From the NCBI RefSeq assembly GCF_036507355.1, contig NZ_AP027877.1: a stretch of 64,000 nt of DNA; one strand, written 5' to 3'. The notes beneath the pieces were generated by a model, which had not been told where the DNA came from, did no database searches, and worked only from the letters and a program-made list of their open reading frames with translations. The position numbers and the translations under genes were made by a program. This document shows positions 1 through 64,000 of this stretch, piece after piece. How positions within the stretch are numbered: the stretch's first letter is position 1; each line of letters begins with the position of its first letter. The stretch comes from Escherichia coli. GTDB lineage: Bacteria; Pseudomonadota; Gammaproteobacteria; Enterobacterales; Enterobacteriaceae.

Positions 1-1446
<1,446 letters not shown>

Positions 1447-1609
1447 TTAAACGGCTTAACAAAAATCCAGTAATATGGATTAAAAAGCAGACTAAACCCC
1501 AAATATTTCTTATGTTTTACTTTAGACCTATTCACGGTGGTTATTGTGTGCAAATACGCCTCTTGTTACAACCTTAACCCCAATGACCGATTTTCGGGAG
1601 AGCGACACC

Positions 1610-2248
1610 ATGAGTTTATTTGATAAAAAGCATCTGGTTTCCCCCGCCGATGCCCTGCCTGGACGTAACACCCCGATGCCCGTAGCCACGCTGCATGCGG
1701 TCAACGGTCACTCAATGACCAATGTACCTGACGGAATGGAGATTGCCATTTTTGCGATGGGTTGTTTCTGGGGTGTGGAGCGTCTGTTCTGGCAGTTACC
1801 CGGCGTTTACAGCACCGCCGCAGGTTATACCGGCGGCTATACGCCAAATCCGACTTATCGGGAAGTGTGCTCCGGTGATACTGGTCATGCCGAAGCGGTA
1901 CGCGTTGTTTACGATCCTTCCGTCATCAGCTATGAGCAGTTGCTACAGGTATTTTGGGAGAATCACGATCCCGCCCAGGGAATGCGTCAGGGCAATGACC
2001 ACGGCACGCAGTATCGTTCAGCGATTTATCCGCTGACCCCAGAACAGGATGCCGCAGCTCGCGCCAGTCTGGAACGTTTTCAGGCGGCGATGCTTGCCGC
2101 CGATGACGATCGTCGCATCACCACGGAAATCGCTAACGCCACACCGTTTTATTATGCCGAAGATGACCACCAGCAATATCTGCATAAAAACCCATATGGT
2201 TACTGTGGAATTGGCGGAATTGGCGTCTGTCTGCCGCCGGAAGCATAG
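1610..2248 (+). CDS. msrA: Peptide methionine sulfoxide reductase A
   Basis: ORF track 1544..2248; internal ATG at 1610 gives [18 protein letters not shown]..., 212 aa, GCFWG active-site motif. Confidence 0.95.
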
Positions 2249-2293
2249 CGTTACGGGTACAAATGTAGTTTGTTGATAAAGTGCTCTTTGTCT

Positions 2294-2397
2294 ATGCCTG
2301 ATGCGGCGTAAACGACTTACCAGGCCTACAAAATCGTCCAAATTCAATATATTGCAAGGACTGCGTAGGCCTGATCGGCATAGCGTATCAGGCAGTT
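2294..2397. repeat. REP/BIME-like palindromic units in msrA-ytfL spacer
   Basis: GC-rich imperfect palindromes of the gcctgatgcggcg...aggcctac and gtaggcctgatcggcatagcgtatcaggc type. Confidence 0.55.
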
Positions 2398-2570
2398 TTG
2401 CATTTTTCAGCTGTCTGAATTTTAACCCTCTGGCGGCTTTACAGTACCTTACGCTATACTAGCCACTGAAAATGCCGGTTCACTTTCTTCGAATCGGCTT
2501 TCAATGTGTATTTCACACAAATTAATCAACTTCCCCTTCCGAGGATCTGGCCTGAAAGGTCGGATAAGAT

Positions 2571-3914
2571 ATGTTAAACAGTATTTTAGTCATACTCTGC
2601 TTGATCGCTGTAAGTGCGTTCTTCTCGATGTCCGAGATCTCGCTTGCCGCCTCACGCAAAATCAAACTTAAACTGCTGGCTGATGAAGGCAATATAAATG
2701 CCCAACGCGTTCTGAATATGCAGGAAAATCCCGGCATGTTCTTTACCGTGGTCCAAATCGGTCTGAACGCAGTGGCGATTCTCGGCGGTATCGTCGGTGA
2801 TGCGGCATTTTCTCCAGCTTTTCACAGCCTGTTCTCCCGCTATATGTCGGCAGAGCTCTCTGAGCAACTGAGCTTTATTCTCTCTTTCTCGTTAGTGACT
2901 GGCATGTTTATCCTGTTTGCGGATTTAACCCCGAAACGCATCGGTATGATTGCGCCAGAAGCTGTGGCTTTGCGTATCATCAACCCGATGCGCTTCTGCC
3001 TGTACGTTTGCACCCCGCTGGTGTGGTTCTTCAACGGCCTGGCGAACATAATCTTCCGTATTTTCAAACTGCCAATGGTACGTAAAGATGACATCACTTC
3101 TGATGACATCTACGCGGTAGTGGAAGCCGGTGCGCTGGCGGGCGTGTTACGTAAACAGGAACACGAGCTGATTGAAAACGTCTTTGAGCTGGAATCCCGT
3201 ACCGTTCCGTCTTCAATGACACCGCGTGAAAACGTGATTTGGTTTGATCTCCACGAAGATGAGCAAAGCCTGAAGAATAAGGTGGCGGAACATCCGCACT
3301 CTAAGTTCCTCGTCTGTAATGAAGATATTGACCACATCATCGGTTATGTCGATTCTAAAGACCTGCTGAACCGCGTGCTGGCTAACCAAAGCTTGGCACT
3401 GAACAGCGGCGTACAAATTCGCAACACGCTGATTGTGCCGGATACGTTAACCCTTTCAGAGGCGTTGGAAAGTTTTAAAACCGCAGGTGAAGACTTCGCG
3501 GTGATCATGAACGAGTACGCGCTGGTGGTGGGGATCATCACCCTCAATGACGTGATGACCACGCTGATGGGCGATCTGGTCGGTCAGGGGCTGGAAGAGC
3601 AGATTGTCGCCCGTGATGAGAACTCATGGCTGATTGACGGCGGCACCCCAATTGACGACGTCATGCGCGTGCTGGATATTGACGAGTTCCCGCAGTCGGG
3701 CAACTACGAAACCATCGGCGGCTTTATGATGTTTATGCTGCGTAAGATCCCGAAACGCACCGATTCGGTGAAATTCGCCGGCTACAAATTTGAAGTGGTG
3801 GATATCGATAACTACCGCATCGACCAGCTGCTGGTGACCCGGATCGACAGCAAGGCCACCGCCCTTTCGCCAAAACTGCCTGACGCTAAAGATAAAGAAG
3901 AAAGCGTCGCGTAA
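2571..3914 (+). CDS. ytfL: UPF0053/CNNM-type inner membrane protein (CBS pair and CorC_HlyC domains)
   Basis: ORF track 447 aa; hydrophobic N-terminus; family call from recognised sequence. Confidence 0.9.
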   Translation: MLNSILVILCLIAVSAFFSMSEISLAASRKIKLKLLADEGNINAQRVLNMQENPGMFFTVVQIGLNAVAILGGIVGDAAFSPAFHSLFSRYMSAELSEQLSFILSFSLVTGMFILFADLTPKRIGMIAPEAVALRIINPMRFCLYVCTPLVWFFNGLANIIFRIFKLPMVRKDDITSDDIYAVVEAGALAGVLRKQEHELIENVFELESRTVPSSMTPRENVIWFDLHEDEQSLKNKVAEHPHSKFLVCNEDIDHIIGYVDSKDLLNRVLANQSLALNSGVQIRNTLIVPDTLTLSEALESFKTAGEDFAVIMNEYALVVGIITLNDVMTTLMGDLVGQGLEEQIVARDENSWLIDGGTPIDDVMRVLDIDEFPQSGNYETIGGFMMFMLRKIPKRTDSVKFAGYKFEVVDIDNYRIDQLLVTRIDSKATALSPKLPDAKDKEESVA

Positions 3915-3930
3915 CCCCCAGAAACATCAA

Positions 3931-3951
3931 CGGCTCCTGAATCAGGAGCCG
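3931..3951. terminator. Hairpin between convergent ytfL and ytfK, probably bidirectional
   Basis: cggctcctg-aat-caggagccg, 9-bp perfect stem. Confidence 0.55.
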
Positions 3952-3956
3952 TCTTA

Positions 3957-3990
3957 TTACTGCATAGCACTTTTTACTGCATAGCACTTT
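3957..3990. repeat. Perfect 17-bp tandem duplication (TTACTGCATAGCACTTT x2)
   Basis: Units at 3957-3973 and 3974-3990 are identical and directly adjacent, ending 2 nt before the ytfK stop codon. Confidence 0.9.
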
Positions 3991-3992
3991 GG

Positions 3993-4199
3993 TTAAGCCA
4001 TCTCTGTTTGCAGACGCATAACCTGACGGTTAACTTCGGACATCACTGACAAATGCAGCTTATCCTTCACTTTTGGGATAAGAATCTTACCCTTATCAAA
4101 TTCAAAAGCGCCAACGTCCTTGATGTATAACCGTCCACGGAACAGGATCTTTACGTACTTCGCCACCTGAAGTGGGTTGTACCGTTGGAAAATTTTCAT
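3993..4199 (-). CDS. ytfK: Small protein YtfK (68 aa)
   Basis: ORF track 3993..4265; internal ATG at 4197-4199 gives [16 protein letters not shown]...; SD ggaga upstream. Confidence 0.9.
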
Positions 4200-4523
4200 T
4201 GTTATCTCCTGCTGAGTATTACGCCTGTGCGGTGCCACAATCGGCCCAACTATTATGAGGCGCAAATTTTAATGCTTAGTGACTATAGACTATCCGGGCA
4301 ATGTTTCCACCGCGTATAACTTTTTTTACCTAAAGGTTACAATTATTCAGAATTATCTTTTTACCGAAGCGCGGTCTTCAGTATAAGCATTCATTTTTCA
4401 TATGATTTGTGCGCTTGACCGCAAACTGGCATCACACTTGCGGGAAATTCGATAAATAGCACATATGATTAAAACTCAGACCCAAGTGGTCGGATCACCT
4501 GCATATCATAAGAAGGAAACACC

Positions 4524-5078
4524 ATGACCCTACGCAAGATTCTGGCACTCACCTGCCTGCTGTTGCCGATGATGGCTTCCGCACATCAGTTCGAAACCGG
4601 TCAGCGAGTGCCGCCGATTGGCATTACCGATCGGGGCGAGTTGGTGCTTGATAAAGATCAGTTTAGCTACAAAACCTGGAACAGCGCGCAGTTAGTGGGA
4701 AAAGTGCGAGTACTGCAACATATTGCTGGTCGCACCTCTGCAAAAGAGAAAAACGCGACGCTGATTGAAGCGATTAAATCAGCGAAGTTACCGCACGATC
4801 GTTACCAGACCACCACCATTGTTAACACCGACGACGCGATTCCGGGTTCCGGCATGTTTGTGCGCAGCAGTCTGGAGAGTAATAAAAAGCTTTATCCCTG
4901 GTCGCAGTTTATTGTCGATAGCAATGGCGTCGCGCGCGGTGCCTGGCAGCTGGATGAAGAAAGTTCTGCTGTAGTGGTGCTGGATAAGGATGGTCGCGTG
5001 CAATGGGCCAAAGACGGGGCGCTCACACCGGAAGAGGTGCAGCAAGTGATGGACCTGCTGCAAAAGTTGCTCAAATAA
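4524..5078 (+). CDS. ytfJ: Periplasmic protein YtfJ with signal peptide
   Basis: ORF track 184 aa; N-terminus MTLRKILALTCLLLPMMASA is signal-peptide-like; SD aaggaaa. Confidence 0.9.
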   Translation: MTLRKILALTCLLLPMMASAHQFETGQRVPPIGITDRGELVLDKDQFSYKTWNSAQLVGKVRVLQHIAGRTSAKEKNATLIEAIKSAKLPHDRYQTTTIVNTDDAIPGSGMFVRSSLESNKKLYPWSQFIVDSNGVARGAWQLDEESSAVVVLDKDGRVQWAKDGALTPEEVQQVMDLLQKLLK

Positions 5079-5110
5079 TGGCAATAACATAAATTCTGCA
5101 AAAATAATTT

Positions 5111-5139
5111 TCCCCTATCGTTATCTATGGGATAGGGGA
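5111..5139. terminator. Hairpin between convergent ytfJ and ytfI
   Basis: tcccctatc-gttatctatg-gatagggga inverted repeat. Confidence 0.5.
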
Positions 5140-5167
5140 ATTAAGTCTCTGAGTTCTTACGCCGAAC

Positions 5168-6079
5168 TCATACTGGTAACGCTAGTTGCTCTTTTTTAAA
5201 CGCCTCAATGGTCGATTTATATTTCTCGCAAATCTTTTCTTTGGTAATATCACTATCTGCGGCCAGATTCGCACTTACTATCGCATCCACTTGTTCGGCT
5301 AATTCGACTTGTTGGCAACCTGCATTAACCAGAAAATTATAAATAAGAGAGTAATCTTCATCCTCCAAAACAACAGAGGAACCATTACGAAAACGTTCAT
5401 CCCCTCCATAGATTTTAAGCGCAAAGCCCAAAGATTCTATGACTATGGCAAAATTATCATCAATTATTTTTTCGTAAATATACCATCCATCGCATTCTTT
5501 AATTCCACCTCCTGGTATTTGGAGTTCAAATTTACCCCGTTTTAATTTGCTTACTATATCCTCCAATAAGGCATAACCTAAAGACACGTCACCAATCGCC
5601 TGGTGAATATAACCTTTAATCCTTTTCGGTATGTCAGACTGTTTTTTCTGCAGAATATCCCAGGCATACAATCGTCTGTTTTGTTCTAACGGAAATTCAC
5701 GGTTTTTGAAATCCATGAATGAGTTATACTCATTTATTGTTATGGGGATTTCTTCGTATTCAAATCCACTGCCTCGCAATGTCATTGTATATTCGGCACC
5801 GTTATCTTTAAGGCTGAAACTGATAAGAAACTTATCCATGGCTTTAACAGTTTCATTTTTTGATGAAAGCACTTGATAACTACTTTTATCAATCTGAGTT
5901 GCGCAACGAAAGAACTCCCGCAAAGTTAACAGGCTATCATAATTTGAAATCCAATCTTTTTTATTAAATGCATGCTGGATATTGTTAAAAAAATTGTTTG
6001 AATGTGTTTTTGTATACGAAGACTTTACAAATAACTCCACCGCACCAATAAAATTATTGTGTCTGATCCTGGGTAACAT
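5168..6079 (-). CDS. ytfI: Uncharacterised protein YtfI (low-GC gene)
   Basis: ORF track 303 aa; AT-rich coding and upstream region; no motif recognised. Confidence 0.8.
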   Translation of the reverse strand: MLPRIRHNNFIGAVELFVKSSYTKTHSNNFFNNIQHAFNKKDWISNYDSLLTLREFFRCATQIDKSSYQVLSSKNETVKAMDKFLISFSLKDNGAEYTMTLRGSGFEYEEIPITINEYNSFMDFKNREFPLEQNRRLYAWDILQKKQSDIPKRIKGYIHQAIGDVSLGYALLEDIVSKLKRGKFELQIPGGGIKECDGWYIYEKIIDDNFAIVIESLGFALKIYGGDERFRNGSSVVLEDEDYSLIYNFLVNAGCQQVELAEQVDAIVSANLAADSDITKEKICEKYKSTIEAFKKEQLALPV

Positions 6080-6290
6080 ATGACAACCTTATTTTATTTG
6101 GTTACTTTATGTCGCCATTAAATATCTCATTATAAAAGTAAACTATCAAAAAACGCTCATTATTAAAATGTAACTTATTAGCAATTGAATTTTTGCACTT
6201 TAAATACAATCTCTTTTTATTTATAACTTTTTAGGTTGGGAGAAATCAGGATGGCAGAATCAGGAAATACACTGTTTCTGCCATCTGAAT

Positions 6291-7031
6291 TTAGTAAATA
6301 GACACTCTGAACCCCGGATTCAGGAACGACTCGCGCGGAGTGTAATCCAGCGGTTTACCCTGCCAGTCGTGAACATGCGCTCCGGCAGCTGCAGCCACAG
6401 CATGTCCAGCGGCGGTGTCCCAAATATTCGTTGGTCCGAAGCGCGGGTACAGCTGCGCCTGTCCTTCCGCCACCAGGCAGAATTTCAACGAAGAGCCGAT
6501 GGACGTGGTCTGATGTTCGCCAAGCTGTTGCAGATACTCTTTCAGCTCCGCATCTGCATGGGAACGGCTGATAACCACCAGCGGCGGGCGCGCATCGCGG
6601 ACCTGAATCTGCTTGCGCACACCGCACTCTTCTTTCCAGGCCTTGCTTTCTGCCGCGCTGTACATTACGTTCATTACCGGCGCATACACCACACCTAAAA
6701 TCGGTTTGCCATGGTCAATGAGCGCAATGTTAACGGTGAATTCGCCATTACGTTTAATAAACTCTTTCGTACCATCCAGCGGGTCTACCAGCCAGTAACG
6801 CTGCCAGTGCTGACGGACTTCCCAACCAGGAGGATCTTCTTCAGAAAGGACCGGAATATCCGGTGTCAGCGTACGTAAACCGTCCATGATAACGGTGTGT
6901 GCGGCAATATCCGCTGCCGTTACCGGAGAATTGTCCGCTTTGCTGACGACGTCCATCGGTTTCGTCCCGTCGTAGACCTGCATAATGGCATCGCCTGCAT
7001 TCCGTGCAAGCTGGCATACTTGATCTAACAT
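6291..7031 (-). CDS. cysQ: 3'(2'),5'-bisphosphate nucleotidase CysQ
   Basis: ORF track 246 aa; inositol-monophosphatase family, WLVDPLDGT motif. Confidence 0.95.
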
Positions 7032-7222
7032 TTCTCCACCTCGTCTCTGTGAGCGGTGTTAACTTATTGTTTTACTTATACCCTATCATTAATGAATGCG
7101 CCAACTGTGATAGTGTCATCATTTTCAAAGCGTAAAATTGTGGCATTCTTCACTGTTCTATAAGTAAGACGTTTATTCTCCCTTTTCTTTCGTATTCCCG
7201 ATGATAAAAGGATGTCCCTGAT

Positions 7223-7231
7223 GATTAAGTT
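7223..7231. repeat. IS1 target-site duplication, left copy (GATTAAGTT)
   Basis: 9-mer immediately left of IS1 left inverted repeat, identical to 8000-8008. Confidence 0.9.
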
Positions 7232-7286
7232 GGTGATGCTGCCAACTTACTGATTTAGTGTATGATGGTGTTTTTGAGGTGCTCCA

Positions 7287-7562
7287 GTGGCTTCTGTTTC
7301 TATCAGCTGTCCCTCCTGTTCAGCTACTGACGGGGTGGTGCGTAACGGCAAAAGCACCGCCGGACATCAGCGCTATCTCTGCTCTCACTGCCGTAAAACA
7401 TGGCAACTGCAGTTCACTTACACCGCTTCTCAACCCGGTACGCACCAGAAAATCATTGATATGGCCATGAATGGCGTTGGATGCCGGGCAACAGCCCGCA
7501 TTATGGGCATTGGCCTCAACACGATTTTACGTCACTTAAAAAACTCAGGCCGCAGTCGGTAA
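7287..7562 (+). CDS. insA: IS1 InsA
   Basis: ORF track 91 aa, [40 protein letters not shown]... Confidence 0.95.
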
Positions 7563-7984
7563 CCTCGCGCATACAGCCGGGCAGTGACGTCATCGTCTGC
7601 GCGGAAATGGACGAACAGTGGGGCTATGTCGGGGCTAAATCGCGCCAGCGCTGGCTGTTTTACGCGTATGACAGGCTCCGGAAGACGGTTGTTGCGCACG
7701 TATTCGGTGAACGCACGATGGCGACGCTGGGGCGTCTTATGAGCCTGCTGTCACCCTTTGACGTGGTGATATGGATGACGGATGGCTGGCCGCTGTATGA
7801 ATCCCGCCTGAAGGGAAAGCTGCACGTAATCAGCAAGCGATATACGCAGCGAATTGAGCGGCATAACCTGAATCTGAGGCAGCACCTGGCACGGCTGGGA
7901 CGGAAGTCGCTGTCGTTCTCAAAATCGGTGGAGCTGCATGACAAAGTCATCGGGCATTATCTGAACATAAAACACTATCAATAA
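7481..7984 (+). CDS. insB: IS1 InsB reading frame (expressed as InsAB' by -1 frameshift)
   Basis: ORF track 167 aa overlapping insA 3' end in the -1 frame. Confidence 0.9.
7538..7544 (+). other. IS1 programmed -1 ribosomal frameshift motif A AAA AAC
   Basis: ttaaaaaac lies in the insA frame (L-K-N) within the insA/insB overlap. Confidence 0.8.
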
Positions 7985-7999
7985 GTTGGAGTCATTACC

Positions 8000-8008
8000 G
8001 ATTAAGTT
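8000..8008. repeat. IS1 target-site duplication, right copy (GATTAAGTT)
   Basis: Identical 9-mer immediately right of IS1 right inverted repeat. Confidence 0.9.
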
Positions 8009-9954
8009 TAGCGCAACGCTCCTGGCCACGCTGATTGCCGCCAGTGTGAATGCAGCGACGGTCGATCTGCGTATCATGGAAACCACTGATCTGCATAGCA
8101 ACATGATGGATTTCGATTATTACAAAGACACCGCCACGGAAAAATTCGGACTGGTACGTACGGCAAGCCTGATTAACGATGCCCGCAATGAAGTGAAAAA
8201 CAGCGTACTGGTCGATAACGGCGATTTGATTCAGGGGAGTCCGCTGGCCGATTACATGTCGGAGAAAGGATTAAAAGCAGGTGATGTTCATCCGGTTTAT
8301 AAGGCGCTGAATACGCTGGATTATACGGTCGGTACACTCGGCAATCATGAATTTAACTACGGTCTGGATTACCTGAAAAATGCGCTGGCGGGAGCGAAAT
8401 TCCCTTATGTAAATGCCAACGTCATTGACGCCAGAACCAAACAGCCAATGTTTACACCGTATTTAATTAAAGATACCGAAGTGGTCGATAAAGACGGAAA
8501 AAAACAGACGCTGAAGATTGGCTATATTGGCGTCGTGCCGCCGCAAATCATGGGCTGGGATAAAGCTAATTTATCCGGAAAAGTGACGGTGAATGATATT
8601 ACCGAAACCGTGCGCAAATACGTGCCTGAAATGCGCGAGAAAGGTGCCGATGTCGTTGTCGTTCTGGCGCATTCCGGGCTGTCTGCCGATCCGTATAAAG
8701 TAATGGCGGAAAACTCAGTTTATTACCTCAGTGAAATTCCGGGCGTTAACGCCATTATGTTTGGCCATGCTCACGCCGTTTTCCCGGGTAAAGATTTTGC
8801 TGATATCGAAGGGGCTGATATCACCAAAGGCACGCTGAATGGTGTTCCGGCGGTAATGCCGGGCATGTGGGGCGATCATCTTGGTGTGGTCGACTTACAA
8901 CTCAGTAATGACAGCGGTAAATGGCAGGTGACGCAAGCGAAAGCGGAAGCACGACCGATTTACGACATCGCTAATAAAAAATCCCTCGCGGCGGAAGACA
9001 GCAAGCTGGTAGAAACACTCAAAGCCGATCACGATGCCACACGCCAGTTCGTCAGCAAGCCAATCGGTAAATCTGCCGACAATATGTATAGCTATCTGGC
9101 GCTGGTGCAGGACGATCCGACCGTGCAGGTGGTGAACAACGCGCAAAAAGCGTATGTCGAGCATTACATTCAGGGCGATCCGGATCTGGCAAAACTGCCG
9201 GTGCTTTCAGCTGCCGCACCGTTTAAAGTTGGTGGTCGCAAAAATGACCCGGCAAGCTATGTAGAGGTGGAAAAAGGTCAGCTGACTTTCCGTAATGCCG
9301 CCGATCTTTATCTCTATCCCAATACGCTGATTGTGGTGAAAGCCAGCGGTAAAGAGGTGAAAGAGTGGCTGGAGTGCTCCGCCGGACAGTTTAACCAGAT
9401 TGATCCCAACAGCACGAAACCACAGTCACTCATCAACTGGGACGGTTTCCGCACCTATAACTTTGATGTTATTGATGGTGTGAATTATCAGATTGATGTT
9501 ACCCAGCCCGCCCGTTATGACGGCGAGTGCCAGATGATTAATGCCAATGCGGAAAGGATTAAGAACCTGACCTTTAATGGCAAGCCGATTGATCCGAACG
9601 CTATGTTCCTCGTTGCCACCAATAACTATCGCGCTTACGGCGGCAAATTTGCCGGTACGGGCGACAGCCATATCGCTTTTGCTTCACCGGATGAGAACCG
9701 CTCGGTGCTGGCAGCGTGGATTGCTGATGAGTCGAAACGTGCGGGGGAAATTCACCCGGCGGCAGATAACAACTGGCGTTTAGCACCGATAGCTGGCGAT
9801 AAGAAACTGGATATCCGTTTCGAAACCTCTCCGTCAGATAAAGCCGCAGCGTTTATTAAAGAGAAAGGGCAATATCCGATGAATAAAGTCGCGACCGATG
9901 ATATCGGGTTTGCGATTTATCAGGTGGATTTGAGTAAGTAAAACACTTCTTTTT

Positions 9955-10065
9955 CGGCCTATAAATCATCAATCGCATCCGGCATTTATTGGCGGATGCG
10001 ATGCTGGTGCATCTTATCCGCCCTACAAGTCATACACCGTAGGCCGCGTATCCGGCAGTTATGCC
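9955..10065. repeat. REP/BIME-like palindromic units downstream of cpdB
   Basis: gcatccggcatttattggcggatgcg and gtaggccgcgtatccggcag type palindromes. Confidence 0.55.
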
Positions 10066-10439
10066 GCACGTTCATCCCGCACCGCTAACACCTCGGGCAA
10101 ATTCAACTCAATCCAGTCCGCCAGTGCAGCAACCTTTTCGCTCACCTGCTCGCCCAGCGGCGTGAGGCTATATTCCACATGCGGCGGCACCACCGGATAC
10201 GCGATACGGTTAAGAAAACCATCCTGCTCTAGCGCCTGTAACGACTGCGCAAGCATCTTTTCACTCACCCCGCCCATTTTGCGCCGCAGGTCGCTAAAGC
10301 GATGAGTACCTTCGCGTAGCGCCACCAGAATCAACACCCCCCAACGGCTGGTGACGTGTTTCAACACCTCGCGCGACGGGCACTGTTCCGCAAAGAGATT
10401 ACCCTCTTTCAGTTGTTGCGACAGGCTAACCTGACTCAT
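10059..10439 (-). CDS. ytfH: HxlR-family transcriptional regulator
   Basis: ORF track 10059..10550; internal ATG at 10437-10439 gives MSQVSLSQQLKEGNLFAEQCPSREVL..., 126 aa. Confidence 0.9.
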   Translation of the reverse strand: MSQVSLSQQLKEGNLFAEQCPSREVLKHVTSRWGVLILVALREGTHRFSDLRRKMGGVSEKMLAQSLQALEQDGFLNRIAYPVVPPHVEYSLTPLGEQVSEKVAALADWIELNLPEVLAVRDERAA

Positions 10440-10527
10440 TTCATACTTACCTTTTTGTATGTACTTACTAAAAGTAAGTTTAGGTGTTAGCGTATTTAAA
10501 CACAAGACAAAACGATGGAGACTTCCC

Positions 10528-11388
10528 ATGATCGCTATTACTGGTGCCACTGGCCAACTTGGTCACTATGTTATTGAATCCTTGATGAAAACGGTTCCTG
10601 CCAGCCAAATAGTGGCTATCGTTCGTAATCCGGCAAAAGCCCAGGCCCTGTCAGCACAAGGCATTACCGTGCGTCAGGCTGACTACGGCGATGAAGCCGC
10701 ACTGACATCTGCACTTCAGGGAGTGGAAAAACTACTGCTGATCTCTTCCAGCGAAGTGGGTCAACGTGCCCCGCAGCATCGTAATGTTATTAATGCCGCA
10801 AAGACGGCTGGCGTGAAATTTATCGCTTATACCAGCCTGCTACATGCAGATACCTCCCCGCTCGGCCTCGCCGATGAGCACATTGAGACGGAGAAAATGT
10901 TGGCTGATTCTGGCATCGTTTACACCCTGCTGCGCAACGGCTGGTACAGCGAAAACTACCTCGCCAGCGCCCCGGCAGCACTGGAACACGGCGTATTTAT
11001 CGGTGCGGCGGGCGATGGCAAAATCGCCTCAGCAACGCGGGCAGATTATGCGGCAGCTGCGGCACGCGTGATTAGCGAAGCCGGTCACGAAGGCAAGGTT
11101 TACGAACTGGCGGGCGATAGTGCCTGGACGTTGACACAGTTAGCGGCAGAGCTGACCAAACAGAGCGGCAAACAGGTTACCTATCAAAATCTGAGCGAAG
11201 CCGATTTCGCCGCGGCACTGAAAAGCGTCGGACTGCCCGACGGACTGGCGGATATGCTGGCGGATTCTGACGTTGGCGCATCGAAAGGCGGTCTATTTGA
11301 TGACAGCAAAACGCTTAGCAAATTGATTGGCCGCCCAACGACAACGTTAGCCGAAAGCGTAAGCCATCTTTTTAATGTTAATAACTAG
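10528..11388 (+). CDS. qorB: NAD(P)H:quinone oxidoreductase (NmrA-like)
   Basis: ORF track 10459..11388; ATG at 10528 gives MIAITGATGQLGHYVIESL... (Rossmann GxxGxxG); SD gatggag. Confidence 0.9.
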   Translation: MIAITGATGQLGHYVIESLMKTVPASQIVAIVRNPAKAQALSAQGITVRQADYGDEAALTSALQGVEKLLLISSSEVGQRAPQHRNVINAAKTAGVKFIAYTSLLHADTSPLGLADEHIETEKMLADSGIVYTLLRNGWYSENYLASAPAALEHGVFIGAAGDGKIASATRADYAAAAARVISEAGHEGKVYELAGDSAWTLTQLAAELTKQSGKQVTYQNLSEADFAAALKSVGLPDGLADMLADSDVGASKGGLFDDSKTLSKLIGRPTTTLAESVSHLFNVNN

Positions 11389-11495
11389 TTAATTAAAGTG
11401 GCATCCTCCCGCATCCTCTCTGATAATGACGGGATGCCGGGAGCAATCATGTCTGCTTCCTGAACTTTCTTCTGACAGACCAATGGATGCCAGTA

Positions 11496-12461
11496 ATGAT
11501 TAGCGGCGTGCTGTACGCCCTGTTAGCAGGGTTGATGTGGGGGCTTATTTTTGTCGGGCCGTTGATCGTGCCGGAATACCCGGCGATGTTGCAGTCGATG
11601 GGGCGTTATCTGGCGTTAGGGTTAATTGCGCTGCCCATTGCCTGGCTGGGACGCGTGCGTCTGCGTCAGTTGGCGCGTCGCGACTGGCTTACCGCTTTGA
11701 TGCTCACTATGATGGGCAACCTCATTTATTACTTCTGCCTTGCCAGTGCCATTCAACGTACTGGCGCGCCTGTTTCCACGATGATTATCGGCACCCTGCC
11801 GGTGGTCATTCCTGTCTTTGCCAATCTGCTTTATAGCCAGCGCGACGGCAAACTCGCGTGGGGAAAACTCGCCCCGGCACTGATTTGTATTGGCATCGGC
11901 CTGGCGAGTGTGAATATTGCTGAGTTAAACCACGGACTCCCCGATTTTGACTGGGCACGTTATACCTCTGGCATCGTGCTAGCGTTAGTTTCCGTGGTCT
12001 GCTGGGCATGGTATGCCCTGCGCAACGCCCGCTGGCTGCGGGAAAATCCCGACAAACATCCGATGATGTGGGCAACAGCGCAGGCGCTAGTCACACTGCC
12101 GGTTTCACTTATCGGCTATCTCGTCGCTTGTTACTGGCTGAATACGCAAACGCCGGACTTCTCCCTACCCTTTGGCCCCCGTCCGCTGGTGTTTATTAGT
12201 CTGATGATTGCGATAGCCGTGCTTTGCTCATGGGTTGGCGCACTCTGCTGGAACGTCGCCAGCCAGCGATTACCGACAGTGATTCTCGGGCCGCTGATTG
12301 TTTTCGAAACGCTGGCAGGTTTGCTGTACACCTTTTTACTCCGCCAGCAAATGCCGCCGCTAATGACGCTGAGCGGTATCGCGCTGTTAGTGATTGGCGT
12401 GGTCATCGCGGTCAGAGCAAAACCAGAAAAACCTTTAACTGAATCTGTCTCAGAAAGTTGA
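11496..12461 (+). CDS. ytfF: DMT/EamA-family inner membrane transporter
   Basis: ORF track 11487..12461; polytopic hydrophobic protein; start taken at the fourth codon, uncertain. Confidence 0.85.
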   Translation: MISGVLYALLAGLMWGLIFVGPLIVPEYPAMLQSMGRYLALGLIALPIAWLGRVRLRQLARRDWLTALMLTMMGNLIYYFCLASAIQRTGAPVSTMIIGTLPVVIPVFANLLYSQRDGKLAWGKLAPALICIGIGLASVNIAELNHGLPDFDWARYTSGIVLALVSVVCWAWYALRNARWLRENPDKHPMMWATAQALVTLPVSLIGYLVACYWLNTQTPDFSLPFGPRPLVFISLMIAIAVLCSWVGALCWNVASQRLPTVILGPLIVFETLAGLLYTFLLRQQMPPLMTLSGIALLVIGVVIAVRAKPEKPLTESVSES

Positions 12462-12519
12462 CACGCTGGCAGTGAGTTAAATAAGCCTCTGCTACGTAAG
12501 GGTTATAGCTTTTGCTTTA

Positions 12520-12542
12520 AAGATGCATTTAAAATACATCTT
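12520..12542 (+). promoter_or_regulatory. Probable NsrR operator in the ytfE promoter
   Basis: Near-palindrome AAGATGCATTTAAAATACATCTT about 27 nt upstream of the ytfE ATG; ytfE is a known NsrR target. Confidence 0.6.
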
Positions 12543-12568
12543 ATCTTATTAAGAATGAGGTATCAGCT

Positions 12569-13231
12569 ATGGCTTATCGCGACCAACCTTTAGGTGAACT
12601 GGCGCTCTCTATTCCTCGCGCTTCAGCTCTGTTTCGTAAATATGATATGGATTACTGCTGTGGCGGTAAGCAGACGCTGGCGCGCGCGGCGGCACGTAAA
12701 GAACTGGATGTTGAGGTCATTGAAGCTGAACTGGCAAAGCTCGCTGAACAACCGATTGAGAAAGACTGGCGTAGCGCCCCGCTGGCAGAAATCATTGACC
12801 ATATCATCGTGCGCTACCACGATCGTCACCGCGAGCAGTTGCCGGAGCTGATCCTGCAAGCGACTAAAGTCGAGCGCGTTCACGCCGACAAACCGAGCGT
12901 GCCAAAAGGGCTGACAAAATACCTGACTATGCTGCATGAAGAGCTTTCCAGCCACATGATGAAAGAAGAGCAGATCCTCTTCCCGATGATCAAACAAGGC
13001 ATGGGCAGCCAGGCAATGGGGCCAATCAGCGTAATGGAAAGCGAGCACGATGAAGCGGGTGAACTGCTGGAAGTGATCAAACACACGACCAATAACGTCA
13101 CACCGCCGCCGGAAGCCTGCACCACCTGGAAAGCGATGTATAACGGCATTAATGAACTGATTGATGACCTGATGGATCACATCAGCCTGGAAAACAATGT
13201 ACTGTTCCCACGCGCGCTGGCGGGTGAGTGA
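12569..13231 (+). CDS. ytfE: Iron-sulfur cluster repair di-iron protein (RIC)
   Basis: ORF track 220 aa, [33 protein letters not shown]... Confidence 0.95.
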
Positions 13232-13238
13232 TCTAAAA

Positions 13239-13263
13239 GCTGGATGGCATTGCGCCATCCAGC
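13239..13263 (-). terminator. Rho-independent terminator downstream of cycA
   Basis: gctggatggc-attgc-gccatccagc 10-bp stem; T-run follows on the minus strand. Confidence 0.6.
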
Positions 13264-13275
13264 ATGATAATGCGG

Positions 13276-14688
13276 TTATTTCCGCAGTTCAGCAGCCCGC
13301 TTCTTACCAATAAACAGCCAGCCCAACCCCAGCGCGATAAACCACAGCGGGGTAACCAGCAGCGCCTGGCGAGTGTCATCTTCCAGTGTCAGCAACACGA
13401 CCACGAACACAAAGAACGCCATACATACCCAGCACATCAGCTTGCCGAGCGGCATCTTGTAGATCGACTTCTCATGCAGATGAGGACGCTGTTTGCGGTA
13501 CACCAGGTACGAGCAAAGGATAATTGTCCAGACGAACATAAACAGAATCGCGGAAACGGTTGTAATCATCGTGAACGCGCCAATCACACTAGGATTCACA
13601 TACAACATCACCACGCCGCCGAGCAGACAGATACACGAGAACGTCAGCCCTTTCGCGGGTACTGCGCGCTTAGAAAGTTTAGCGAACGCTTTCGGCGCAA
13701 CACCTTCCTGCGCCAGACCAAACAGCATACGGCTGGTAGAGAAGACGCCGCTGTTAGCGGAAGACGCCGCAGAGGTCAGCACCACAAAGTTGATCACGCT
13801 GGCTGCCGCAGGCAAACCTACCAACACAAACAGTTCAACAAACGGGCTTTTCTCCGGGACTACCGAACTCCACGGCGTCACGGACATAATCACAATCAGC
13901 GCGAAGACGTAGAACATAATGATACGGATCGGAATGGAGTTAATCGCGCGTGGCAGTGATTTCTCTGGATCTTTGGTTTCCGCAGCTGTTGTACCTACCA
14001 GCTCAATCCCCACGAAAGCGAAAACCGCTATCTGGAATCCGGCAAAGAAGCCACTTAAACCTTTCGGGAACCAGCCGCCGTCATTCCACAAATGCGCGAA
14101 TGACGCTTCCACACCAGTCGGTGACTGAAAGTGCATCGCCACCATGACCAGGCCGACGACAATCAGCGACACAATGGCGACGATTTTGATCATCGCAAAC
14201 CAGAACTCCATCTCACCGAACATTTTCACGGTGGCGAGATTGAGCGTCAGCAGCAGCACTATCACCGCCAGCGAGGCGACCCAGTCGGAGAGATCGGGGA
14301 ACCAGAACTGAGCATAAGCCGTGATCGCCACCACGTCTGCCATACCGGTTACAACCCAGCAGAACCAGTAAGTCCAGCCGGTGAAATATCCTGCCCACGG
14401 CCCGAGTAAATCGGAAGCGAAGTCACTAAAAGATTTGTATTCCAGATTCGAAAGCAGCAATTCCCCCATTGCCCGCATCACGAAAAAGAGCATAAAACCA
14501 ATGATCATATAAACGAAAATGATCGACGGCCCGGCAAGGCTAATCGTTTTGCCAGACCCCATAAACAACCCCGTACCAATGGCACCGCCAATGGCAATAA
14601 GCTGAATATGTCGGTTTGTGAGATTGCGCCGTAGCGACTGTTCAGCCGGAGCCTGATCATCGGCAACGACTTTTACCTGATCTACCAT
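13276..14688 (-). CDS. cycA: D-serine/D-alanine/glycine:H+ symporter (APC family)
   Basis: ORF track 470 aa. Confidence 0.95.
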   Translation of the reverse strand: MVDQVKVVADDQAPAEQSLRRNLTNRHIQLIAIGGAIGTGLFMGSGKTISLAGPSIIFVYMIIGFMLFFVMRAMGELLLSNLEYKSFSDFASDLLGPWAGYFTGWTYWFCWVVTGMADVVAITAYAQFWFPDLSDWVASLAVIVLLLTLNLATVKMFGEMEFWFAMIKIVAIVSLIVVGLVMVAMHFQSPTGVEASFAHLWNDGGWFPKGLSGFFAGFQIAVFAFVGIELVGTTAAETKDPEKSLPRAINSIPIRIIMFYVFALIVIMSVTPWSSVVPEKSPFVELFVLVGLPAAASVINFVVLTSAASSANSGVFSTSRMLFGLAQEGVAPKAFAKLSKRAVPAKGLTFSCICLLGGVVMLYVNPSVIGAFTMITTVSAILFMFVWTIILCSYLVYRKQRPHLHEKSIYKMPLGKLMCWVCMAFFVFVVVLLTLEDDTRQALLVTPLWFIALGLGWLFIGKKRAAELRK

Positions 14689-14996
14689 GTTTTTTTCTTC
14701 CTGTACCTGTCTGTGTTGTTCAGGCTCTACGGCCTTTAGTCAGTCTATGATACGACGAATCTGTATCGGGACTCATCGATATTAGGTAACAATACGCGGG
14801 ATGAATACTAAGATTTAGATCTAATGTTAATTTTATGTTTAAAGTGAGTGTCATATCACGGTGATAACGCGAAACAGCTCACAAAAATACACGCTTACGG
14901 GGTCTTTGCAACACAAAATAGCGCCGTTTGGCAAACTGAAGGGTTTATTGCTGAATGCCTGCTCCCCTCTGGTTCGAGGGGAACAGAATGCGCTGC

Positions 14997-15617
14997 TTAG
15001 AGGATTTCCAGCAGTTCGACTTCAAACACCAGGGTGCTGAACGGAGGGATGGATGCGCCTGCGCCGCGCTCGCCATATGCCAGTTCCTGCGGGATAGTCA
15101 GTTCCCATTTAGAACCTACCGGCATCAGAGTCAGTGCTTCAATCCAGCCAGGGATCACGCCATTAACCGGGAATTCAGCGGGTTCACCACGAGCAACAGA
15201 GCTGTCAAACACGGTGCCGTCGATCAGTTTACCGGTGTAATGAACACGAACGCGGTCGGTACGTGCCGGAATTGCGCCTTCACCCTGGTTGATCACGCGG
15301 AATTGCAGGCCAGATTCGGTGCTATTCACACCTTCTTTTTTGGCGTTTTCTTCCAGGTATTTCACACCTTCAGCAGCCATCGCCTGGAAACGCTGACGAC
15401 GAACGGCATCGGCGCGTTCGTGGATTTCACGCAGCGCGCGATGCACCACATCAACCGGAACAGCCGGATGTTTGCCTTCCAGCGCATCGGCAATACCTGC
15501 AACCAGTGCTTCTGGCAGCAGCCCTTCCAGGCCAGATTCACTCAGTTGTTGCCCTACCTGCAAACCAATGCCGTAGCTTGCTTGCGCTTCGATGGTGTCA
15601 AAAGTTGGGGTGGTCAT
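14997..15617 (-). CDS. fklB: FKBP-type peptidyl-prolyl cis-trans isomerase
   Basis: ORF track 14997..15776; internal ATG at 15615-15617 gives [20 protein letters not shown]..., 206 aa. Confidence 0.95.
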
Positions 15618-15834
15618 CGTATTTCCTTTCTTAGGGTATAAAGTAGCGGGCAGCATATCAGCCACACTTCTTTGGGTAAAACTTTGTCGCGGGAATGATG
15701 ACAAATCACGGGGAAAAAGAAACAATAGCAATATCCCGTATGAATATAATAAAGGCGGGTTTACCACGGACATCATAGCGTTAGCTTATTCATAGGCTAT
15801 GATTGAGGAACAAGACGCGGAGCAGGAGGAAACC

Positions 15835-16473
15835 ATGCCCGGGCGCTTTGAACTAAAACCAACCCTGGAGAAAGTCTGGCACGCGCCGGACAATTTTCGC
15901 TTCATGGACCCGCTGCCGCCGATGCATCGTCGGGGGATCATTATTGCCGCCATTGTATTGGTGGTCGGATTTCTGCTTCCATCTGATGATACGCCCAACG
16001 CGCCGGTGGTGACGCGTGAAGCGCAGTTAGATATTCAGTCGCAATCACAACCGCCGACAGAAGAACAGCTGCGGGCGCAATTAGTCACACCACAAAATGA
16101 TCCTGATCAGGTGGCTCCGGTCGCTCCAGAACCTATACAGGAAGGCCAGCCAGAAGAACAGCCGCAAACTACCCAAACGCAACCATTCCAGCCAGATAGC
16201 GGAATTGATAATCAATGGCGCTCTTACCGTGTCGAACCCGGTAAAACGATGGCGCAGCTGTTCCGCGACCACGGACTGCCCGCTACCGATGTCTATGCAA
16301 TGGCGCAGGTAGAAGGCGCGGGTAAGCCGCTGAGTAATTTGCAAAACGGGCAGATGGTGAAAATCCGCCAGAACGCCAGCGGCGTGGTGACGGGCTTAAC
16401 CATTGATACGGGGAATAATCAACAGGTCCTGTTTACCCGCCAGCCGGATGGCAGTTTTATTCGCGCGCGGTAG
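15835..16473 (+). CDS. ytfB: OapA/LysM-domain cell-division-associated protein
   Basis: ORF track 15799..16473; ATG at 15835 gives [21 protein letters not shown]..., 212 aa; SD aggagga. Confidence 0.85.
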
Positions 16474-16783
16474 ATGAAGGGTCAACCAGAAGCCAGCTAA
16501 GGATTGTCTCTTTGATGACCTTACGTCTGGCTTCCAGTGCCTGGGGTGAAACCATACTGATGTGATAAACCAGGCCAAGCGTATGCTGGTTGATCAAATA
16601 ATATCCCCCAAGCGCAGCAATATTAATATTCACCTGCAATGGGTCGATATCTGGCTTAAAAATATTGTGTTTCTTCCCTTCATCCAATAAGGATTCCATT
16701 AACTGCAAGTGCGCATGGTTAATTTCTAAGAGACGCTGTGATTTTGCATAATGCACACCTTTACTTTGATTTTCACTATGCAC
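16457..16783 (-). CDS. ytfA: TetR-family regulator C-terminal-like fragment (likely pseudogene)
   Basis: ORF track 108 aa; overlaps ytfB 3' end by 17 nt; no N-terminal HTH region. Confidence 0.6.
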
Positions 16784-17131
16784 AATTTTTAAAAACCAGG
16801 GATTAGCAATATAATAATCCCATGTAAAATAAATAATTTTCTCAATGGCTTTTTGTGGCTGGTTAACCTGCTGATTAACGAATACACCGATACCGACAGC
16901 GTAGAATAATTACATACCGCACAACAAGAATGTACGGTGTAAGGCGTGGAAGTCATTTTCTCCCCGGGTGCATCGTTATATCCGTGATGAGCGATTTTTG
17001 ATATTAATATCTTTCACCATCCGCTATTTTCACTACTTCAGAAAACAAACTTATTTTTATTAATATCGATTCTTTATTCTGTAAACATTCAGCTGAGATA
17101 TTTATAAAAACATTAAACAGGCAACGATACA

Positions 17132-17926
17132 ATGACATTACCAACCACTATTTATTCATTTCCTGCATATTCACCCCGTTTTTCGTCCACCGACAAACCA
17201 GTAAAATTAAAAATTCATCAATACGCACGCGCTACATTACTTTCAAATCGTGGAAGAGATCATAATTGCGATGGCAGACGTACTGTTGAGATCCACAAAC
17301 TAGATCTCTCAGACTGGCAAGCATTCAATAAGCTAGCGACGAGGTGTAATGCTTACGATGGAATAACAATGAAGGGTGATAATTCTTTTGGATGGAACCA
17401 TGAAGCTACATTAGATAATATTCACGCCCAGAAATACAATAAAGCTTACGCGGGTGCGCGGTTAACCGCAGAACTGAAATATTTATTGCAAGATGTCGAA
17501 TCCTTCGAACCCAACAGTAGATACACAATACACGAGGTTGTTTTGGGACCTGGTTATGGTACTCCAGACTATACCGGCCAAACGATAGGATACGTTGTAA
17601 CCCTTCCTGCCCAAATGCCTAATTGCTGGTCATCTGAACTACCAACAATCGATCTTTATATCGACCAACTTCGCACTGTTACAGGCGTTTCTAATGCCCT
17701 CGGATTCATCATTGCTGCATTGCTAAACGCGTATTCTGATTTACCCCATGATTTGAAAATTGGTCTGCGTTCCTTATCAAGTTCAGCCGCAATCTACTCG
17801 GGTTTGGGTTTTGAGCGAGTGCCGCAGGAGCGAGACATCAGTTGCGCTCATATGTATCTAACGCCAGCAAACCATCCTGACTTATGGACACAAGAGAATG
17901 GTGAATGGATCTACTTGCGAAATTAA
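17132..17926 (+). CDS. yjfZ: Uncharacterised protein YjfZ
   Basis: ORF track 264 aa; preceded by about 350 bp of AT-rich DNA; weak RBS. Confidence 0.8.
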   Translation: MTLPTTIYSFPAYSPRFSSTDKPVKLKIHQYARATLLSNRGRDHNCDGRRTVEIHKLDLSDWQAFNKLATRCNAYDGITMKGDNSFGWNHEATLDNIHAQKYNKAYAGARLTAELKYLLQDVESFEPNSRYTIHEVVLGPGYGTPDYTGQTIGYVVTLPAQMPNCWSSELPTIDLYIDQLRTVTGVSNALGFIIAALLNAYSDLPHDLKIGLRSLSSSAAIYSGLGFERVPQERDISCAHMYLTPANHPDLWTQENGEWIYLRN

Positions 17927-17946
17927 TGCCTGACGAAAAATAGAAA

Positions 17947-17976
17947 GCAAAACGCCGACCAGTGGTCGGCGTTTTT
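17947..17976. terminator. Hairpin terminator between convergent yjfZ and rplI
   Basis: aaaacgccgacc-agt-ggtcggcgttttt: perfect stem flanked by A-run and T-run. Confidence 0.7.
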
Positions 17977-17996
17977 ACGTCTCGTTGAATAACGAA

Positions 17997-18458
<462 letters not shown>

Positions 18459-18487
18459 TCAAAGTCGTATTAATGGACCGTGACCGA

Positions 18488-19034
<547 letters not shown>

Positions 19035-19040
19035 CAGAAA

Positions 19041-19454
<414 letters not shown>

Positions 19455-19762
19455 TTATTCAGCCTCCTGTCTGGGTCAGCCGAATCCCGGGGAGGCAAGG
19501 AACGTGTTAAAGGTCGGCTGAAAAATGACGCGTTATAGTACTTGTATGCCCCGCTAAACTCAAGGGCGGAGCAGAAATAAATCTCCCCTTTCGCAAATAA
19601 CCTCTAAACCGCTGATTTGAAGTTCATCACATTCCGTCACAGTGTTTTTTCGAACAACTGCATCAGAAATGGTCACCATCAACTTCTTTATCATTGATTA
19701 AAATTAAATCAGAAGATCATCACAGAGGAGAGCACATAAAGTCAGCCGTCGAGGAGGTATCT

Positions 19763-20038
19763 ATGTTCAGTCGAGTTTTAGCCCTTCTGGCTGTGCTTTT
19801 GCTAAGTGCAAATACATGGGCAGCCATTGAAATTAATAACCACCAGGCCAGAAATATGGACGATGTGCAAAGCTTAGGCGTGATTTATATCAATCATAAT
19901 TTCGCCACTGAAAGCGAAGCGCGTCAGGCATTAAATGAAGAGACAGATGCGCAGGGCGCAACGTACTACCACGTAATTCTGATGCGGGAACCGGGGAGTA
20001 ACGGCAATATGCACGCCAGCGCGGATATTTATCGCTAG
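19763..20038 (+). CDS. yjfY: DUF1471 (YhcN/BhsA-like) small periplasmic protein
   Basis: ORF track 19694..20038; ATG at 19763 gives MFSRVLALLAVLLLSANTWA (signal peptide), 91 aa. Confidence 0.85.
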   Translation: MFSRVLALLAVLLLSANTWAAIEINNHQARNMDDVQSLGVIYINHNFATESEARQALNEETDAQGATYYHVILMREPGSNGNMHASADIYR

Positions 20039-20078
20039 CACCAGGTATAACCAACGAAACATTGCCATAGTTTGCTTT

Positions 20079-20105
20079 GCCCCCTTCGCAGGGGGCATTT
20101 TTTTG
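20079..20105 (+). terminator. Rho-independent terminator after yjfY
   Basis: gcccccttcgcagggggc hairpin followed by atttttttt. Confidence 0.75.
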
Positions 20106-20167
20106 AAAAACGGCTGCGGAATCAGACCAGTTATCTCCCGAAGAAGGAAATTTCCGCAGCGCGTGTT

Positions 20168-20847
20168 TTACTTCTGCCCGTAATAAGCGTTGGGACCGTG
20201 CTTACGCATGAAGTGTTTATTCATCAGGTAGCTGTCGATGTGATTGAGTTGTGGGTTAATGCCGCGGGCAATCCACGCCATTTTCGCCACTTCTTCCATC
20301 ACCACCGCGTTATGCACCGCATCGTGAGCATCTTTCCCCCAGGCGAACGGCCCGTGCTGATACACCACAATTCCCGGCGTATGCAGCGGCTCGGCGTTGC
20401 CCAGCGTTTCGATAATCACTTTGCCGGTGTTCAGTTCATACTCGCCCTGCACCTCTTCTTCGCTTAACCCGCGCGTACACGGAATGTCGCCAAAGAAGTA
20501 GTCGGCGTGCGTGGTGCCTAACGCCGGGATCGCCAGCCCCGCCTGCGCCCATGCGGTAGCATGAGTTGAGTGGGTATGGACAATGCCGCCAAGCGACGGG
20601 TAACGACGGTAGAGTTCAAGATGCGTCGCGGTGTCGGAAGACGGACGATATTCCCCTTCCACCACCTTACCGCTCATATCGACCACCACCATATCGTCTG
20701 CTTTCATGGGGCGACGCCGCTGGGCTTGATCACCACCAGCCCGCGTTCGCGGTCGATAGCGCTGACGTTGCCCCAAGTAAAGGTCACCAGCCCATAGCGC
20801 GGCAGATCCATGTTGGCTTCAAACACCTGCTGTTTTAGCTTTTGCAT
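20168..20847 (-). pseudogene. ulaF: L-ribulose-5-phosphate 4-epimerase (class II aldolase family), apparently frameshifted
   Basis: N-terminal 47 codons ([46 protein letters not shown]) end at TGA 20704-20706; the rest ([18 protein letters not shown]...YYGQK) continues in another frame to 20168. Confidence 0.75.
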
Positions 20848-21701
20848 TATGCCGCCTCCACCATGCCCGCTTTCGCCATGCGCGCTTTCACCCAATCACG
20901 CGCTTTCGCCACTTCTGCCGCCGGGTCTTCCGCCGTTTCGCTCCACATCTCAATCAGGTATGGCCCGCAATAGCCACTCTGTTTGAGCGTTTCGAAACAA
21001 CGTTCGAAATCCACTACACCTTCGCCAAACGGCACGTTTTTGAAGACGCCCGGTTTGGTGTCTTTCACATGCACCGCGACGATATGCCCGATTCCGGCCT
21101 GCAACTCCATCTGCACGTCGTTATCCCACGCCGACAGGTTGCCGATATCCGGGTAGAGCTGGAACCACGGATTGTTGAGATAGTGCGCGTAGCCCAGCGC
21201 CTTGCTGATGGAGTTCATCAACGGATAATCCATGATCTCCATCGCCAGCGTCACCTGCGCGCGGCTTGCCATCTCAACGCTCTCTTTCAGGCCGTCACGG
21301 AAACGACGACGCGTTTCGTTATTGGCTTCCTGATAGTAAACGTCATAGCCCGCCAGCTGGATCACGCGAATACCGACATCCTGGGCGAACTGGATAGCTT
21401 TACGCATAATCTCCAGCCCCTGCGCCCGCACCGCGTCATCTTCACTGCCCAGCGGGAAACGACGATGAGCAGAAAGGCACATGGACGGCACGCGCACGCC
21501 GGTTTCAACAATCGCATTGACCAGCGCCAGACGCTGCTCGCGGCTCCAGTCGAGGCGCGACAGGCGCTCGTCCGTTTCATCTACCGACATCTCGACAAAA
21601 TCGAAGCCCAACGTTTTTGCCAGTTGCAGGCGTTCCAGCCAGCACTCCCCGGCGGGGAGCGCTTTTTCATAGATGCCAAGCGGGATTTGTTTGGACAACA
21701 T
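20847..21701 (-). CDS. ulaE: L-ribulose-5-phosphate 3-epimerase
   Basis: ORF track 284 aa; stop overlaps ulaF start (TAATG). Confidence 0.95.
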
Positions 21702-21710
21702 ATCCGCTCC

Positions 21711-22361
21711 TTAGCCCCACAGTTCAGCGATGGAACGTTTGAACTGACGTGCGGCTTCCACCGGAGAAGCGGCATCACGGATACTACGGCCCGCGATAAA
21801 GACGTGAATCGGAATGCCTTTGAACAGCGGCAGATCTTCCAGCGCCAGGCCTCCGGTGACGGTGACTTTGAAGCCCATATCGGAAAGACGTTTGATCGCG
21901 GTGATGTCCGCTTCGCCCCACGCCACGCCTGCGGCCTGCGCGTCACGGCTGCGGTGATAAACCACCTGCTGAATGCCTGCATCGCGCCACTGTTGCGCCT
22001 GTTCCCAGGTCCAGTAACCGGTCAGTTCGATCTGCACGTCGCCGTTAAACTCTTTTGCCACGTCCAGCGCGCCTTTGGCGGTGTTGATATCCGCACAGCA
22101 AATTACCGTCACCCAGTCAGCGTTGGCTTCGAAGCACATACGCGAAAGGATTTTGCCTGCATCGGCAATTTTGGCGTCTGCCAGTACGATTTTGTGCGGG
22201 TAGAGCGCTTTCAGGTCACGAACCGCACGCACGCCTTCGCCCACGCACAGAATGGTGCCCACTTCGATAATGTCGACTTCTTCGGCAATCAGGCGAGTGG
22301 TTTCGTAGGCGCTATCCATAGTCTGGTTGTCCAGCGCGACTTGCAACATCGGTAATGACAT
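21711..22361 (-). CDS. ulaD: 3-keto-L-gulonate-6-phosphate decarboxylase
   Basis: ORF track 21711..22514; internal ATG at 22359-22361 gives [24 protein letters not shown]..., 216 aa. Confidence 0.95.
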
Positions 22362-22374
22362 GTTCAATTCCTTC

Positions 22375-22839
22375 TTAAGCTGCCGCGTTGGTGCGGTCAA
22401 TGAGATCCAGTACTTCCTGCTCGGTACGGCAGGCGCGTAAACGGTCAAAATTCTCTTCATCTTCAAACAGGTTGACGATCTGCATGATACCCACTTCCTG
22501 GTGAGTATTGGCATCGACCGCCGCCATGGTGATGAGGATATCCACCGGATCGTTGTCGTCGTGGTTAAATTCCAGCGGCTTTTTCAGCGTTACCAGAGAG
22601 AAACCGGTTTTCTTAACACCCTCTTCCGGCCGCCCGTGCGGCATCGCCAGCCCCGGAGCGATAACGAAATAAGGGCCAAACTGTTCCACGCCATCCAGAA
22701 TCGCCTGGTAATAGCGCGGCTCGACAACGTCCGCCGCCACCAGCAGATCGACGCCGATTTTCACCGCGTCCTGCCAGGTTTCAGCTTCAGCCTGCAGGCG
22801 GATGGATTTATTTACAGCCAGCGAATCACGTAATTTCAT
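22375..22839 (-). CDS. ulaC: Ascorbate-specific PTS EIIA component
   Basis: ORF track 154 aa. Confidence 0.95.
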
Positions 22840-22848
22840 GGCGCGTCC

Positions 22849-23154
22849 TTACTTCACGTCCTGCGGGAAATGCTCTTTGATCACTTCCAGCAGTTTCGGG
22901 CCAAAGTCGGCAGGAGAGAGCATGTTGCGCACGCCAACCACGTATTTGTTGCCGGTCACGGTGATTTCGCCCGCAATGTGCGTAGAAGCGATGATGATAT
23001 CCGCGCCACTCAACTCGCTTTTGTACTCGCCAACCGCGCAGCTGTTTACCGTATGGTCAATGTTTGATTGGGTTAAAAACTGGTCCACTTTCATCTTCAT
23101 GATCATGGAACTGCCTTGTCCGTTGCCACACACAGCCAGAATACGTACGGTCAT
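22849..23154 (-). CDS. ulaB: Ascorbate-specific PTS EIIB component
   Basis: ORF track 22849..23160; start [16 protein letters not shown]..., 101 aa. Confidence 0.95.
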
Positions 23155-23169
23155 AATCAAAACTCCTTA

Positions 23170-24921
<1,752 letters not shown>

Positions 24922-25986
24922 ATGAGTAAAGTGAAAAGTATCACCCGTGAATCCTGGATCCTGAGCACTTTCCCGGAGTGGGGTAGCTGGTTGAATGAAG
25001 AAATTGAACAAGAACAGGTCGCTCCTGGCACATTTGCGATGTGGTGGCTTGGCTGCACCGGGATCTGGTTGAAATCGGAAGGTGGCACCAACGTTTGCGT
25101 TGATTTCTGGTGCGGCACTGGCAAACAAAGTCACGGTAACCCGTTAATGAAACAGGGTCACCAGATGCAGCGCATGGCTGGCGTGAAAAAACTGCAGCCA
25201 AACCTGCGTACCACCCCGTTTGTTCTTGATCCGTTTGCGATTCGCCAGATCGACGCGGTACTGGCGACTCACGATCACAACGATCATATCGACGTTAACG
25301 TCGCTGCTGCCGTGATGCAGAACTGTGCTGATGACGTACCGTTTATCGGACCGAAAACCTGTGTGGATTTGTGGATTGGCTGGGGCGTACCGAAAGAGCG
25401 TTGCATCGTGGTCAAACCGGGCGATGTAGTAAAAGTGAAAGACATTGAAATTCATGCGCTTGATGCTTTCGACCGTACTGCACTGATCACCCTGCCTGCC
25501 GATCAAAAAGCGGCTGGCGTACTGCCAGATGGCATGGACGATCGCGCGGTGAACTACCTGTTCAAAACGCCTGGCGGCTCCCTGTATCACAGCGGCGACT
25601 CCCACTACTCTAACTATTATGCGAAGCACGGTAACGAACATCAGATCGACGTGGCGTTAGGATCGTACGGCGAAAACCCGCGCGGTATCACCGACAAAAT
25701 GACCAGCGCCGATATGCTGCGTATGGGTGAAGCGCTGAATGCGAAAGTGGTTATCCCGTTCCACCACGATATCTGGTCAAACTTCCAGGCCGATCCGCAA
25801 GAGATCCGCGTGCTGTGGGAGATGAAAAAAGATCGCCTGAAGTATGGCTTCAAGCCGTTTATCTGGCAGGTGGGCGGCAAATTTACCTGGCCGCTGGATA
25901 AAGACAACTTCGAGTACCACTATCCGCGCGGTTTCGATGATTGCTTCACTATTGAACCGGATCTGCCGTTCAAGTCATTCCTGTAA
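24922..25986 (+). CDS. ulaG: L-ascorbate-6-phosphate lactonase (metallo-beta-lactamase fold)
   Basis: ORF track 24916..25986; ATG at 24922 gives [20 protein letters not shown]..., 354 aa. Confidence 0.95.
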
Positions 25987-26093
25987 TCTGTCATTTATAC
26001 CGGGTAGCGTGGAGAAGTTCGCGCTATCCGGCGTAGTATTTCCTGGCTATTTCAAATATCATCTAAAAAAATCAAATTTTATCGGAATAGCTC

Positions 26094-26849
26094 ATGACTG
26101 AAGCACAAAGACATCAAATCCTCCTGGAAATGCTCGCACAATTGGGCTTTGTGACCGTTGAGAAAGTCGTTGAGCGTCTGGGAATTTCGCCTGCCACTGC
26201 GCGACGCGATATCAATAAACTTGACGAAAGCGGCAAACTGAAAAAAGTGCGCAATGGCGCAGAAGCTATTACCCAACAGCGCCCGCGCTGGACGCCGATG
26301 AATCTGCATCAGGCGCAGAATCACGATGAAAAAGTACGTATCGCTAAAGCGGCCTCGCAGCTGGTTAATCCGGGCGAAAGCGTAGTCATCAACTGCGGCT
26401 CCACCGCGTTTCTGCTTGGGCGGGAAATGTGTGGCAAGCCAGTGCAAATCATCACTAATTATCTACCGCTGGCAAATTACCTGATCGATCAAGAACATGA
26501 CAGCGTGATCATTATGGGCGGACAGTACAACAAAAGTCAGTCCATCACTTTAAGCCCGCAGGGCAGCGAAAACAGTCTCTATGCCGGGCACTGGATGTTT
26601 ACCAGCGGAAAAGGGCTGACCGCAGAAGGGTTGTATAAAACCGATATGCTGACAGCAATGGCAGAGCAGAAGATGCTGAGCGTGGTAGGGAAACTGGTGG
26701 TACTGGTTGATAGCAGTAAGATTGGCGAACGCGCGGGAATGCTTTTTAGCCGTGCCGATCAAATCGATATGCTTATCACCGGCAAAAATGCTAACCCGGA
26801 AATCCTGCAACAACTGGAAGCGCAAGGGGTCAGCATTCTGCGTGTTTAA
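26094..26849 (+). CDS. ulaR: DeoR-family repressor of the ula regulon
   Basis: ORF track 251 aa; N-terminal HTH and DeoR C-terminal domain. Confidence 0.95.
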
Positions 26850-27595
26850 AGATGCTGGCGGAAAAATGTCACGGCAGCATCTAACGCCTCAGGCGTAATG
26901 CGGTGACGCACGCCTGGCTGCCATGAACAGGTTAGCAGTTTATCCCGTCCCGTCTCGCTTAAGGCCTGCTGCAAACGTAGTGATTCGTCGGCAGGCACAA
27001 CGTCATCGTCGAGGCCATGCCACAGCAGTAGAGGTCTGTCACTAAGTTGTTCCAGGTGGTTTGTCGCTTCCCACTCTGCCAGCGGCGCGACAATGTTATT
27101 GAATTCATTCTGCTGTGCTGTCGTTTCAGGTATCAGCGGTGGAAACAGTGAACGGGCGAGCGATGTAAAATAGCCCGATCCCATCATGCTGGCGGTACAT
27201 TTCACCGTGGGGTGGCGAGCGGTAATTCCCAGTGCCGTCATCGCGCCCATCGACGCGCCACCGACTGCCAGACGGTCATCAAGCAGCCAGTTTTCTTCGG
27301 CTATTGCCGCACGTAAAGTAGTGAATTCCTGCATACTTTGTAGCAAGATTTGCCAGAATTGATTTAACCGCCGCGCTGCGTCACCACTAAAACGACTACC
27401 GTGATCGGGCGCATCCGGCATGATCACCCGCAAACCAGCCTGCGCCAGCGCAACGGCAAAATAGCTATACACCAGACTGGACGAAGTAAAGCCGTGATAA
27501 AAAATCGCGCACGGTAACGGGGTATCTTTTTGTCCGACAGGATAAGCATGAAGAACGGGAATATCTGCCAGCTCGCGTGATTCTATTTCAATCAT
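26846..27595 (-). CDS. yjfP: Esterase (alpha/beta hydrolase)
   Basis: ORF track 249 aa; GASMG nucleophile-elbow motif. Confidence 0.9.
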
Positions 27596-27776
27596 CTGTC
27601 TCTCCTTTTTGTCTGGTATGACATGAAGAAATCCTTAGCACAAGTTTCTGCTGGCGGTATTAGTTCATAATGTTGAGATGTGGGTTACGCTTTCGTCACG
27701 TTTTCATTCGAAAATCGCGTACCAGGTAACAATTCGGGAACATTCCCCCAAAGTTAAATTAATAAGGCACTACACT

Positions 27777-28106
27777 ATGGTTAGCAGGAAACGTAATAGC
27801 GTTATTTACCGGTTTGCCAGTTTATTATTGGTGTTGATGTTAAGTGCCTGTAGCGCACTGCAAGGTACGCCACAGCCAGCACCGCCAGTAACCGACCATC
27901 CGCAAGAGATTCGCCGCGACCAGACGCAAGGGTTACAGCGAATAGGTAGCGTAAGCACGATGGTTCGGGGTTCTCCGGATGACGCATTAGCAGAAATCAA
28001 AGCGAAAGCTGTCGCTGCAAAAGCTGATTATTACGTTGTCGTCATGGTGGACGAAACCATCGTGACAGGACAGTGGTATTCACACGCCATTTTGTACCGT
28101 AAATAA
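27777..28106 (+). CDS. bsmA: Biofilm stress and motility protein A (DUF1471, lipoprotein-like signal)
   Basis: ORF track 27678..28106; ATG at 27777 gives MVSRKRNSVIYRFASLLLVLMLSAC..., 109 aa. Confidence 0.9.
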   Translation: MVSRKRNSVIYRFASLLLVLMLSACSALQGTPQPAPPVTDHPQEIRRDQTQGLQRIGSVSTMVRGSPDDALAEIKAKAVAAKADYYVVVMVDETIVTGQWYSHAILYRK

Positions 28107-28254
28107 ATCAGACAACTTACATAGTCAGCTTTACATTGCTTTGCGTCCCTATGCGTTTACCTGTGCACAATAAATTACCGGCTGGAAGCCTGGGCGTTTA
28201 TTACCGCGATGGAATGCCCTGCAACATGTGGGGAAACGAAAAATGGAGCTGACG

Positions 28255-28530
28255 ATGAAACAATTACTTGCCTCACCCTCGCTGCAATTAGTGACTTATC
28301 CTGCGAGCGCCACGGCACAGTCTGCAGAATTCGCCAGTGCTGACTGCGTGACGGGCCTGAATGAAATAGGTCAGATCTCAGTTAGCAATATTTCAGGGGA
28401 TCCGCAGGACGTGGAACGTATCGTGGCGTTAAAGGCCGATGAACAAGGTGCGTCATGGTACCGCATTATTACCATGTACGAAGACCAGCAGTCTGATAAC
28501 TGGCGCGTACAGGCGATACTGTATGCATGA
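28255..28530 (+). CDS. yjfN: DUF1471 small periplasmic protein
   Basis: ORF track 28228..28530; ATG at 28255 gives MKQLLASPSLQLVTYPASATA..., 91 aa. Confidence 0.85.
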   Translation: MKQLLASPSLQLVTYPASATAQSAEFASADCVTGLNEIGQISVSNISGDPQDVERIVALKADEQGASWYRIITMYEDQQSDNWRVQAILYA

Positions 28531-28564
28531 GTGTCATCTACAGCAAATGAACAATGCCGGATGC

Positions 28565-28599
28565 GGCGCGAGCGCCTTGTCCGGCCTACAATTTTCACA
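28565..28599. repeat. REP element
   Basis: gccggatgcggcgcgagcgccttgtccggcctac. Confidence 0.7.
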
Positions 28600-28646
28600 T
28601 ATTTCATTGAGTTAATCGAAACCAGCGTCGCATCAGTCGTATACGC

Positions 28647-30272
28647 TTACACACACACTCCCCCCGTCGCCCGCAGCAATAAATCATTCTGGATCTGCTC
28701 TGACAACCGTACGCCGCCGCGCGTATCTAACATCACCTGACACCACGCCTGCGCCATTGGCGGAGAGGCATATTTCAACATTTGCGCACCGCAGCCCAGC
28801 AGGAATAGCTGATGAGTAATCTCTCGCCCCAGTTCTTCAGCTGGCTTACGCAGCTGCTGCTGTAAACGACGAACCGCGCGATCAAAATAGCGATCCTGCC
28901 CTTTCACTTCCACAAATGCTTCCGACAATAAGTCGTATACGCCCGCTTGCTTATTGAGAACGCGCAACACATCCAGGCACATAATATTGCCGGAACCTTC
29001 CCAAATACTGTTTACCGGCATCTCCCGGTAAAGCCGCGGCAGCTCGCTCTCCTCGCAATAACCAATGCCGCCCAGCACCTCCATCGCTTCGGCCACAAAC
29101 GGCATACCTCGTTTGCAGATCACAAATTTTGCCGCAGGCGTAAATAAACGCGCCCACAGGGCTTCTTTGGCATCGGCACGCCGGTCCCACGCTCGCGCAA
29201 GACGAAACAGCAACGCCGTTTGCCCTTCAAGCTGAAGTGCCATGCGACTTAAGACATGACGCATAAGGGGCTGTTGGATCAATGGATTACCAAAAACATG
29301 GCGTTGATGTGCATGATAAATCGCCAGCGAAAATGCACGGCGCATCATGGCATGGCTACCCAGGGCGCAATCAAAACGCGTCATCCCCCCCATTTTCAGG
29401 ATCAGACGAATTCCTTCCCCTTCCTGCCCCAATAACCAGCCAATGGCATCCTGAAACTCCACTTCGCAACTGGCGTTAGAGCGATTACCCAGCTTATCTT
29501 TCAGCCGCTCGAGGCGAATCGCGTTGCGTTGCCCGTCAGGCAAAAAGCGCGGCACAAAAAAGCAGGACAGACCGCCCGCGGTCTGCGCCAGCACCAGATG
29601 CGCATCGCTTTGCGGCACCGAGAAAAACCATTTATGCCCCACCAGCCGATAAGAGCCATCTTCCAAACGCTCTGCACGGGTGGTGTTGCTCATGACATCG
29701 GAACCGCCCTGCTTTTCCGTCATTCCCATGCCAATCAACAAACCGCGTTTTTGCCCACCTGGCAATAAGTGAGAATCGTAGCGATCGCTCAACAGCGGCG
29801 TGGTCCAGTCCTGAAACGGCGCGGGTAACATCTGTAACAACAATGGCGTGGCGGCAAAGGTCATCGTTATTGGACATAACGACCCAGCCTCAACCTGCGC
29901 ATGTAACATAAAACGCGCCGCGCGCGCCACAAATGCGCCGGAGCGAGCGTCTTCTTCCCAGGCAAGATTGTGCACCCGATTGGTACATAGTGCCTGCATC
30001 AGCAGGTGCCAGGCGGGGTGAAAACGCACATCGTCCAGACGGCGTCCTTGCGCATCGTAGCGCAATAATTCAGGCGGATTCACATTCGCCAGCCGCCCCA
30101 GTTCAAGGGATTCAGCCGTTCCTAACTGCTGACCAATACTGGCTAGAAAATCGCTATCCCAGCCAGCACCTTCACGCGTTACCGCTTCGCAAAGCGCGCC
30201 ATCAGACAGGTATAAGTTGCTGTTATTTAATGGTATAGCTTGATTAAAAACGATGTGAGTTTGCCAGTGCAC
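28647..30272 (-). CDS. aidB: Adaptive-response protein AidB (acyl-CoA dehydrogenase family)
   Basis: ORF track 28647..30290; start taken at GTG 30270-30272 (VHWQTH...), 541 aa. Confidence 0.92.
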   Translation of the reverse strand: MHWQTHIVFNQAIPLNNSNLYLSDGALCEAVTREGAGWDSDFLASIGQQLGTAESLELGRLANVNPPELLRYDAQGRRLDDVRFHPAWHLLMQALCTNRVHNLAWEEDARSGAFVARAARFMLHAQVEAGSLCPITMTFAATPLLLQMLPAPFQDWTTPLLSDRYDSHLLPGGQKRGLLIGMGMTEKQGGSDVMSNTTRAERLEDGSYRLVGHKWFFSVPQSDAHLVLAQTAGGLSCFFVPRFLPDGQRNAIRLERLKDKLGNRSNASCEVEFQDAIGWLLGQEGEGIRLILKMGGMTRFDCALGSHAMMRRAFSLAIYHAHQRHVFGNPLIQQPLMRHVLSRMALQLEGQTALLFRLARAWDRRADAKEALWARLFTPAAKFVICKRGMPFVAEAMEVLGGIGYCEESELPRLYREMPVNSIWEGSGNIMCLDVLRVLNKQAGVYDLLSEAFVEVKGQDRYFDRAVRRLQQQLRKPAEELGREITHQLFLLGCGAQMLKYASPPMAQAWCQVMLDTRGGVRLSEQIQNDLLLRATGGVCV

Positions 30273-30355
30273 TGTGTCTCCCTCCATCAATGGCAGTCAC
30301 CATTAGTATGGTCACTGCCATGGATTCATGACAGAAAGAGATTGCTAAAACATTC

Positions 30356-31519
30356 TTATCCAGCAATGTAATGCGGAACGAAACGTGAGGTGTCTTTGGT
30401 GATCAGCGTGTTATCTTCACGGATCCCCATTCCGCACGCTTCATCATCGACAATCCAGCTACCGATGAGTGTGTAGCTATCGCCAAACCGCGGCAGAGGT
30501 TGAAACGCCTGGTAGATCATCGGTTCATCGGCGTAATCACCATCAGCGTGGTCAACGACGTTATTCTGGCCGTCGAAAATGGTGACATTTCCGCCTTCGC
30601 GCGAGTAGATCGGTTTACGCACATAGCTTTCGCCAGCGGCAATCTGCGGTTTTTCACCCTCAAACCAGGATGCAAGAAGGTTAGGATGACCAGGGAAGAA
30701 GCGCCAAAGCAGCGGCATTAGCCCTTTATTACTCAAGATACTTTTCCATAACGGCTCCACCCATTGCTCGCGACGCTTGCGCAGCAGCGGACCATTATCG
30801 TCACGCATCATCCACTCCAGCGGATACAGCTTAAATGCACGCTGGATGACATTATCATCAAGATCGGTCAGTACGCCGCCGACGCCCAAACCGAGATCTT
30901 CAATGTAGATAAACCGCGACTCCTGCCCTGCCTGCTGGGCGCAGTCCTGCAAGTACAGCACGGTACTCCTGTCTTCATCGGTGTCCTGACAGCAGCAAAA
31001 ATAAAACGGTTCCCGACTGTAAAGCTCACTAAAGCGCGAAATCAGGCGTTCCTGAATAGCATTGTACTGATCGGCATCACGGGGAATAATGCCGCTGCGC
31101 CGGGCATCCTCCAGCCACAGCCACTGGAAATAAGCCGACTCGTACAATGAAGTCGGCGTATCGGCGTTGTACTCCAGCAGCTTCACCGGCGCATTGCCAC
31201 ACCAGGCAAAATCCATCCGTCCATACAGCGAAGGATCGCGTGCGCGCCAGCTTTCAGCGATCACATCCCAGTACAACGGCGGGATCGCCAGTTGCGTCAG
31301 GATCTCTTCATCTTTTACCGCGCGATCCACCACCTCAAGGCACATCTGATGCAGTTCCGCAGTCGGTTTTTCGATCTGCTCTTCAATCTGGCGCAGAGTA
31401 AAGCGGTAAGCCCGACTCTCATCCCAATAGATTTCATTGTCGATGATATGAAAGTCGAAACCGTTGTCAGCGGCGATCTGGTCCAGATCCCGCCGCACAG
31501 GAACGTTGTGTCTCAGCAT
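30356..31519 (-). CDS. yjfC: Glutathionylspermidine synthase-like ATP-grasp protein (no amidase domain)
   Basis: ORF track 30356..31534; start MLRHNVPVRRDLDQIAAD..., 387 aa. Confidence 0.85.
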   Translation of the reverse strand: MLRHNVPVRRDLDQIAADNGFDFHIIDNEIYWDESRAYRFTLRQIEEQIEKPTAELHQMCLEVVDRAVKDEEILTQLAIPPLYWDVIAESWRARDPSLYGRMDFAWCGNAPVKLLEYNADTPTSLYESAYFQWLWLEDARRSGIIPRDADQYNAIQERLISRFSELYSREPFYFCCCQDTDEDRSTVLYLQDCAQQAGQESRFIYIEDLGLGVGGVLTDLDDNVIQRAFKLYPLEWMMRDDNGPLLRKRREQWVEPLWKSILSNKGLMPLLWRFFPGHPNLLASWFEGEKPQIAAGESYVRKPIYSREGGNVTIFDGQNNVVDHADGDYADEPMIYQAFQPLPRFGDSYTLIGSWIVDDEACGMGIREDNTLITKDTSRFVPHYIAG

Positions 31520-31521
31520 GA

Positions 31522-32160
31522 TTAGCCTCCCCAATGCCCACGGGCGCTGGAAGAACGACCATAGCCGCCGCGCGAAACGGTTGACGCTTTTTTGGTGGTA
31601 AAGCCGCCTGAAGAGTAAGACTCTTTTTTGCCAGAACCGGAGCGCCAGGAGTAATCACCGGAAGTGTTGCGCCAGACGGGGCGGGAAGCAAATGAGGATC
31701 CGCCGCTGTTATAGACGAACGGCTCATCGCGATCTTTACGAATAACCCGGCTTAACAAAAATCCAGAAACGACCGGGATCCAACTCTGTTCAACATTGTC
31801 GTAGTAGCAATTTTCGTACTTAGACTGACAGTTCTGCTGAGTCATATTCTTCGGAACATCGGCATAAAATGCTGCTTTGGCGTTGTTCCAGCCACGCGCG
31901 CAAATGTCGGCATTATTACCGTCATCAATACAATCCTGCACAGTCGAGTAAAACGTTCCGTCGCCGTCGTTATCGACATCGCTACTTTCACTCCATCCTT
32001 TGACTATTAAAAAAGCGGCACCGCCCATTAGCGCCAACGTTAAGTATTTTTGTGCGTAACGATTGCGACGCGGTTCAAAAGGATTATTCGGTCTGCCAAT
32101 GCGACTGATCGCTCCGTGACCAATTTTACTGTTATTTCTTGATTTGCGTTTTCTGGCCAT
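31522..32160 (-). CDS. yjfM: DUF1190 protein
   Basis: ORF track 212 aa; basic N-terminus, one TM segment, Gly/Ser-rich C-terminus. Confidence 0.85.
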   Translation of the reverse strand: MARKRKSRNNSKIGHGAISRIGRPNNPFEPRRNRYAQKYLTLALMGGAAFLIVKGWSESSDVDNDGDGTFYSTVQDCIDDGNNADICARGWNNAKAAFYADVPKNMTQQNCQSKYENCYYDNVEQSWIPVVSGFLLSRVIRKDRDEPFVYNSGGSSFASRPVWRNTSGDYSWRSGSGKKESYSSGGFTTKKASTVSRGGYGRSSSARGHWGG

Positions 32161-33244
32161 GATCGTCCATTACCATGTCATACATGGCTGCGTTAAAAAT
32201 ACCACCAGCCAGTGCGGCGGTTCCCATAAACATTCCTGCTGCGGTATTGTGATTAATAATTTTTTCGCTTAATGCGGGCATATAAAGTCTGACACCAGCA
32301 AAAACGAGTAACTGAATCACTAGTGCAATCCCGCCCCAGGCGAAATAGTCTGGAATACTCACCGCATTGATTGCCGCACTGGATAAGGGGATCACGTAAC
32401 CCAACAATGTACCGCTGAATGCCAGTGACGCCGCGGTATTATTGTTTTTGATTAATTGCCATTCGTTGTGCGGTGTAATTTTGGAGTAGATAAACAGAAA
32501 AATAATCACCATAGCCACGCCAATAAAAAAATAGGCACTAAAGGCAAGAAGTGAATCCAGTATATGCATTGTAAACGTCCTTGTAATTAACCAATAATAT
32601 GAAGTGATGTCAGCGGGATATCGACACCCAGCGCGCGAAAATAACCACTCTGGCTCGCCGAGATCGTTAAAAGATTCCTCACCATTTAACAGCAAATATT
32701 CGTAAGTATCTTCGGTCACTTGCCGCTGGTAACCCATGGTAAAATTATGGACTTCCCATTTGGCATGGTTTTGATTTTCTACTTTTTCCAGCATGTAGAC
32801 GGGTTCGATATTTCCCGGTTCTTCGCTGTTAAAAAATCGCTGCCAGCGTTTTTCCTGCCAGTTTAAGGTCATTGCCCCCATCGCTTTGGCGTTGATCGCC
32901 TCGCGCCAGTGACTCTCTTTACTGATACCGTAGCTCTCTTCATAGACAAAGAGCTTGATATCATCAATGTCATCAATATCTTCGCCGCCGGTGGTATTGA
33001 TTTGCAGAAACTCATCGCCTGAAGTGTAGTAGCGGAAAATCTGGCTACCGCCGCCCAGATCGATGTGACTGACAGCGGCTACCGTAAATTCCTCACCCGG
33101 CAGCGCAATCAGCAATTCATCTTCCAGCAAACGAAACGCTAACGTGTCGAGCGTAAAGCCACTATTAAGATGAAGGCCCAGCGGACCGCGAGCGATTGCA
33201 GGCTTATTATCCTTGCCAAACAGACGCTGGAAAAAACCAGACAT
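32132..33244 (-). CDS. yjfK-yjfL: Single 370-aa ORF joining a YjfK-like (DUF2491) N-terminal part to a YjfL-like (DUF350) C-terminal part
   Basis: ORF track 32132..33244 continuous; internal ATG at 32567-32569 (MHILDSLLAF...) preceded by aagga SD marks the yjfL start; the upstream 225 codons are YjfK-like. Confidence 0.7.
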   Translation of the reverse strand: MSGFFQRLFGKDNKPAIARGPLGLHLNSGFTLDTLAFRLLEDELLIALPGEEFTVAAVSHIDLGGGSQIFRYYTSGDEFLQINTTGGEDIDDIDDIKLFVYEESYGISKESHWREAINAKAMGAMTLNWQEKRWQRFFNSEEPGNIEPVYMLEKVENQNHAKWEVHNFTMGYQRQVTEDTYEYLLLNGEESFNDLGEPEWLFSRAGCRYPADITSYYWLITRTFTMHILDSLLAFSAYFFIGVAMVIIFLFIYSKITPHNEWQLIKNNNTAASLAFSGTLLGYVIPLSSAAINAVSIPDYFAWGGIALVIQLLVFAGVRLYMPALSEKIINHNTAAGMFMGTAALAGGIFNAAMYDMVMDDHGQKTQIKK

Positions 33245-33294
33245 ATTTTATCCTTAAAATAGTTGCCAGCCTTGCAGTGAGGCTGGCAAAAAAA

Positions 33295-33993
33295 TTACTC
33301 GCCCTGTTGGCGTTGCAGTCTTGCTAATACATCCTGGGCGCTACTTTTATTGCTACCGCCAATTCCGGCTTCCGCCAGCTTTTCATCAAGATCGCGACCG
33401 TCTGCGACTTTCTCCAACTGTGCGGCAGCATCCAGGCGAGCCTGACGTTCGGCCTGACGCGTTTGCAGGCGTTTTAAGGATTCTGCCGCTGTCGAAACGC
33501 TGGAAGATGCGCCAACGGTAGAGGTTGTTACAGCCTGTTGTGCACGCTGCATGGCTTCAGTGGCTTTAACGACTTCCATTTGCTGCTCAAACTGAGCGAT
33601 ACGCTGCGCTGTCGCTGTAACTGCTTTTTCCACGCCATCACGGGAGACTTCCAGATTCGACAACACTTGCTCTTCAGCGGTAATGAGATTCTCAAGGCGC
33701 GCGATTTCTTCAGCAACTTCGTTAATCAACGACGGATTAACGTTCTTGCTTAACGCTTCCAGCGCACGGGCTTCCAGACTGGCTTTGCGCTCACGTAAAT
33801 CTTTCAGCTTATCGTGACTTAATTTCACCCGCGCCAGCAGATCAACGCGAGATTTTCCGGCTTTATCGAGTTCAGCTTTAGCGTCACGAATATACTGTTC
33901 CAGCATGCGCACACCCTGGGTTTCTTCAATGGACTCTTCCGCCTGGGAGATAAACGATTTCCCCAGCGTAAATAAACTTTTTAAAATTCCCAT
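33295..33993 (-). CDS. yjfJ: PspA/IM30-family protein
   Basis: ORF track 232 aa; coiled-coil-rich. Confidence 0.9.
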   Translation of the reverse strand: MGILKSLFTLGKSFISQAEESIEETQGVRMLEQYIRDAKAELDKAGKSRVDLLARVKLSHDKLKDLRERKASLEARALEALSKNVNPSLINEVAEEIARLENLITAEEQVLSNLEVSRDGVEKAVTATAQRIAQFEQQMEVVKATEAMQRAQQAVTTSTVGASSSVSTAAESLKRLQTRQAERQARLDAAAQLEKVADGRDLDEKLAEAGIGGSNKSSAQDVLARLQRQQGE

Positions 33994-34011
33994 AAATACC
34001 CGTCCTTGTAA

Positions 34012-34413
34012 TTAGTGTGAATATTCTTCTGTAATTTCAGCCAGATCCAATGCGTTATCTACCAGCGAGGTTATCTCAAGCAGGATATCTTCAAGAGAAG
34101 ATTTAAGCGATAACGCCCCGAAAACAATGTAATACTCTTCCTGTTGCACGCTGGAGATTCCTACCGATGACAACGGCATCATCTTCTGATTTCTTAATAA
34201 GAAGGTATTAAATTCATCTGGATTGCTGATACTACTTACCGGACAAATAAAGGTTTCGATAACCATTTGGCGGGAAGTAAAAAGAATATTGATTTGCAAA
34301 TCGCCATAATCATTCATTTTAATAATTAATGCGTTCTCGCTATTTGTTACATCAATATTTTGTTCATGTACAGTTTGCAGCGCCGTCGCCAGCGCCAACG
34401 GATTCCATGTCAT
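34012..34413 (-). CDS. yjfI: DUF2170 protein
   Basis: ORF track 133 aa. Confidence 0.85.
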   Translation of the reverse strand: MTWNPLALATALQTVHEQNIDVTNSENALIIKMNDYGDLQINILFTSRQMVIETFICPVSSISNPDEFNTFLLRNQKMMPLSSVGISSVQQEEYYIVFGALSLKSSLEDILLEITSLVDNALDLAEITEEYSH

Positions 34414-34539
34414 ATATTATTCCATATAGATTAAGTTTAAATATTAATAAAATGAATATTTGCAATACGTAATTATCTTACCAGCTATAGACAAAAAAAA
34501 ACCATCCAAATCTGGATGGCTTTTCATAATTCAGAGGAA

Positions 34540-35271
34540 CTAGCTGCGCTGACGCACCGCTTCAAATAAGCAAATTCCGGTTGCAACCGAAACGTTCAGG
34601 GAAGAAACACTTCCTGCCATTGGGATGCTGATCAACTCATCGCAATGTTCACGGGTCAGGCGACGCATACCTTCACCTTCCGCGCCCATCACCAGCGCCA
34701 GGCGTCCGGTCATTTTGCTCTGAAAGAGTGTATGATCCGCCTCGCCTGCCGTACCGACGATCCAGATATTCTCTTCCTGCAACATACGCATGGTGCGCGC
34801 AAGGTTAGTCACCCGAATCAGTGGAACGCTTTCTGCCGCGCCGCAGGCTACTTTTTTCGCCGTGGCGTTGAGCTGTGCGGAGCGATCTTTCGGCACAATC
34901 ACCGCGTGAACGCCAGCGGCGTCCGCGCTACGCAGGCACGCGCCGAGGTTGTGCGGATCGGTTACACCGTCGAGGATCAGCAGGAACGGTTGATCGAGCG
35001 AAGCGATCAGATCCGGCAGATCGTTTTCCTGATACTGACGTCCTGGCTTCACGCGGGCGATAATGCCCTGATGCACGGCACCGTCGCTTTTCTCGTCGAG
35101 ATATTGGCGGTTTGCCAACTGGATAACCACGCCCTGAGACTCAAGGGCATGAATCAGCGGTAACAGACGTTTATCTTCACGGCCTTTTAAAATAAAGACT
35201 TCCTGAAAACGTTCAGGGGCGCGCTCCAGCAGGGCCTGCACTGCGTGGATGCCGTAAATCATTTCGCTCAT
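34540..35271 (-). CDS. rlmB: 23S rRNA (guanosine-2'-O)-methyltransferase (SpoU family)
   Basis: ORF track 243 aa. Confidence 0.95.
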
Positions 35272-35295
35272 TAATGTACTCGTTGTTTACGTTTT

Positions 35296-35395
35296 GCCTG
35301 ATGCACTACGTTTATCCGGTCTACATGATCCCTGCAATATATTGAATTTGCGTGATTATGTAGGCCGGATAAGGCGTTCACGCCGCATCCGGCAT
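35296..35395. repeat. REP/BIME-like palindromic units between rnr and rlmB
   Basis: gcctgatgcactacgtttatccggtctac and gtaggccggataaggcgttcacgccgcatccggca. Confidence 0.65.
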
Positions 35396-35451
35396 GAACA
35401 AAGCGCATTTTGTCAGCAATCTAACCCTCTTCTGTTTGAAGAGGGTAATGA

Positions 35452-37893
35452 TCACTCTGCCACTTTTTTCTTCGCCGCACGCTTCGCTTTGGTCGCTGCA
35501 GCTATTTTCTGCGTTTTCGCCGATGGCTTTTTCGCTTTTCTCGCGTCTTTCTTCGCTGCTTTCGGCTTCGTTTTTTTCTCACCGCGGAAGGCGCTGTCTG
35601 GCTCAAAGTTTACCTTTTTACCGACCTGACGACGCTTGCCGCCTTTTTTACCTGCATCGCCTTTTTTCGCTTTCTCGCGCGCCGTTTTACCGACGTTGCG
35701 CGGTGCGCGTTCGCTGGAGATCAGGCTAAAGTCGATTTTGCGCTCGTCCATATTAACCGCTTCGACGCGAACTTCCACGCGATCGCCCAGGCGATAAGTC
35801 TGACCGCTGGATTCACCCATCAGGCGTTGCCCTACCTGGTCAAAGCGATAGTAGTCATTGTCCAGCGAAGAGACATGGACCAGACCATCGATGAACAAGT
35901 CGTCCAGACGGACGAAGAAGCCAAAGCCAGTGACGCTGGAAATTACGCCTTTAAAGACGTTACCTACCTGGTCGAGCATAAAGTCACACTTCAGCCAGTC
36001 AGCCACATCGCGCGTTGCTTCGTCGGCACGACGTTCTGCCATCGAACAGTGCTGACCCAGTTGCAGCATCTCTTCCATCGAATAATGGTAGCCGCCGGTT
36101 TCAGTGGTGTTACCCTGATGCCCCTGCTCTTTCGCCAGCAGATACTTAATGGCGCGGTGCAGCGTCAGGTCAGGATAACGACGAATCGGCGAAGTAAAGT
36201 GCGCATAGGACTGCAATGCCAGACCGAAGTGACCACGGTTTTCCGGATCGTAAATCGCCTGTTTCATCGAGCGCAGCAGCATGGTTTGCAGCATTTCTGC
36301 GTCAGGACGATCGGCAACAGACTCCAGCAACTCTGCATAGTCGCGCGGTTCCGGCTTGTTACCGCCCGGCAATTCCAGCCCCAGTTCCGCCAGCACTGAA
36401 CGGAAAGAGGTAATCGCTTCGGTGCTCGGCTTGTCGTGAATACGGAACAGTGCCGGTTCTTTGGCTTTCTCAACGAAACGCGCCGCCGAGATATTCGCCA
36501 GAATCATGCACTCTTCAATTAACTTGTGCGCGTCGTTACGCTGGGTCTGTTCGATACGCTCAATACGGCGTTCAGCGTTGAAAATGAACTTCGCTTCTTC
36601 GCTCTCAAATGAGATCCCGCCGCGTTCTTCACGGGCTTTATCCAGCACTTTATAGAGGTTATGCAACTCTTCGAGATGCTTAACCAGCGGGGCGTACTGC
36701 TCGCGCAGATCCTGATCGCCCTGCAGAATATGCCAGACTTTGGTGTAGGTCAGACGCGCGTGAGAGCTCATCACCGCTTCGTAGAATTTGTAGCCAGTCA
36801 GGCGGCCTTTCGACGAAACCGTCATCTCGCACACCATACACAGGCGGTCTACCTGCGGGTTGAGCGAACACAGGCCGTTAGAGAGCACTTCCGGCAGCAT
36901 CGGGATAACCTGCGAAGGGAAGTACACCGACGTGCCACGGTTACGCGCTTCTCTGTCCAGCGGCGTTGGCGGACGCACATAGTAGCTGACGTCAGCAATC
37001 GCGACCCATAAACGCCAGCCGCCGCCGCGTTTTTTCTCGCAGTAAACTGCATCGTCAAAGTCACGGGCGTCTTCGCCATCAATGGTGACCAGCGGTAAAT
37101 CGCGCAGATCAACACGGCCCGCTTTTGCTTCTTCCGGCACTTCTTCTTTCAGCCCGGCAACCTGTTGCTCAACAGCCTGCGGCCAGATGTACGGAATTTC
37201 ATGGGTACGCAGAGCGATATCAACCGCCATGCCGGTGCCCATATTGTCGCCCAGCACTTCGACGATTTTACCCACCGCTTTGGTACGGCGAGTCGGGCGT
37301 TGGGTCAGTTCAACAACCACCACAAAGCCCATCCGCGCGCCCATGATCTGATCGGGCGGGATTAAGATATCGAAGCTCAGACGGCTATCGTCAGGAACCA
37401 CAAAGCCGACGCCCGCTTCGGTAAAGTAGCGACCAACAATCTGGCTGGTTTTTGGCACCAGTACGCGGACAATACGCGCTTCACGACGACCTTTACGGTC
37501 AGCGCCCAGCGGCTGCGCCAGCACCTGATCGCCATGAATGCAGGTTTTCATCTGCTCGCTGGAGAGATACAAATCATCTTTACGCCCTTCAACCCGCAGA
37601 AAGCCGTAGCCATCACGGTGGCCAATAACGGTACCTTTCACCAGGTCGAGGCGTTCCGGCAGCGCATAGCACTGACGACGAGTAAAGACCAGTTGACCAT
37701 CGCGCTCCATCGCGCGCAGGCGGCGACGCAGGCCTTCAAGCTGCTCTTCGCCTTCAATGTGCAGTTCTACCGCCAGCTCATCACGGCTGGCCGGTTTTTC
37801 ACGTTTGGTTAAATGTTCGAGGATAAATTCCCGACTAGGGATGGGATTCGCGTATTTTTCAGCTTCGCGTTCCTGGAAAGGATCTTGTGACAT
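35452..37893 (-). CDS. rnr: Ribonuclease R
   Basis: ORF track 35452..37935; ATG at 37891-37893 gives [23 protein letters not shown]..., 813 aa; SD ggagg; lysine-rich C-terminal tail. Confidence 0.95.
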
Positions 37894-37931
37894 CTCGGTT
37901 CCTCCGTTGTCATCTCTGATGAAGATTTTCG

Positions 37932-38357
37932 TCACTCCACCAGCAATAATTTATAAAGCGGTTGATTCTCTTCAACCAAATCGGCAAGCGTGTAGTTATC
38001 CAGTTCCGTAAGAAAACTTTGCACGGCCTTAGAAAGCGCCTGTTTCAACCGACAGGCAGGTGTAATGTGGCAAAACTCACTGCTGCAATTCACCAGCGAT
38101 AAGGGCTCCAGCTCGCGCACCACATCACCAATACGTATCGCACTCGCCGGTTTACCCAGGCGAATGCCGCCATTTTTTCCACGAACAGCAGTCACGTAGC
38201 CGGCACGACTAAGTTGATTGATTATTTTGACCATATGATTACGGGAGACGCCGTAGACGTCAGTCACTTCAGAAATACTGGTCATCCGCCCTTCTGGCAA
38301 TGACGCCATGTAGATCAGCGCACGTAATCCGTAATCAGTGAAACTCGTTAACTGCAC
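37932..38357 (-). CDS. nsrR: NO-sensing Rrf2-family repressor
   Basis: ORF track 141 aa; overlaps rnr start by 4 nt. Confidence 0.95.
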
Positions 38358-38561
38358 ATCAACCTCAAAAGGGAAATCGGGAAAAAATACATTTATATTG
38401 ATGATAAACCAGCCACAAGCTGTGTCGCTAATTTATTTCAGTTCGGGGAAGGAAAAAAGCGAGGATTTAACACTGTGTCGGATAGCGTAATGGCTTAACC
38501 GACACAGCAATGTATCACACTGTTAGCCCGGCAGGCAAAATATCTGCCAGGCGTACCAGAA

Positions 38562-39863
<1,302 letters not shown>

Positions 39864-39866
39864 TCA

Positions 39867-39882
39867 AAATCACCGTTTGCTT
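39867..39882 (-). promoter_or_regulatory. Possible PurR box upstream of purA
   Basis: Minus-strand AAGCAAACGGTGATTT resembles the PurR consensus aCGCAAACGtTTtCnT; by-eye match only. Confidence 0.4.
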
Positions 39883-39963
39883 AAAAATGGATTCTACCAT
39901 CGCTTTTTCAGAGTTACAGCACTTTTTGCACTCAAAAATGACCTCGATCAGTCTGTTTTTTGT

Positions 39964-40161
39964 TCAGCCAATCGTTTTCCTCAACATGTAGTAGACCACA
40001 ACGCCCGCAACCACAAGTCCACCGCCAAAACGACGTAAAATATTATCGGGCAAATTGGTCATCGCAGAGATCATCTTCTTCCATGCCTTCGGGTAAAGCA
40101 TCGGCCCTAAACCTTCCAGTACCAAAACCAGGGCAAGCGCCAGCCAGATTGTCGAATTCAT
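39964..40161 (-). CDS. yjeT: DUF2065 small membrane protein
   Basis: ORF track 65 aa. Confidence 0.85.
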   Translation of the reverse strand: MNSTIWLALALVLVLEGLGPMLYPKAWKKMISAMTNLPDNILRRFGGGLVVAGVVVYYMLRKTIG

Positions 40162-40176
40162 TCATTATCCTTATAG

Positions 40177-40213
40177 AAAAAGAAAACCACCGACATCCCT
40201 GAGGATGCGGTGG
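40177..40213 (-). terminator. Rho-independent terminator after hflC
   Basis: ccaccgcatcctcagggatgtcggtgg hairpin followed by TTTTCTTTTT on the minus strand. Confidence 0.7.
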
Positions 40214-40242
40214 CTTTATTGACCTGTACCGCAGTCGTTATA

Positions 40243-41247
40243 TTAACGCGTTGCGGAAGTCGGCGTCTTCATGTAGCGGAAGAAATCGCTATCCGGGCTC
40301 ATGACCATCACGTCCTGATTGCCAGAGAAGCTGTTCTCATAAGCACGCAGGCTACGGATGAATGCGTAGAAGTCCGGATCTTTACTGAATGCATCAGCAA
40401 ACAGTTTGGCTGCTTCGGCATCGCCTTCACCACGCATGATACGGCCCTGACGCTCAGCTTCTGCCAGCGTTCTGGTCACTTCATAGTCGGCAGTCGCGCG
40501 CAGTTTTTCCGCTTCTTCCTGACCTTGTGAACGGTGACGACGCGCTACCGCTTCACGCTCGGCGCGCATACGGTTGTAGATCGCTTCAGACACTTCGGTC
40601 GGCAGGTTGATCTGCTTGATACGCACATCGACAACTTCAATACCCAGCGCCGCCATACTGTTCGGGTTGATGACCGGAACTTTGCCCTTCGTCTCAGCCG
40701 TTACGCGCTCTGCCGCTTCGGCAATGGCGTTATCCGCTGCCGGGGTAGTAACTTCATCTTCTGTACCCGCAGAACCGGAGTTCAGCGCGTCACGTACTTC
40801 GAGGGTCAGACGACCACGGGAATCGGTGACGATGTCTTTCACGTCCAGGCGACCAATTTCAGAACGTAGACGGTCAGAGAACTTACGTTTCAACAGCACT
40901 TCCGCTTGCGAAATGTCGCCACCACCCGTTGCCAGGTAGTAACGGCTGAAATCGCTGATGCGCCATTTGATGTAAGAGTCGACGATCAGGTCTTTCTTCT
41001 CTTTGGTCACAAAGCGGTCGGCCTGGTTGTCCATGGTCTGAATACGTGCGTCGAGCATTTTCACCGTTTCAATGAACGGTATCTTGAAATGCAGACCCGG
41101 CTCATAAACCAGAGGTTTGTTGTCATCGTCACGCAGTACCTTACCAAAACGCAGCGTAATACCGCGCTCACCTTCTTTGACGACAAAGACAGACATGTAA
41201 AGCACTACCAGCACGATGATGATAATCGCGATAACTGACTTACGCAT
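40243..41247 (-). CDS. hflC: FtsH modulator HflC
   Basis: ORF track 334 aa. Confidence 0.95.
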   Translation of the reverse strand: MRKSVIAIIIIVLVVLYMSVFVVKEGERGITLRFGKVLRDDDNKPLVYEPGLHFKIPFIETVKMLDARIQTMDNQADRFVTKEKKDLIVDSYIKWRISDFSRYYLATGGGDISQAEVLLKRKFSDRLRSEIGRLDVKDIVTDSRGRLTLEVRDALNSGSAGTEDEVTTPAADNAIAEAAERVTAETKGKVPVINPNSMAALGIEVVDVRIKQINLPTEVSEAIYNRMRAEREAVARRHRSQGQEEAEKLRATADYEVTRTLAEAERQGRIMRGEGDAEAAKLFADAFSKDPDFYAFIRSLRAYENSFSGNQDVMVMSPDSDFFRYMKTPTSATR

Positions 41248-41249
41248 CG

Positions 41250-42509
41250 TTATTCCCCCTGACGCTGGTAGTCGTTACGCTGCGCGTTGGCGCGGCGTTG
41301 GTCCATAATATCGCCCTGACTAGTGGACGACGTGTTGCTTGCTCCACTGGTTGTGGAGGAAGAGGCTGGCGGCAGACGCAGCAGATTGCTGGCACCGTTA
41401 TCGCTCTTCGCCGCAGGGGCGTTACCACCTTTCAGCATCTGGTCTAACGGCAGAACCATCAGGTTGCCACCTTTATCGTTAACCAGCACTTTGCGGGTGT
41501 TACCCAACACTTTTTCCATCGTCTCGATATACAGACGCTCGCGAGTAATTTCAGGCGCGGCTTTATATTCCGGCAGAAGTTTAGCAAAGCGCGCCACTTC
41601 ACCCTGAGCTTCCAGGATGGTCTGGGCCTTGTACGCACGCGCCTCTTCGAGGATACGTTGCGCCTGACCGTTCGCACGCGGCTGAACTTCATTGGTATAC
41701 GCTTCTGCTTCACGAATGTATTGCTGTTCGTTTTCACGCGCGGCAATCGCATCGTCAAACGCCGCTTTTACTTCTTCCGGCGGACGAGCAGCCTGGAAGT
41801 TGACGTCCAGCAGCGTGATACCCATGTCATACGGACGAATCGTCTCTTCCAGTTCGCGCTGAGTATCGCTACGAATCACGGTACGACCTTCCGTCAGAAT
41901 GCGATCCATGGTGTATTTACCGATAACTCCACGCAGGGCGCTGTCGGTAGCCTGACGCAGGCTGTCATCCGGGCTGGTCACGCTATACAGATATTTTTCC
42001 GGATTGGTGACGCGGTACTGCACGTTCATCTCAACGCGCACTACGTTCTCGTCCGACGTCAGCATCACACCAGAAGCGGCCAGTTCACGCACGGCTTCCA
42101 CGTTCACCGGTTTGACTTCGTCGATAAACGTCGGTTTCCAGTTCAGACCCGGCTCAACCAGATGGCTGAATTTACCAAAGCGTGTTACCACGCCGCGTTC
42201 GGCTTCTTTAATGGTATAGAAACCACTGGCCGCCCAGATAATGACAATCGCTGCCGCTGCGATGGTAACGACACGACCGCCAAGCTGCGGGCGCGGGCCT
42301 TGCGATGAACTGCCACCGCCAGATCCGGTGCCTTTACCGCCGCCCAGACCACCGAGCTTTTTGCTCAGTTTGCGGAAGATATCATCTAAATCAGGTGGCC
42401 CTTGATCGCGACCGCCTTTGTTTCCATTTCCCTCAGAGTTGCCGCCAGGTTTGCTGCTTCCCCACGGGTCGCGGTCTTGTCCGTTATTACCGGGCTGATT
42501 CCACGCCAT
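41250..42509 (-). CDS. hflK: FtsH modulator HflK
   Basis: ORF track 419 aa. Confidence 0.95.
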   Translation of the reverse strand: MAWNQPGNNGQDRDPWGSSKPGGNSEGNGNKGGRDQGPPDLDDIFRKLSKKLGGLGGGKGTGSGGGSSSQGPRPQLGGRVVTIAAAAIVIIWAASGFYTIKEAERGVVTRFGKFSHLVEPGLNWKPTFIDEVKPVNVEAVRELAASGVMLTSDENVVRVEMNVQYRVTNPEKYLYSVTSPDDSLRQATDSALRGVIGKYTMDRILTEGRTVIRSDTQRELEETIRPYDMGITLLDVNFQAARPPEEVKAAFDDAIAARENEQQYIREAEAYTNEVQPRANGQAQRILEEARAYKAQTILEAQGEVARFAKLLPEYKAAPEITRERLYIETMEKVLGNTRKVLVNDKGGNLMVLPLDQMLKGGNAPAAKSDNGASNLLRLPPASSSTTSGASNTSSTSQGDIMDQRRANAQRNDYQRQGE

Positions 42510-42594
42510 GTTTGTGCTCCATATTTGTTATGCGGTGATCCCTGTTGTCTTTCGACGCCAGAGGATATGACTCCACGCTTCAGACGCTACGCCG

Positions 42595-43875
42595 TTAGAT
42601 CAGGTAATCGATCAACGCCGGTTCTTGTTTACAGAGGCGACGCCAGTCAACGATCGGCATACGAACTTGCAGACTTACGCTGCCGTCCTCCTCCATCCAC
42701 TCTTTTTCTATTGCCTGAAGCTGATAAAAACGACTTCTCAGACGCCCTTCCTGCGGTGGTAGACGCAATGTATGCTGCGCCACCTCGCCGGAAAGCCGCT
42801 CCGTCAAAGCCTGAAAAAGCTGTGGTATCCCCGCTCCGGTCTGTGCGGAAAGCCAGACACGGATCGGTTTGTTCTCTTCGTCCCGATCAATACGCGGTTC
42901 GAAATCTTCCAGCATATCGATCTTGTTCATCACCAGCAGGGTTGGGATCTCGTGAGCGTCGATCTCTTCAAGAACCGTATTCACCGCTTCGATGTTTTCT
43001 TGTACACGCACATCCGCCGCATCAATGACGTGCAGCAGTAATGTGGCTTGCCGCGTCTCTTGTAACGTGGCTTTAAATGCTGCAACCAGATCGTGCGGCA
43101 GGTGGCGAATAAACCCTACGGTATCTGCCAACACGGTTTCACCGACATCTGCAACGTCAATACGCCGCAACGTCGGGTCGAGGGTGGCAAACAACTGGTC
43201 TGCCGCGTAGACCCGCGCTTCGGTGATGCGATTGAAAAGGGTAGATTTACCGGCGTTGGTATATCCCACCAGCGAAACAGTAGGAACGTCGGCTTTGATA
43301 CGCGATTGCCGCCCCTGCTCACGCTGCTTTTCAACTCTTTCCAGGCGCGACTGTATCTGCACGATGCGATTACGCAACAAACGACGGTCGGTTTCGAGCT
43401 GGGTTTCACCCGGACCACGCAAACCTATCCCGCCTTTCTGTCTTTCAAGGTGGGTCCAGCCACGCACCAGGCGCGTAGCCAGATGGCGCAGCTGCGCCAG
43501 CTCAACCTGCAACTTACCCTCATGGGTACGCGCACGTTGGGCGAAAATATCTAAAATAAGGCCGGTGCGGTCGATAACACGACACTCGCACAAACGCTCC
43601 AGGTTACGCTCTTGCGCCGGGCTCAGGGCATGGTCAAAAAGAACGACCGAAGCACCCGTCGCTTTGACAGCTTCCGCAATTTCAACTGCTTTACCTTCAC
43701 CTACAAAATACTTTGGGTGCGGCGCTTTACGGCTACCGGTAATCACCTGCAATGCTTCGACACCGGCGGAAGAGACCAGAGATTCAAACTCCTGGAGGTC
43801 TTCCATATCTTTGTCTTGCGTAAAATAGATGTGTACCAGTACCGCCTGCTCACCAGCATCATAACGGTCAAACAA
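42595..43875 (-). CDS. hflX: GTPase HflX
   Basis: ORF track 426 aa; G-motifs GYTNAGKST and DTVG. Confidence 0.95.
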
Positions 43876-43951
43876 GCGTATAACCCTCTAAATAGATCAG
43901 CGGGGAACGCAGGATCGCTGGCTCCCCGTGTAAAAAAAACAGCCCGAAACC

Positions 43952-44272
<321 letters not shown>

Positions 44273-44345
44273 TTATATGCTTATTTGTACTTTGAACCTT
44301 TCGATTCTGAAAAAATTGCGCACGATACGTCTCAATTGTACACAT

Positions 44346-45296
44346 TCAGCCTGCGATAGCACCAACAACCTGTAATACTTCGTCACGCGCCTGTTCTGGT
44401 TTTTCACTATCAAGCCAGTGAACCCCTTCCCAACCACGCAGCCAGGTTATCTGCCGCTTCGCCAACTGTCTCGTGGCGCAAACACCTCGATAAACCATTT
44501 CATCGTATGAGATTTCGCCTTCAAGGTAAGACCACATCTGGCGATAACCCACGCAACGAATGGAAGGCAAGTCCGTATGCAAATCTCCTCGGGCAAAAAG
44601 CGCCCGGACTTCTGCTTCAAAACCTGAAGCCAACATCTGATGAAAACGCTGCTCAATGCGTTGATGGAGCAGTTCACGGCTCGCCGGGGCGATGGCGAAC
44701 TGATGCACCTGATACGGTAGAGCGTCTCCTGACGTTTGCGTCAGTTCCGTTAAAGTTTTACCCGAAATGAAAAAAACTTCCAGTGCCCGGGAAAGCCTTT
44801 GTGGATCATTTGGATGAATCCTTGCTGCCGCAACCGGATCTACCTCCTGAAGTTGACGATGCAATGACTCCCAACCTTGCTCTGCCGCCTGTTGCTCAAT
44901 TCTGGCCCGCACTTCCGGGTCTGCCGACGGTAGCGGCGATAACCCTTCCAGCAATGCCTTGAAATACAACATCGTACCGCCCACTAACAGTGGGATCCGC
45001 CCCGCCGCGGTGATATCGGCCATTTCCGCCAGCGCATCGCGGCGAAAATCAGCAGCCGAGTAAGCCTGCGACGGATCGCGAATATCCAGCAATCGGTGCG
45101 GCGCGGCGAGTAACTCTTCAGCGTTCGGCTTCGCCGTCCCGATATCCATCCCTTTGTAAATAAGGGCAGAATCAACGCTTATCAACTCTACTGGTAAAAT
45201 TTTACGCAGCTCAATGGCTAACGCCGTTTTACCGGAGGCCGTCGGCCCCATCAAAAAAATCGCCTTAGGCAGGCTCGCCTTACTGATATCACTCAT
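44346..45296 (-). CDS. miaA: tRNA dimethylallyltransferase
   Basis: ORF track 316 aa; P-loop GPTASGKT. Confidence 0.95.
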
Positions 45297-47136
45297 CTTT
45301 CAGGGCTTTTATCGCCGGATGTAAATCAACAGATTGTAACAGACCACCCGGCGGCGTTTTCACAAGTTGCGGACATAACCGTTCCACGTCCGCCAGCAGG
45401 GTTATGGCCTGTGCCATTGACCACTGTGCATGTTCGCTCATCAGATTTCGTGCAATCCACTGCGCAATATTGCCAGGTTCGAATACGGACTGCTTCGCCA
45501 GGTAGCCTATCAGTTCAGGAATCAAGATTTGTAAATTTTGTTGGCGTAAGGGTAAAGGCACGGCCCTGATGGTCACATGCTGTGCATCTGACTGGAAATC
45601 AATACCCAATTCCGCCAGGGCAGACTGCGCTTTTTCTAATGCCGATTTTTCTTCGCCAGAAACTTTTAGCCGCAACGGAATCAGCAACGGCTGGGCGCAA
45701 ACGGGCGCTTCACCCGGCGTCAGTTGTACCTGACGCAGCCAACGTTCTGCCACTGGCAAGGCTAAAAGTGAAATGTTGCCGTCGCGCTCCAGCAACGCAC
45801 AGTCGGAATGGACGATAGTCAGTACCCGACCAAAACTCTGACTGTTCGCCGCAAGTGCAGGTTCCTGCGGTTCCGGCGCTTTTGGTTTTTGCATCGGCGC
45901 GGGCGTTTGCAAAAGCAGGCGATACACTTCACCTTGCTGTTTCTGGTAGCCTGGCTGCGCATTCGGCCAGGGGGCAGCCGGACGACTGCCTGAGGCGGGC
46001 GCAGGAGAGTAGCGCGGAGCTACCGGCTCACGAGCTGCCGGTTCTGCAAAGTGATTGCGCCCCGCCGCCACGCGGTTTTCCGGAATGGGACGCGGTGCAG
46101 GTTGGGGTTCATCGTCCAGCGGTAGCGGCGTTTCCAGTTGCTGTTGTAGCACGCTCAGCACGCCCTGATAGATAAAATCATGCACCAGACGCGACTGATG
46201 GAAACGCACTTCGTGTTTGGCGGGGTGTACGTTGACGTCCACCTGATGCGGGTCGATCTCCAGATACAACACAAACGCCGGTTGTTGATCGGCCCCCAGT
46301 TTGTCTTCGCAGGCCTGGCGGATCGCATGATTGATCAGGCGATCGCGCATCATGCGACCATTCACGTAGCAATACTGAATTTCTGCCAGGGCGGGCGTGG
46401 TGTGATTCGGATCGGCCACCCAGCCGCGCAGGGTGAGATCGCCGTGTTGCCATTCAATCGCCAGCGCTTGTTCGAGAAAAGCGGTGCCACAAATCGCGCC
46501 TAAGCGCCGTTCTTTTTGCCCGCCTTCCGGCACTGCGCGGTACTGACGCACAATTTTACCGTTATGCGACAGGTTGATCGTGACGTCGAAACGCGCCAGC
46601 GCAATGCGGCGGATGATTTCATCGATATGGTTAAATTCGGTTTTCTCGGTGCGCAGGAATTTGCGCCGCGCCGGGGTGTTGTAGAACAGATCCAGCACCT
46701 CCAGCGTCGTTCCCACCGGATGCGCCGCCGGTTTAACCGTCACTTCCATATCGCGCCCTTCGGCATAGGCCTGCCAGGCTTCCTGCTGTTCTGCGGTGCG
46801 TGAAGTGAGCGTCAGGCGGGAAACCGAACTGATACTCGCCAGCGCCTCACCGCGAAAGCCCAGGCTGATAATGGCTTCGAGATCGTCCAGAGAGGCGATT
46901 TTACTGGTGGCATGACGAGCCAGCGCCAGCGCCAGCTCATCTTTTTTGATACCGCAGCCGTTATCACGAATGCGGATAAGTTTCGCCCCACCGCGTTCGA
47001 TATCAATATCGATACGCGTCGCACCTGCATCGAGGCTGTTTTCCACCAGTTCTTTGACTACCGACGCAGGTCGCTCGACCACCTCACCTGCGGCAATCTG
47101 GTTCGCCAGTTGTGGCGGTAAGACCTGAATTGGCAT
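45289..47136 (-). CDS. mutL: DNA mismatch repair protein MutL
   Basis: ORF track 45289..47139 (MMPIQ...); start taken at the second Met, 615 aa; overlaps miaA by 8 nt. Confidence 0.95.
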
Positions 47137-47145
47137 CAATCGTCC

Positions 47146-48483
47146 TTAGTTTGGCAGCGTGCGATCTGGCGTCGTCACCGTACTGGCCGTTTGTGCCGTT
47201 GCCCCCTGCGGCGCAGATTGCATCGGATGCGCAAGGAAATAATTGCGCAGGCCTTTGTAAATGGCTTCTGCCAGCTGTTGTTGGTAATCGTCGCTCGCCA
47301 GCAAACGTTCTTCGCTGTTGTTGCTGATAAAACCGGTTTCGACCAGTACTGATGGGATATCCGGCGAACGCAGAACGCCAAGGCTGGCATGTTCTGGTCG
47401 GCGTTTATGTATTTCGCCAATGCGTTGCAACTGACTGATCATACTGGTCGCTACATCATACCCTACCCGCTGGGAATGACCGAACTGTAAATCCAGCACC
47501 GCCTGGCTTAAATAGGGGTCAGACTGACTGTTCGCCAGCACATCGCCCGCGCCGCCCAGCAGCTCCGACTGTTTCTCATGCTGTTCCAGCCAGCTTGCCA
47601 TCTCGCTGTTTGCACGACGGTTTGAGAGCACCCATACGGAAGCGCCAGTCGCACTGCGGTTCGGTGCGGCATCAGCGTGAATCGACACGAGGAAATTGGC
47701 GTTTTGCTTACGTGCCACATCGCTGCGCCCCATCACCGAGATAAAGTAATCCCCGTCACGGGTTAAAACGCCTTTAAACATCGGATCGTCATTGAGCAAA
47801 GTACGCAATTTACGCGCGATGGCGATGGTGACATTTTTCTCCCGCGTACCACCGGGGCCGATAGCGCCAGGGTCCTGACCGCCGTGTCCGGCATCAATAG
47901 CGATGATAATTTTATCGCCAGTGTTAGCCGTCGCGCGCGCTGCCGGACGCGTTACCGTATTACTGCTGATAACACCCGTAGTGCGGTTACTTTCCGTTTT
48001 AAACGGATTGCGCGCCGGTTCGCTGACGCGCGGTGCGACAACCGCAGGCGTTTCAACGCGTTTCGCAACCACAGGCGGCGGAGGAGGCGGTGGCGGCGCA
48101 TCGGCGTTAATCGTAAAGACGACAGTGTAATTGCTGCCATTCTGCCGCTTCACCGCTTCGGTTTTACCATTTTCGGTAAGATCGACCACCAGCCGTAGCG
48201 TTTGTGCATCTTTAGGCGTTCCGGAGCGAATCGCCTTCACCAGATTATTACCGCTGAACAACAACGGCAGTCCCTGAATCACGCCCGTTTGTTTGATATC
48301 GAGCGCCACGGTGCGTTTGCTTTGATGGCTAAACGCATAATCAGGATCGCCAATAAAACTCAACGTTATCCGCGCCTGTTGATTACCGTTAGAAACCTGA
48401 ATATCAGAGAGCGTCGCGGCACCCACCTGCGCGCACAGCAGCAGCAACGTCGCTACCAACCAATTTCTGATGCGATACATCAT
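47146..48483 (-). CDS. amiB: N-acetylmuramoyl-L-alanine amidase AmiB
   Basis: ORF track 47146..48498; start [23 protein letters not shown] (signal peptide), 445 aa. Confidence 0.93.
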
Positions 48484-48501
48484 CCTGCCACCTTTCAAAG
48501 G

Positions 48502-50480
<1,979 letters not shown>

Positions 50481-50482
<2 letters not shown>

Positions 50483-51620
50483 GTCAGAGCCCCTCGATCT
50501 CAATCAGTTAGCGCAAAAAATTAAACAGTGGGGGCTGGAACTGGGCTTTCAGCAGGTAGGTATTACCGATACCGATCTCAGCGAGTCCGAGCCCAAACTG
50601 CAAGCATGGCTGGACAAACAATACCACGGCGAAATGGACTGGATGGCACGTCACGGTATGTTGCGCGCCCGCCCTCACGAATTATTGCCCGGTACGCTGC
50701 GCGTGATCAGCGTGCGGATGAATTACCTTCCTGCTAACGCCGCATTTGCCAGCACGCTGAAAAACCCCAAACTCGGCTATGTCAGCCGTTATGCGCTGGG
50801 CCGTGACTATCACAAACTTCTGCGCAACCGACTCAAAAAGCTGGGCGAGATGATTCAGCAACATTGTGTTTCGCTGAATTTTAGACCGTTTGTCGATTCT
50901 GCGCCTATTCTCGAGCGCCCGTTAGCTGAAAAAGCTGGGCTCGGCTGGACAGGTAAGCACTCACTTATCCTCAATCGCGAGGCCGGTTCGTTCTTCTTTT
51001 TAGGCGAATTGCTGGTCGATATTCCGCTGCCCGTGGATCAACCAGTCGAGGAAGGATGCGGCAAATGCGTGGCCTGTATGACGATTTGCCCGACCGGTGC
51101 CATCGTCGAGCCATATACCGTCGATGCTCGCCGCTGTATCTCTTATCTCACCATCGAACTGGAAGGGGCGATCCCGGAAGAGTTGCGACCGTTAATGGGA
51201 AACCGTATTTACGGTTGCGATGACTGCCAGCTTATCTGCCCGTGGAATCGCTATTCACAACTCACTACAGAAGACGATTTCAGCCCGCGTAAGCCGCTAC
51301 ACGCACCGGAACTCATTGAGTTATTCGCCTGGAGCGAAGAGAAGTTTTTAAAAGTCACGGAAGGATCGGCGATTCGTCGTATTGGTCACCTGCGTTGGCT
51401 GCGTAATATCACCGTAGCATTAGGCAATGCGCCCTGGGATGAAACGATTCTGGCGGCGCTGGAGAGTCGCAAAGGTGAGCACCCACTTCTTGATGAGCAC
51501 ATAGCGTGGGCGATGGCGCAGCAAATCGAGAGGCGAAATGCGTGCATAGTCGAAGTGCAATTGCCGAAAAAACAGCGTCTGGTTCGGGTAATTGAAAAAG
51601 GGTTACCGCGTGACGCCTGA
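50481..51620 (+). CDS. queG: Epoxyqueuosine reductase (4Fe-4S)
   Basis: ORF track 50373..51620; ATG at 50481 gives MSEPLDLNQLAQKIKQWG..., 379 aa; CxxCxxC ferredoxin motifs. Confidence 0.9.
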
Positions 51621-51889
51621 TTCATCCACAGCTTGTGAATAAAAATAAAAACGCATTGCAATTCAAGACGAATAAAATCGTCAAGTGATCGACTCGACAA
51701 AACGGAATCTTAATTTTTAACTTATCTATCAATAGGTTAAAAAAATACTATTCACCGTGCGAAGTTTCTTTGAAATTAAGATTACAGCCTGAGGCTGTGG
51801 ATAACTCTGTTTACAAGAGTTTGTCAGAGACAACAAAAACCAGCAATAACGCATCGCGTCGCTGTGGATATTTTATTGAGAGAAGAATT

Positions 51890-51965
<76 letters not shown>

Positions 51966-52000
51966 TTGGGTGGTCTGTGCCTTACAGCACTTTCAAATTT

Positions 52001-52076
<76 letters not shown>

Positions 52077-52112
52077 TTGGGTGGTCTGTGCTTTACAGCA
52101 CTTTTCAAATTT

Positions 52113-52188
<76 letters not shown>

Positions 52189-52398
52189 GTACTACTTAAT
52201 TTTGCTTTCGTAATTTTCGCATTTCTGCGTCGTTACGGGAGGCGCATTATACGAGAAATCTTTCCCTCTGCAACCCCCCTAAAAAATTTTTTTTGAGTTT
52301 TTATCTCAAGTGCTGAAATTATCAGCAAGACGTTCAATTTAGCGTCAAAATCACGCCGCCGCAAGTGGATTCCGGCGCTTACGTGACCAGCAAAAATT

Positions 52399-52944
52399 TT
52401 ACAGCTTGATAAAATGCTCGCGGTAGTAAGCCAGCTCCGCCACCGATTCACGGATATCATCCATCGCCTGATGCGTCCCCTGCTTGGTAAAACCATCCAA
52501 AATTTCCGGCTTCCAGCGGCGCGCCAGCTCTTTCAGGGTGCTGACATCGAGATAACGGTAGTGGAAGTAGGCTTCCAGCTCCGGCATGTATTTAAACAGG
52601 AAGCGACGATCCTGGCCGATGCTGTTACCGCAAATCGGCGATTTTCCCGCAGGCACCCACTGTTTTAAGAATTCGAGCGTTGCCAGTTCAGCTTCACGAT
52701 CGCCCATCGTGCTCGCTTTCACGCGCTCCACCAGCCCGCTGGCGGTATGGGTGCGCACGTTCCAGTCATCCATCAGCGCCAGCTGTTCATCAGACTGGTG
52801 TACTGCAATGGTCGGCCCTTCTGCCAGAATATTCAGGTTGGCATCGGTCACCAGCGTGGCAATCTCAATAATGCGATCGCGCTCGGGATCCAGACCGGTC
52901 ATCTCAAGATCGATCCAAATCAGGTTGTTTTCATTGGCACTCAT
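52399..52944 (-). CDS. orn: Oligoribonuclease
   Basis: ORF track 52399..53088; ATG at 52942-52944 gives [23 protein letters not shown]..., 181 aa. Confidence 0.95.
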
Positions 52945-53038
52945 GCTATTTTCCACCCATTCACAGTGACTATATTGATCCACAATTGCGTGTATCATAG
53001 ATGTTTTGCCCATCAGGGGCGACCAGGAGTCAGTACGA

Positions 53039-54091
53039 TTGAGTAAAAATAAACTCTCCAAAGGCCAGCAGCGCCGCGTGAACGCCAATCACCAGCGTCG
53101 TCTTAAAACGTCTAAGGAGAAGCCCGACTACGACGACAATCTGTTTGGCGAGCCTGATGAAGGTATCGTCATCAGCCGCTTTGGTATGCACGCTGATGTG
53201 GAATCCGCCGATGGCGACGTTCACCGCTGCAATATTCGCCGTACCATCCGTTCGCTGGTGACCGGCGACCGCGTAGTCTGGCGTCCGGGTAAACCGGCGG
53301 CGGAAGGCGTAAATGTCAAAGGGATCGTGGAAGCGGTGCATGAGCGCACCTCGGTGTTGACGCGTCCGGATTTCTACGACGGCGTGAAACCTATTGCCGC
53401 CAACATCGACCAGATTGTCATTGTCTCCGCCATTTTGCCGGAGCTGTCGCTCAATATTATCGACCGTTACCTGGTGGCCTGCGAAACCTTGCAGATTGAG
53501 CCGATTATTGTGCTCAATAAGATAGACCTGCTGGACGACGAAGGCATGGCGTTCGTCAACGAGCAGATGGATATCTACCGCAATATCGGTTATCGCGTAT
53601 TGATGGTTTCCAGCCATACTCAGGATGGGCTGAAACCGCTGGAAGAGGCGTTGACCGGGCGCATCAGCATTTTTGCCGGCCAGTCTGGCGTTGGTAAATC
53701 CAGCCTGCTGAACGCGTTGCTGGGGCTGCAAAAAGAGATCCTGACCAACGATGTCTCTGACAACTCGGGTCTCGGTCAGCACACCACGACCGCCGCACGA
53801 CTGTATCACTTCCCGCACGGCGGTGATGTGATTGATTCCCCTGGTGTGCGTGAGTTCGGCCTCTGGCACCTGGAGCCGGAACAAATCACTCAGGGTTTTG
53901 TCGAATTCCATGACTACTTAGGTCTGTGTAAATATCGCGATTGCAAACACGATACCGATCCGGGCTGCGCTATCCGGGAAGCGGTTGAGGAAGGAAAAAT
54001 CGCGGAAATCCGTTTCGAAAACTATCACCGTATTCTGGAAAGCATGGCGCAGGTAAAAACGCGTAAAAACTTTTCTGATACGGATGACTGA
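53039..54091 (+). CDS. rsgA: Ribosome small-subunit biogenesis GTPase RsgA
   Basis: ORF track 53006..54091; start taken at TTG 53039 ((M)[12 protein letters not shown]...), 350 aa; P-loop GQSGVGKSS. Confidence 0.9.
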
Positions 54092-54187
54092 CAATTAAGC
54101 TAACCGTCGTTAGAATCGTCCCCTTTTTTTCAGGATCCGGCATGTAGGCCGGATCAGGAACGACAAAACAATGGCCTGGAGGCTACC

Positions 54188-55156
54188 TTGTTAAATTCAT
54201 TTAAACTTTCGCTACAGTACATTCTGCCGAAACTATGGCTTACTCGCCTGGCGGGTTGGGGCGCAAGCAAGCGGGCAGGATGGCTGACAAAACTGGTTAT
54301 CGATCTGTTCGTTAAATACTACAAGGTCGACATGAAAGAGGCGCAAAAGCCGGACACCGCCAGCTACCGCACCTTTAACGAATTCTTTGTCCGTCCGCTG
54401 CGTGACGAAGTACGCCCAATCGATACCGATCCGAATGTCCTGGTTATGCCTGCCGATGGCGTTATCAGCCAGTTGGGTAAAATCGAAGAAGATAAAATCC
54501 TGCAAGCCAAAGGCCACAACTACAGCCTCGAAGCCCTGCTGGCAGGCAACTATCTGATGGCGGACCTGTTCCGCAACGGTACGTTTGTGACCACTTACCT
54601 CTCCCCGCGTGACTACCACCGCGTACACATGCCGTGCAACGGTATTCTGCGTGAAATGATCTACGTGCCGGGCGATCTCTTCTCCGTTAACCATCTCACC
54701 GCTCAGAACGTGCCGAATCTGTTTGCCCGTAACGAACGCGTGATCTGCCTGTTCGATACCGAATTTGGCCCAATGGCGCAGATTCTGGTCGGGGCGACGA
54801 TTGTAGGCAGCATTGAGACGGTCTGGGCGGGCACCATTACGCCGCCGCGCGAAGGTATCATCAAGCGCTGGACCTGGCCTGCCGGGGAAAACGACGGTTC
54901 TGTGGCACTGCTGAAAGGCCAGGAAATGGGTCGCTTTAAACTCGGTTCCACCGTTATCAACCTGTTTGCACCGGGTAAAGTGAATCTGGTTGAGCAACTG
55001 GAAAGCCTGTCTGTCACGAAAATTGGCCAGCCGCTGGCAGTATCTACCGAAACCTTTGTTACGCCAGACGCTGAACCGGCCCCGCTTCCTGCTGAAGAGA
55101 TCGAAGCAGAACACGACGCCAGCCCATTGGTTGACGATAAAAAAGACCAGGTCTAA
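54188..55156 (+). CDS. psd: Phosphatidylserine decarboxylase proenzyme
   Basis: ORF track 322 aa; LGST self-cleavage motif present. Confidence 0.95.
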
Positions 55157-55177
55157 TCCATCAAAGGAAACGCTGAC

Positions 55178-58100
55178 GTGCGCCTGATTATCACTTTTCT
55201 GATGGCCTGGTGCCTCAGTTGGGGGGCGTACGCCGCGACGGCCCCCGATAGCAAACAAATCACCCAGGAACTGGAGCAGGCAAAAGCGGCGAAACCCGCG
55301 CAGCCAGAAGTCATAGAGGCACTCCAGTCTGCCTTAAATGCGCTTGAGGAACGAAAAGGTTCCCTTGAGCGCATCAAGCAATATCAAGAAGTCATTGATA
55401 ATTATCCGAAACTCTCCGCTACTCTGCGCGCACAATTAAACAACATGCGTGACGAGCCGCGCAGCGTGTCGCCGGGGATGTCTACCGACGCGCTGAATCA
55501 GGAAATTCTCCAGGTCAGCAGTCAGTTGCTGGATAAAAGCCGTCAGGCCCAGCAAGAGCAGGAGCGCGCCCGCGAGATTGCCGATTCGCTGAATCAACTG
55601 CCGCAACAGCAAACCGACGCCCGCCGTCAGTTAAACGAGATCGAGCGCCGCCTGGGAACGCTTACCGGCAATACTCCGCTCAATCAGGCACAAAATTTCG
55701 CGTTGCAGTCTGACTCTGCACGTCTTAAGGCGCTCGTTGATGAACTGGAGCTGGCGCAGCTGTCTGCCAATAACCGCCAGGAATTAGCGCGCTTGCGCTC
55801 TGAGCTGGCTGAAAAAGAGAGCCAGCAACTGGATGCGTATTTGCAGGCCTTGCGTAATCAATTGAACAGCCAACGCCAGCTTGAGGCAGAGCGGGCGCTG
55901 GAAAGTACCGAATTACTAGCAGAAAACAGTGCCGATTTGCCGAAAGATATCGTCGCGCAATTCAAAATTAACCGCGAACTATCGGCGGCGCTGAATCAAC
56001 AGGCGCAGCGGATGGATCTCGTTGCCTCGCAACAGCGTCAGGCTGCCAGCCAGACGTTACAGGTCCGGCAGGCGTTGAATACGCTGCGTGAACAGTCGCA
56101 ATGGCTGGGATCGTCCAATCTGCTCGGTGAAGCGTTGCGGGCGCAGGTGGCACGGCTACCGGAAATGCCGAAACCACAACAGCTTGATACCGAAATGGCG
56201 CAGTTGCGTGTGCAACGGTTACGTTATGAGGATCTGCTTAATAAACAGCCGCTGCTACGGCAAATTCATCAGGCCGACGGTCAGCCGCTGACCGCTGAGC
56301 AAAACCGTATTCTGGAAGCACAGCTACGCACTCAGCGTGAGTTGCTGAACTCATTGTTGCAGGGTGGTGACACGCTACTGCTGGAACTGACCAAGCTGAA
56401 AGTCTCCAACGGGCAACTGGAAGATGCGCTGAAAGAAGTGAACGAAGCGACGCACCGCTATCTGTTCTGGACCTCTGACGTGCGCCCGATGACCATCGCC
56501 TGGCCGCTGGAAATCGCCCAGGATCTGCGTCGTCTCATTTCGCTGGACACCTTCAGTCAGTTGGGCAAAGCCAGTGTGATGATGCTGACCAGCAAAGAGA
56601 CGATTTTGCCGCTGTTTGGCGCGTTGATTCTGGTCGGTTGCAGTATTTACTCGCGCCGCTATTTCACCCGTTTTCTTGAACGTTCGGCGGCGAAAGTCGG
56701 CAAAGTGACTCAGGATCACTTCTGGCTGACGTTACGCACTCTTTTCTGGTCGATTCTCGTCGCGTCACCGCTGCCGGTGCTGTGGATGACGCTGGGTTAC
56801 GGCTTGCGCGAGGCGTGGCCTTATCCGCTGGCGGTCGCGATTGGCGATGGCGTAACGGCCACCGTGCCGCTGCTGTGGGTAGTGATGATTTGCGCTACTT
56901 TTGCCCGCCCGAACGGCTTGTTTATCGCTCATTTTGGCTGGCCGCGCGAACGTGTTTCTCGTGGGATGCGCTACTACCTGATGAGCATCGGGCTTATTGT
57001 GCCACTGATTATGGCGCTGATGATGTTCGATAATCTCGACGACCGCGAATTTTCCGGTTCGCTGGGACGGCTTTGCTTTATCCTCATTTGCGGTGCGCTG
57101 GCGGTGGTCACCCTCAGCCTGAAAAAGGCCGGGATCCCGCTGTATCTCAACAAAGAAGGCAGCGGCGACAATATTACCAACCATATGTTGTGGAACATGA
57201 TGATTGGCGCGCCACTGGTTGCCATTCTGGCGTCGGCGGTGGGTTATCTGGCAACGGCACAGGCGCTGTTAGCGAGGCTTGAAACCTCGGTTGCCATCTG
57301 GTTCCTGCTACTGGTGGTTTATCACGTTATCCGCCGCTGGATGCTGATCCAACGACGCAGGCTGGCGTTTGACCGGGCGAAGCATCGCCGGGCAGAGATG
57401 TTAGCGCAACGTGCGCGTGGCGAAGAGGAAGCACATCATCACAGTAGCCCGGAAGGGGCAATTGAAGTCGATGAAAGCGAAGTCGATCTCGATGCCATCA
57501 GTGCGCAATCCTTGCGGCTGGTGCGCTCAATTTTGATGTTGATCGCCCTGCTTTCGGTCATTGTGCTGTGGTCAGAAATCCATTCCGCTTTCGGCTTCCT
57601 CGAAAATATTTCGCTGTGGGATGTCACCTCCACGGTACAGGGCGTAGAAAGTCTGGAGCCGATAACCCTCGGTGCGGTGCTGATTGCCATTCTGGTGTTT
57701 ATCATCACCACGCAGCTGGTGCGCAACCTGCCCGCGCTGCTGGAACTGGCGATTTTGCAGCACCTGGATTTAACGCCGGGTACGGGTTACGCCATCACCA
57801 CCATCACCAAATATCTGCTGATGCTGATTGGCGGGCTGGTCGGCTTCTCAATGATTGGTATTGAGTGGTCGAAATTGCAGTGGCTGGTCGCCGCGCTCGG
57901 TGTTGGTCTCGGTTTTGGTTTGCAGGAAATTTTCGCCAACTTTATCTCTGGCCTGATCATCCTGTTCGAAAAACCGATTCGCATTGGCGATACGGTAACG
58001 ATCCGCGATCTTACTGGTAGTGTGACGAAAATTAACACCCGCGCCACCACCATCAGCGACTGGGACCGTAAAGAGATAATCGTGCCGAACAAGGCGTTTA

Positions 58101-58501
58101 TTACCGAGCAGTTTATTAACTGGTCGCTCTCTGACTCGGTTACGCGCGTGGTGTTGACGATTCCGGCCCCTGCCGATGCCAACAGTGAAGAAGTGACGGA
58201 AATCCTGCTCACCGCAGCGCGTCGCTGCTCGCTGGTGATCGACAACCCGGCACCGGAAGTCTTCCTGGTGGATCTGCAACAGGGGATTCAGATTTTCGAG
58301 CTGCGTATTTACGCCGCTGAGATGGGTCACCGTATGCCGCTACGCCATGAGATCCACCAGCTGATTCTGGCTGGCTTCCATGCTCACGGTATCGATATGC
58401 CATTCCCGCCCTTCCAGATGCGTCTGGAAAGCCTCAACGGTAAACAAACGGGGAGAACGCTGACGTCTGCGGGCAAAGGTCGTCAGGCGGGAAGTTTGTA
58501 A
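55178..58501 (+). CDS. mscM: Miniconductance mechanosensitive channel MscM (MscS family)
   Basis: ORF track 1107 aa; signal peptide, long coiled-coil periplasmic domain, multiple TM segments. Confidence 0.93.
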   Translation: MRLIITFLMAWCLSWGAYAATAPDSKQITQELEQAKAAKPAQPEVIEALQSALNALEERKGSLERIKQYQEVIDNYPKLSATLRAQLNNMRDEPRSVSPGMSTDALNQEILQVSSQLLDKSRQAQQEQERAREIADSLNQLPQQQTDARRQLNEIERRLGTLTGNTPLNQAQNFALQSDSARLKALVDELELAQLSANNRQELARLRSELAEKESQQLDAYLQALRNQLNSQRQLEAERALESTELLAENSADLPKDIVAQFKINRELSAALNQQAQRMDLVASQQRQAASQTLQVRQALNTLREQSQWLGSSNLLGEALRAQVARLPEMPKPQQLDTEMAQLRVQRLRYEDLLNKQPLLRQIHQADGQPLTAEQNRILEAQLRTQRELLNSLLQGGDTLLLELTKLKVSNGQLEDALKEVNEATHRYLFWTSDVRPMTIAWPLEIAQDLRRLISLDTFSQLGKASVMMLTSKETILPLFGALILVGCSIYSRRYFTRFLERSAAKVGKVTQDHFWLTLRTLFWSILVASPLPVLWMTLGYGLREAWPYPLAVAIGDGVTATVPLLWVVMICATFARPNGLFIAHFGWPRERVSRGMRYYLMSIGLIVPLIMALMMFDNLDDREFSGSLGRLCFILICGALAVVTLSLKKAGIPLYLNKEGSGDNITNHMLWNMMIGAPLVAILASAVGYLATAQALLARLETSVAIWFLLLVVYHVIRRWMLIQRRRLAFDRAKHRRAEMLAQRARGEEEAHHHSSPEGAIEVDESEVDLDAISAQSLRLVRSILMLIALLSVIVLWSEIHSAFGFLENISLWDVTSTVQGVESLEPITLGAVLIAILVFIITTQLVRNLPALLELAILQHLDLTPGTGYAITTITKYLLMLIGGLVGFSMIGIEWSKLQWLVAALGVGLGFGLQEIFANFISGLIILFEKPIRIGDTVTIRDLTGSVTKINTRATTISDWDRKEIIVPNKAFITEQFINWSLSDSVTRVVLTIPAPADANSEEVTEILLTAARRCSLVIDNPAPEVFLVDLQQGIQIFELRIYAAEMGHRMPLRHEIHQLILAGFHAHGIDMPFPPFQMRLESLNGKQTGRTLTSAGKGRQAGSL

Positions 58502-58608
58502 TGCATGAAGCTGCCAAATGATGTCAACGTGGCTCATTTAGCAGCTTAACATCATCTTCAGTTATCACCAGCCCCGGAGAATATCATCCATACGCATTAC
58601 TTCCTGAC

Positions 58609-58636
58609 AACTCATCGCCGGAGAGACGATGAGTTG
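58609..58636. terminator. Hairpin between convergent mscM and yjeM
   Basis: actcatcg-ccggagaga-cgatgagt inverted repeat. Confidence 0.45.
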
Positions 58637-58651
58637 CAGGATTTCATAGGA

Positions 58652-60154
58652 TCAGTCGAGAGCCAGTTCAGGTTTGTTCGCCATGCGACTGCAATAGTTC
58701 TGGTAAATCGCCATCGCTAACAGCGAGAAGAAGACAGGGCCGCCAATCATCCACAATGTGCTGTCCCAGTCTCCGGCTTCAACCACAGGCTGAATAATGG
58801 TGAAGACGTTCGCAAATGTCACCACCAGAACGACAACCACCGTCGCAATCATTGCCGACATACGCGTTTTGAAAATCACAAATGGTCTGTCGAGATCCTG
58901 ACGTGCTTTAAAGAATGGGAAAGCCAGCGCGAGGAACAGGTAAGGAAGCGTCATAGACACGTTCGCCATCAGCGTCAGCTTGTTAAAGAACGCCGATGCG
59001 GTACCGCCACCAAACGAAACCAGCAGGATGAAAACAGTAACCAACCCGCACTGCATCCACATGGCGATAGACGGCATCCCCATCGCATTCAGGCGCGTCA
59101 TCGGTTCCGGCCACAACGCTTTCGGCGTCCCCTGGATGATGGCTTTCAGCGGTGAATAGCAAAGCGTAAAGAACGCACCGGTATAGGCGAGGAACATCGA
59201 AAGTCCGGTAATACGCGCAAACCATACGCCCAGCGACAATGACGCTTCAGGTGACAAATGCAGTGCGTTACCCAGCGTCACCCCGAGGCTCTTCATCAGC
59301 ACATAGGTAATATTGCCAAGGTTAACGGAACCATTACTTAATACCTGCTGCCAGTTTGTGCTGACGCCCCATAAAAATATTGCCAGCGAATAACCGATTG
59401 AAATAACAATAGCGGCAAAAACAATACCTTTGGCAAAGTTCTTTTCTGGATTTTCCGTTTTATCGACCAGACCACCAACCGCTTCAATTCCGCCATAGGC
59501 AAAAATAGCAAATACCACAAACGATAGCATTGCCAGACCGGACTGATAACCCGGGTTCGGTGATGCAAGGAAATTAATATCCTGCGCGAAATGCCCACCA
59601 TTTAATAACAAAATAGTAATGCTTACTAACAGCAATACTAAATTCAGACACATTACTGCAATACCGCCCACCGCAGTAATGCGGGCAATTTTATTAATCC
59701 CCTTAGAAGCAACGACGGTGACCAGAATCATCCATGCCACTGCCAGCAGACCAACCACCTGCGTAGGCTCCAGTCCGGCAATACGCCAGTGCTGGGTCAT
59801 GTCGCTACCATAGAGGAATGTTGAGAACGGTACCCAAACTTTCGCGGAGGTACTCACCATCCAGATGATATAAGAGGAAAACCACATAAACGTACCAATG
59901 AAGGCAAAACGTGGTCCGACACTATTATTCATCCAGGAATAGATACCACCTTCTTCTTTGCGATAAGCAGCTCCCATTTCAGCCATCATTAAGGCGAATG
60001 GAATAAAGAATAACAATGCAGAAAATATATAAAAGGGAATCGCACTATAACCCATTAAGTAATAAGCCGATGGGCTATTGGCAAATCCAAATACGGAAGT
60101 AAAGATCATCAATATGAGTCCTATCAGACTCATCTTTTTTATCGTGTGAGGCAT
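58652..60154 (-). CDS. yjeM: APC-superfamily amino acid transporter
   Basis: ORF track 58652..60196 (GTG start); start taken at ATG 60152-60154 (MPHTIKKMSLIGLIL...), 500 aa. Confidence 0.88.
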   Translation of the reverse strand: MPHTIKKMSLIGLILMIFTSVFGFANSPSAYYLMGYSAIPFYIFSALLFFIPFALMMAEMGAAYRKEEGGIYSWMNNSVGPRFAFIGTFMWFSSYIIWMVSTSAKVWVPFSTFLYGSDMTQHWRIAGLEPTQVVGLLAVAWMILVTVVASKGINKIARITAVGGIAVMCLNLVLLLVSITILLLNGGHFAQDINFLASPNPGYQSGLAMLSFVVFAIFAYGGIEAVGGLVDKTENPEKNFAKGIVFAAIVISIGYSLAIFLWGVSTNWQQVLSNGSVNLGNITYVLMKSLGVTLGNALHLSPEASLSLGVWFARITGLSMFLAYTGAFFTLCYSPLKAIIQGTPKALWPEPMTRLNAMGMPSIAMWMQCGLVTVFILLVSFGGGTASAFFNKLTLMANVSMTLPYLFLALAFPFFKARQDLDRPFVIFKTRMSAMIATVVVVLVVTFANVFTIIQPVVEAGDWDSTLWMIGGPVFFSLLAMAIYQNYCSRMANKPELALD

Positions 60155-60372
60155 GAAACCATCCTTCATTTCAGCGCGTGTATAAAACGCGCCCACTGAA
60201 CTGCACTGCCCAACATTGAGCGGGCAGCGTAAAAACCAATACAGAATTGATACCTGGATGATATCAAATATCCAGTCTTAAATTGTGGCCTTTAACAGAA
60301 AAATGAAAACATATGCTACAGAATGGCGCTTATCACGCCATTCTTCGCTGTTAATTCAGTAATTTTTCAGAA

Positions 60373-61350
60373 TTATGCCCGGTCAACGCTAAAGGCGATG
60401 ACTTCAGCCAGTGTCTCCGCGCCCAGCGCCAACATCACCAGACGATCAACGCCTAATGCCACGCCGGAACAGTCAGGCATACCGACTTTCAAGGCTTCAA
60501 TCAGATTCTGGTCAATGGGGTGCTGCGGCAAACCGCGCACCGCGCGCTTACGGTTATCTTGTTCAAAGCGTTGTTGCTGCTCACGGGCATCCGTCAATTC
60601 ATGGAAACCATTCGCCAGCTCAATACCTTTATAATAAACCTCAAAGCGTTCAGCGACCCGATGATCTTCGGTACTGATTTGCGCCAGTGATGCCTGGCTG
60701 GCTGGAAAGTGGTACACAAAGGTCGGTTTTTCTTTACCAATATTTGGCTCTACGCCAAAGGTAAACAGCAATTGTAGCAACGTGTCGCGGTCTTCTTCGG
60801 TATCAGCAACATTGCTCAAATCCAGTTTCGCTGCCACTTCCCGCAGTTGCGTTTTGTCGGCAGAGAGCGGGTCAATTTCCAGATAACGCAAGAAAGCTTG
60901 TTGATAAGAAAGGCTTTCTGCTGCCGGGCAGTCCAGCACTTGTTGTAAGAGATCGTCCACCTCGTTCATCAACCGGTACATATCATAGTGCGGTCGATAC
61001 CACTCAAGCATAGTGAACTCAGGGTTGTGATAACGCCCCATCTCTTCATTACGGAAGCTGCGGCACAGCTGGAATACCGGCCCACAACCAGCAACCAGCA
61101 GGCGTTTCATATGGTATTCCGGGCTGGTCATTAACCAGAGATTCATCCCCTGCGAATGCCCGGGGCCAACGAAACGTGTCTCAAACGGGACCAAATGAAT
61201 ATCGGTTACCGTCGCCTGGCTCATACAAGGCGTCTCCACCTCCAGCACTCCACGATCGGCAAAGAAACGACGGATCTCCGCCATAATCGCCGCGCGTTTT
61301 AATAAGTTAGGAATGGATGCGCTCGGCTGCCAGGATGCCGTTTCGCTCAT
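60373..61350 (-). CDS. epmA: EF-P lysine-34 lysyltransferase (class II LysRS paralogue)
   Basis: ORF track 60373..61395; start [21 protein letters not shown]..., 325 aa. Confidence 0.93.
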
Positions 61351-61527
61351 AGTTAAATCTCCAGTTTTTGACAAGGGCACGAAGTCTACTCGCAACGCGA
61401 CGGCGAGACAAATTTTACGCAGGAATCAAACAGCGGTGGGCAGTAACTAAAAAAAGCACGATCTGATGGTTTAGTAATTAAATTAATCATCTTCAGTGAT
61501 AATTTAGCCCTCTTGCGCACTAAAAAA

Positions 61528-61543
61528 ATCGATCTCGTCAAAT
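61528..61543 (+). promoter_or_regulatory. Probable FNR-binding region of the frd promoter
   Basis: AAAAATCGATCTCGTCAAATTT about 140 nt upstream of the frdA start; by-eye match to a degenerate FNR dyad. Confidence 0.5.
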
Positions 61544-61674
61544 TTCAGACTTATCCATCAGACTATACTGTTGTACCTATAAAGGAGCAGTGGAATAGCG
61601 TTCGCAGACCGTAACTTTCAGGCACTTACCCTGAAGTACGGGGCTGTGGGATAAAAACAATCTGGAGGAATGTC

Positions 61675-63483
61675 GTGCAAACCTTTCAAGCCGATCTTGC
61701 CATTGTAGGCGCCGGTGGCGCGGGATTACGTGCTGCAATTGCTGCCGCGCAGGCAAATCCGAATGCAAAAATCGCACTAATCTCAAAAGTATACCCGATG
61801 CGTAGCCATACCGTTGCTGCAGAAGGGGGCTCCGCCGCTGTCGCGCAGGATCATGACAGCTTCGAATATCACTTTCACGATACAGTAGCGGGTGGCGACT
61901 GGTTGTGTGAGCAGGATGTCGTGGATTATTTCGTCCACCACTGCCCAACCGAAATGACCCAACTGGAACTGTGGGGATGCCCATGGAGCCGTCGCCCGGA
62001 TGGTAGCGTCAACGTACGTCGCTTCGGCGGCATGAAAATCGAGCGTACCTGGTTCGCCGCCGATAAGACCGGCTTCCATATGCTGCACACGCTGTTCCAG
62101 ACCTCTCTGCAATTCCCGCAGATCCAGCGTTTTGACGAACATTTCGTGCTGGATATTCTGGTTGATGATGGTCATGTTCGCGGCTTGGTAGCAATGAACA
62201 TGATGGAAGGCACGCTGGTGCAGATCCGTGCTAACGCGGTCGTTATGGCTACTGGCGGTGCGGGTCGCGTTTATCGTTACAACACCAACGGCGGCATCGT
62301 TACCGGTGACGGTATGGGTATGGCGCTAAGCCACGGCGTTCCGCTGCGTGACATGGAATTCGTTCAGTATCACCCAACCGGTCTGCCAGGTTCCGGTATC
62401 CTGATGACCGAAGGTTGCCGCGGTGAAGGCGGTATTCTGGTCAACAAAAATGGCTACCGTTATCTGCAAGATTACGGCATGGGCCCGGAAACTCCGCTGG
62501 GCGAGCCGAAAAACAAATATATGGAACTGGGTCCACGCGACAAAGTTTCTCAGGCCTTCTGGCACGAATGGCGTAAAGGCAACACCATCTCCACGCCGCG
62601 TGGTGATGTGGTTTATCTCGACCTGCGTCACCTCGGCGAGAAAAAACTGCATGAACGTCTGCCGTTCATCTGCGAACTGGCGAAAGCGTACGTTGGCGTC
62701 GATCCGGTTAAAGAACCGATTCCGGTACGTCCGACCGCACACTACACCATGGGCGGTATCGAAACCGATCAGAACTGTGAAACCCGCATTAAAGGTCTGT
62801 TCGCCGTGGGTGAATGTTCCTCTGTTGGTCTGCACGGTGCAAACCGTCTGGGCTCCAACTCCCTGGCGGAACTGGTGGTCTTCGGCCGTCTGGCCGGTGA
62901 ACAAGCGACAGAGCGTGCAGCAACTGCCGGTAATGGCAACGAAGCGGCAATTGAAGCGCAGGCAGCTGGCGTTGAACAACGTCTGAAAGATCTGGTTAAC
63001 CAGGATGGCGGCGAAAACTGGGCGAAGATCCGCGACGAAATGGGCCTGGCTATGGAAGAAGGCTGCGGTATCTACCGTACGCCGGAACTGATGCAGAAAA
63101 CCATCGACAAGCTGGCAGAGCTGCAGGAACGCTTCAAGCGCGTGCGCATCACCGACACTTCCAGCGTGTTCAACACCGACCTGCTCTACACCATTGAACT
63201 GGGCCACGGTCTGAACGTTGCTGAATGTATGGCGCACTCCGCAATGGCACGTAAAGAGTCCCGCGGCGCACACCAGCGTCTGGACGAAGGTTGCACCGAG
63301 CGTGACGACGTCAACTTCCTCAAACACACCCTCGCCTTCCGCGATGCTGATGGCACGACTCGCCTGGAGTACAGCGACGTGAAGATTACTACGCTACCGC
63401 CAGCTAAACGCGTTTACGGTGGCGAAGCGGATGCAGCCGATAAGGCGGAAGCAGCCAATAAGAAGGAGAAGGCGAATGGCTGA
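61675..63483 (+). CDS. frdA: Fumarate reductase flavoprotein subunit
   Basis: ORF track 602 aa, GTG start preceded by SD ggagg; FAD motif [13 protein letters not shown]. Confidence 0.97.
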
Positions 63484-64000
63484 GATGAAAAACCTGAAAA
63501 TTGAGGTGGTGCGCTATAACCCGGAAGTCGATACCGCACCGCATAGCGCATTCTATGAAGTGCCTTATGACGCAACTACCTCATTACTGGATGCGCTGGG
63601 CTACATCAAAGACAACCTGGCACCGGACCTGAGCTACCGCTGGTCCTGCCGTATGGCGATTTGTGGTTCCTGCGGCATGATGGTTAACAACGTGCCAAAA
63701 CTGGCATGTAAAACCTTCCTGCGTGATTACACCGACGGTATGAAGGTTGAAGCGTTAGCTAACTTCCCGATTGAACGCGATCTGGTGGTCGATATGACCC
63801 ACTTCATCGAAAGTCTGGAAGCGATCAAACCGTACATCATCGGCAACTCCCGCACCGCGGATCAGGGTACTAACATCCAGACCCCGGCGCAGATGGCGAA
63901 GTATCACCAGTTCTCCGGTTGCATCAACTGTGGTCTGTGCTACGCCGCGTGCCCGCAGTTTGGCCTGAACCCAGAGTTCATCGGTCCGGCTGCCATTACG
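63476..64000 (+). CDS. frdB: Fumarate reductase iron-sulfur subunit, 5' part (continues beyond window end)
   Basis: ATG at 63476 overlaps the frdA stop; translation [32 protein letters not shown]... with Cys clusters, open to position 64000. Confidence 0.93.

Follow-up and report, generated by a model that had tools for sequence, protein, structure and literature searches.

Between the convergent genes paeA (= ytfL) and ytfK of Escherichia coli, a 17-bp sequence stands twice in tandem, almost touching the ytfK stop codon, and the question that this raises is whether the second copy is a passing product of replication slippage or whether the unit has a function that is multiplied along with it. 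In the window (the whole 64-kb stretch of DNA analysed here), sequence reading and a pattern search place TTACTGCATAGCACTTT at 3957-3973 and again at 3974-3990, head to tail and with no mismatch, confirming the perfect duplication at 3957-3990, 2 nt from the ytfK stop codon, that an initial annotation of the region had described. On the + strand the order is ACGGCTCCTGAATCAGGAGCCGT, CTTA, TTACTGCATAGCACTTT and again TTACTGCATAGCACTTT, GG and the TTA that represents the stop codon (3993-3995); both units belong to the − strand transcript, unit 1 (3957-3973) being proximal to the terminator and unit 2 (3974-3990), of the same sequence, proximal to the stop, and ytfK mRNA reads them as AAAGUGCUAUGCAGUAA. 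The ytfK coding sequence, for a stringent response modulator of 68 amino acids, covers 3993-4199 on the − strand with its true start at 4199 (from the open reading frame and the RefSeq annotation of identical or near-identical DNA), and that of paeA covers 2571-3914 on the + strand (from the open reading frame and the RefSeq annotation of matching DNA). Tandem Repeats Finder reports the array at 3953-3990 with period 17, 2.2 copies and a score of 69, the extra 0.2 copy being CTTA at 3953-3956, which aligns with CTTT, the last four bases of the unit. By an arithmetic estimate, about 64000 × 4^-17, or 4e-6, perfect adjacent 17-mers are expected by chance in the window, and with two perfect 17-bp units the locus has the at least two head-to-tail units that define a variable-number tandem repeat (VNTR).

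A pattern search allowing up to three mismatches found no third copy of TTACTGCATAGCACTTT elsewhere in the 64-kb window, and no Rfam family matched positions 3000-5000 even at E ≤ 1, which leaves the unit without a known RNA family. We considered a dispersed extragenic repeat of the REP/BIME, IRU or box C type and rejected it, the array occupying a single place in the window and a median of one place per E. coli genome, with no Rfam match. Compared with MG1655 (4438000-4442500), the window is 99.6% identical, with 17 SNPs over 4.5 kb and no gaps, and the counterpart of both repeats lies at 4,439,796-4,439,829. At the position of ytfI, the window has an open reading frame of 303 amino acids from its first in-frame start (5168-6079, − strand), which ends beyond the stretch compared with MG1655, where the ytfI feature (4437707-4438645) implies 312 amino acids.

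On its other side the array is flanked by a G+C-rich hairpin (3930-3952), common to the two convergent genes and resembling a bidirectional intrinsic terminator, which a terminator scan accepts on both strands. Its stem, ACGGCTCCTG/CAGGAGCCGT, can be drawn with 10-11 bp and a 3-nt loop or with 8-9 bp and a 5-nt loop, and its tails are weak T-tracts with a continuous T run on neither side (CTTATTACTG on the + strand, GATGTTTCTG on the − strand). The hairpin that the initial annotation had placed beside the repeat is thus present, but 4 nt rather than 6 nt from the first unit, and its stem differs from the 9 bp given there. In the bidirectional intrinsic terminators between convergent genes reportedly described by Ju et al. 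(2019), one G+C-rich hairpin serves both genes, as the hairpin here would serve paeA and ytfK; at this locus, however, the repeat lies outside the hairpin, which is unaltered. In an alignment of outgroup loci, the terminator stem ACGGCTCC/GGAGCCGT and the GTTGATGTTT that follows it hardly change from genus to genus, in contrast to the variable loop, a degree of conservation that exceeds the need of a generic terminator.

Copy number and ancestry of the unit

A 151-nt query around the repeat matched a single locus in 5,419 of the 5,426 complete E. coli genomes, and allele classes were separated by long-flank blastn searches that forced gapped alignments. Because this collection is rich in K-12 laboratory derivatives and O157:H7 outbreak isolates, the following are frequencies of alleles in a biased set and not in the population: 4,165 genomes (77%) carry one copy (e.g., SK1144 and AVS0750), 1,031 two (e.g., K-12 strains and Nissle 1917), 217 three (mostly O157:H7, the listed examples all being O157:H7 or unlabelled and including Sakai and EDL933) and 3 four (strain 472, O157:H7 PA20 and the 'culture mutant' 20R2R, one of them verified by regular expression), with 3 further genomes giving partial matches, one of them because IS1 is inserted where ytfK ends. 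In representative loci, the alleles have one, two or three perfect units between otherwise near-identical flanks. Copy numbers of 2, 3 and 4 were seen on the O157-type flank, marked by a T variant, and copy numbers of 1 and 2 on both the K-12-type and the Nissle-type flank (the latter with G>A and a C deletion); since each of the three haplotypes occurs with more than one copy number, copy-number changes have recurred, the independence of these events being judged from short flank haplotypes and not from a genome phylogeny. The locus is therefore a VNTR with 1-4 copies and recurrent changes.

Copy number also varies among genomes labelled O157:H7, most of which have 3 copies, whereas PA20 and 20R2R have 4; these two would be related strains, to judge from their names and shared Pennsylvania origin. 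The O157:H7 strain E32511 has 2 copies on a T-variant flank, and TR01 and PV15-279 have 2 copies as well, the flank of TR01 being of the K-12 type across the 151 nt compared. In E. coli A30, ytfK is removed or truncated by an IS1A that sits right at its 3' end, behind GGTTAAGCC (470-520 of that locus, corresponding to about 3991-4000 of the window), and the one unit of this strain has T>A at its first base. The ytfK-paeA spacer also matches three places on plasmid records.

Among 80 species representatives with ytfK, we found no species outside E. coli with more than one full unit, a single full unit being present also in E. albertii, E. whittamii and unnamed Escherichia species. One copy is the ancestral state, because every outgroup has one full unit. 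Alignment of the spacer against other genomes, as the initial annotation had proposed, thus identifies one unit as ancestral, the stop-proximal unit 2 being missing in all outgroups and in 77% of E. coli genomes; two units fixed in all relatives, the pattern that it had associated with an ancient feature, were not found, the outgroups carrying one. The unit of the one-copy allele stands between two CTT that are 17 nt apart (CTTA-TTACTGCATAGCA-CTTT), microhomology of the kind that we infer to have seeded a slipped-strand duplication. A recent slippage or duplication event had been proposed from the sequence of the window, and of this the derived nature of the second unit stands, as does an origin of the slippage type, which fits the CTT...CTT bracket; its timing does not, since we see not one recent event in one strain but a multi-allelic VNTR (1-4 copies), whose multi-copy alleles are shared by over 1,200 genomes and whose copy number changed independently on no fewer than three flank haplotypes.

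Complementarity to FnrS

FnrS is an FNR-induced, Hfq-dependent small RNA of anaerobic cells. In MG1655 its gene (1409129-1409250) contains UUUUUUGAAUUACUGCAUAGCACAAUUGAUUCG, and nt 65-78 of the RNA, TTACTGCATAGCAC, are identical over exactly 14 nt to the + strand of the 17-bp unit. The ytfK mRNA, transcribed from the − strand, carries GUGCUAUGCAGUAA, the perfect complement of these nucleotides, so that the array comprises two putative pairing sites on that strand: site A at 3956-3970, with 15 nt perfectly matched to FnrS nt 64-78 and a predicted isolated duplex of -24.8 kcal/mol, and site B at 3974-3987, with 14 nt matched to nt 65-78 and -23.7 kcal/mol. On both strands of the 64-kb window, the two units are the only stretches complementary to FnrS over at least 12 nt. 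When the 70-nt 3'UTR was shuffled 5,000 times, the longest run was 12 nt, reached twice, against the 15 nt observed; judged by these comparisons of sequence, the complementarity of the unit to FnrS is beyond chance.

By folding and in the Rfam structure, FnrS nt 64-78 lie partly within a weak internal hairpin (mean unpaired probability 0.43). They abut the U-rich region that serves characterised targets such as yieP, which pairs through the U-rich seed of FnrS (U61) and not through nt 64-78, and in other genera the ytfK pairing reaches into this U-rich region. Owing to this adjacency, a bound ytfK 3'UTR could plausibly block FnrS from other targets. Characterised FnrS targets (sodB, yieP, iscR and others) share with ytfK the small RNA and its chaperone, and the link of ytfK to oxidative stress fits FnrS-repressed genes; they pair, however, at translation-initiation regions and, where mapped, through upstream FnrS sequence (U61 in the case of yieP), whereas the predicted ytfK pairing uses nt 64-78 and lies past the stop codon. 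Pairing with FnrS is the likely route for any effect of the unit on mRNA fate.

The conservation of the region follows the complementary block. A core, GTGCTATGCAGTA on the ytfK strand, directly past the stop codon, is kept in 22 of the 26 sequences of our alignment and conserved across most Enterobacteriaceae, as in the genera Escherichia, Salmonella, Citrobacter, Enterobacter, Kosakonia and Lelliottia, and further in Leclercia, Yokenella, Trabulsiella, Phytobacter and Pluralibacter, between a linker and an A-rich spacer that both vary across genera. In 54 of 80 species the complementarity to FnrS nt 63-80 is unbroken over 12 nt or more (typically 13-16), as it is in 66 of 80 if G.U pairs are counted, in which case the longest runs comprise 25 pairs (Kosakonia) and 23 pairs (Kosakonia and some Citrobacter). 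The commonest core substitution, found in the Citrobacter freundii group and in Raoultella, is A>G, by which the pair is retained as G.U. FnrS (Rfam RF01796) was located beside zntB in eight further genera, and its nt 1-93 are invariant in all nine; in the sampled genera there is consequently no variation on the FnrS side with which ytfK could covary, only the one-sided, pairing-preserving A>G in the site, and the invariance of FnrS explains the constancy of the ytfK side. The Rfam consensus suggests that the FnrS of more distant taxa (Yersinia, Serratia and Pectobacterium) differs in the hairpin (gagucacUgcaUagcAu). Of the 5,426 complete E. coli genomes, 5,389 carry FnrS with an identity of at least 99%; 3 have it at 90-95% identity, and 34 gave no match.

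In Klebsiella species (L019, L020, L022, L041 and L049) the FnrS-complementary block is lost from the ytfK 3'UTR, with a longest run of 6-8 nt, which indicates that the site is dispensable in some lineages. Raoultella (L062, L063, L066 and L070) keeps 12 pairs, one of them G.U, and the FnrS of Raoultella terrigena is unchanged across the pairing region. In several non-Escherichia genera (L084, L077, L087, L086, L088 and L010), a second 'GCAGTA' half-site lies between the conserved block and the terminator, at about 1025-1045 of those loci and downstream of the ytfK stop codon, and looks as if the 3' half of the FnrS-complementary site had been partially duplicated there, independently.

That FnrS and the ytfK 3'UTR are abundantly captured together in an Hfq-dependent manner has been established by others. 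In the supplement of a 2025 preprint (PMC12262471), 'ytfK.EST3UTR - fnrS' heads the S-chimeras (rank 1) of the two wild-type Hfq-FLAG RIL-seq replicates from K-12 cells grown in LB to an OD600 of 1.0, with 112,573 and 85,192 chimeras, whose position is given only by the label EST3UTR and a whole-gene range and is not resolved to the repeat; the rank-2 pair, chiP/ChiZ-ChiX, has 46,504 and 49,671. The same tables list 11,463 and 14,864 ytfK-fnrS chimeras for Hfq K31A, 995 and 1,985 for the distal-face mutant Y25D, and, in the columns that we take as the rim-face mutant R16A, 11 in one replicate and none detected in the other; the pair went undetected by the iRIL-seq protocol (PMC12262471). A second small RNA, BhsB, likewise forms chimeras with ytfK. 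In Salmonella, ytfK mRNA was enriched 31.8-fold by Hfq co-immunoprecipitation (PMC2515195), and the RNA of Salmonella ytfK (STM14_5292) is strongly activated by sigma-S in stationary phase while the protein is not (PMC5437024), a mismatch that might hint, though it is only a hint, at a role of the transcript at the RNA level. The gene has been linked to oxidative-stress tolerance. In the literature searched, only a single sentence of PMC12262471 and its supplementary tables bear on ytfK as an FnrS target, and we found no description of the pairing site, of its position past the stop codon or of the repeat, no report of a pairing-dependent regulatory outcome or sponge activity for FnrS and ytfK, and no paper that names or uses the locus as a typing VNTR.

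Each unit may also bring a place for Hfq. Reading the − strand, we find two candidate (ARN)3 motifs, AGUAAUAAG at 3953-3961, overlapping the 3' end of site A, and AGUAAAAAG at 3970-3978, formed at the junction between the units. A-R-N triplets are the type of motif that is bound by the distal face of Hfq, and the candidate motifs fit the loss of chimeras in the Y25D mutant. As the second motif arises at a unit-unit junction, each added unit would bring its own A-rich motif. Cofolding of full-length FnrS with the 3'UTR predicts a net gain of about -17 kcal/mol for one FnrS, and for multi-copy 3'UTRs -35 kcal/mol with two FnrS and -54 kcal/mol with three, against -3.4 kcal/mol for a control with no copy; the FnrS sites are predicted to be roughly half unpaired whatever the allele. 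With a single copy, the pairing core begins 5 nt past the stop codon, so that a terminating ribosome would, we speculate, probably cover part of it, extra copies lying farther out.

What the array may do

From these observations we propose, with a probability of roughly 70%, that the 17-bp unit is an FnrS/Hfq binding module in the ytfK 3'UTR whose number is varied by slippage, and we predict an interaction between FnrS and ytfK that depends on copy number. The module would consist of a 14-15-nt perfect FnrS site followed by an A-rich (ARN)3 stretch for the distal face of Hfq, and the ancestral state in Enterobacteriaceae would be a single module between the ytfK stop codon and the terminator hairpin. 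In E. coli, replication slippage at CTT...CTT, 17 nt apart, would have duplicated this module, and slippage between identical units would then have expanded and contracted the array to 1, 2, 3 or 4 modules depending on the lineage, with 2 in the window and in K-12 and usually 3 in O157:H7. Every added unit would offer a further docking place for the FnrS-Hfq complex on the ytfK transcript, with two conceivable outcomes: either FnrS acts on the ytfK mRNA, in low oxygen most likely by lowering its stability, or the ytfK RNA titrates FnrS away from its other targets as a sponge, a reading for which the abundance of the chimeras and the rise of ytfK RNA without its protein in stationary-phase Salmonella are circumstantial signs. 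Several observations speak against the proposal: FnrS nt 64-78 are partly buried in an internal hairpin and are not the seed used by characterised targets, the RIL-seq labels do not place the chimeras on the repeat, iRIL-seq did not recover the pair, Klebsiella has lost the site, and 77% of the E. coli genomes do with a single copy. For the direction of regulation, the simultaneous occupancy of sites and a phenotypic effect of copy number, we go by inference from the arrangement of the locus.

The main rival accepts the ancestral unit as a real FnrS site and takes the extra copies for a neutral slippage polymorphism, functionally and selectively irrelevant. It draws on the single copy of 4,165 of the 5,419 E. 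coli genomes and of all outgroups, on the recurrence of changes on several haplotypes, as mutation-driven noise would give, and on the first site alone already binding FnrS at about -17 kcal/mol in cofolding. Against it, successful clones are nearly fixed for multi-copy alleles (three copies in 217 genomes, mostly of O157:H7, and two in K-12-like and Nissle-like lineages), a second GCAGTA half-site was apparently gained independently in the same spacer of other genera, and predicted FnrS binding is additive with copies; none of the three proves an effect, and we regard neutrality of the extra copies as rather unlikely but as a serious contender.

An effect independent of small RNAs, by which a longer spacer between stop codon and terminator would alter termination or the 3'-end stability of ytfK (or paeA), seems to us improbable. 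The repeat does sit between the stop codon and the sole terminator-like hairpin, and the 3'UTR does grow by 17 nt with each unit. In the allele alignment, however, the hairpin and the 21 nt that follow it toward the repeat (the 4-nt spacer and the 17-nt terminator-proximal unit) have the same sequence in every allele, and the minimum-free-energy fold keeps the hairpin unchanged at 1, 2 or 3 copies; an effect of copy number on termination is unlikely because hairpin and repeat-side flank do not change, and termination is probably unaffected. The altered termination contemplated in the initial annotation thus finds no support in the alleles. A longer spacer would, moreover, leave both the conservation of the core across genera and the match to FnrS unexplained.

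A far less probable possibility is that the conserved block serves as a protein-binding site, an RNase site or a DNA operator and that its complementarity to FnrS is a coincidence. The core does contain a small inverted repeat, TGC-NNN-GCA, and the invariance of FnrS leaves no covariation signal to read, but a perfect match of 14-15 nt was never attained in the shuffles, the conserved block is the complementary block, the A>G substitutions keep the pairing as G.U, and the pair ranks first among Hfq-bound chimeras in vivo. An assembly or sequencing artefact is hardly conceivable, with the two-unit allele in 1,031 independent complete genomes and discrete alleles of 1, 3 and 4 units in others.

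If the unit is indeed an FnrS/Hfq binding module, the ytfK array would be most like an sRNA sponge or decoy, such as the chbBC-ChiX trap, or like a target site in a 3'UTR, differing from both as a tandem array that varies between strains. Hfq-dependent sponges and decoys include the chbBC-ChiX trap, the 3'ETS-leuZ, SroC, PspH and RbsZ; like the ytfK 3'UTR, they are abundant Hfq-bound RNAs with long, near-perfect complementarity to one small RNA and a high rank in RIL-seq, but the ytfK site belongs to the 3'UTR of an mRNA that is translated, closely behind the stop codon, and occurs in a number that varies between strains. Among target sites within mRNA 3'UTRs, that of Spot 42 in the hilD 3'UTR of Salmonella is reportedly an example, in which, as suggested here for ytfK, Hfq-dependent pairing downstream of the coding sequence would affect the fate of the mRNA and not ribosome binding; the ytfK pairing is much longer, perfect, deeply conserved, tandem and polymorphic. 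With VNTR loci used in MLVA typing, the array shares identical head-to-tail units, gain and loss of the slippage type and discrete alleles between and within clones (as in O157:H7), but it has a low copy number (1-4), a longer unit (some MLVA loci have hexamer units) and a molecular function that can, as it appears from the sequence, be identified. By analogy only, eukaryotic 3'UTRs with multiple miRNA sites and ceRNA or circRNA sponges follow the same principle, the number of identical sites setting the binding capacity, with Argonaute in the place of Hfq and no homology. While target sites and sponges of sRNAs are well known, a natural example from bacteria of strains that differ, by way of a VNTR, in how many identical sRNA sites one transcript carries is not known to us.

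Neither the two-copy sequence, long known as that of the K-12 reference genome, nor the RNA pair, which has been reported, is new; the novelty appears to lie in linking the repeat to the FnrS-ytfK pair and in the variation between strains. In one K-12 RIL-seq dataset no Hfq-bound pair is more abundant than this one, for which the literature searched offers no characterisation. The pair links FnrS, a small RNA of oxygen limitation, to YtfK, a modulator of the stringent response. YtfK is an activator of SpoT-dependent (p)ppGpp synthesis. As the K-12 reference carries a minority allele with two sites, and O157:H7 one with three, results obtained in K-12 may not transfer to other strains, and the natural alleles with 1, 2, 3 and 4 copies provide a ready allelic series for experiments. 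More tentatively, and rating it less likely than not, we suggest that E. coli lineages may tune a small-RNA circuit through the array, the ytfK transcript acting as an FnrS sponge or target of adjustable copy number, so that the coupling between oxygen limitation and the stringent response would differ by strain. If so, K-12 with 2 sites, O157:H7 with 3-4 and most wild E. coli with 1 would differ in the strength of coupling to the other targets of FnrS, and the top-ranked pair of the K-12 interactome would be in part a K-12-specific amplification.

Follow-up and report, generated by a model that had tools for sequence, protein, structure and literature searches.

The ytfI islet, an AT-rich, H-NS-bound single-gene insertion between ytfJ and cysQ in Escherichia coli

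The gene ytfI lies between ytfJ and cysQ in a 64-kb stretch of E. coli DNA (contig NZ_AP027877.1, hereafter the window), in the order paeA/ytfL, ytfK, ytfJ, ytfI, cysQ, cpdB, which is common to K-12. Its coding sequence (positions 5168-6079, minus strand, 303 aa, ATG start) is the sole long gene-like ORF of an islet of approximately 1,219 bp (5075-6293), in which the other ORFs are short and overlapping. The islet is delimited by empty-site comparison as the segment that is missing from the ancestral ytfJ-cysQ junction, and the AT-richness and low complexity of the junction sequence limit the precision of its boundaries to about ±5 bp. On the left flank lies ytfJ (4524-5078, plus strand), whose final sense codon and stop codon (AAA TAA) are specified anew by sequence spanning the left junction. 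On the right flank, cysQ (6291-7031, minus strand) keeps its C-terminus, ...VSIY-stop, whether or not the site is occupied. The close neighbour cpdB is interrupted by IS1 in the present strain.

The region is a known, annotated and uncharacterised orphan gene of E. coli, which has already been published as an H-NS-bound insert. Across 1,211 bp the DNA is 98.6% identical to that of K-12, where ytfI has the same neighbours, and the protein is 98% identical to K-12 YtfI at 100% query coverage. An identical 303-aa sequence is present in NCBI as 'protein YtfI [Escherichia coli]'. The K-12 gene (b4215, 'protein YtfI') occupies the same cysQ-ytfI-ytfJ locus and has the same start codon, promoter region and hairpins as the window allele, but it encodes 312 aa, as the codon at 5168-5170 is TGA in the window and TTA in K-12. 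The nine-residue shortening falls in a poorly conserved C-terminal tail that differs among alleles. The 303-aa form is also found in other E. coli, and it is therefore a common natural variant and not an obviously disabling mutation. Two substitutions distinguish the promoter region from that of K-12, one of which gives TATAAT for the TATAGT of K-12. The first-pass annotation, made from the sequence of the window, had presented ytfI as an unexplored gene and not a recognisable system. The present analysis agrees, in that the region illustrates an H-NS-bound islet and is not a new system.

The composition of the region is extreme for its surroundings. Among sliding intervals of 1,123 bp across the 64 kb (mean GC 0.515, sd 0.039), the lowest is located on 5168-6290 with 34.0%, a minimum (0.340) about 4.4 sd under the mean, and just 0.06% of the intervals are as low. 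GC content is 35.8% in the ytfI ORF, 27.5% in the upstream region (6080-6290), 23.6% in the part of it at 6080-6240, and 34.3% in the islet as a whole, compared with 52.6% in ytfJ, 54.7% in cysQ and 51.6% in the entire window. For intervals of 211 bp, the minimum of the 64 kb is 0.261, starting at 6021. The GC3 of ytfI (0.327) is at the bottom of 52 long ORFs (mean 0.567, sd 0.075), and its codon-usage score against the pooled genes of the window is the second lowest, with yjfZ lowest. The GC profile, with the window minimum at this position, and the atypical codon usage thus agree with the earlier observation that the ORF and roughly 210 bp upstream of it are AT-richer than cysQ and ytfJ. Low GC3 and lineage restriction are also seen in other taxonomically restricted ORFans of this family, for example yjfZ nearby; however, yjfZ is placed in the DUF2686 family by the K-12 annotation, whereas YtfI has no family past its own orthologues and no characterised domain.

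Upstream of ytfI, the AT-rich tract at 6080-6240 (23.6% GC, defined by composition) carries the candidate expression signals of the gene. A Shine-Dalgarno-like AAGG (6087-6090, minus strand) is seen in the sequence 7 nt before the ATG, and the AGGT of this region is unchanged in six alleles. A sigma-70-like promoter candidate (6121-6149, minus strand) consists of a -35 element TTGATA, a 17-nt spacer and a TG-extended -10 element GATATT; it is a consensus match of a kind that is no more frequent here than in shuffled sequence. Transcription from it would be predicted to begin near 6113, past the GATATT at 6126-6121. Between alleles with a synonymous divergence of 0.68, neither the -35 hexamer nor the block around it has changed. 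Over the 211-bp upstream region, divergence between the window and the most distant allele considered here (L013) is 0.18 vs a dS of 0.68, which may partly reflect AT-biased mutation on already AT-rich DNA and not constraint. The invariant blocks are located around the -35 hexamer, the Shine-Dalgarno sequence and the hairpin next to cysQ.

The islet contains two stem-loops. The first (5110-5140, minus strand; -14.9 kcal/mol, z=-3.4) has a 10-bp perfect stem, TTCCCCTATC/GATAGGGGAA, followed by AAAAUUAUUUUU on the minus strand. It lies just 3' of ytfI and also 3' of ytfJ, its stem is largely kept in the P0008 and L013 alleles, and it is a probable ytfI terminator. The second (6246-6288, minus strand; -21.4 kcal/mol, z=-5.4) is a strong, islet-borne structure directly after the cysQ stop. 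A base change at the foot of the stem in L013 is compensated by its partner (ATATGGCAGAA/TTCTGCCATAT; -19.8 kcal/mol), and this stem-loop probably serves as the cysQ terminator and as an insulator from the ytfI promoter. A search of Rfam revealed no RNA family in the islet.

The distribution of the islet is patchy. The region is carried by 1,610 of 5,426 complete E. coli genomes (~30%), and ~70% are without it. The latter were sampled as 41 rows spread along the ranking; with the sole exception of one E. albertii-like record, the ytfJ-to-cysQ span in those sampled is 1,288 bp, vs 2,508 bp with ytfI, and the 3' ends of the two genes overlap by 11 bp. For an outgroup scan, YtfJ was located in one genome per species, which gave 80 Enterobacteriaceae loci from genera including Citrobacter, Salmonella, Klebsiella, Raoultella, Enterobacter, Kosakonia, Kluyvera and Trabulsiella. 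The two genes abut or overlap in nearly all 80 species loci, and the ytfJ C-terminus of the outgroups, ...LLHKLL[N/S]K-stop, is conserved and reads into the cysQ stop. Only one of the 80 loci, from a divergent Escherichia lineage, contains ytfI, so that the gene is far from universal in the family. Since the outgroups have abutting or overlapping ytfJ and cysQ, the empty state is the ancestral one, and ytfI was inserted into it. The junction reads TTAATT in the empty allele of E. coli, and TTGCTC or a one-base variant in the ytfI allele and other Escherichia lineages; these substitutions of its own argue against the empty allele being a recent excision product. De novo birth of the gene from local non-coding DNA was considered and rejected, as the outgroups are without any intergenic DNA at the junction. 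The DNA of the islet is imported.

No tRNA is found within 12 kb of the islet, and the islet itself has no terminal repeats, no clear target-site duplication and no integrase. It resembles classical genomic islands in its atypical composition, its clean occupied and empty sites and its reused insertion point, but those islands have an integrase, a tRNA and direct repeats, whereas the ytfI islet has none of these and no inverted terminal repeats, and it consists of one gene in just 1.2 kb.

Other cargo has landed at the same junction. In E. albertii, and in a record labelled 'E. coli' that clusters with this species, the ytfJ-cysQ junction holds an insert of 1,504 bp (33% GC) that encodes a pentapeptide-repeat protein. 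In Citrobacter youngae, a 2,120-bp insert encodes a radical-SAM/SPASM enzyme and a Cys/Gly/Ser-rich membrane protein, and in two Kluyvera species, a 904-bp insert contains a peptidase-S11-like gene. The E. albertii and C. youngae islets have no homology to the ytfI islet at the DNA or protein level, and the Kluyvera cargo is likewise unrelated to ytfI. No insertion machinery is visible at the junction inserts. The pentapeptide repeat region of the E. albertii protein weakly resembles those of the type III effectors PipB and PipB2. Insertion at this point may recur because, between packed convergent genes, only insertions exactly at the 3'-3' junction would spare both, and we suspect that the recurrence reflects selection.

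Divergent alleles provide an estimate of the age of the islet. More distant alleles, at 78% (P0008) and 70% (P0010/L013) protein identity, are found at this locus too; their junctions are identical, and they carry both hairpins. Between the P0008 host and the window or K-12, dS is 0.33-0.37 for ytfI and 0.20 for cysQ; for the P0010 host, the values are 0.68-0.69 and 0.66-0.70, respectively. Because the dS of ytfI roughly tracks that of cysQ and the same junctions occur in divergent lineages, the insertion is old. A tree built from cysQ places the E. coli group and the P0010/L013 lineage as sisters; empty sites are found in E. whittamii, two further Escherichia species and strain E69, and E. 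albertii has its different cargo. The simplest reading of these comparisons would be a single insertion before these Escherichia lineages split, followed by inheritance with the flanks. Acquisition would then predate the separation of E. coli and a lineage that differs from it by a cysQ dS of ~0.7, and inheritance would be largely vertical, as judged from three lineages and a single-gene (cysQ) tree. A horizontally acquired single-gene islet had been proposed at the outset, and both the empty ancestral site and the compositional outlier agree with this, but the acquisition is ancient.

The flanks also bear on the history of the polymorphism. When 8 ytfI-bearing and 6 empty E. coli genomes were compared, divergence peaked close to the junction, reaching 0.037 in the left-hand 200 bp or so and 0.034 in the right-hand 200 bp, vs 0.002-0.017 farther into ytfJ and cysQ, in a small sample in which within-class diversity is raised near the junction too. 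Fixed differences between the two classes are confined to the two positions closest to the junction. This pattern fits two old haplotypes shuffled by recombination.

YtfI is a soluble protein of 34.8 kDa with a pI of 5.6, and no 19-residue stretch is hydrophobic enough for a membrane helix. Searches of family collections were uninformative: Pfam gave no domain (LisH alone at E=0.73), NCBIfam no match, and PADLOC-DB v2 no significant match (a single Cas6b hit covering 40 residues, with E=0.0026 and 15.6 bits). The absence of a significant family in these three collections bears out the statement of the first-pass annotation that no catalytic or structural motif is recognisable. The uncharacterised phage family phrog_3250 matched residues 83-138 in six of seven related alleles at a borderline level (E=0.0013, 19.7 bits). 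An immunity protein of the SUKH/SMI1-KNR4 type was considered from a 'GGD...VV.ED' motif and rejected, as no SMI1_KNR4/SUKH match was obtained in Pfam. An hhalign test for internal duplication was negative.

Larger collections gave the same picture. No relative of YtfI was found by tblastn against 50,697 phage records, and none was confirmed in a pattern scan of IMG/VR; plasmid matches to ytfI came from large replicons of E. coli or from chromosomes deposited as plasmids. The plasmids and phages searched thus contained no source for the gene. A word-indexed search of a collection clustered to 5.8 billion sequences returned solely Escherichia/Shigella proteins with at least 70% identity, and a HMMER profile search of 1.84 billion representatives (~15 billion proteins) returned solely YtfI and its fragments, plus one further protein. 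The latter (P0034), a tandem-repeat protein of 1,441 aa that aligned in 13 separate stretches, was judged spurious. A sequence profile search of the PDB gave nothing but nitrogenase at E ~0.9. AlphaFold2 models had a pLDDT of 47 at full length and 64.5 for residues 140-303, a part predicted to comprise helices, a five-stranded meander sheet and helices, and fold searches with the YtfI models gave no match above noise. In these two protein collections, YtfI thus has no relatives outside Escherichia/Shigella, and its models gave no usable fold match.

Selection has acted on this sequence. Whole-gene dN/dS is 0.14-0.42 for ytfI vs 0.01-0.05 for cysQ, and the dN of ytfI is significantly lower than its dS (Fisher p 2.5e-6 to 3e-19). 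This purifying selection indicates that ytfI is a real gene, not junk. Omega is ~0.06-0.45 (mostly ≤0.3) over codons 1-150 and ~0.1-1.0 (mostly >0.25) over codons 150-300; the N-terminal half is thus the constrained part of YtfI, and the C-terminal half is fast-evolving. Decay has also been seen, as a frameshift, as an IS1 insertion and as an IS1-mediated deletion, and N-terminally truncated forms make up a cluster of 729 members.

H-NS has been mapped at this locus. In K-12, ChAP-seq shows an H-NS signal on ytfI that stretches over cpdB, cysQ, ytfJ and ytfK, and in strains SE11 and SE15, which are without ytfI, these four genes are unbound (PMC4720273). Higashi et al. 2016 used ytfI as an example (S10 Fig) of a strain-specific insertion that governs H-NS binding to its neighbours (PMC4720273). 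The association with H-NS that was proposed from composition is hence upheld, for K-12, by published occupancy that requires the ytfI segment. The AT-richness and elevated dN of the H-NS-bound, strain-specific, horizontally transferred segments in that study (PMC4720273) are also seen in ytfI. The label 'K-12-specific' (PMC4720273) greatly understates the age of the segment: it is present in ~30% of E. coli and is shared, with identical junctions, by Escherichia lineages at a cysQ dS of 0.2-0.7. The high-affinity H-NS motif TCGATAAATT is not enriched in the islet and has no site in the upstream tract. Binding at ytfI is presumably driven by AT content, the tract at 6080-6240 is, by its sequence, a probable nucleation region, and H-NS would be expected to repress ytfI transcription. 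Literature searches on b4215 and on cysQ/ytfJ/H-NS yielded nothing further on the locus than PMC4720273, and the papers searched gave no expression data for ytfI.

Taken together, the islet is best explained as an AT-rich, single-gene block of ~1.2 kb that was inserted once, early in the genus Escherichia, that is presumably silenced by H-NS and that most likely has an accessory role; we assign this reading a probability of roughly 0.8. The insertion hit exactly the point where the convergent core genes ytfJ and cysQ overlap by their 3' ends. The inserted block is self-contained: it re-creates a stop codon for ytfJ, supplies hairpins after cysQ and after ytfI, and has a conserved putative promoter and a Shine-Dalgarno sequence of its own within a tract of 24% GC. 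This tract may nucleate H-NS and keep the ytfI promoter mostly off, so that YtfI, a putative cytoplasmic, soluble protein of ~35 kDa with predicted helices and beta-strands, would be produced only on relief of H-NS repression. YtfI is dispensable, as ~70% of E. coli are without the gene and, among the loci and protein clusters analysed, several copies are frameshifted, IS-disrupted or truncated. Most likely it gives a conditional accessory benefit, and our best guess is a conditionally useful accessory protein that is possibly related to conflict.

Several other explanations have to be weighed against this one. If ytfI were an ancestral core gene of Enterobacteriaceae that was deleted from most E. 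coli, its low GC would be intrinsic and not foreign; this would fit the one position that the gene occupies in several divergent lineages of Escherichia, and a ytfI dS that matches the dS of the flanks. The outgroup junctions led us to reject this loss by deletion, and we give it hardly any weight: ytfJ and cysQ abut or overlap, with the conserved ytfJ C-terminus, in ~70 species of more than 15 genera, the empty sites of E. coli show this ancestral architecture and no deletion scar, and neither protein collection has a YtfI homologue outside Escherichia/Shigella. A non-functional, foreign relic that is silenced by H-NS and drifts toward loss, with a protein that does nothing, is considered unlikely. 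Its absence from ~70% of E. coli, the recurrence of disrupted copies (the frameshift, the IS1 insertion and deletion, and the truncated clusters with 729 members), a ytfI mutation in a lab strain, the lack of a domain, the poor AlphaFold model and a C-terminal omega that reaches ~1 would all suit such a relic. Against it stand an intact ORF and a start that is conserved across lineages at a dS of ~0.7, a dN significantly below dS with an omega of ~0.1-0.3 in the N-terminal 150 residues, and the conserved promoter/Shine-Dalgarno block; moreover, from stop frequencies, the chance of a 303-codon ORF in 34%-GC DNA would be roughly 1e-10.

Two functional proposals differ in what YtfI would do. One is a role in stress response, as a sigma-32 target or in tolerance to oxidants or boric acid. 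In published screens, ASKA over-expression of ytfI was among 23 clones that grew at 3x MIC NaOCl, and a test of sensitivity to boric acid assigned the Keio ytfI mutant to class 'LS'; sigma-32 ChIP-chip placed ytfI among the highest-scoring 'disputed' targets. The mentions of YtfI in the literature, among them binding to lactoferricin B on a chip, are single high-throughput hits without follow-up, and most E. coli are without the gene. The sigma-32 signal was not reproduced and has been argued to be a ChIP artefact, and inspection by eye of the upstream region showed no sigma-32-like CCCCAT -10 element, which leaves the stress-response proposal improbable. The other is a conflict gene, such as an anti-phage defence gene, an orphan immunity protein or a secreted effector, held as a long-lived presence/absence polymorphism under fluctuating selection. 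It would account for two haplotypes that both appear old (divergence of 0.034-0.037 within 200 bp of the junction vs 0.002-0.017), for the fast-evolving C-terminal half, and for a gene that is lineage-restricted, AT-rich and H-NS-bound, and the weak likeness of the E. albertii junction protein (33% GC) to PipB and PipB2 points in the same direction. However, there is no significant PADLOC model, no SUKH, immunity or toxin match in Pfam, no partner gene adjoining ytfI and no region of YtfI with a dN/dS clearly >1; the raised within-class diversity near the junction in a comparison of 8 and 6 genomes, and the uninformative fold searches, also weigh against it. We therefore hold a conflict gene to be a tentative idea with a small chance of being right. 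Rather doubtful, too, is the bolder suggestion that YtfI founds an Escherichia-restricted conflict family with a conserved N-terminal core and a fast C-terminal specificity domain, checked by H-NS and kept for long as a polymorphism.

For the ancient, H-NS-silenced accessory insertion that we favour, the status of ytfI as an annotated y-gene and as a published H-NS-bound, strain-variable insert was known before. The precise boundaries, the ancestral empty site, the ancient single insertion, the purifying selection on gene and promoter, and the reuse of the junction by other cargo are new here. By itself, ytfI matters little. It is a handy minimal model for the accommodation of a foreign gene between tightly packed core genes, and a defined candidate for conditional-function screens of orphan E. 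coli genes.

IS1 elements are found in the neighborhood of ytfI, the AT-rich orphan gene that lies between ytfJ and cysQ. In the window, a 768-bp IS1 copy (7232-7999) interrupts cpdB, the ATG of which is at 7221, at its fourth codon, and is flanked by a 9-bp target-site duplication, GATTAAGTT (7223-7231 and 8000-8008). The insertion cuts cpdB off from its own start codon and promoter. A fusion ORF with a TTG start runs outward from the IS1 end. An intact cpdB is present in K-12 and in most of the genomes inspected. The spacer between cysQ and cpdB contains a full-length match on the minus strand to ES239, an Rfam sRNA family (7098-7220; 157 bits, E=6e-32), and 12 bp separate its end from the IS1 insertion. 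IS1 copies were also seen in other strains, namely within cpdB in APEC-O117H42, inside or beside ytfI in H9Ecoli, and in place of ytfI and the 3' end of ytfJ in ETEC1738.

Alleles of ytfI vary as well. On the minus strand, the predicted promoter region of the window differs from that of K-12 at two positions, 6124 and 6119, which change TTCTATAGT (K-12) to TTTTATAAT (window). These changes create a perfect TATAAT that overlaps the spacer of the predicted promoter. In E. coli D9 (compared loci L006 and L103), ytfI carries an in-frame tandem duplication of seven residues, KKQSDIP, after residue 144, where the constrained N-terminal half of the protein meets the variable C-terminal half.

A second low-GC, orphan-like gene, yjfZ (17132-17926, plus strand), lies in a low-GC region at about 16.6-17.9 kb; its GC3 is 0.364 and its codon-usage score is the lowest among all 52 window ORFs. 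A comparison of yjfZ with NCBIfam gave no match. In K-12, the gene is annotated as DUF2686 and adjoins a TetR-family pseudogene.

Other genomes carry different cargo at the ytfJ-cysQ junction. A 1,504-bp islet with 33% GC is present in E. albertii (locus L017, 4556-6059) and in locus L005 (3497-5000). The E. albertii product is a 385-aa pentapeptide-repeat protein with an N-terminus rich in Asn, Ser, and Thr, and its repeat region weakly matches, in NCBIfam, the repeat regions of PipB and PipB2, which are type III effectors. The same islet occurs in SCPM-O-B-9504, which is labeled E. coli in RefSeq and has a cysQ that groups with E. albertii. Citrobacter youngae harbors a radical-SAM/SPASM enzyme and a neighboring membrane protein with a terminal tail rich in Gly, Ser, and Cys (L045, 4559-6678), and Kluyvera a peptidase-S11 (DD-carboxypeptidase-like) gene (L064 and L069, both 4556-5460). 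The cargo of C. youngae and Kluyvera is unrelated to ytfI.

A hairpin, CTGAACCCCGGATTCAG (6307-6323), is located within cysQ, at the 3' end of its coding sequence. At the matching position in other genera, the sequence differs and looks palindromic by eye, such as CCCGGAAGCCGGGG in Citrobacter. In the ancestral overlapping arrangement, this cysQ-internal hairpin may have served as the terminator of ytfJ.

Follow-up and report, generated by a model that had tools for sequence, protein, structure and literature searches.

The cysQ–cpdB region of this Escherichia coli sequence raises the question of how a complete IS1 element came to lie within the first codons of cpdB, and what has become of the gene behind it. 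We addressed this in the window, i.e. the whole 64000-nucleotide stretch of DNA that was analysed, for which a first-pass annotation made from the sequence alone was at hand. The reading that we favour, with a probability of approximately 93%, is that an active IS1A-type element entered the 5' end of cpdB in a single, recent and simple transposition, which is expected to have left a null or nearly null allele. The insertion site and the element itself comprise the following features.

7221–7231, plus strand: orphaned cpdB start, ATG ATT AAG TT (the native ATG, with 11 nt of the coding sequence)
7223–7231, no strand: left copy of the 9-bp target-site duplication (TSD), GATTAAGTT, abutting the left end of IS1
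7232–7999, plus strand: complete IS1 (IS1A-type), 768 bp, co-oriented with cpdB, assigned by sequence identity to annotated IS1A copies
7232–7254, plus strand: left inverted repeat (IRL), GGTGATGCTGCCAACTTACTGAT, an exact match to the canonical end
7239–7266, plus strand: promoter-like site CTGCCA-16-TATGAT, in and beside IRL (consensus scan, 9 of 12 matches)
7287–7562, plus strand: insA, 91 aa, GTG start, repressor and DNA-binding protein (Pfam Zn_ribbon_InsA and HTH_Tnp_IS1)
7287–7984, plus strand: insAB' transposase, 232 aa via a −1 frameshift, intact (NF033558; Pfam DDE_Tnp_IS1)
7538–7544, plus strand: programmed −1 frameshift site AAAAAAC, its register A AAA AAC checked relative to insA
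7977–7999, minus strand: right inverted repeat (IRR), reverse complement GGTAATGACTCCAACTTATTGAT, matching IRL at 18 of 23 positions
8000–8008, no strand: right copy of the 9-bp TSD, GATTAAGTT, abutting the right end of IS1

The first-pass annotation had claimed a complete IS1, and this is what we found: the element has the full 768 bp, canonical ends and intact insA and InsAB', and the slippery site claimed at 7538–7544 is present in the correct register relative to insA. The IRL sequence is unique in the window, where no occurrence would be expected by chance, and the right end of the element at position 7999 reads ...AAGTTGGAGTCATTACC, with the stop codon of the insB' frame (TAA) at 7982–7984. 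The conceptual frameshift product InsAB' contains 232 residues and no internal stops, scores 244.8 bits against the NCBIfam model NF033558 (transpos_IS1; cutoff 100) and carries the Pfam domains PF03811, PF12759 and PF03400 (Zn ribbon, HTH and DDE_Tnp_IS1), the last of these models being covered in full (positions 1–131 of 131, E = 7.5e-78). At the nucleotide level the element is 99.9% identical over 768 bp with many chromosomal and plasmid copies in E. coli that carry the annotation ‘IS1-like element IS1A family’, from which it differs at one position, and six other copies showed between 3 and 10 differing positions without gaps. Its length, its imperfect ends of approximately 23 bp, the insA/insB' overlap with the A6C motif, the domains and the near-identity with known copies all place it within the IS1 family. 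The IS1A and IS1E copies of E. coli K-12, which represent the ‘consensus’ IS1 element, are alike in having 768 bp, the same ends, insA, the A6C motif, a 232-aa InsAB' and TSDs of 8–9 bp (PMC12428005), but the window copy shows a few point differences from them, e.g. an A at 7509 that gives InsA an isoleucine for a valine, and it lies at another genomic location. The copy is complete and, as far as can be judged from its sequence, apparently functional, and the promoter-like site at 7239–7266, the one σ70-like site that the scan found, is positioned as expected and probably represents the weak IS1 promoter. Inside the element, the plus strand contains no predicted intrinsic terminator.

Both ends of the element abut the same 9-mer, as had been claimed, and the two copies at 7223–7231 and 8000–8008 are a perfect match. 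This 9-mer occurs three times in the window, against 0.35 occurrences expected, and the computed probability that two given flanking 9-mers are identical by chance is 3.8e-6. The duplication falls within the 8–9 bp that IS1 produces, is perfect on both sides and is reduced to a single copy in relatives that carry the empty site. In the mechanism that we propose, the DDE transposase InsAB' would have cut the target GATTAAGTT (nt 3–11 of cpdB) with a 9-bp stagger, and repair of the resulting gaps would have left the flanking direct repeat. The insertion had been described as lying after codon 3 of cpdB; the location stands, but the exact point is after nt 11 of the coding sequence, two bases inside codon 4 (TTT). 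The size increase across cysQ–cpdB, previously given as 768 bp, is corrected to 777 bp (768 bp of IS1 and 9 bp of TSD).

Beyond the element, the region holds the body of cpdB and its neighbours.

6291–7031, minus strand: cysQ, 3'(2'),5'-bisphosphate nucleotidase, 246 aa, intact and divergent from cpdB (NF008182)
7098–7220, minus strand: match to the ES239 sRNA in the cysQ–cpdB intergenic region (Rfam RF02756)
7986–9941, plus strand: hybrid ORF of 651 aa, in which TTG and four IS1-derived codons (MESLP) are fused in frame to cpdB codons 2–647
10059–10550, minus strand: ytfH, the next gene after cpdB, convergent with it

The product encoded by 7986–9938 is clearly CpdB, as it matches the equivalog models over their full length and above the curated cutoffs (1246 bits against 883 for TIGR01390, and 1209 bits against 486 for NF006938). 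When the window's CpdB was rebuilt without the insertion, it differed from that of L004, one of the very close relatives described below, by a single residue (T502I), with no frameshift or stop codon. CysQ likewise scores 525 bits against NF008182 (cutoff 379), and both flanks are collinear with the usual cysQ–cpdB–ytfH order.

The coding sequence of cpdB is, then, otherwise intact, and the damage concerns its expression. The first-pass annotation was right in stating that the promoter, RBS and first codons have been split from the remainder of the gene: between everything up to 7231, including the ATG, and the sequence from codon 4 on (starting at 8009) there now lie 777 bp of IS1 and TSD, and there is no contiguous run from promoter, RBS and ATG into the signal peptide and mature CpdB. 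On translation, the truncated native start yields a 10-codon ORF (MIKLVMLPTY*, 7221–7253) with its stop codon inside IRL. The cpdB promoter, the native SD (AAGGA, −5.7 kcal/mol with the anti-SD) and the ATG would now drive this short ORF, the same promoter would also feed transcription into insA/insAB', and the remaining 1933 bp of cpdB, starting 777 bp further on, would be left without a promoter, RBS or canonical start of its own. As the expression signals now lie 777 bp away from an otherwise intact gene, CpdB is most likely absent or present only in traces, and the periplasmic 2',3'-cyclic-nucleotide phosphodiesterase/3'-nucleotidase activity is expected to be lost.

The classical polar insertions of IS1 in gal and lac likewise inactivate a gene from a position close to the 5' end of its transcription unit. 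The present case differs from those insertions in that cpdB forms a monocistronic unit and is followed by a convergent gene, ytfH, so that polarity on downstream genes is not expected. A consensus scan found no outward or hybrid σ70-like promoter at the right end of IS1. The motif TTGGAG (7986–7991), considered by eye as an outward promoter element, was rejected, as there is no usable −10 element 16–18 bp downstream of it.

If CpdB is indeed missing from the periplasm, the isolate is predicted to make no use of 2',3'-cyclic nucleotides or 3'-nucleotides through this enzyme. CpdB also hydrolyses cyclic dinucleotides (PMC4905662, PMC7922932, PMC9958556), and the isolate is similarly predicted not to degrade extracellular cyclic dinucleotides with it.

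The alternative that survives best, although we consider it unlikely, is that the allele is a hypomorph and not a null, with transcripts from the cpdB and IS1 promoters reading through the co-oriented element and yielding a low level of exportable CpdB. Two routes can be envisaged. In the first, termination of InsAB' translation would be followed by reinitiation at UUG 7986, giving MESLPIKF...; in the second, an SD-directed start at the in-frame AUU 8001 would give (M)KFSATLL..., with a nearly native signal peptide. The insB stop codon at 7982–7984 and the in-frame TTG 2 nt beyond it, at 7986, were both confirmed, and this TTG opens the 651-aa ORF; being in frame with cpdB and so close to the insAB' stop codon, it is suitably placed for the first route. 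The second route could draw on a GGAG at 7988–7991, supplied by the right end of IS1, which lies 9 nt before ATT 8001 (the native codon 2 of cpdB) and has a pairing energy of −5.9 kcal/mol with the anti-SD, compared with −5.7 kcal/mol for the native SD. In addition, the element is co-oriented with cpdB and has no predicted plus-strand intrinsic terminator, the signal peptide keeps its hydrophobic core and its cleavage region, and upstream genomic transcription has been found to enter IS1 measurably (PMC12428005).

However, each route has a serious weakness. TTG 7986 is essentially devoid of an SD (−0.3 kcal/mol over the 20 nt upstream), it would be accessible almost exclusively to ribosomes that have just finished InsAB', itself the product of a rare −1 frameshift, and the TTG hybrid has an n-region with a net charge of 0 in place of +1. 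For the second route, AUU is a very weak initiator in E. coli. By textbook accounts IS1 exerts strong polarity whichever way round it is inserted, which argues against both routes. The first-pass annotation had called residual expression ‘conceivable’, which was apt caution for a start codon that is in frame but so poorly provided with an SD. Because of the in-frame TTG at 7986 and the SD-like GGAG before ATT 8001, some CpdB from read-through transcripts is possible, from either start, at a level predicted to be very low. We retain the null or near-null allele as the expected outcome of the transposition.

We also searched 5426 complete E. coli genomes for IS1 elsewhere in cpdB. A co-oriented IS1 in or beside the gene was found in 62 of them, most of which belong to the DH1/DH5α/JM109/XL1-Blue laboratory lineage, and mapping of the junctions resolved eight separate co-oriented sites within cpdB, none of them at the window's site.

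FLI21: cpdB nt ~299, TSD CACCCGGTC
ETEC O6:H16: cpdB nt ~407, TSD GAAATTCCC
KL53: cpdB nt ~437, no TSD, with an adjacent IS1-mediated deletion to yjfZ
EA7 and SL124: cpdB nt ~543, TSD TCGTGCCG
NT1F31: cpdB nt ~574, TSD AAGCTAATT
PSS-08-1 and GZ2408P: cpdB nt ~600, TSD GTGAATGAT
MLI104K1: cpdB nt ~1905, TSD GTCGCGACC
DH1 lineage: cpdB nt ~1937, 8-bp TSD GATTTGAG

A synthetic query in which the IS1 segment was turned round retrieved a further seven genomes with IS1 in or beside cpdB in the opposite orientation, representing approximately five events, again with none at the window's site. Excluding that of the window, this amounts to some 13 independent IS1 events in or beside cpdB among the 5426 genomes.

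The DH1-lineage allele resembles that of the window in that an IS1A-type element, co-oriented and flanked by a TSD, interrupts cpdB. The gene carries a pseudogene annotation there and figures in the list of genes mutated in strains of this lineage (PMC11148124). However, the DH1-lineage insertion lies 7 bases from the 3' end of the 1944-nt gene and alters only the last residues, whereas the window insertion, at nt 11, removes all of the expression signals. The DH1 copy, which derives from K-12 IS1, differs from the window element at three positions. Among the natural alleles, those of FLI21, ETEC O6:H16, EA7/SL124, NT1F31, PSS-08-1/GZ2408P and MLI104K1 each have their own TSD of 8–9 bp, as does the window, but they lie between nt ~299 and ~1905 and some involve other IS1 variants (IS1B and IS1X2, 94–99% identity). 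In RefSeq the natural cpdB::IS1 alleles are mostly annotated as split or partial cpdB, i.e. as pseudogenes; MLI104K1 is an exception, its IS1 being close to the 3' end and its cpdB recorded as a complete coding sequence.

This recurrence of insertions bears on a second alternative, which we regard as improbable, namely that the event was adaptive, either because loss of CpdB is favoured in some niches or because the insertion brought an advantage through its effect on the divergent ES239/cysQ unit. The first version can point to the approximately eight co-oriented sites in cpdB and the seven opposite-orientation genomes among the 5426, although these are raw counts for cpdB alone, not an enrichment over the background IS1 density, and most of the affected genomes come from one laboratory lineage. 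Loss of CpdB is also an awkward candidate for selection in that cpdB is reported to be pro-virulent, not anti-virulent (PMC9958556), the reports concerning avian pathogenic E. coli and Salmonella (PMC9958556, PMC4905662).

The second version rests on a feature that the first-pass annotation did not mention. The ES239 match scores 157.4 bits against a gathering threshold of 62 and covers model positions 1–123 of 123; it has the orientation of cysQ, its 5' end (7220) is the base adjoining the cpdB ATG, and IS1 starts, with its left end, 11 bp upstream of this base. Beyond the ES239 −11 position, the native upstream sequence has given way to IS1. Should ES239 be a primary transcript, its −35 region would have lain in the first cpdB codons and would now consist of IRL sequence. 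Against this, a consensus scan across the empty site, taken from L004, predicted no σ70-like promoter for ES239/cysQ, and no function for ES239 is documented in the literature that we searched.

A related question is the activity of the inserted copy. Since the element points in the same direction as cpdB, the promoter of that gene is expected to read into insA/insAB', and for the K-12 copies it has been reported that upstream genomic transcription raises both insAB' transcription and transposition (PMC12428005). Machida et al. (1983), as cited in that paper, are credited with the finding that read-through repressed cointegration. Read-in could raise or lower the activity of the window copy. 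The broader proposal, in which cpdB is a preferred or selected target of IS1, the 5' insertion rewires the ES239/cysQ leader and the cpdB promoter over insA/insAB' makes the copy unusually active, seems to us improbable, and a simple transposition into cpdB remains the reading that we prefer.

The age of that transposition can be approached from the empty site, which we rebuilt by deleting 7232–8008 (IS1 and one copy of the repeat). An 80-mer spanning the healed site matched exactly in seven independent loci, L001–L007. Two of these, L004 (ENA ERZ27315411) and L005 (Logan SRR31122001), were retrieved via the window's YtfI allele, which is rare (18 contigs, all eight of the places shown being from ENA or Logan). 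L004 and L005 are 99.94–99.99% identical with the window over 7231 bp of the left flank and 4857 bp of the right flank, their left and right alignments have precisely the 9-bp target in common, and both carry the 9-mer as a single copy and encode CpdB as an unbroken 647-aa protein. By comparison, the best flank identities among the complete E. coli genomes were 98.7% (over 8–20 kb) and 99.0% (over 30–55 kb). Because the empty site is carried by relatives this similar on both flanks, the insertion is, by sequence comparison, recent and strain-specific, and its absence from relatives of approximately 99.95% identity implies recent movement of IS1. On the same comparison, the event would post-date the split from L004 and L005, and cpdB appears not to have decayed since.

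These flanks also tell against the idea that an IS1 copy from elsewhere was misplaced at cpdB by a repeat-induced misjoin in the assembly, a very remote prospect even though nearly all E. coli carry IS1 in multiple copies (median of approximately 10–11 places per genome) and the exact junction occurs in no other public sequence searched, because a misjoin would give neither a perfect 9-bp target duplication at both ends nor flanks that rebuild the native sequence to the base, and the cysQ–cpdB–ytfH order is normal on both sides.

Queries of 160 bp spanning the window's junctions gave no single-piece match in the 5426 complete RefSeq E. coli genomes, and all of the full-coverage hits proved to be IS1 at other positions in cpdB. 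The exact 36-mer of the left junction had no match in the GTDB species representatives or in the JGI metagenome contigs, and exact-protein look-ups of the 651-aa hybrid ORF and of the truncated product starting at ATG 8076 returned nothing on record. The literature searched for the window's cpdB::IS1 allele yielded the JM109/XL1-Blue cpdB lesion and otherwise nothing but unrelated passages. The insertion allele is new, whereas the kind of event, a simple IS1 insertion with a 9-bp TSD that disrupts a gene, is thoroughly known; it is ordinary and reveals no new biology of IS1 or cpdB. Its use is mainly in strain bookkeeping, for which it offers a clean and datable marker relative to the 99.95% identical relatives, and it points to an IS1A-type element that has recently been active in the window's lineage.

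Insertion of IS1 into cpdB is a repeated event in E. coli, as a survey of cpdB alone found further copies in other strains (RefSeq loci L001, L003 and L012-L017, and genome matches H153-H159). Eight sites of IS1 co-oriented with the gene were mapped, among them those of the DH1/DH5alpha/JM109/XL1-Blue laboratory lineage and of the ETEC O6:H16 lineage, and each has its own target-site duplication of 8-9 bp, with the exception of KL53; in seven genomes the element lies in the opposite orientation. The KL53 copy, at about nucleotide 437 of cpdB, has no target-site duplication and is followed on its right flank by yjfZ and then by rplI-rpsR-priB-rpsF, which together indicate an IS1-mediated deletion that took out what remained of cpdB and extended through cycA and its neighbours. 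The gene ytfI, which flanks cysQ on the side away from cpdB, is interrupted by IS1 in E. coli E8 and, going by annotation, likewise in MB50; comparison of the flanks at both ends of the E8 element did not reveal a clean target-site duplication.

IS1 elements in the comparison loci
L013 (KL53 locus), 3507-4274: IS1 in cpdB
L002 (E8 locus), 2003-2770: IS1 interrupting ytfI

The lineage from which the window derives appears to be poorly represented among finished genomes. Its flanking DNA has a best identity of 98.7-99.0% to any of the 5426 complete E. coli genomes, and its 303-amino-acid YtfI allele occurs in only 18 contigs, the eight places listed being in ENA or Logan. Two contigs, L006 and L007, are 99.96-99.98% identical with the window, and in both the match breaks inside cpdB at window coordinate 8789, beyond which L006 continues into an inverted segment (9252 to 8703). 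Either the assembly folds back on itself at this point, or a very close relative carries a structural breakpoint (an IS or an inversion).

Counterparts of window 8000-9252
L006, 1-1334
L007, 1-790

The cysQ-cpdB intergenic region of the window also contains a full-length Rfam match to the sRNA ES239, in the orientation of cysQ. The left end of IS1 lies 11 bp from the 5' end of ES239, so that any promoter elements upstream of -11 are now IS1 sequence. Promoter prediction at the empty site, i.e. the junction without IS1, returned none, and we found no literature on ES239. Elsewhere in the window, three tandem tRNA genes (repeat family D1, with a period of approximately 111 bp; three Rfam tRNA matches) occupy a position compatible with the E. 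coli glyV-glyX-glyY cluster and are a candidate for it. The remaining Rfam matches, to ES036 (CssrF), STnc450 and the RpsF leader, are all ordinary for this chromosomal region.

RNA features of the window
7098-7220, minus strand: ES239 sRNA
51888-52221, minus strand: three tandem tRNA genes
2330-2509 (near 2.3-2.5 kb), plus strand: ES036 (CssrF) and STnc450 sRNAs
19434-19518 (19.4 kb), minus strand: RpsF leader

Follow-up and report, generated by a model that had tools for sequence, protein, structure and literature searches.

The window, as the whole stretch of 64,000 nucleotides analysed here is called, is part of the E. coli chromosome and is collinear, in reverse orientation, with positions 4.38–4.44 Mb of MG1655; the region was matched in 5416 of 5426 complete E. 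coli genomes. The genes ytfF (11487–12461) and ytfE follow one another on the plus strand and are separated by a gap of 107 bp, and it is in this gap, 59 nt downstream of the ytfF stop codon and on the same strand, that a palindrome of 23 bp is found (Table 1). This places the palindrome in the promoter region of a gene for nitrosative stress. The product of ytfE matched the YtfE equivalog family over its full length with 416.7 bits, and the start codon annotated in RefSeq is the same ATG as the one used here. Three matches of the ytfF–ytfE junction fell on records labelled as plasmids, and some complete E. coli genomes carried the junction in two copies; the explanation could be replicons with a wrong label, or a segment that has been duplicated or mobilised.

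Table 1. Coordinates of the features discussed in the text, given as positions of the window.
Feature	Coordinates	Strand	Evidence or remark
Conserved upstream block AAAGGG[G/T]TATAG; window reads TAAGGGTTATAGC	12497..12509	.	11-23 bp upstream of the operator
NsrR operator, 23-bp 11-1-11 inverted repeat	12520..12542	.	sequence; matrix score 30.66/31.64 bits; K-12 identity; found in 80/80 other species
Left half-site AAGATGCATTT	12520..12530	+	equals the published 11-bp ytfE half-site; PMC5320621 Table 2 lists AAGATGCATTT twice
Right half-site, minus-strand reading AAGATGTATTT	12532..12542	-	one base off the ideal half-site
TAAAAT at the operator dyad, the preferred -10 candidate	12530..12535	+	suggested by conservation
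Alternative -10-like hexamer TATCTT	12542..12547	+	possible reading; only 4/6 in E. coli
ytfE Shine-Dalgarno GAGG	12557..12560	+	8 nt before the ATG; GAGGTA conserved across species
ytfE (RIC), di-iron Fe-S cluster repair protein, the regulated gene	12569..13231	+	NCBIfam NF008221; RefSeq annotation
nsrR, trans-acting Rrf2-family NO-sensing repressor, 141 aa	37932..38357	-	NCBIfam NF008240

Read directly from the window, the palindrome is AAGATGCATTTAAAATACATCTT, an 11-1-11 inverted repeat with the arms AAGATGCATTT and AAATACATCTT placed around the central A12531. The arms are complementary at 10 of their 11 positions, C12526 and A12536 forming the sole mispair, and the initial annotation had thus been correct in describing a near-perfect inverted repeat at 12520–12542. 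When the repeat is laid over the half-site geometry AAGATGCATTT / AANATGCATTT with a 1-bp spacer, the left arm is identical and the right arm has one mismatch, which is A12536 on the plus strand, where a perfect palindrome has G. The ytfE ATG follows 38 nt downstream of the centre of the repeat. The exact 23-mer occurs once in the 64-kb window, and not a single match with three or fewer mismatches was obtained in 100 dinucleotide-preserving shuffles. Repeats of the 11-1-11 type with at least 10/11 complementarity are more frequent in the 64 kb (five, vs. 0.37 on average after block shuffling that preserves composition), and the four besides the one at ytfE are GC-rich. These GC-rich palindromes, perfect or 10/11, include ACGGCTCCTGAATCAGGAGCCGT at 3930–3952, AACGCCGACCAGTGGTCGGCGTT at 17951–17973 and AGCACTCCCCGGCGGGGAGCGCT at 21641–21663; the last two run directly into a T-run, look like intrinsic terminators and have nothing to do with NsrR.

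The published collection of NsrR sites of strain CFT073 made it feasible to score the palindrome with a weight matrix. The matrix was symmetrised and built from 25 of the 27 sites that Mehta et al. 2015 give in Table 4 (PMC5320621), the ytfE site and one of two duplicate sequences being left out of the training. A scan with a curated NsrR matrix had been named in the initial annotation as the way to check its reading, and the site passed this check with 30.66 of a maximum of 31.64 bits, as compared with 12.8 bits for the second-best match in the window, in a test that is not fully independent because the training sites had themselves been picked with the published matrix, to which ytfE contributed. 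The other published sites, when scored leave-one-out, all remained below the operator, with hcp (26.3) as the next best, tehA at 25.4 and hmp at 17.8. The probability of reaching such a score by chance is about 6e-13 per position with the composition of the window and about 1e-11 on an AT-rich background, and the expected number of matches is about 3e-6 to 5e-5 per genome of 4.6 Mb. Two further, independent published descriptions of the motif agreed with this result: the comparative-genomics motif gATGyAT-N5-ATrCATc (Rodionov et al. 2005, PMC1274295) is matched with 0 mismatches, and the RegulonDB-derived consensus taaGatGCatttsarataCayCtt (PMC3035439) with a single mismatch, at the uninformative central base.

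Weak matches to the NsrR matrix, of 11–13 bits, were observed at 5954–5976, 6190–6212, 14810–14832, 17472–17494 and 34438–34460, and matches of at least 12 bits numbered five, where about one would be expected on a uniform background. Mapped to MG1655, three of the weak matches lie inside ytfI/yjfZ, and the others precede cycA by about 120 nt and yjfI by about 20 nt. They were treated as probable noise rather than as real sites, the DNA being AT-rich and three of them being intragenic.

The conservation of the palindrome was followed in the ytfE loci of 80 further species of Enterobacteriaceae, which were fetched via YtfE and gave 81 sequences together with the window; the genera sampled include Escherichia, Enterobacter, Citrobacter, Klebsiella, Raoultella, Kluyvera, Kosakonia and Buttiauxella. 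In all 80 other species the best upstream match to the matrix scored between 23.8 and 31.0 bits, and its centre lay 36–39 nt from the ATG. The mean majority-base conservation was 0.945 in the operator, 0.849 between the operator and the ATG and 0.636 further upstream. Within the operator 15 of the 23 positions are invariant in the 81 sequences, among them positions 1–3, 5, 6, 8, 9 and 11 of the left half-site, and variation is focused on positions 4/20, 7/17, 14 and 21, the same ones at which the matrix is soft. The departures from a perfect palindrome, counted in the 26 distinct sequences, were one-sided in 41 cases and compensated in 3, and this predominance of one-sided changes points to a site for a dimeric protein and not to an RNA hairpin.

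The initial annotation had taken the operator as a confirmation of the ytfE start codon, for which the site alone is insufficient. The assignment of the start rests instead on the GAGG, on the full-length coverage by the protein family, on the agreement with RefSeq and on the constancy of the distance from the operator to the ATG (36–39 nt in 80 species), and it is jointly with this evidence that the operator lends its support.

The position of the promoter relative to the operator is less directly readable. A consensus promoter scan of 12350–12700 called no canonical sigma-70 promoter, and neither of the two −10-like hexamers, which lie 12 bp apart and both overlap the operator, has a good −35 partner, a match better than 2–3 of 6 being absent in most species. 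All 81 orthologous sites have TAAAAT, TAATAT or TATAAT as the hexamer at the dyad. The second base of this hexamer is the central A of the operator, which is invariant in the 81 sequences, whereas the 25 other NsrR sites have A in 10, C in 6, G in 5 and T in 4 cases; that this base is fixed although the NsrR matrix is indifferent to it suggests an extra constraint, such as a −10 element would impose. With TAAAAT as the −10 element, transcription is predicted to start near A12543, which would give a leader of 26 nt and have the operator span −23 to −1. The second hexamer reads TATATT in 67 and TATAAT in 5 of the 81 sequences, and if the TATCTT found in the window served as the −10 element, the start would lie near A12554/12555, with the operator covering about −35 to −13. 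Under either geometry the operator would overlap the ytfE core promoter, as the initial annotation had it. The abstract of Bodenmiller and Spiro from 2006 reportedly states that the repeat overlaps the −10 element, which would fit best with the TAAAAT geometry. Approximately where the −35 element belonging to TAAAAT would lie, at 12510–12517, the sequence is hypervariable, so that a conserved −35 element seems not to be what the promoter depends on.

The presence of two conserved −10-like hexamers within or across the palindrome raised the question of whether the conservation might reflect the ytfE core promoter only, with the symmetry and the likeness to the NsrR motif being incidental, since a palindromic look is frequent in AT-rich promoter DNA. 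The invariant positions are symmetric out to both ends of the repeat (AAG.TG.AT ... AT.CA..TT), far beyond what a −10 element needs, and they extend into the 10 bp that precede the hexamer, a region in which the spacers of sigma-70 promoters carry no sequence constraint. The chance of the matrix score remains minute on the AT-rich background given above, and a ChIP-seq peak has been published on the site (PMC5320621). An explanation by the promoter only is therefore very improbable.

There is, to an equally slight degree, a chance that the main user of the site is a regulator other than NsrR, either another Rrf2 protein such as IscR or one of the other regulators reported for ytfE, Fur and NarP. 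NsrR, IscR and RirA are homologous, ytfE was up 10-fold in a Salmonella fur mutant in a study that also listed a putative Fur motif (PMC3212961), and NarP sites have been predicted upstream of dnrN/ytfE (PMC1274295). A Fur box in the area of the operator and of the block upstream of it was nevertheless rejected, the best match to the 19-bp consensus near the operator being 10/19, which is common by chance and was reached at hundreds of positions in the window. The type-2 sites of IscR carry a CC...GG signature, which was absent from the operator by inspection. As to NarP, the NarL/NarP-like heptamer lies at 12499–12505 and hence outside the palindrome, and the near-maximal score was obtained with a matrix that is specific for NsrR.

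That the palindrome works by folding into a hairpin of RNA or DNA, either as a terminator or stabiliser after ytfF or as a structure in the ytfE leader, and not as a protein site, is scarcely credible, because, in spite of its location shortly after the ytfF stop codon, a moderately T-rich stretch that follows it and a predicted fold with 6+3 pairs, the folding energy is only −4 kcal/mol (z = −1.08, with 29 of 200 shuffles folding equally well), a terminator scan of 12350–12700 was negative, an Rfam match was not obtained, and the pairs 4–20, 7–17 and 10–14 fail to form in 8 to 13 of the 26 distinct orthologous sequences, where one-sided changes outnumber compensated ones as described above.

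The regulator itself is encoded in the same window. The initial annotation had placed nsrR at 37932–38357, about 25 kb away, and this was borne out by a full-length match to NF008240 (292.8 bits, covering 1–141 of the 141 model positions) on the minus strand, where the gene begins with a GTG codon that is preceded by a GAGG 6 nt upstream (38355–38400, minus strand). The levels of NsrR are reported to be limited by inefficient translation of its gene. The ligands of the cluster, Cys91, Cys96, Cys102 and Asp8, are in place, and rnr lies after nsrR. The distance between the operator and nsrR is 25.4 kb and is equal in MG1655; since NsrR is a trans-acting regulator whose targets are dispersed, no meaning is attached to this proximity. 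The matrix scan of the window revealed no NsrR-like site upstream of nsrR, and hence no sign of autoregulation via this motif.

Taken together, the palindrome is almost certainly the operator by which NsrR represses ytfE, as the initial annotation had proposed, and this reading is supported by the matrix score and by the published ChIP-seq peak (PMC5320621). What was established here concerns the sequence, the matrix score, the identity with K-12, the conservation, the fixed position and the intact nsrR gene; the occupancy in vivo, the induction by NO and the dependence of the repression on the repeat are taken from the published papers. Nothing among the results gathered speaks against the binding of NsrR itself.

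For the mode of repression, the following sequence of events is proposed. The NsrR homodimer with its iron-sulfur cluster would bind the 23-bp site with one winged-helix domain on each 11-bp arm. In the preferred geometry the TAAAAT would lie at the dyad and transcription would start about one base past the right edge of the operator, although with either of the two hexamers the bound NsrR would probably exclude the RNA polymerase sterically. Both the exact promoter geometry and the steric occlusion are inferred. NO would then nitrosylate the cluster and cause NsrR to leave the DNA, upon which ytfE, the repairer of damaged Fe-S proteins, would be transcribed. The last steps are consistent with the finding that nitrosylation of the Fe-S cluster destabilises the binding of NsrR to DNA and leads to the derepression of its targets (PMC10783083).

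Apart from the operator, the gap between the two genes contains a second element that is conserved nearly as well. The sequence AAAGGG[G/T]TAT (12497–12507) was found in nearly all of the 81 sequences; the block to which it belongs adjoins the operator and lies outside the NsrR motif. Within the block, AGGGGTA, the complement of the NarL/NarP heptamer, is present in 42 of the 81 sequences, and E. coli has AGGGTTA. The block may be the site of a further, uncharacterised regulator, or an unconventional substitute for a −35 element. Several other readings were tried and rejected. An RNA hairpin involving the GGG of the block was rejected because RNAalifold returned no consensus structure and the pairing probability of the GGG block was 0.66, vs. 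0.60 with shuffled flanks, and only 0.09 in the window itself. By eye, the GG...TTGCT at 12501–12516 was considered as the −24/−12 elements of a sigma-54 promoter, as was, for the block, an IscR type-2 site. Both were dropped because of a misfit in the spacing or in key bases and because the TTGC patch lacks conservation.

The one mispair of the palindrome is a variable position in E. coli. The 23-mer of the window is identical in K-12 (J53), O157:H7, APEC O1 and RM10466, whereas the uropathogenic strains CFT073 and F11 have G in place of A12536, which makes the palindrome perfect; in the matrix the two bases differ by 0.8 bit. A search for exact 90-mer haplotypes among the 5426 complete E. 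coli genomes gave 1746 of the K-12 type, 8 of the window type and 874 of the F11 (G) type, and the allele totals drawn from these exact haplotypes are lower bounds, i.e., at least 1754 genomes with A and at least 874 with G out of 5426. Across the 81 sequences, 38 have A and 43 have G at this position, and the two bases alternate within E. coli as well as between genera. By way of the affinity for NsrR, this alternation may set a lineage-specific tightness of repression and threshold for NO. The most variable stretch, across species and within E. coli, is the 8 bp at 12510–12517 between the upstream block and the operator, for which the variants TTTTGCTT, TTTTGCCT, TTTTGTTT, TTTCAACA and ATTCACCT were found within E. 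coli. It is in this stretch that the window differs from K-12, by a rare T12516 in place of C, 4 nt upstream of the operator, and the exact 90-mer of the window, as counted above, is accordingly confined to the 8 genomes. The idea that the ytfE control region goes beyond the textbook operator, with a −10 element at the dyad, a tuning at 12536 and a role for the block at 12497–12507, is put forward as a tentative and rather doubtful one.

The operator is already known, being the K-12 ytfE NsrR site itself, the reference for a high-affinity site of NsrR, which has been described since 2005–2006 and is contained in RegulonDB-derived matrices, and the present analysis therefore adds little new knowledge. 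Its value is that of an annotation anchor, which identifies the ytfF–ytfE–cycA region of E. coli, and it indicates that the NO-stress circuit, composed of the operator, its target and the regulator, is intact in this strain. Furthermore, the upstream block, the nested −10-like hexamers and the perfect and imperfect alleles could guide the study of how NsrR promoters are tuned, which is of relevance because the ytfE promoter serves as a biosensor for NO, e.g., as an NO reporter in EHEC (PMC7336997).

The closest known system is the ytfE site of K-12, described by Bodenmiller and Spiro 2006 and by Partridge et al. 2009 (both cited in PMC5320621). The 23-mer is base-for-base identical, without any difference inside the site, its distance to the ATG is equal and the neighbours, ytfF and cycA, are the same, and because of this identity the published work on K-12 applies to this exact sequence. 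The binding of NsrR at ytfE was detected in K-12 by ChIP-chip (PMC5320621). A rise of ytfE by 69.6-fold under endogenous NO is given in the same paper, and the repeat has been implicated in the repression mediated by NsrR (PMC1274295). In CFT073 the corresponding site, AAGATGCATTTAAAATGCATCTT (PMC5320621 Table 4), has the same position and the same gene and differs by the G at A12536. ChIP-seq in that strain located the NsrR summit 50 nt upstream of the ytfE start codon with a 9.65-fold enrichment, and the half-sites were mapped 33 and 45 nt upstream of ytfE, the same positions as in the window; the site had the top NsrR score of the genome, with a PatSer ln P of −25.13 at a threshold of −14.28 (PMC5320621).

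The operators of hcp, hmp, ygbA, yeaR and tehA share the 11-1-11 architecture and the half-site consensus with the ytfE site. These other E. coli operators are more degenerate: scored leave-one-out, they reach 17.8 to 26.3 bits as compared with 30.7 at ytfE. FNR or NarL/NarP takes part in the regulation of several. On the structural side, the NsrR of the window is homologous to the Streptomyces NsrR, whose structure is available both for the protein by itself and for its complex with the 23-bp operator (5N07/7B0C, E = 5e-19), and to the IscR–DNA complex 4HF1 (E = 1.7e-9), and the solved chains found by homology included no enterobacterial NsrR–DNA structure. The complexes of Streptomyces coelicolor NsrR with the hmpA1 operator (7B0C) and of E. 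coli IscR with hya (4HF1) have served as the templates for models of enterobacterial NsrR on DNA (PMC10783083). In both, an Rrf2 dimer with winged helix-turn-helix domains binds a pseudo-palindrome of about 23 bp, the sequence of which differs from that of the ytfE operator.

Follow-up and report, generated by a model that had tools for sequence, protein, structure and literature searches.

Organization of the locus

The window analysed here is a stretch of 64,000 nucleotides from Escherichia coli (GCF_036507355.1 NZ_AP027877.1), in which the genes cycA-fklB-ytfB-ytfA-yjfZ-rplI-rpsR-priB-rpsF lie in the orientation opposite to that of K-12. The strain differs from K-12, and the top match to positions 16300-18100 among 5,426 complete E. 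coli genomes, the set used for the genome counts given below, is 98.6% identical. The conserved left flank is formed by ytfB (15835..16473, + strand), which encodes a LysM/OapA cell-division protein (Pfam LysM_OapA and OapA_N) and is 99% identical across the E. coli architectures examined, strain XDL excepted. It is followed by the ytfA pseudogene (16457..16859, − strand), a decayed 103 bp fragment of an SDR gene (16863..16965, + strand), a 5' region of 30% GC native to yjfZ (16966..17131, + strand) and the accessory gene yjfZ itself (17132..17926, + strand), which encodes 264 residues. Two putative deletion junctions lie at 16853..16866 and 16960..16968. A perfect 13+13 hairpin flanked by A/T runs (17949..17975), a bidirectional terminator common to rplI and yjfZ, marks the right boundary of a variable slot, and all architectures are homologous again from 17939-17944.

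The 348 bp between the ytfA open reading frame and yjfZ (16784-17131) have a GC content of 33.6% compared with 51.6% in the whole window. The initial annotation had described about 350 bp of AT-rich DNA here, which is accurate as to length and composition; the tract is not anonymous, however, as about a third of it is the SDR fragment. Aligned with other alleles, it resolves into TetR remnant (76 bp), the SDR fragment (103 bp) and DNA native to the upstream side of yjfZ (166 bp).

A scan of 16400-18050 for mobile elements returned a pair of AT-rich direct repeats (a 17-nt reference and a second copy 82% identical to it), a weak 26-nt inverted repeat within yjfZ and the terminator hairpin; an integrase, a transposase, a tRNA/att site and flanking direct repeats, as signs of a mobile island or IS-bounded element, were all absent from this interval. 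A search of Rfam at a permissive threshold gave nothing above the gathering score, with weak matches confined to the terminator hairpin, and promoter and terminator scans found no more sites than in shuffled sequence, the rplI/yjfZ hairpin excepted. The gap between ytfE and cycA is a further variable spot in the same neighbourhood: in strain FDAARGOS_1058 (L002 7118-8718) it holds an additional hypothetical gene and a pseudogene that are absent from O157.

The intact operon allele

In the intact allele, a full TetR/AcrR gene of 215 codons is divergent from five enzyme genes and a transporter. The enzymes are an SDR annotated as a 3-ketoacyl-ACP reductase, a xylose-isomerase-like TIM barrel, an enoyl-CoA hydratase, a fused CoA transferase and a 693-residue FAD_binding_2 oxidoreductase; the operon ends in either a TRAP (dctQMP-like) or an MFS transporter, after which comes the rplI terminator. 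The regulator has an N-terminal HTH (TetR_N, residues 18-60) and a C-terminal ligand domain (TetR_C_29, residues 82-200), and the divergent promoter region contains a perfect palindrome, TCAACCA-N6-TGGTTGA (L005 2596-2615), which is kept from E. coli to Entomohabitans and occurs at the equivalent position in L002, L006, L007, L015, L017, L020 and L004. This palindrome is a candidate operator for the full-length regulator, and no copy of it occurs anywhere in the 64-kb window. The layout is that of TetR/AcrR repressors with a divergent catabolic or transport operon; the window keeps only the ligand domain.

The same ytfB-rplI site carries the intact form in six other species-level lineages, four Escherichia together with Klebsiella spallanzanii and Entomohabitans; E. 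whittamii, E. albertii, the divergent 'E. coli' SCPM-O-B-8794, K. spallanzanii and Entomohabitans teleogrylli are examples. Close relatives of the regulator were found in seven of about 100,000 species representatives, the next best proteins being 38-40% identical and from Alphaproteobacteria, and the TetR and transporter genes are low in GC (39-47%).

The segment comprising the TetR 5' end, the promoter and the SDR 5' end (545 bp), taken as the marker of the intact allele, is present in 3,153 of the 5,426 genomes (58%), so that full-length ytfA homologues are common rather than rare, as expected if ytfA is the remnant of a regulator. The allele found in the window, referred to below as the scar allele, occurs as one piece in 2,227 genomes (41%), and the two alleles together account for 99% of the set. 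The MFS gene is present in 1,693 genomes, the TRAP genes (at least 80% coverage) in 1,446 and yjfZ in 2,538 (47%). Subtraction of 2,227 from 2,538 implies that about 311 of the ~3,150 operon-bearing genomes carry both the operon and yjfZ.

The intact marker segment falls into three discrete identity classes (≥99%, n = 1,464; 90-95%, n = 1,186; 80-90%, n = 416 genomes), an allelic divergence that is unusually deep for E. coli. In strain XDL (L004 3407-4809) the ytfB-TetR segment is 78-80% identical to that of other E. coli and the rplI side 99.4%; the former has the appearance of a highly divergent allele acquired from elsewhere. The search with the scar allele placed about 20 genomes in identity bands of 60-90%.

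Reconstruction of the deletions

Comparison with L005, the allele that carries the operon plus yjfZ, divides the interval into three blocks that are collinear and on the same strand. Positions 15701-16859 of the window correspond to L005 1069-2227 (99.0% identity) and contain ytfB together with the last 403 nt of the TetR gene; 16863-16965 correspond to L005 2773-2875 (81.6%, E = 2e-23) and cover nucleotides 89-191 of the SDR gene, with which the lost operon began; and 16963-18500 correspond to L005 10206-11742 (97.0%), which begins 99 bp past the MFS stop codon and runs through the upstream DNA of yjfZ and the gene itself into rplI. At the first junction, TetR codon 83 is fused to nucleotide 89 of the SDR gene with the loss of 545 bp, namely TetR codons 1-82, the entire divergent intergenic region and the SDR start; GTGGCGGA is found at both breakpoints of the intact allele and the window reads GTGGCTGGTTAACC. 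At the second, the SDR fragment is joined to the DNA beyond the MFS gene and 7,330 bp, the remainder of the operon, are gone; TCCCTG microhomology is present at both L005 breakpoints (2876 and 10205). Short repeats at both junctions are typical of microhomology-mediated deletion.

The SDR fragment differs from L005 by 19 mismatches, which are spread evenly over the codon positions (7/6/6), and has acquired two in-frame stops, indicating neutral decay. Its copies in the scars of the window, K-12 and O157 agree at 99-100% identity, and in this stretch the intact alleles differ by up to 13% among themselves. The divergence of the fragment from intact alleles (18%) contrasts with that of the adjacent TetR remnant (1-2%). 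The ~98% identity of the TetR remnant most likely results from continued recombination with intact alleles through the ytfB-TetR-3' DNA, with the SDR fragment isolated from such exchange.

Taken together, we regard it as highly probable that the interval is a scar allele of a polymorphic locus, left by two deletions of a regulator-plus-operon unit next to an independently acquired accessory gene, yjfZ. The initial annotation was right to see in ytfA the decayed remnant of a regulator unit with cargo, and its error lay in taking yjfZ for that cargo: the cargo proper is the five enzyme genes and the transporter, deleted in the window. The scar is ordinary genome decay at a recombining variable locus, and the pseudogene status of ytfA was already annotated. 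The junctions, the SDR fragment, the lost cargo and the occurrence of the scar across species are described in none of the papers that full-text searches on ytfA, yjfZ and DUF2686 retrieved.

The ancestral Escherichia state comprised ytfB, the full TetR/AcrR gene, the divergent promoter with its palindrome, the five enzyme genes, the transporter and the rplI terminator. A yjfZ segment of ~1.07 kb would then have taken the place of the short spacer that separated the MFS gene from the rplI terminator, after which two microhomology-flanked deletions, of 545 bp at GTGGCGGA and of 7,330 bp at TCCCTG, would have spared only TetR codons 83-215 and a 103 bp piece of the SDR gene, the latter decaying neutrally. 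The placement of the yjfZ insertion before the deletions is suggested by parsimony from one intermediate architecture, that of the about 311 genomes with both operon and yjfZ.

YjfZ, YjiC and their predicted fold

YjfZ matches the Pfam family DUF2686 (PF10887) over residues 5-264 (E = 1e-152, 507 bits against a cut-off of 25). The weak ribosome-binding site of the initial annotation is borne out, the only Shine-Dalgarno-like element being AGG, 11 nt upstream of the ATG. Pairwise dN/dS values of 0.19-0.29, with dS reaching 0.095, show yjfZ to be a genuine gene under purifying selection. With its occurrence in under half of the genomes, a GC content of 42.8% and a GC3 of 36%, it is accessory rather than universal and core-like in composition.

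Relatives of YjfZ were found only in Escherichia, both in a word-indexed search of 5.8 billion proteins and in an exhaustive HMMER search of 1.84 billion representatives; two proteins of 1,330 and 3,635 residues returned by the exhaustive search are low-complexity repeat artefacts. The sole paralogue is YjiC (b4325), encoded between iraD and uxuR and 38% identical over its full length. The two proteins share the DUF2686 profile, the predicted fold, a low GC content (40% for yjiC) and the restriction to Escherichia. They differ in distribution: yjiC is near-core (4,897 of 5,426 genomes, 90%) and YjiC has relatives of 62-71% identity, one of them named from E. albertii, whereas yjfZ is found only in E. 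coli.

YjfZ has been listed as a signature protein specific to E. coli/Shigella and grouped with YahL and YdjO (PMC11057252). The latter two were rejected as paralogues, being 18-21% identical in forced alignment and not matching DUF2686. Both the forward and the reverse 'YjfZ' qPCR primers of that study match yjiC exactly (114 bp amplicon, L012 5410-5523, K-12 JM109) and match yjfZ neither in the window (17132-17926) nor in K-12, so the assay appears to target yjiC.

All 16 aligned YjfZ/YjiC members match the DUF2686 profile, and none matches any other Pfam family at E ≤ 10. A sequence-profile search of the PDB gave a best E value of 0.17, to a protein that is not a GNAT, and a resemblance of the N-terminus to ribosomal protein S12 (E = 0.76) was dismissed as chance (hhalign probability 5%). 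The predicted structures, of which that of YjfZ is poor (pLDDT 44.7), match GNAT acyltransferases only. The best-ranked subfamily differs between the models, tRNA-acetylating toxins for YjiC and siderophore acyltransferases together with AHL synthases for YjfZ, which justifies an assignment at the superfamily level alone. Where members of this superfamily such as TacT/AtaT, LasI/EsaI and DfoC/SidF carry the canonical Q/RxxGxG/A at motif A, YjfZ and YjiC have instead a non-canonical invariant loop, T182-V-x-G185-V-x-N188-x-x-G191-F (TVxGVxNxxGF), and they have an N-terminal extension of ~40-60 residues modelled at low confidence. On the basis of these models, YjfZ is most likely a cytoplasmic, acyl-CoA-dependent acyltransferase of the GNAT superfamily; the GNAT fold is likely, and catalytic activity is an evenly balanced proposition.

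A role for yjfZ as a TacT/AtaT-like GNAT toxin or a defence gene, rather than as a metabolic acyltransferase, is unlikely. No antitoxin open reading frame adjoins the gene: on the + strand of 16860-17131, only low-complexity frames of 23 and 31 residues were found, in scar DNA, and downstream of yjfZ lies the rplI terminator. The YjfZ model itself puts siderophore acyltransferases and AHL synthases first, so that the order of subfamilies is not robust, and Z differences of about 1 do not discriminate.

The ytfA remnant

The open reading frame annotated as ytfA (16457..16783, − strand) has an internal GTG start and encodes 108 residues, which match positions 27-119 of TetR_C_29 (E = 5e-20); TetR_N (PF00440) or any other HTH was not matched at E ≤ 1. 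Its description as a TetR-like C-terminal region devoid of an HTH and overlapping the 3' end of ytfB was therefore correct. The two genes are convergent and overlap by 17 bp (16457-16473), and the same overlap is found in strains with the intact TetR gene. The TetR homology runs 76 bp past the reading frame to 16859, giving 403 nt that correspond to codons 83-215 plus the stop, and the extended remnant covers the whole of the TetR_C_29 profile (positions 1-119). An in-frame upstream extension of ytfA was considered as a decayed HTH end and rejected, the TetR homology ending at 16859; the extension peptide comes from reading the SDR fragment on its antisense strand. Residues 83-215 of the full-length regulators of other Escherichia (e.g. 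WP_001299246.1 and WP_001318432.1) match the remnant protein at 98-100% identity, and at the same locus of K-12, RefSeq lists b4205 (ytfA) as a 402 bp pseudogene of the same extent. The presence of ytfA varies among E. coli strains (PMC6790063), and a 2025 preprint handles it as a pseudogene with small CRISPRi effects.

The HTH domain (encoded within the 545 bp deletion), the start codon, the promoter and the candidate operator are all missing from the remnant. With its HTH lost and the candidate operator absent from the window, ytfA would be a dead regulator that cannot bind DNA. In O157:H7 F7508 (L001 7297-8944, at about window position 16564), IS609, with tnpA and the InsQ/TnpB RNA-guided nuclease gene, lies inside the remnant, as it does in many other strains (the matches at 85% coverage in the scar-allele genome search).

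It is very unlikely that ytfA is nevertheless alive, as an HTH-less TetR ligand-binding and dimerization domain that selection maintains in a role such as sensor or decoy. Its reading frame remains open in both the window and K-12, and the K-12 remnant protein is identical to that of the intact allele (Nd = 0), with ω values of 0.1-0.2; this low ω, however, is mostly history in common with the intact alleles, and the splitting of the remnant by IS609 in O157:H7 counts against selection. An RpoD site detected in vitro faces ytfA, but no Shine-Dalgarno sequence precedes its GTG, and strains that lack the full-length TetR gene offer it no dimer partner. CRISPRi of ytfA altered two genes, dapE and bssS, according to the preprint, effects that could come from the overlapping ytfB. 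The RefSeq curators likewise treat ytfA as a pseudogene.

The variable slot of yjfZ

The DNA between the transporter gene and the rplI terminator varies among strains. In BL21 it is a 42 bp spacer (L007 10779-10879), nearly identical in E. whittamii. In Nissle 1917 (L006 10921-12684) it contains a frameshifted hipA and an HTH gene, a hipA-like toxin-antitoxin pair, and in K. spallanzanii and Entomohabitans (L018 1339-2259; L020 404-1916) a DMT/EamA transporter gene, beside which Entomohabitans has a MaoC-like gene. The spacer between yjfZ and ytfA is an in vitro binding site of the RpoD holoenzyme, flagged HNS (Shimada et al., 2014; PMC3946193), and yjfZ is an independent accessory gene that is probably silenced by H-NS.

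It is likewise very unlikely that yjfZ is TetR-controlled cargo orphaned by the deletion. In about 311 genomes the gene does come immediately after MFS, in the same orientation, but a hairpin and T-run follow the MFS stop codon and 270 bp of 30%-GC DNA intervene between MFS and yjfZ; about 90% of operon-bearing genomes lack yjfZ, and in other strains its slot is empty or occupied by the hipA/HTH genes. These comparisons indicate that yjfZ is not the cargo of the regulator and occupies a separate variable slot past the operon terminator.

Direction and age of the scar

Six other species-level lineages with the intact form at the same site, together with the structure of the scar, indicate that the intact form is the ancestral one in Escherichia, from which the form in the window is derived by deletion. 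The converse, in which the short K-12-type arrangement came first and the TetR operon was an island acquired by other strains, might be read from the patchy distribution of close TetR relatives and the low GC of the TetR and transporter genes, but is scarcely credible, since insertion cannot yield a 5'-truncated TetR gene and an internal 103 bp SDR piece in the 'empty' allele, and the operon has no integrase, tRNA or flanking repeats.

Both scar junctions are present in identical form in Escherichia sp. E1V33, in which yjfZ has additionally been lost: its sequence matches window 15701-17094 at 91% identity and picks up again only at 17939. Its SDR fragment carries the derived changes GAATAAT, GGTG and CTCCC of the E. 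coli scar, with 15% divergence elsewhere. The occurrence of the same scar in this strain implies that the scar is old, about as deep as the between-species divergence of Escherichia at this locus; the E. coli copies, judged by their near-identity, have a recent common ancestor. The E1V33 locus (L019) is a mosaic with respect to the window (cycA 99.6%, ytfB 90.5%, scar 85-93%), which indicates recombination breakpoints between fklB and ytfB.

A more far-reaching joint reading, which we consider improbable, would make YjfZ/YjiC a GNAT-fold lineage that arose in Escherichia or evolves very fast and acts on a new acceptor; it might be a toxin-like or defence factor that acylates tRNA or proteins on its own, lodged in a small insertion hotspot next to the rplI terminator whose occupant in other strains is a hipA-type toxin-antitoxin pair. 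In this reading the scar and intact alleles would be an old cross-species Escherichia polymorphism kept by niche-dependent selection on the lost operon.

Conclusions

The deletion reading of the locus has consequences for the annotation of E. coli. The ytfA of K-12-type strains, having lost its DNA-binding domain and candidate operator, does not belong in counts or screens of transcription factors. As yjfZ occurs in only 47% of the complete genomes, it is no universal E. coli marker. DUF2686 may for now be assigned to the GNAT fold class. The locus as a whole offers a simple marker of E. coli lineage history with four states (scar, MFS, TRAP, and with or without yjfZ or hipBA). The intact operon, carried by most B2 and BL21-type strains and absent from K-12, represents an uncharacterised organic-acid pathway with an SDR, a TIM-barrel protein, a crotonase, a CoA-transferase, a flavoprotein and a TRAP/MFS importer, and would be worth a substrate screen.

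Follow-up and report, generated by a model that had tools for sequence, protein, structure and literature searches.

Known arrangements of DUF1471 paralogues

Proteins of the YdgH/BhsA/McbA-like family (PF07338, formerly DUF1471) are described as confined to Enterobacterales in PMC4092069 and PMC11705850, and for E. coli the former gives ten paralogues and about twelve subfamilies. The genes yjfY, bsmA (yjfO) and yjfN, which are the subject of this analysis, have all been published previously, as has the adjacency of yjfN and yjfO. In Salmonella, this adjacency was put forward by Eletsky et al. 2014 (PLoS One 9:e101787, PMC4092069) as an indication that the family had expanded through duplication and divergence, and the same portion of that paper mentions that Salmonella yhcN adjoins a ycfR-like gene. 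The two genes, the family and the duplication argument are the same in the locus treated here. However, in that portion of the paper yjfY (STM4389) is not linked to the pair, and neither the compact form of the cluster that lacks the ula genes nor support values are given. The present analysis places yjfY in the same conserved block and provides measured phylogenetic support, which is weak.

A second parallel is found in ybiJ and mcbA (ybiM) of E. coli K-12, DUF1471 paralogues that are likewise located a few kilobases apart with unrelated genes between them (837,665 and 841,796, about 4 kb, with ybiI, ybiX and fiu intervening). This pair is much younger and clearer, showing 50% identity and 72 bits as opposed to 21-28% identity within the trio, and falls within one well-defined BhsA/McbA/YbiJ subfamily cluster. 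YdgH (SssB), in turn, carries three DUF1471 domains in tandem, has the long loop (16-18 residues) in common with YjfY, BsmA and YjfN, and pairs through its domain 1 with YjfY in one maximum-likelihood (ML) analysis; here, however, the duplication lies inside one gene, giving one polypeptide at an unlinked locus, and the three domains are clearly mutual closest relatives (hhalign 93-109). Finally, the stress-induced protein YhcN is the top-scoring E. coli paralogue of both YjfY (blastp, 41 bits) and YjfN (41.6 bits) as well as one of the top NCBIfam matches, but its gene is unlinked (3.385 Mb) and its loop comprises 14 residues instead of the 17 found in the trio.

Gene identities and family membership

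The window analysed is a stretch of 64,000 nucleotides of E. coli DNA (contig NZ_AP027877.1), and the features relevant here are compiled in Table 1. yjfY, bsmA and yjfN are known genes of the E. coli type, each encoding a protein with a single DUF1471 domain; the family (YhcN/BhsA/McbA) consists of exported envelope-stress proteins. The three genes are present in an E. coli-like locus, which is 98.9% identical to the corresponding region of a RefSeq-annotated E. coli genome. A preliminary description had reported three DUF1471 paralogues of about 90-110 aa across about 9 kb. This is confirmed by the coordinates, since the interval starts exactly at the ATG of yjfY (19,763) and ends with the final base of the yjfN stop codon (28,530), by PF07338 scores that exceed the Pfam gathering cut-off of 27 bits in all three cases, and by the RefSeq annotation, which names the same trio; the products measure 91, 109 and 91 aa. 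The PF07338 alignments span practically the whole 55-position model and are C-terminal in each of the three proteins.

Table 1. Positions of the three DUF1471 genes, their neighbours and associated sequence elements in the window
Feature	Position	Strand	Remark
CRP site, yjfY/rpsF spacer	19616..19631		TGTGATGAACTTCAAA (reverse complement); matches ETEC ChIP-seq site, PMC4287617
Candidate yjfY promoter	19694..19720	+	TTGATT-15-GATCAT; identical to RpoD promoter in PMC3946193
yjfY	19763..20038	+	91-aa DUF1471 protein; PF07338 71.6 bits
yjfY intrinsic terminator	20078..20104	+	stem TGCCCCCT/AGGGGGCA, loop TCGC, then T7
ula regulon	20168..26849		ulaF pseudogene and ulaEDCBA on minus strand, ulaG and ulaR on plus strand; between yjfY and yjfP
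yjfP	26846..27595	-	esterase gene; invariant opposite-strand gene between yjfY position and bsmA
Candidate bsmA -10 element	27666..27671	+	CATAAT; about 105 nt upstream of ATG
bsmA (yjfO)	27777..28106	+	109-aa lipoprotein; PF07338 56.5 bits
Putative CpxR-like box, bsmA-yjfN spacer	28130..28144	-	GCAAAGCAATGTAAA; one mismatch to GTAAA-N5-GTAAA
yjfN	28255..28530	+	91-aa DUF1471 protein; PF07338 64.1 bits
REP-like palindrome	28556..28589		GCCGGATGCGGCGCGAGCGCCTTGTCCGGCCTAC; between convergent yjfN and aidB; presumably a REP element

With the BsmA equivalog model (NCBIfam NF011433, cut-off 100 bits), BsmA of the window scores 152.1 bits, whereas YjfN (50.1 bits) and YjfY (31.9 bits) stay below the cut-off. 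The YhcN equivalog model NF033776 (cut-off 125 bits) yields 51.1 bits for YjfY, 52.5 for YjfN and 27.4 for BsmA; hence, neither YjfY nor YjfN is a YhcN equivalog. As to the fold, sequence searches relate YjfY to SrfN 2JNA (E = 1e-6), the YjfN profile to 2JNA, 2M2J and 4EVU (E 7e-5 to 2e-3) and the BsmA profile to 2JNA, 2MA4 and 2NOC (E of about 7e-3). Solved alpha+beta structures of DUF1471 domains comprise SrfN (2JNA/2MA8), YdgH (4EVU/2M2J) and YahO (2NOC/2MA4). The named DUF1471 relatives retrieved stem from Enterobacteriaceae, Yersiniaceae, Erwiniaceae and Pectobacteriaceae and thus stay within Enterobacterales, the sole exception being one record named Pseudomonas lundensis, which falls into the cluster of a Serratia protein.

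Conservation of the cluster and the position of the ula regulon

Each of 68 complete loci of Enterobacteriaceae (Escherichia, Citrobacter, Salmonella, Enterobacter, Lelliottia, Buttiauxella, Cedecea, Kosakonia, Leclercia, Silvania and Shimwellia) contains exactly three DUF1471 open reading frames in unchanged order and orientation, and the YjfY orthologues of these loci are 62-100% identical. bsmA and yjfN form a tandem of homologous, adjacent and co-oriented genes with a spacer of about 150 bp that is conserved in 69 loci (148 bp in the window), and they are adjacent in Serratia and Edaphovirga as well. From about 15 of the Enterobacteriaceae loci the vitamin-C (ula) regulon is missing, and there yjfP-bsmA-yjfN follows directly 3' of yjfY, all four genes being contained within about 2.1 kb. 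Likewise, Serratia liquefaciens holds the gene at the yjfY position, bsmA and yjfN inside 1.95 kb, and ula is absent from the yjfY-yjfP site in Serratia and Yersinia. The spread over 9 kb is therefore due to the ula genes lying between yjfY and yjfP, and remnants of the ulaR 3' end persist in ula-less Enterobacter and Citrobacter.

The gene content differs among the other lineages: Yersinia possesses the gene at the yjfY position together with bsmA, Edaphovirga bsmA and yjfN, and Rouxiella, Pantoea and Pectobacterium bsmA only. The position of yjfP is kept in Serratia, Yersinia, Edaphovirga, Rouxiella and Pantoea. In Yersiniaceae, the gene at the yjfY position is an orthologue of yjfY. The encoded protein has YjfY as its best E. 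coli match (67.8 and 62.4 bits versus 52 for YhcN) and is its sister in about 45% of neighbour-joining (NJ) replicates, and the gene is followed by the same GCCCCC...GGGGGC terminator. Further genes, namely those for an MCP, rtcB and prfH, lie in the interval in Pantoea and Pectobacterium.

In simulations with random gene placement in a 4.64-Mb genome, any three of ten genes came to lie within 8,768 bp with P = 0.0013 and within 2.1 kb with P = 7.8e-5, and two of ten within 500 bp with P of about 0.01. Since the interval is prone to insertion (ula, MCP, rtcB, prfH), this null model overstates how improbable independent arrivals are. The trio constitutes an ancient, non-random and conserved physical linkage. 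The local clustering noted in the preliminary description is thus real, old and beyond chance, but the spacing of about 9 kb is a secondary effect of ula.

Origin of the trio

We consider it probable that the three genes belong to a single ancient cluster, rpsF-yjfY-yjfP-bsmA-yjfN-aidB, which was built by local duplications and later split by ula. This cluster would have occupied about 2 kb in the ancestor that Enterobacteriaceae share with Yersiniaceae. Its oldest resident would be bsmA, which all Enterobacterales lineages examined possess at this site; a tandem duplication of bsmA, or of a precursor common to both genes, may have given rise to yjfN, and yjfY may go back to another local duplication, of such age that the domain of 57-68 residues no longer records the origin. 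Subsequently, in Enterobacteriaceae, the ula regulon of about 6.7 kb would have been inserted between yjfY and yjfP, extending the cluster to 8.8 kb, and several lineages would later have lost it. Once duplicated, the genes would have diverged in location and control: YjfY as a presumably soluble protein of the periplasm, with an upstream region of the sigma-70/CRP type and a strong terminator of its own, BsmA as a lipoprotein with a Pro-rich tether and a sigma-S-recognised promoter, and YjfN as a Cpx-associated protein that activates the protease DegP. The existence of other local DUF1471 pairs (ybiJ/mcbA; Salmonella yhcN with the ycfR-like gene) was counted in favour of this explanation, and the opposite-strand yjfP between yjfY and bsmA, which is unlike a simple head-to-tail duplication, was counted against it.

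Sequence-based trees do not suffice to confirm that the trio has one local origin. Pairwise identities among YjfY, BsmA and YjfN (21-28%) equal the family background. A clade of all three received 2% bootstrap support in NJ (7% when two stray taxa were allowed) and RELL values of 0.057, 0.21 and 0.064 in three five-cluster ML analyses, although its delta lnL of -1.3 to -3.7 makes for a non-significant rejection. The old tandem duplication that had been suggested in the preliminary description is borne out in part: the non-random cluster, the shared length of the segment that the conserved Tyr and Ala residues delimit (17 residues in YjfY, BsmA and YjfN versus 14 in YhcN, BhsA, McbA, YbiJ, YahO and RclB) and the adjacency of bsmA and yjfN combined with their sister relation in NJ speak for it, and the 2-7% NJ support of the three-way clade speaks against it.

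A less probable, though by no means negligible, explanation holds that tandem duplication accounts for bsmA and yjfN only and that yjfY was copied from an unlinked lineage (resembling YhcN, YdgH or the Erwiniaceae group) and arrived independently beside the rpsF operon; its proximity would then be no trace of duplication. It accords with NJ and with the three ML analyses, in which YjfY pairs with unlinked subfamilies (RELL 0.48 with YhcN, 0.57 with the Erwiniaceae group and 0.69 with YdgH domain 1), but these partners are favoured by just 2-4 lnL units on 68 columns. Moreover, the top profile matches of YjfY are unlinked (Erwiniaceae group 64, YhcN 55, YjfN 54, BsmA 41), and E. coli YjfY gives no blastp match to YjfN and merely 23.5 bits with BsmA as compared with the 41 bits for YhcN. 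However, the Serratia protein from the yjfY position reaches 41 bits with YjfN, close to the 42 bits between BsmA and YjfN there, and, since Pantoea has no DUF1471 gene at the yjfY position, the unlinked Erwiniaceae group might in fact be a yjfY orthologue that has moved elsewhere. An independent arrival would also suit the intervening opposite-strand yjfP, the uptake of foreign genes by the interval (ula, MCP, rtcB-prfH) and the occurrence of the YjfY subfamily in fewer lineages than BsmA; against it stand the low probability with which random placement would bring a third paralogue to within 2 kb of the other two (P of about 1e-4 to 1e-3) and the loop of YjfY, which has 17 residues like those of BsmA and YjfN and differs from the short one of YhcN. 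The test proposed in the preliminary description, that each paralogue might be nearer to unlinked family members than to the others, tends that way for yjfY but is far from significant, since no more than 3.5-5.3 lnL units span the 15 five-cluster topologies.

It is very improbable that none of the three are local duplicates and that independently derived DUF1471 genes gathered at a hot spot or were held there by selection, with a coincidental bsmA-yjfN adjacency: the support for BsmA plus YjfN is admittedly non-significant (NJ bootstrap 28%, RELL 0.26 and 0.34 in two ML sets) and their identity of 28% is the same as that of BsmA and YhcN, but two of ten paralogues within 500 bp, co-oriented with a constant spacer and adjacent in Serratia and Edaphovirga too, are hardly expected by chance, and YjfN is always the top partner of BsmA by blastp (36 bits), hhalign (91.5) and subfamily HMMs. 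This sister relation is the single most frequent one, obtained in 34-36% of NJ replicates with no rival above 9%, and is held by the best tree of the second ML set (RELL 0.71), in which the Erwiniaceae group was included. With the YjfN profile, the Erwiniaceae group scores 106, YhcN 102 and BsmA 91.

Transcriptional control and export

A separate promoter for each gene had been proposed in the preliminary description. Upstream of yjfY, bsmA and yjfN, a simple sigma-70 consensus scan found no promoter, and the evidence for separate promoters therefore consists of conservation and literature. On the yjfY side, Shimada et al. list a constitutive RpoD promoter (PMC3946193), with which the candidate hexamers in Table 1 coincide, and a CRP ChIP-seq site has been reported for yjfY/rpsF in ETEC (PMC4287617); the region of the latter aligns poorly between genera. 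For the bsmA/yjfP spacer, a ChIP peak of sigma-S polymerase has been reported together with an open complex specific to sigma-S (PMC4447067), and the CATAAT upstream of bsmA lies in a block that is conserved in an alignment of 14 loci. Its designation as a candidate -10 element is our own assignment, made from the sequence. The bsmA-yjfN spacer was searched for a terminator and none was found, which makes a promoter of yjfN's own uncertain. A putative CpxR-like box with at most one mismatch is present in this spacer in 68 of the 69 loci and lies inside a conserved block, its offset being similar across the 14 loci that were compared, although the window as a whole contains 9 such matches versus 2.9 expected; yjfN is a member of the CpxR iModulon (PMC7657598). 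Differing control of yjfY by sigma-70 and CRP, of bsmA by sigma-S and of yjfN within the Cpx iModulon fits the literature and agrees with the regulatory divergence that had been postulated (PMC3946193, PMC4287617, PMC4447067, PMC7657598).

The strong terminator ascribed to yjfY in the preliminary description is confirmed and consists of an 8-bp G+C-rich stem (20,078-20,097; fold energy -15.6 kcal/mol) preceding the T7 run. A comparable hairpin and T-run is located 3' of yjfY in 63 of 68 related loci and, in Serratia and Yersinia, 3' of the yjfY-position gene. On the minus strand the hairpin has no T-run and hence is not a canonical terminator for ulaF. Downstream of yjfN, there is a weak hairpin only (-7.1 kcal/mol) and no canonical terminator.

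The assumption of signal peptides on all three proteins fits YjfY, which has a predicted classical Sec signal peptide (MFSRVLALLAVLLLSANTWA/AIE) with a clear hydrophobic core (Kyte-Doolittle maximum 3.44) and an A-x-A site. BsmA has a lipoprotein signal instead: its lipobox LSAC (Cys25) is followed by a Pro-rich tether and the C-terminal DUF1471 domain, Cys25 is invariant within an L-[SA]-[AG]-C lipobox, and both Cys25 and the TPxPPPP tether are kept from Escherichia to Pantoea and Pectobacterium. YjfN has been published as a suicide activator of DegP and is described as periplasmic in the title of Kim et al. 2018. It carries an AQSA site, yet the signal core of the Escherichia protein is atypically weak, with a maximum 9-residue Kyte-Doolittle mean of 1.19 as compared with 2.0-3.4 in the nine other paralogues and 1.74-2.44 in YjfN of other genera.

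Gene content and family membership

The stretch of the window from 19000 to 29500 shares 98.9% identity with E. coli chromosomes and was found in 5,425 of 5,426 complete genomes. RefSeq annotation of the matching E. coli region gives rplI-rpsR-priB-rpsF (minus), yjfY (plus), ulaFEDCBA (minus), ulaG and ulaR (plus), yjfP (minus), bsmA and yjfN (plus), and aidB (minus). The three DUF1471 paralogues that a preliminary description had placed within about 9 kb are confirmed by their coordinates (see table) and by matches to Pfam PF07338 of 71.6, 56.5 and 64.1 bits for YjfY, BsmA and YjfN, respectively, with a cut-off of 27. Moreover, BsmA passes its own NCBIfam equivalog model (152 bits, cut-off 100), and YjfY and YjfN, at about 51-52 bits each, stay well under the YhcN equivalog cut-off of 125. 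The YjfY sequence matches the SrfN structure 2JNA (E = 1e-6), and the ortholog profiles of YjfN and BsmA weakly match 2JNA, 2M2J, 4EVU, 2MA4 and 2NOC. Single-sequence searches of the PDB yielded nothing useful for YjfN and, for BsmA, solely a spurious match to a ribosomal uL13 chain (E = 1e-3 over 35 residues); Protein-A chains matched by the YjfN profile across a 20-residue stretch were likewise judged spurious.

Coordinates of the cluster, its regulatory elements and further features of the window
Feature	Position	Strand	Remarks
sRNA matches between msrA and paeA	2330-2509	plus	Rfam ES036/CssrF, 39.3 bits (barely over its Rfam threshold); STnc450, 77 bits
CpxR-like box	2438-2452		putative; overlaps the sRNA matches between msrA and paeA
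ES239 sRNA match	7098-7220		adjoins the IS1 copy in cpdB
IS1 copy	7232-8003		99.6% identity with IS1A from a K-12 derivative; lies a few bases within the expected cpdB 5' end
RpsF leader	19434-19518	minus	Rfam RF02893, 110 bits; directly upstream of rpsF
CRP site	19616-19631		ChIP-seq site reported for yjfY/rpsF (PMC4287617)
TTGATT-15-GATCAT hexamers	19694-19720		same as listed constitutive RpoD promoter of yjfY (PMC3946193)
yjfY	19763-20038	plus	ATG at 19763
yjfY terminator	20078-20104		8-bp stem, fold energy -15.6 kcal/mol, then T7
ula regulon	20168-26849		between yjfY and yjfP
ulaF pseudogene	20168-20847	minus	7-bp deletion (TTTCGTA in E. coli reference strand) near 20710
yjfP	26846-27595	minus	esterase
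CATAAT	27666-27671		conserved, upstream of bsmA
Palindrome	27701-27714		TTTTCATTCGAAAA; bsmA upstream/5' leader
Palindrome	27736-27747		GGGAACATTCCC; bsmA upstream/5' leader
bsmA (yjfO)	27777-28106	plus
CpxR-like box	28130-28144		putative; bsmA-yjfN spacer
yjfN, signal-peptide-coding part	28255-28323	plus
yjfN	28255-28530	plus	stop ending at 28530
Three tandem tRNA-Gly(GCC) genes	51890-52188	minus	equal Rfam scores; 111-112 bp spacing

Conservation of gene order and the ula regulon

A scan with a YjfY profile, using one genome per species, returned 78 loci, 68 of them complete; Hafniaceae, Morganellaceae, Budviciaceae, Klebsiella and Raoultella are absent from these loci. Every one of the 68 complete loci comprises exactly three DUF1471 ORFs in identical order and orientation. 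About 15 loci lack the ula regulon altogether; there, 350-430 bp downstream of yjfY, come yjfP on the minus strand, then bsmA and yjfN, so that the trio spans about 2.1 kb. This arrangement occurs in Citrobacter sp. Awk 4, Enterobacter vonholyi, Cedecea colo, Dryocola, Shimwellia and several Buttiauxella and Kosakonia species. In several genera, including Citrobacter and Enterobacter, the regulon is polymorphic for presence or absence at precisely this site, and it is the cause of the 8.8-kb span of the trio in the window. Since ulaR 3'-end remnants of 17-46 nt are kept in the ula-less E. vonholyi and Citrobacter sp. Awk 4, the comparison points to secondary deletion of ula in these Enterobacter and Citrobacter; no ulaR remnant was detected in ula-less Buttiauxella and Cedecea. 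Chance placement of three of the ten E. coli paralogues within 8.8 kb has a probability of P = 0.0013, and within 2.1 kb of P = 7.8e-5.

Outside the Enterobacteriaceae, the order in Serratia liquefaciens is rpsF, a DUF1471 gene at the site of yjfY, yjfP, bsmA, yjfN and aidB, with a trio of 1.95 kb and without ula. Yersinia kristensenii is devoid of yjfN and Edaphovirga of the gene at the yjfY position, and only bsmA, the most widespread member of the cluster, is present in Rouxiella, Pantoea and Pectobacterium. Between yjfP and bsmA, Pantoea carries an MCP gene (3013-4944 of the Pantoea locus) and Pectobacterium polaris an MCP gene, rtcB and an RF-1-like prfH (967-4884 of its locus); such unrelated genes mark the interval as a recurrent insertion site. 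In the Yersiniaceae, the gene at this position has YjfY as its best E. coli match (67.8 and 62.4 bits versus 52 for YhcN), is the neighbor-joining (NJ) sister of YjfY and is followed by the same terminator; these three features identify it as the YjfY orthologue. Hence, the cluster is older than the split between Enterobacteriaceae and Yersiniaceae. At the yjfY position, between rpsF and yjfP, Pantoea has an ORF of 68 aa (locus 1853-2059) whose N-terminus resembles a signal peptide. This ORF gave no Pfam match and, with the Serratia protein from the corresponding site, a marginal one of 22.7 bits (E = 0.004), and could be what is left of a decayed gene.

Sequence relationships among the paralogues

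Pairwise identities among the E. coli YjfY, BsmA and YjfN amount to 21-28%, which is the background of the family. When the seven other K-12 paralogues were included, the best blastp partner of YjfY was YhcN (41 bits), with 23.5 bits for BsmA and no match to YjfN; BsmA matched YjfN best (36 bits), and YjfN matched YhcN first (41.6 bits) and BsmA next (36.2 bits). Because a homologue search with YjfY, in which the 120 matches listed were only close orthologues of at least 82% identity, was blind to other subfamilies, it was replaced by a profile search against 1.84 billion representatives at 50% identity, from which the best 150 of 510 family clusters were used. Many of these representatives were chimeric or frameshifted E. 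coli-like fragments, which filters on length and identity excluded or gave less weight. Average-linkage clusters match the known DUF1471 subfamilies. In profile-profile comparison, BsmA scored 91.5 with YjfN, 89.5 with an unlinked Erwiniaceae group and 72 with YhcN; YjfN scored 106 with the Erwiniaceae group, 102 with YhcN and 91 with BsmA; and YjfY scored 64 with the Erwiniaceae group, 55 with YhcN, 54 each with YjfN and YdgH domain 1, and 41 with BsmA. The Erwiniaceae group was rejected as a linked gene of the trio locus, being encoded beside an RND-type (ACR_tran) transporter gene or at other sites.

The NJ tree of the full data joined BsmA and YjfN as sisters, the exact split recurring in 28% of 200 bootstrap replicates and the sister relation in 34-36%, with all rival placements at or below 9%; YjfN with YhcN reached 0-2% and a clade of all three 2-7%. 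Maximum likelihood (ML) was evaluated for all 15 five-cluster topologies with fixed within-cluster subtrees, a home-made BLOSUM62-derived rate matrix and gamma alpha fixed at 1. In each of the three sets, all topologies lay within 3.5-5.3 lnL units, and thus none is rejected. As the phylogenetic check proposed in the preliminary description, these trees mildly favour a bsmA-yjfN sister pair and do not bear out a three-way clade.

RELL support from the ML comparisons (RELL only, without AU test; a rough guide)
Outgroups	BsmA+YjfN	Three-way clade	Placement of YjfY
YhcN + BhsA group	0.26	0.057	with YhcN, 0.48
YhcN + Erwiniaceae group	0.71	0.21	with Erwiniaceae group, 0.57
BhsA group + YdgH domain 1	0.34	0.064	with YdgH domain 1, 0.69

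As an independent character, the stretch bounded by the conserved Tyr and Ala residues comprises 17 residues in YjfY, BsmA, YjfN, the Erwiniaceae group and the Yersiniaceae gene product from the yjfY position, 16-18 in most YdgH domains, and 14 in YhcN, BhsA/McbA/YbiJ, YahO and RclB. This indel places the trio on one side of the main split of the family, apart from YhcN.

Export signals

All three proteins had been described as carrying signal peptides, which applies in the simple sense to YjfY, whose N-terminus is a textbook Sec signal peptide. BsmA instead has a lipoprotein signal, in which Cys25 of the L-[SA]-[AG]-C lipobox is invariant, and a subsequent Pro-rich tether (TPxPPPP), both kept from Escherichia through Pantoea and Pectobacterium. 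YjfN has a cleavage-type AQSA motif, and its hydrophobic core is degraded in all five Escherichia species sampled (MKQLLASPSLQLVTYPASATAQSA): the maximal 9-residue Kyte-Doolittle mean is 1.19, compared with values of 1.74-2.44 for other genera and 2.0-3.4 for the nine other E. coli paralogues. The degradation is due to an Escherichia-specific burst of point substitutions in the signal-peptide-coding part of yjfN, which placed two Pro residues, one Gln and one Tyr in the core, the mature protein being conserved; a compensated frameshift was dismissed, as the DNA alignment contains point substitutions only.

Regulatory regions

The strong terminator ascribed to yjfY is real, and a hairpin and T-run of this type lie downstream of yjfY in 63 of 68 loci. 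From the position of the RpsF leader it follows that the rpsF promoter shares the spacer of about 325 bp with the yjfY promoter and the CRP site. For the spacer upstream of bsmA, a σS-specific open complex and a ChIP peak have been published (PMC4447067). Downstream of the CATAAT motif in this spacer lie two palindromes that are conserved in genera ranging from Escherichia to Buttiauxella; neither a known binding protein nor a known RNA family was found for them. The 148-bp bsmA-yjfN spacer holds no terminator-like hairpin. A putative CpxR box of this kind recurs in 68 of 69 loci, its offset being similar among the 14 inspected, and yjfN belongs to the CpxR iModulon (PMC7657598).

A σ70 consensus scan gave no promoter-like site upstream of yjfY, bsmA or yjfN; as it was uninformative (3 sites over 9.4 kb versus 9.3 expected), conservation and published data were used instead. 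The separate promoters envisaged earlier are backed by published sites for yjfY and bsmA; for yjfN, full independence from bsmA transcription is not borne out, the bsmA-yjfN spacer being free of a terminator-like hairpin. Divergence of regulation among the three genes (σ70/CRP, σS and Cpx) is plausible, given their upstream sites and the published controls.

Origin and function of the cluster

Local duplication is favoured by the ancient conserved linkage, the shared orientation, other local pairs within the family and the shared indel class. For the bsmA-yjfN pair alone we regard such an origin as quite probable, and the sequence evidence mildly supports it. For all three genes, the old tandem duplication suggested by the preliminary description seems moderately likely: linkage, orientation and indel class speak for it, and sequence evidence on yjfY is uninformative to mildly contrary. 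The main rival, according to which yjfY arrived independently at an insertion-prone site, fits the recurrent insertions nearby and the YjfY placements outside the trio, and is opposed by the low probability of such close placement by chance and by the shared indel class; we consider it rather unlikely. Under local duplication, targeting would subsequently have split into a soluble protein, a lipoprotein and a protein with a weak signal, control into σ70/CRP, σS and Cpx, and function into biofilm and peroxide stress for BsmA and DegP activation for YjfN, with YjfY uncharacterised. YjfN is regarded in the literature as a periplasmic 'suicide activator' of DegP.

That yjfY-yjfP-bsmA-yjfN is more than a duplication relic, namely a selectively maintained envelope-proteostasis module predating the Enterobacteriaceae/Yersiniaceae split, we hold to be improbable. 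Three differently targeted and regulated DUF1471 proteins, namely YjfY in the periplasm, BsmA as a tethered lipoprotein and YjfN as a Cpx-linked DegP activator, would then serve a single pathway, to which the always-interposed esterase YjfP may also belong. If so, the weakened Escherichia YjfN signal would be an adaptive retuning of the activator dose in the periplasm.

Already on record are the genes and their family, with its ten paralogues in E. coli, as well as the adjacency of yjfN and yjfO, which Eletsky et al. 2014 (PMC4092069) present as a sign of duplication. Modest additions made here are the inclusion of yjfY in the same ancient block, the ancestral cluster of about 2 kb, the position of ula inside it, and the 3-residue loop indel dividing the family into two classes. 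The significance is slight beyond housekeeping. Nonetheless, a domain of about 60 residues that is unable to resolve the order of duplications counsels caution on paralogue histories drawn from short proteins, and the conserved trio with its distinct controls (σ70/CRP, σS, Cpx) favours triple over single mutants in work on DUF1471 function.

Further observations in the window

The deletion in ulaF shifts the frame past about residue 47 (...KPSGVAP*) and is absent from all 5,426 complete E. coli genomes, among which identity across the site peaks at 95.3%, a value that equals the 7-nt gap. In K-12-type strains covering the cpdB stretch, IS1 is located elsewhere, downstream of cpdB. In three separate stretches of the window, no complete E. 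coli genome exceeds 98.9-99.0% identity. This divergence, the IS1 copy in cpdB and the private ulaF frameshift together suggest that the window may derive from a Shigella-like or otherwise decaying Escherichia lineage not represented in the E. coli RefSeq set. The sRNA matches, a second putative CpxR box and the tandem tRNA-Gly(GCC) genes are listed in the table of coordinates.

Follow-up and report, generated by a model that had tools for sequence, protein, structure and literature searches.

Escherichia coli has three L-ribulose-5-phosphate 4-epimerases, UlaF and its paralogues SgbE and AraD, all of which catalyse the same reaction; in araD mutants the build-up of L-ribulose 5-phosphate is toxic. 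The primary paper in which functions were assigned to UlaD, UlaE and UlaF is said to be that of Yew and Gerlt in 2002. Within the pathway, UlaF finishes the conversion of L-ascorbate 6-phosphate to D-xylulose 5-phosphate (PMC3219644). The intact E. coli enzyme (SgaE; WP_001601324.1, or allele P0031) is encoded as one frame of 228 codons by the last gene of ulaABCDEF, the start of which overlaps the stop of ulaE. AraD, a paralogue with the same class II aldolase fold (solved structures 1JDI and 1K0W), binds zinc through three histidine residues, employs Asp120 and Tyr229 in catalysis and forms its active site from two subunits (PMC5434028). UlaF and AraD align over their whole length with 62% identity (E = 2e-91).

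The window described here, a stretch of 64,000 nucleotides from E. coli contig NZ_AP027877.1, carries ulaF at the same locus and in the same position within the operon. In place of the one 228-codon frame of the intact gene, however, a 7-nt deletion leaves an ORF of 47 codons and another of 179 codons. Taken together, the two fragments are identical to allele P0031 apart from the missing Y47-E48-T49. With respect to AraD, the metal-binding and catalytic residues of that enzyme align with residues which are still encoded in the window. AraD is nevertheless a single chain, whereas in the window the equivalents of its metal and catalytic residues lie on a different ORF from the equivalents of N28, K42, S44 and G45, which we take to be its phosphate-binding pocket.

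In its genetic arrangement the locus resembles the ordinary lineage-specific pseudogenes that frameshifts have produced among metabolic genes in E. coli and Shigella, with which it shares a small out-of-frame indel, an immediate stop, confinement to a single clonal lineage and intact flanking genes, such that an incidental ATGA overlap at the junction is the only distinction. It also has some likeness to prfB and dnaX, in that two overlapping frames specify one protein, with a stop after a slippery-looking run (C-CCA-TGA in the window). In those genes, however, the frameshift is conserved across orthologues, whereas the arrangement in the window has an ancestral state of a single frame and is absent from all of the 5,426 complete E. 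coli genomes searched. Programmed frameshifting was rejected on these grounds.

The ulaF locus and its deletion junction

The window is a segment of the E. coli chromosome which runs from tamA to frdB and is collinear with K-12, some 61 mapped K-12 genes all being in the same order. The ula regulon occupies 20.1-26.9 kb, ulaABCDEF being encoded by the minus strand (Table 1), and from the mapping of K-12 genes ulaF is its sole disrupted member. As ulaF closes ulaABCDEF and the adjoining yjfY is a convergent gene, other genes are not expected to suffer polar effects. On the minus strand the ulaE stop codon (TAA, 20849-20847) shares bases with the ATG of ulaF, and the premature TGA of the 5' fragment is overlapped, as ATGA (20707-20704), by the ATG of the 3' fragment. 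The 5' frame begins MQKLK and the 3' frame ends in NAYYGQK. The latter fragment corresponds to native residues 50-228 and stands in a different frame from the former; in other words, two ORFs of 47 and 179 codons are present where a single frame of 228 codons would be found in the intact gene. The original prediction had proposed such a split of ulaF by a frameshift, and all of the coordinates that it gave match the minus strand and the list of ORFs.

In an alignment to the ulaF genes of three E. coli strains (100416, Nissle 1917 and K-12), the only indel is a gap of precisely 7 nt. GTCGCC-TACGAAA-CCATGAAAGCA in the references corresponds to GTCGCC-CCATGAAAGCA in the window, with the junction between 20710 and 20709. 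The missing TACGAAA comprises the codons of Tyr47 and Glu48 together with the first base of Thr49, and the residues lost are accordingly Y47-E48-T49. These are the residues, YET, which the original prediction had assigned to the intact enzyme, and the alignment to reference ulaF for which it had asked returns a single 7-nt gap against intact references that retain them. Its estimate of the loss, about 7 nt reading tatgaaa, was right in length and wrong in its bases, as all three references have TACGAAA, a difference of one wobble base.

The indel is not divisible by three and the TGA stands two codons past the junction, as befits a pseudogene. That both fragments derive from ulaF is evident from their alignment to the three intact genes and from PF00596, which is recorded on both of the called fragments. 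The frame break itself is read directly off the alignment and does not depend on statistics. As regards its origin, slipped-strand mispairing was considered and rejected, since the flanking CC...CC repeat predicts a loss of 9 nt and GAAA...GAAA a loss of 8 nt, not 7. No microhomology or flanking direct repeat that fits a 7-nt loss was found at the ulaF junction.

Table 1. Coordinates of the ulaF fragments, the remaining ula genes and the IS1 genes within the window
Feature	Coordinates	Strand	Remarks
ulaF 5' fragment	20704..20847	-	ATG 20847-20845, 46 native codons + Pro, then premature TGA 20706-20704
Deletion junction	20709..20710	-	7 nt (TACGAAA) missing; reads GTCGCC directly followed by CCATGA
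ulaF 3' fragment	20168..20707	-	ATG 20707-20705 (native Met50), 179 codons, TAA 20170-20168
ulaE	20847-21701	-	intact; full-length and gap-free vs K-12, no internal stops
ulaD	21711-22361	-	intact; full-length and gap-free vs K-12, no internal stops
ulaC	22375-22839	-	intact; full-length and gap-free vs K-12, no internal stops
ulaB	22849-23154	-	intact; full-length and gap-free vs K-12, no internal stops
ulaA	23170-24567	-	intact; full-length and gap-free vs K-12, no internal stops
ulaG	24922-25986	+	divergent, intact (mapping of K-12 genes)
ulaR (repressor)	26094-26849	+	divergent, intact (mapping of K-12 genes)
insA of cpdB IS1	7287-7562	+	
insB of cpdB IS1	7481-7984	+	

Occurrence of the allele and other lesions in the window

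A 70-nt query across the junction found it in none of the 5,426 complete RefSeq E. coli genomes, the best match being 70/77, which is the 7-base gap; ulaF itself was matched in 5,424 of these genomes. JGI metagenome contigs, scanned with 32 nt of the junction, gave no matches either, from which the allele would appear to be rare. The junction was checked at the sequence level in two independent assemblies as well as in the window. One is an independent draft genome, GCA_905398585.1, in which it lies on contig CAJPYR010000034.1 (L003/L010) with 1 mismatch to the window in 6,540 nt (L003), and the other is a gut-type metagenome contig of 523 nt, ERZ926208 (L011, from ERR2380891). The second of these differs from the window at 10 of its 523 positions, clustered in the flanks, and its Thr24 codon has remained ACC, against ACT in the window; it could represent the deletion allele in a second, slightly different or recombinant background, or it could be a multi-strain chimeric contig.

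The 47-aa product of the 5' fragment is diagnostic in this regard, since it requires this deletion or one equivalent to it. Seven public contigs carry it, one of them a 4.64-Mb E. coli chromosome where two CDSs are annotated: BED24090.1, a 'hypothetical protein VEE46_38580' which is exactly the 47-aa product, and BED24089.1, a 'UlaF' of 174 aa annotated from Met55. Exact-protein searches with the C-terminal fragments of 179 aa and 174 aa brought up many short metagenome and Logan contigs (L004-L009, L012-L021) whose ends lie at or close to Met50 or Met55; inspection of their sequences showed that they stop short of the junction, and they were left out of the count. A Logan assembly of SRR6506258, from an unrelated sample, has another ulaF frameshift (L006, ~640-680): TACGAAA is intact there, and within a few codons on its upstream side 1 nt is missing from the CCC in AAGCCCAGCGG, giving ORFs of 49 aa and 179 aa. 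This could be an independent, real inactivation of ulaF or a homopolymer error.

For three more contigs of the lineage the divergence from the window is 3 bases per 10-21 kb, and the few SNPs which separate its members from the window indicate that they are separate isolates. The closest complete RefSeq E. coli genomes are those of the K-12 family, at 98.7% for the best 25-kb match, with ulaC (94.6%) and yjfM (95.6%) being window genes of notable divergence from K-12; the lineage thereby appears to be poorly represented among finished genomes. The RefSeq complete set holds no near-identical genome with an intact ulaF by which the deletion could be dated. With Tyr-Glu-Thr put back, the protein of the window has 228 aa and matches allele P0031 ('MULTISPECIES: UlaF [Enterobacteriaceae]') at every residue; that intact allele is recorded on at least 1,000 contigs. 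Since the repaired protein is such a common intact allele, the inactivation of ulaF is recent.

Other genes of the window are altered as well. The first 11 bases of cpdB, which end within codon 4, are followed by a complete 768-bp IS1 (7232-7999, plus strand; region 7221-8008). Its terminal inverted repeats are 23 nt long, and the 9-bp target sequence GATTAAGTT is duplicated on either side of it (7223-7231 and 8000-8008). The start of cpdB thus reads ATG ATT AAG TT, then IS1, then GATTAAGTT TAGC..., such that the native start codon and ribosome binding site at 7221 are severed from the body of the gene (8000-9941). The only in-frame start which remains is a TTG within the IS1 end (7986), and cpdB is probably inactivated or altered in its expression. 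In yjfK (region 32132-33244, minus strand) a 2-nt deletion at ~32631, in the context CGCGCGCG-TT, throws the gene out of frame near residue 204 of 219, and the shifted frame runs on into yjfL to give a fused ORF of 370 aa. The neighbouring yjfL, also on the minus strand, carries one extra nucleotide close to its 3' end (~32185), which extends its ORF over the start of yjfM. Neither of these indels is found in the 5,426 complete E. coli genomes. The exact 370-aa fusion occurs on six contigs (in GCA_905398585.1, SRR31122001, SRR17480487, one contig longer than 1 Mb, and others) and, being common to six assemblies, the two indels are lineage markers, not errors of a single assembly.

In ytfI (5141-6079, minus strand) codon 304 of 312 is TGA (5168-5170) where K-12 has TTA, and the protein is shorter by 9 residues. 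The genes yjeN and yjeO are absent, mscM and yjeM being only ~150 bp apart (58501-58652) where in K-12 both genes sit between them. Five affected genes out of about 62 (ulaF, yjfK, yjfL, ytfI and cpdB) is a somewhat high number, and gene decay may be ongoing in the lineage.

Consequences for the enzyme and competing readings

From alignment to 1JDI, the 47-aa piece contains N27 and K41-P-S-G44, which correspond to AraD N28 and to K42, S44 and G45, while the 179-aa piece contains H93, H95, H167, D118 and Y225, which correspond to the zinc ligands and catalytic residues of AraD. All of the metal, catalytic and phosphate-binding residues are therefore encoded, but they are divided between two fragments and do not occur on one polypeptide. 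The break falls directly 3' of the KPSGV motif, as judged by alignment to the AraD structures 1JDI and 1K0W, and the 179-aa piece is without the first helix and strands of the class II aldolase fold. A predicted structure of intact UlaF (AlphaFold, from a 6-sequence alignment) was too poor to place residues 47-49, with a mean pLDDT of 43, and the AraD structure alignment was used in its stead. Reading of the window sequence finds no Shine-Dalgarno sequence before the internal ATG at 20707-20705. Given the position of the break, directly after KPSGV, and an internal ATG which lacks a Shine-Dalgarno sequence, the most likely consequence is that UlaF activity has been lost. The deletion takes out Tyr47-Glu48-Thr49, shifts the frame and brings about an immediate TGA; anaerobic ascorbate catabolism would then stall at L-ribulose 5-phosphate unless SgbE or AraD were to supply the 4-epimerase step.

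We favour, at a probability of about 0.9, the reading that ulaF carries a genuine 7-bp deletion and is a recent, ordinary loss-of-function pseudogene, the loss of function being presumed from the sequence. Were the strain instead to have an intact 228-codon ulaF, from which 7 bases were dropped during assembly or consensus calling, the absence of the deletion from all 5,426 complete RefSeq genomes and from the JGI metagenome contigs would be readily understood. The two further private small indels, in yjfK and yjfL, could when taken alone also suggest an error-prone assembly, but they recur in six assemblies from different read sets, at 3 SNPs per 10-21 kb from the window, and about 55 other genes of the window are gap-free relative to K-12. 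Moreover, a loss of 7 nt in non-repetitive sequence is atypical of homopolymer error. What also weighs against an artefact, which we consider extremely improbable, is that the identical ulaF junction occurs in an independent draft genome and a metagenome contig and that the 47-aa product occurs on seven contigs. The original prediction had offered a pseudogene and a sequencing or assembly error as alternatives, and had named the restoration of a single 228-codon frame, or a reference protein without YET, as what would overturn it. The shared junction in GCA_905398585.1 and the metagenome contig, the seven contigs with the 47-aa product and the few SNPs which separate the isolates all come down on the side of a pseudogene; no such frame is restored by the independent data, and YET is retained in the intact references. 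On this agreement between independent assemblies, the deletion appears to be a genuine allele of a rare, small and nearly clonal lineage.

A genuine deletion might still leave UlaF split yet partly functional, either through reinitiation at the ATGA and reassembly of the 47-aa and 179-aa pieces, or through a -1 slip of peptidyl-tRNA-Pro on C-CCA to give a protein of 226 aa in which YET is replaced by P. The ATGA at 20707-20704 does have a run of four C directly before it, although its ATG is without a Shine-Dalgarno sequence; and, while only three residues are lost and each of the AraD-aligned catalytic, metal and phosphate-binding residues is still encoded in one or other fragment, the KPSGV-adjacent break falls in the core of the fold. 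Neither fragment shows further decay, which recency explains equally well and would appear to account for, and the arrangement, seen in 0 of 5,426 genomes, gives no sign of selective maintenance. Partial function of this kind is accordingly judged to be very unlikely, and there is scarcely any expectation that the lineage still makes active enzyme, whether as a two-piece UlaF or as a slippage-made 226-aa protein. If it did, this would be a case of natural fragment complementation or frameshift rescue in an epimerase of the class II aldolase fold. A different matter, and one compatible with the pseudogene explanation, is whether UlaF is inactive and yet the phenotype silent, with SgbE (of the yiaK-S operon), AraD or both filling the step such that the lineage still uses ascorbate. 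We hold this to be possible, albeit at appreciably less than even odds. It is in keeping with the general knowledge that E. coli has three such epimerases of identical reaction, and the intact state of ulaA-E, ulaG and ulaR fits continued use of the pathway, though it fits recency equally. There is also a parallel in Yersinia intermedia, where a ula regulon without ulaF is accompanied by UlaF-like genes elsewhere and complementation has been proposed (PMC3219644). On the other hand, it would require sgbE or araD, which both lie outside the window, to be present, intact and expressed on anaerobic ascorbate. A literature search for ulaF pseudogenes or frameshifts in E. coli, or for compensation among ulaF, sgbE and araD, found nothing relevant. 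The ascorbate phenotype would thus hinge on these two paralogues. Given the toxicity of accumulated L-ribulose 5-phosphate to araD mutants, a ulaF null in which ulaA-E and ulaG are intact may even be sensitive to ascorbate unless SgbE or AraD takes over.

Significance for the lineage

The ulaF of the window is a lineage-specific frameshift pseudogene of a standard kind in a well-known gene, with an allele that is already in public records; a literature search found no paper which discusses it. As such it has little significance beyond annotation at the level of the strain. In this regard, the ulaF of this lineage should carry a pseudogene annotation, where one public record at present divides it into two CDSs, one for a 'hypothetical protein' and one for a truncated UlaF. 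In combination with the yjfK and yjfL indels and the IS1 in cpdB, the 7-bp junction could also serve as a specific mark of this rare lineage for tracking. For the organism itself, the lesion predicts that anaerobic use of L-ascorbate would be defective, or that ascorbate sensitivity would arise through build-up of L-ribulose 5-phosphate, unless SgbE or AraD compensates.
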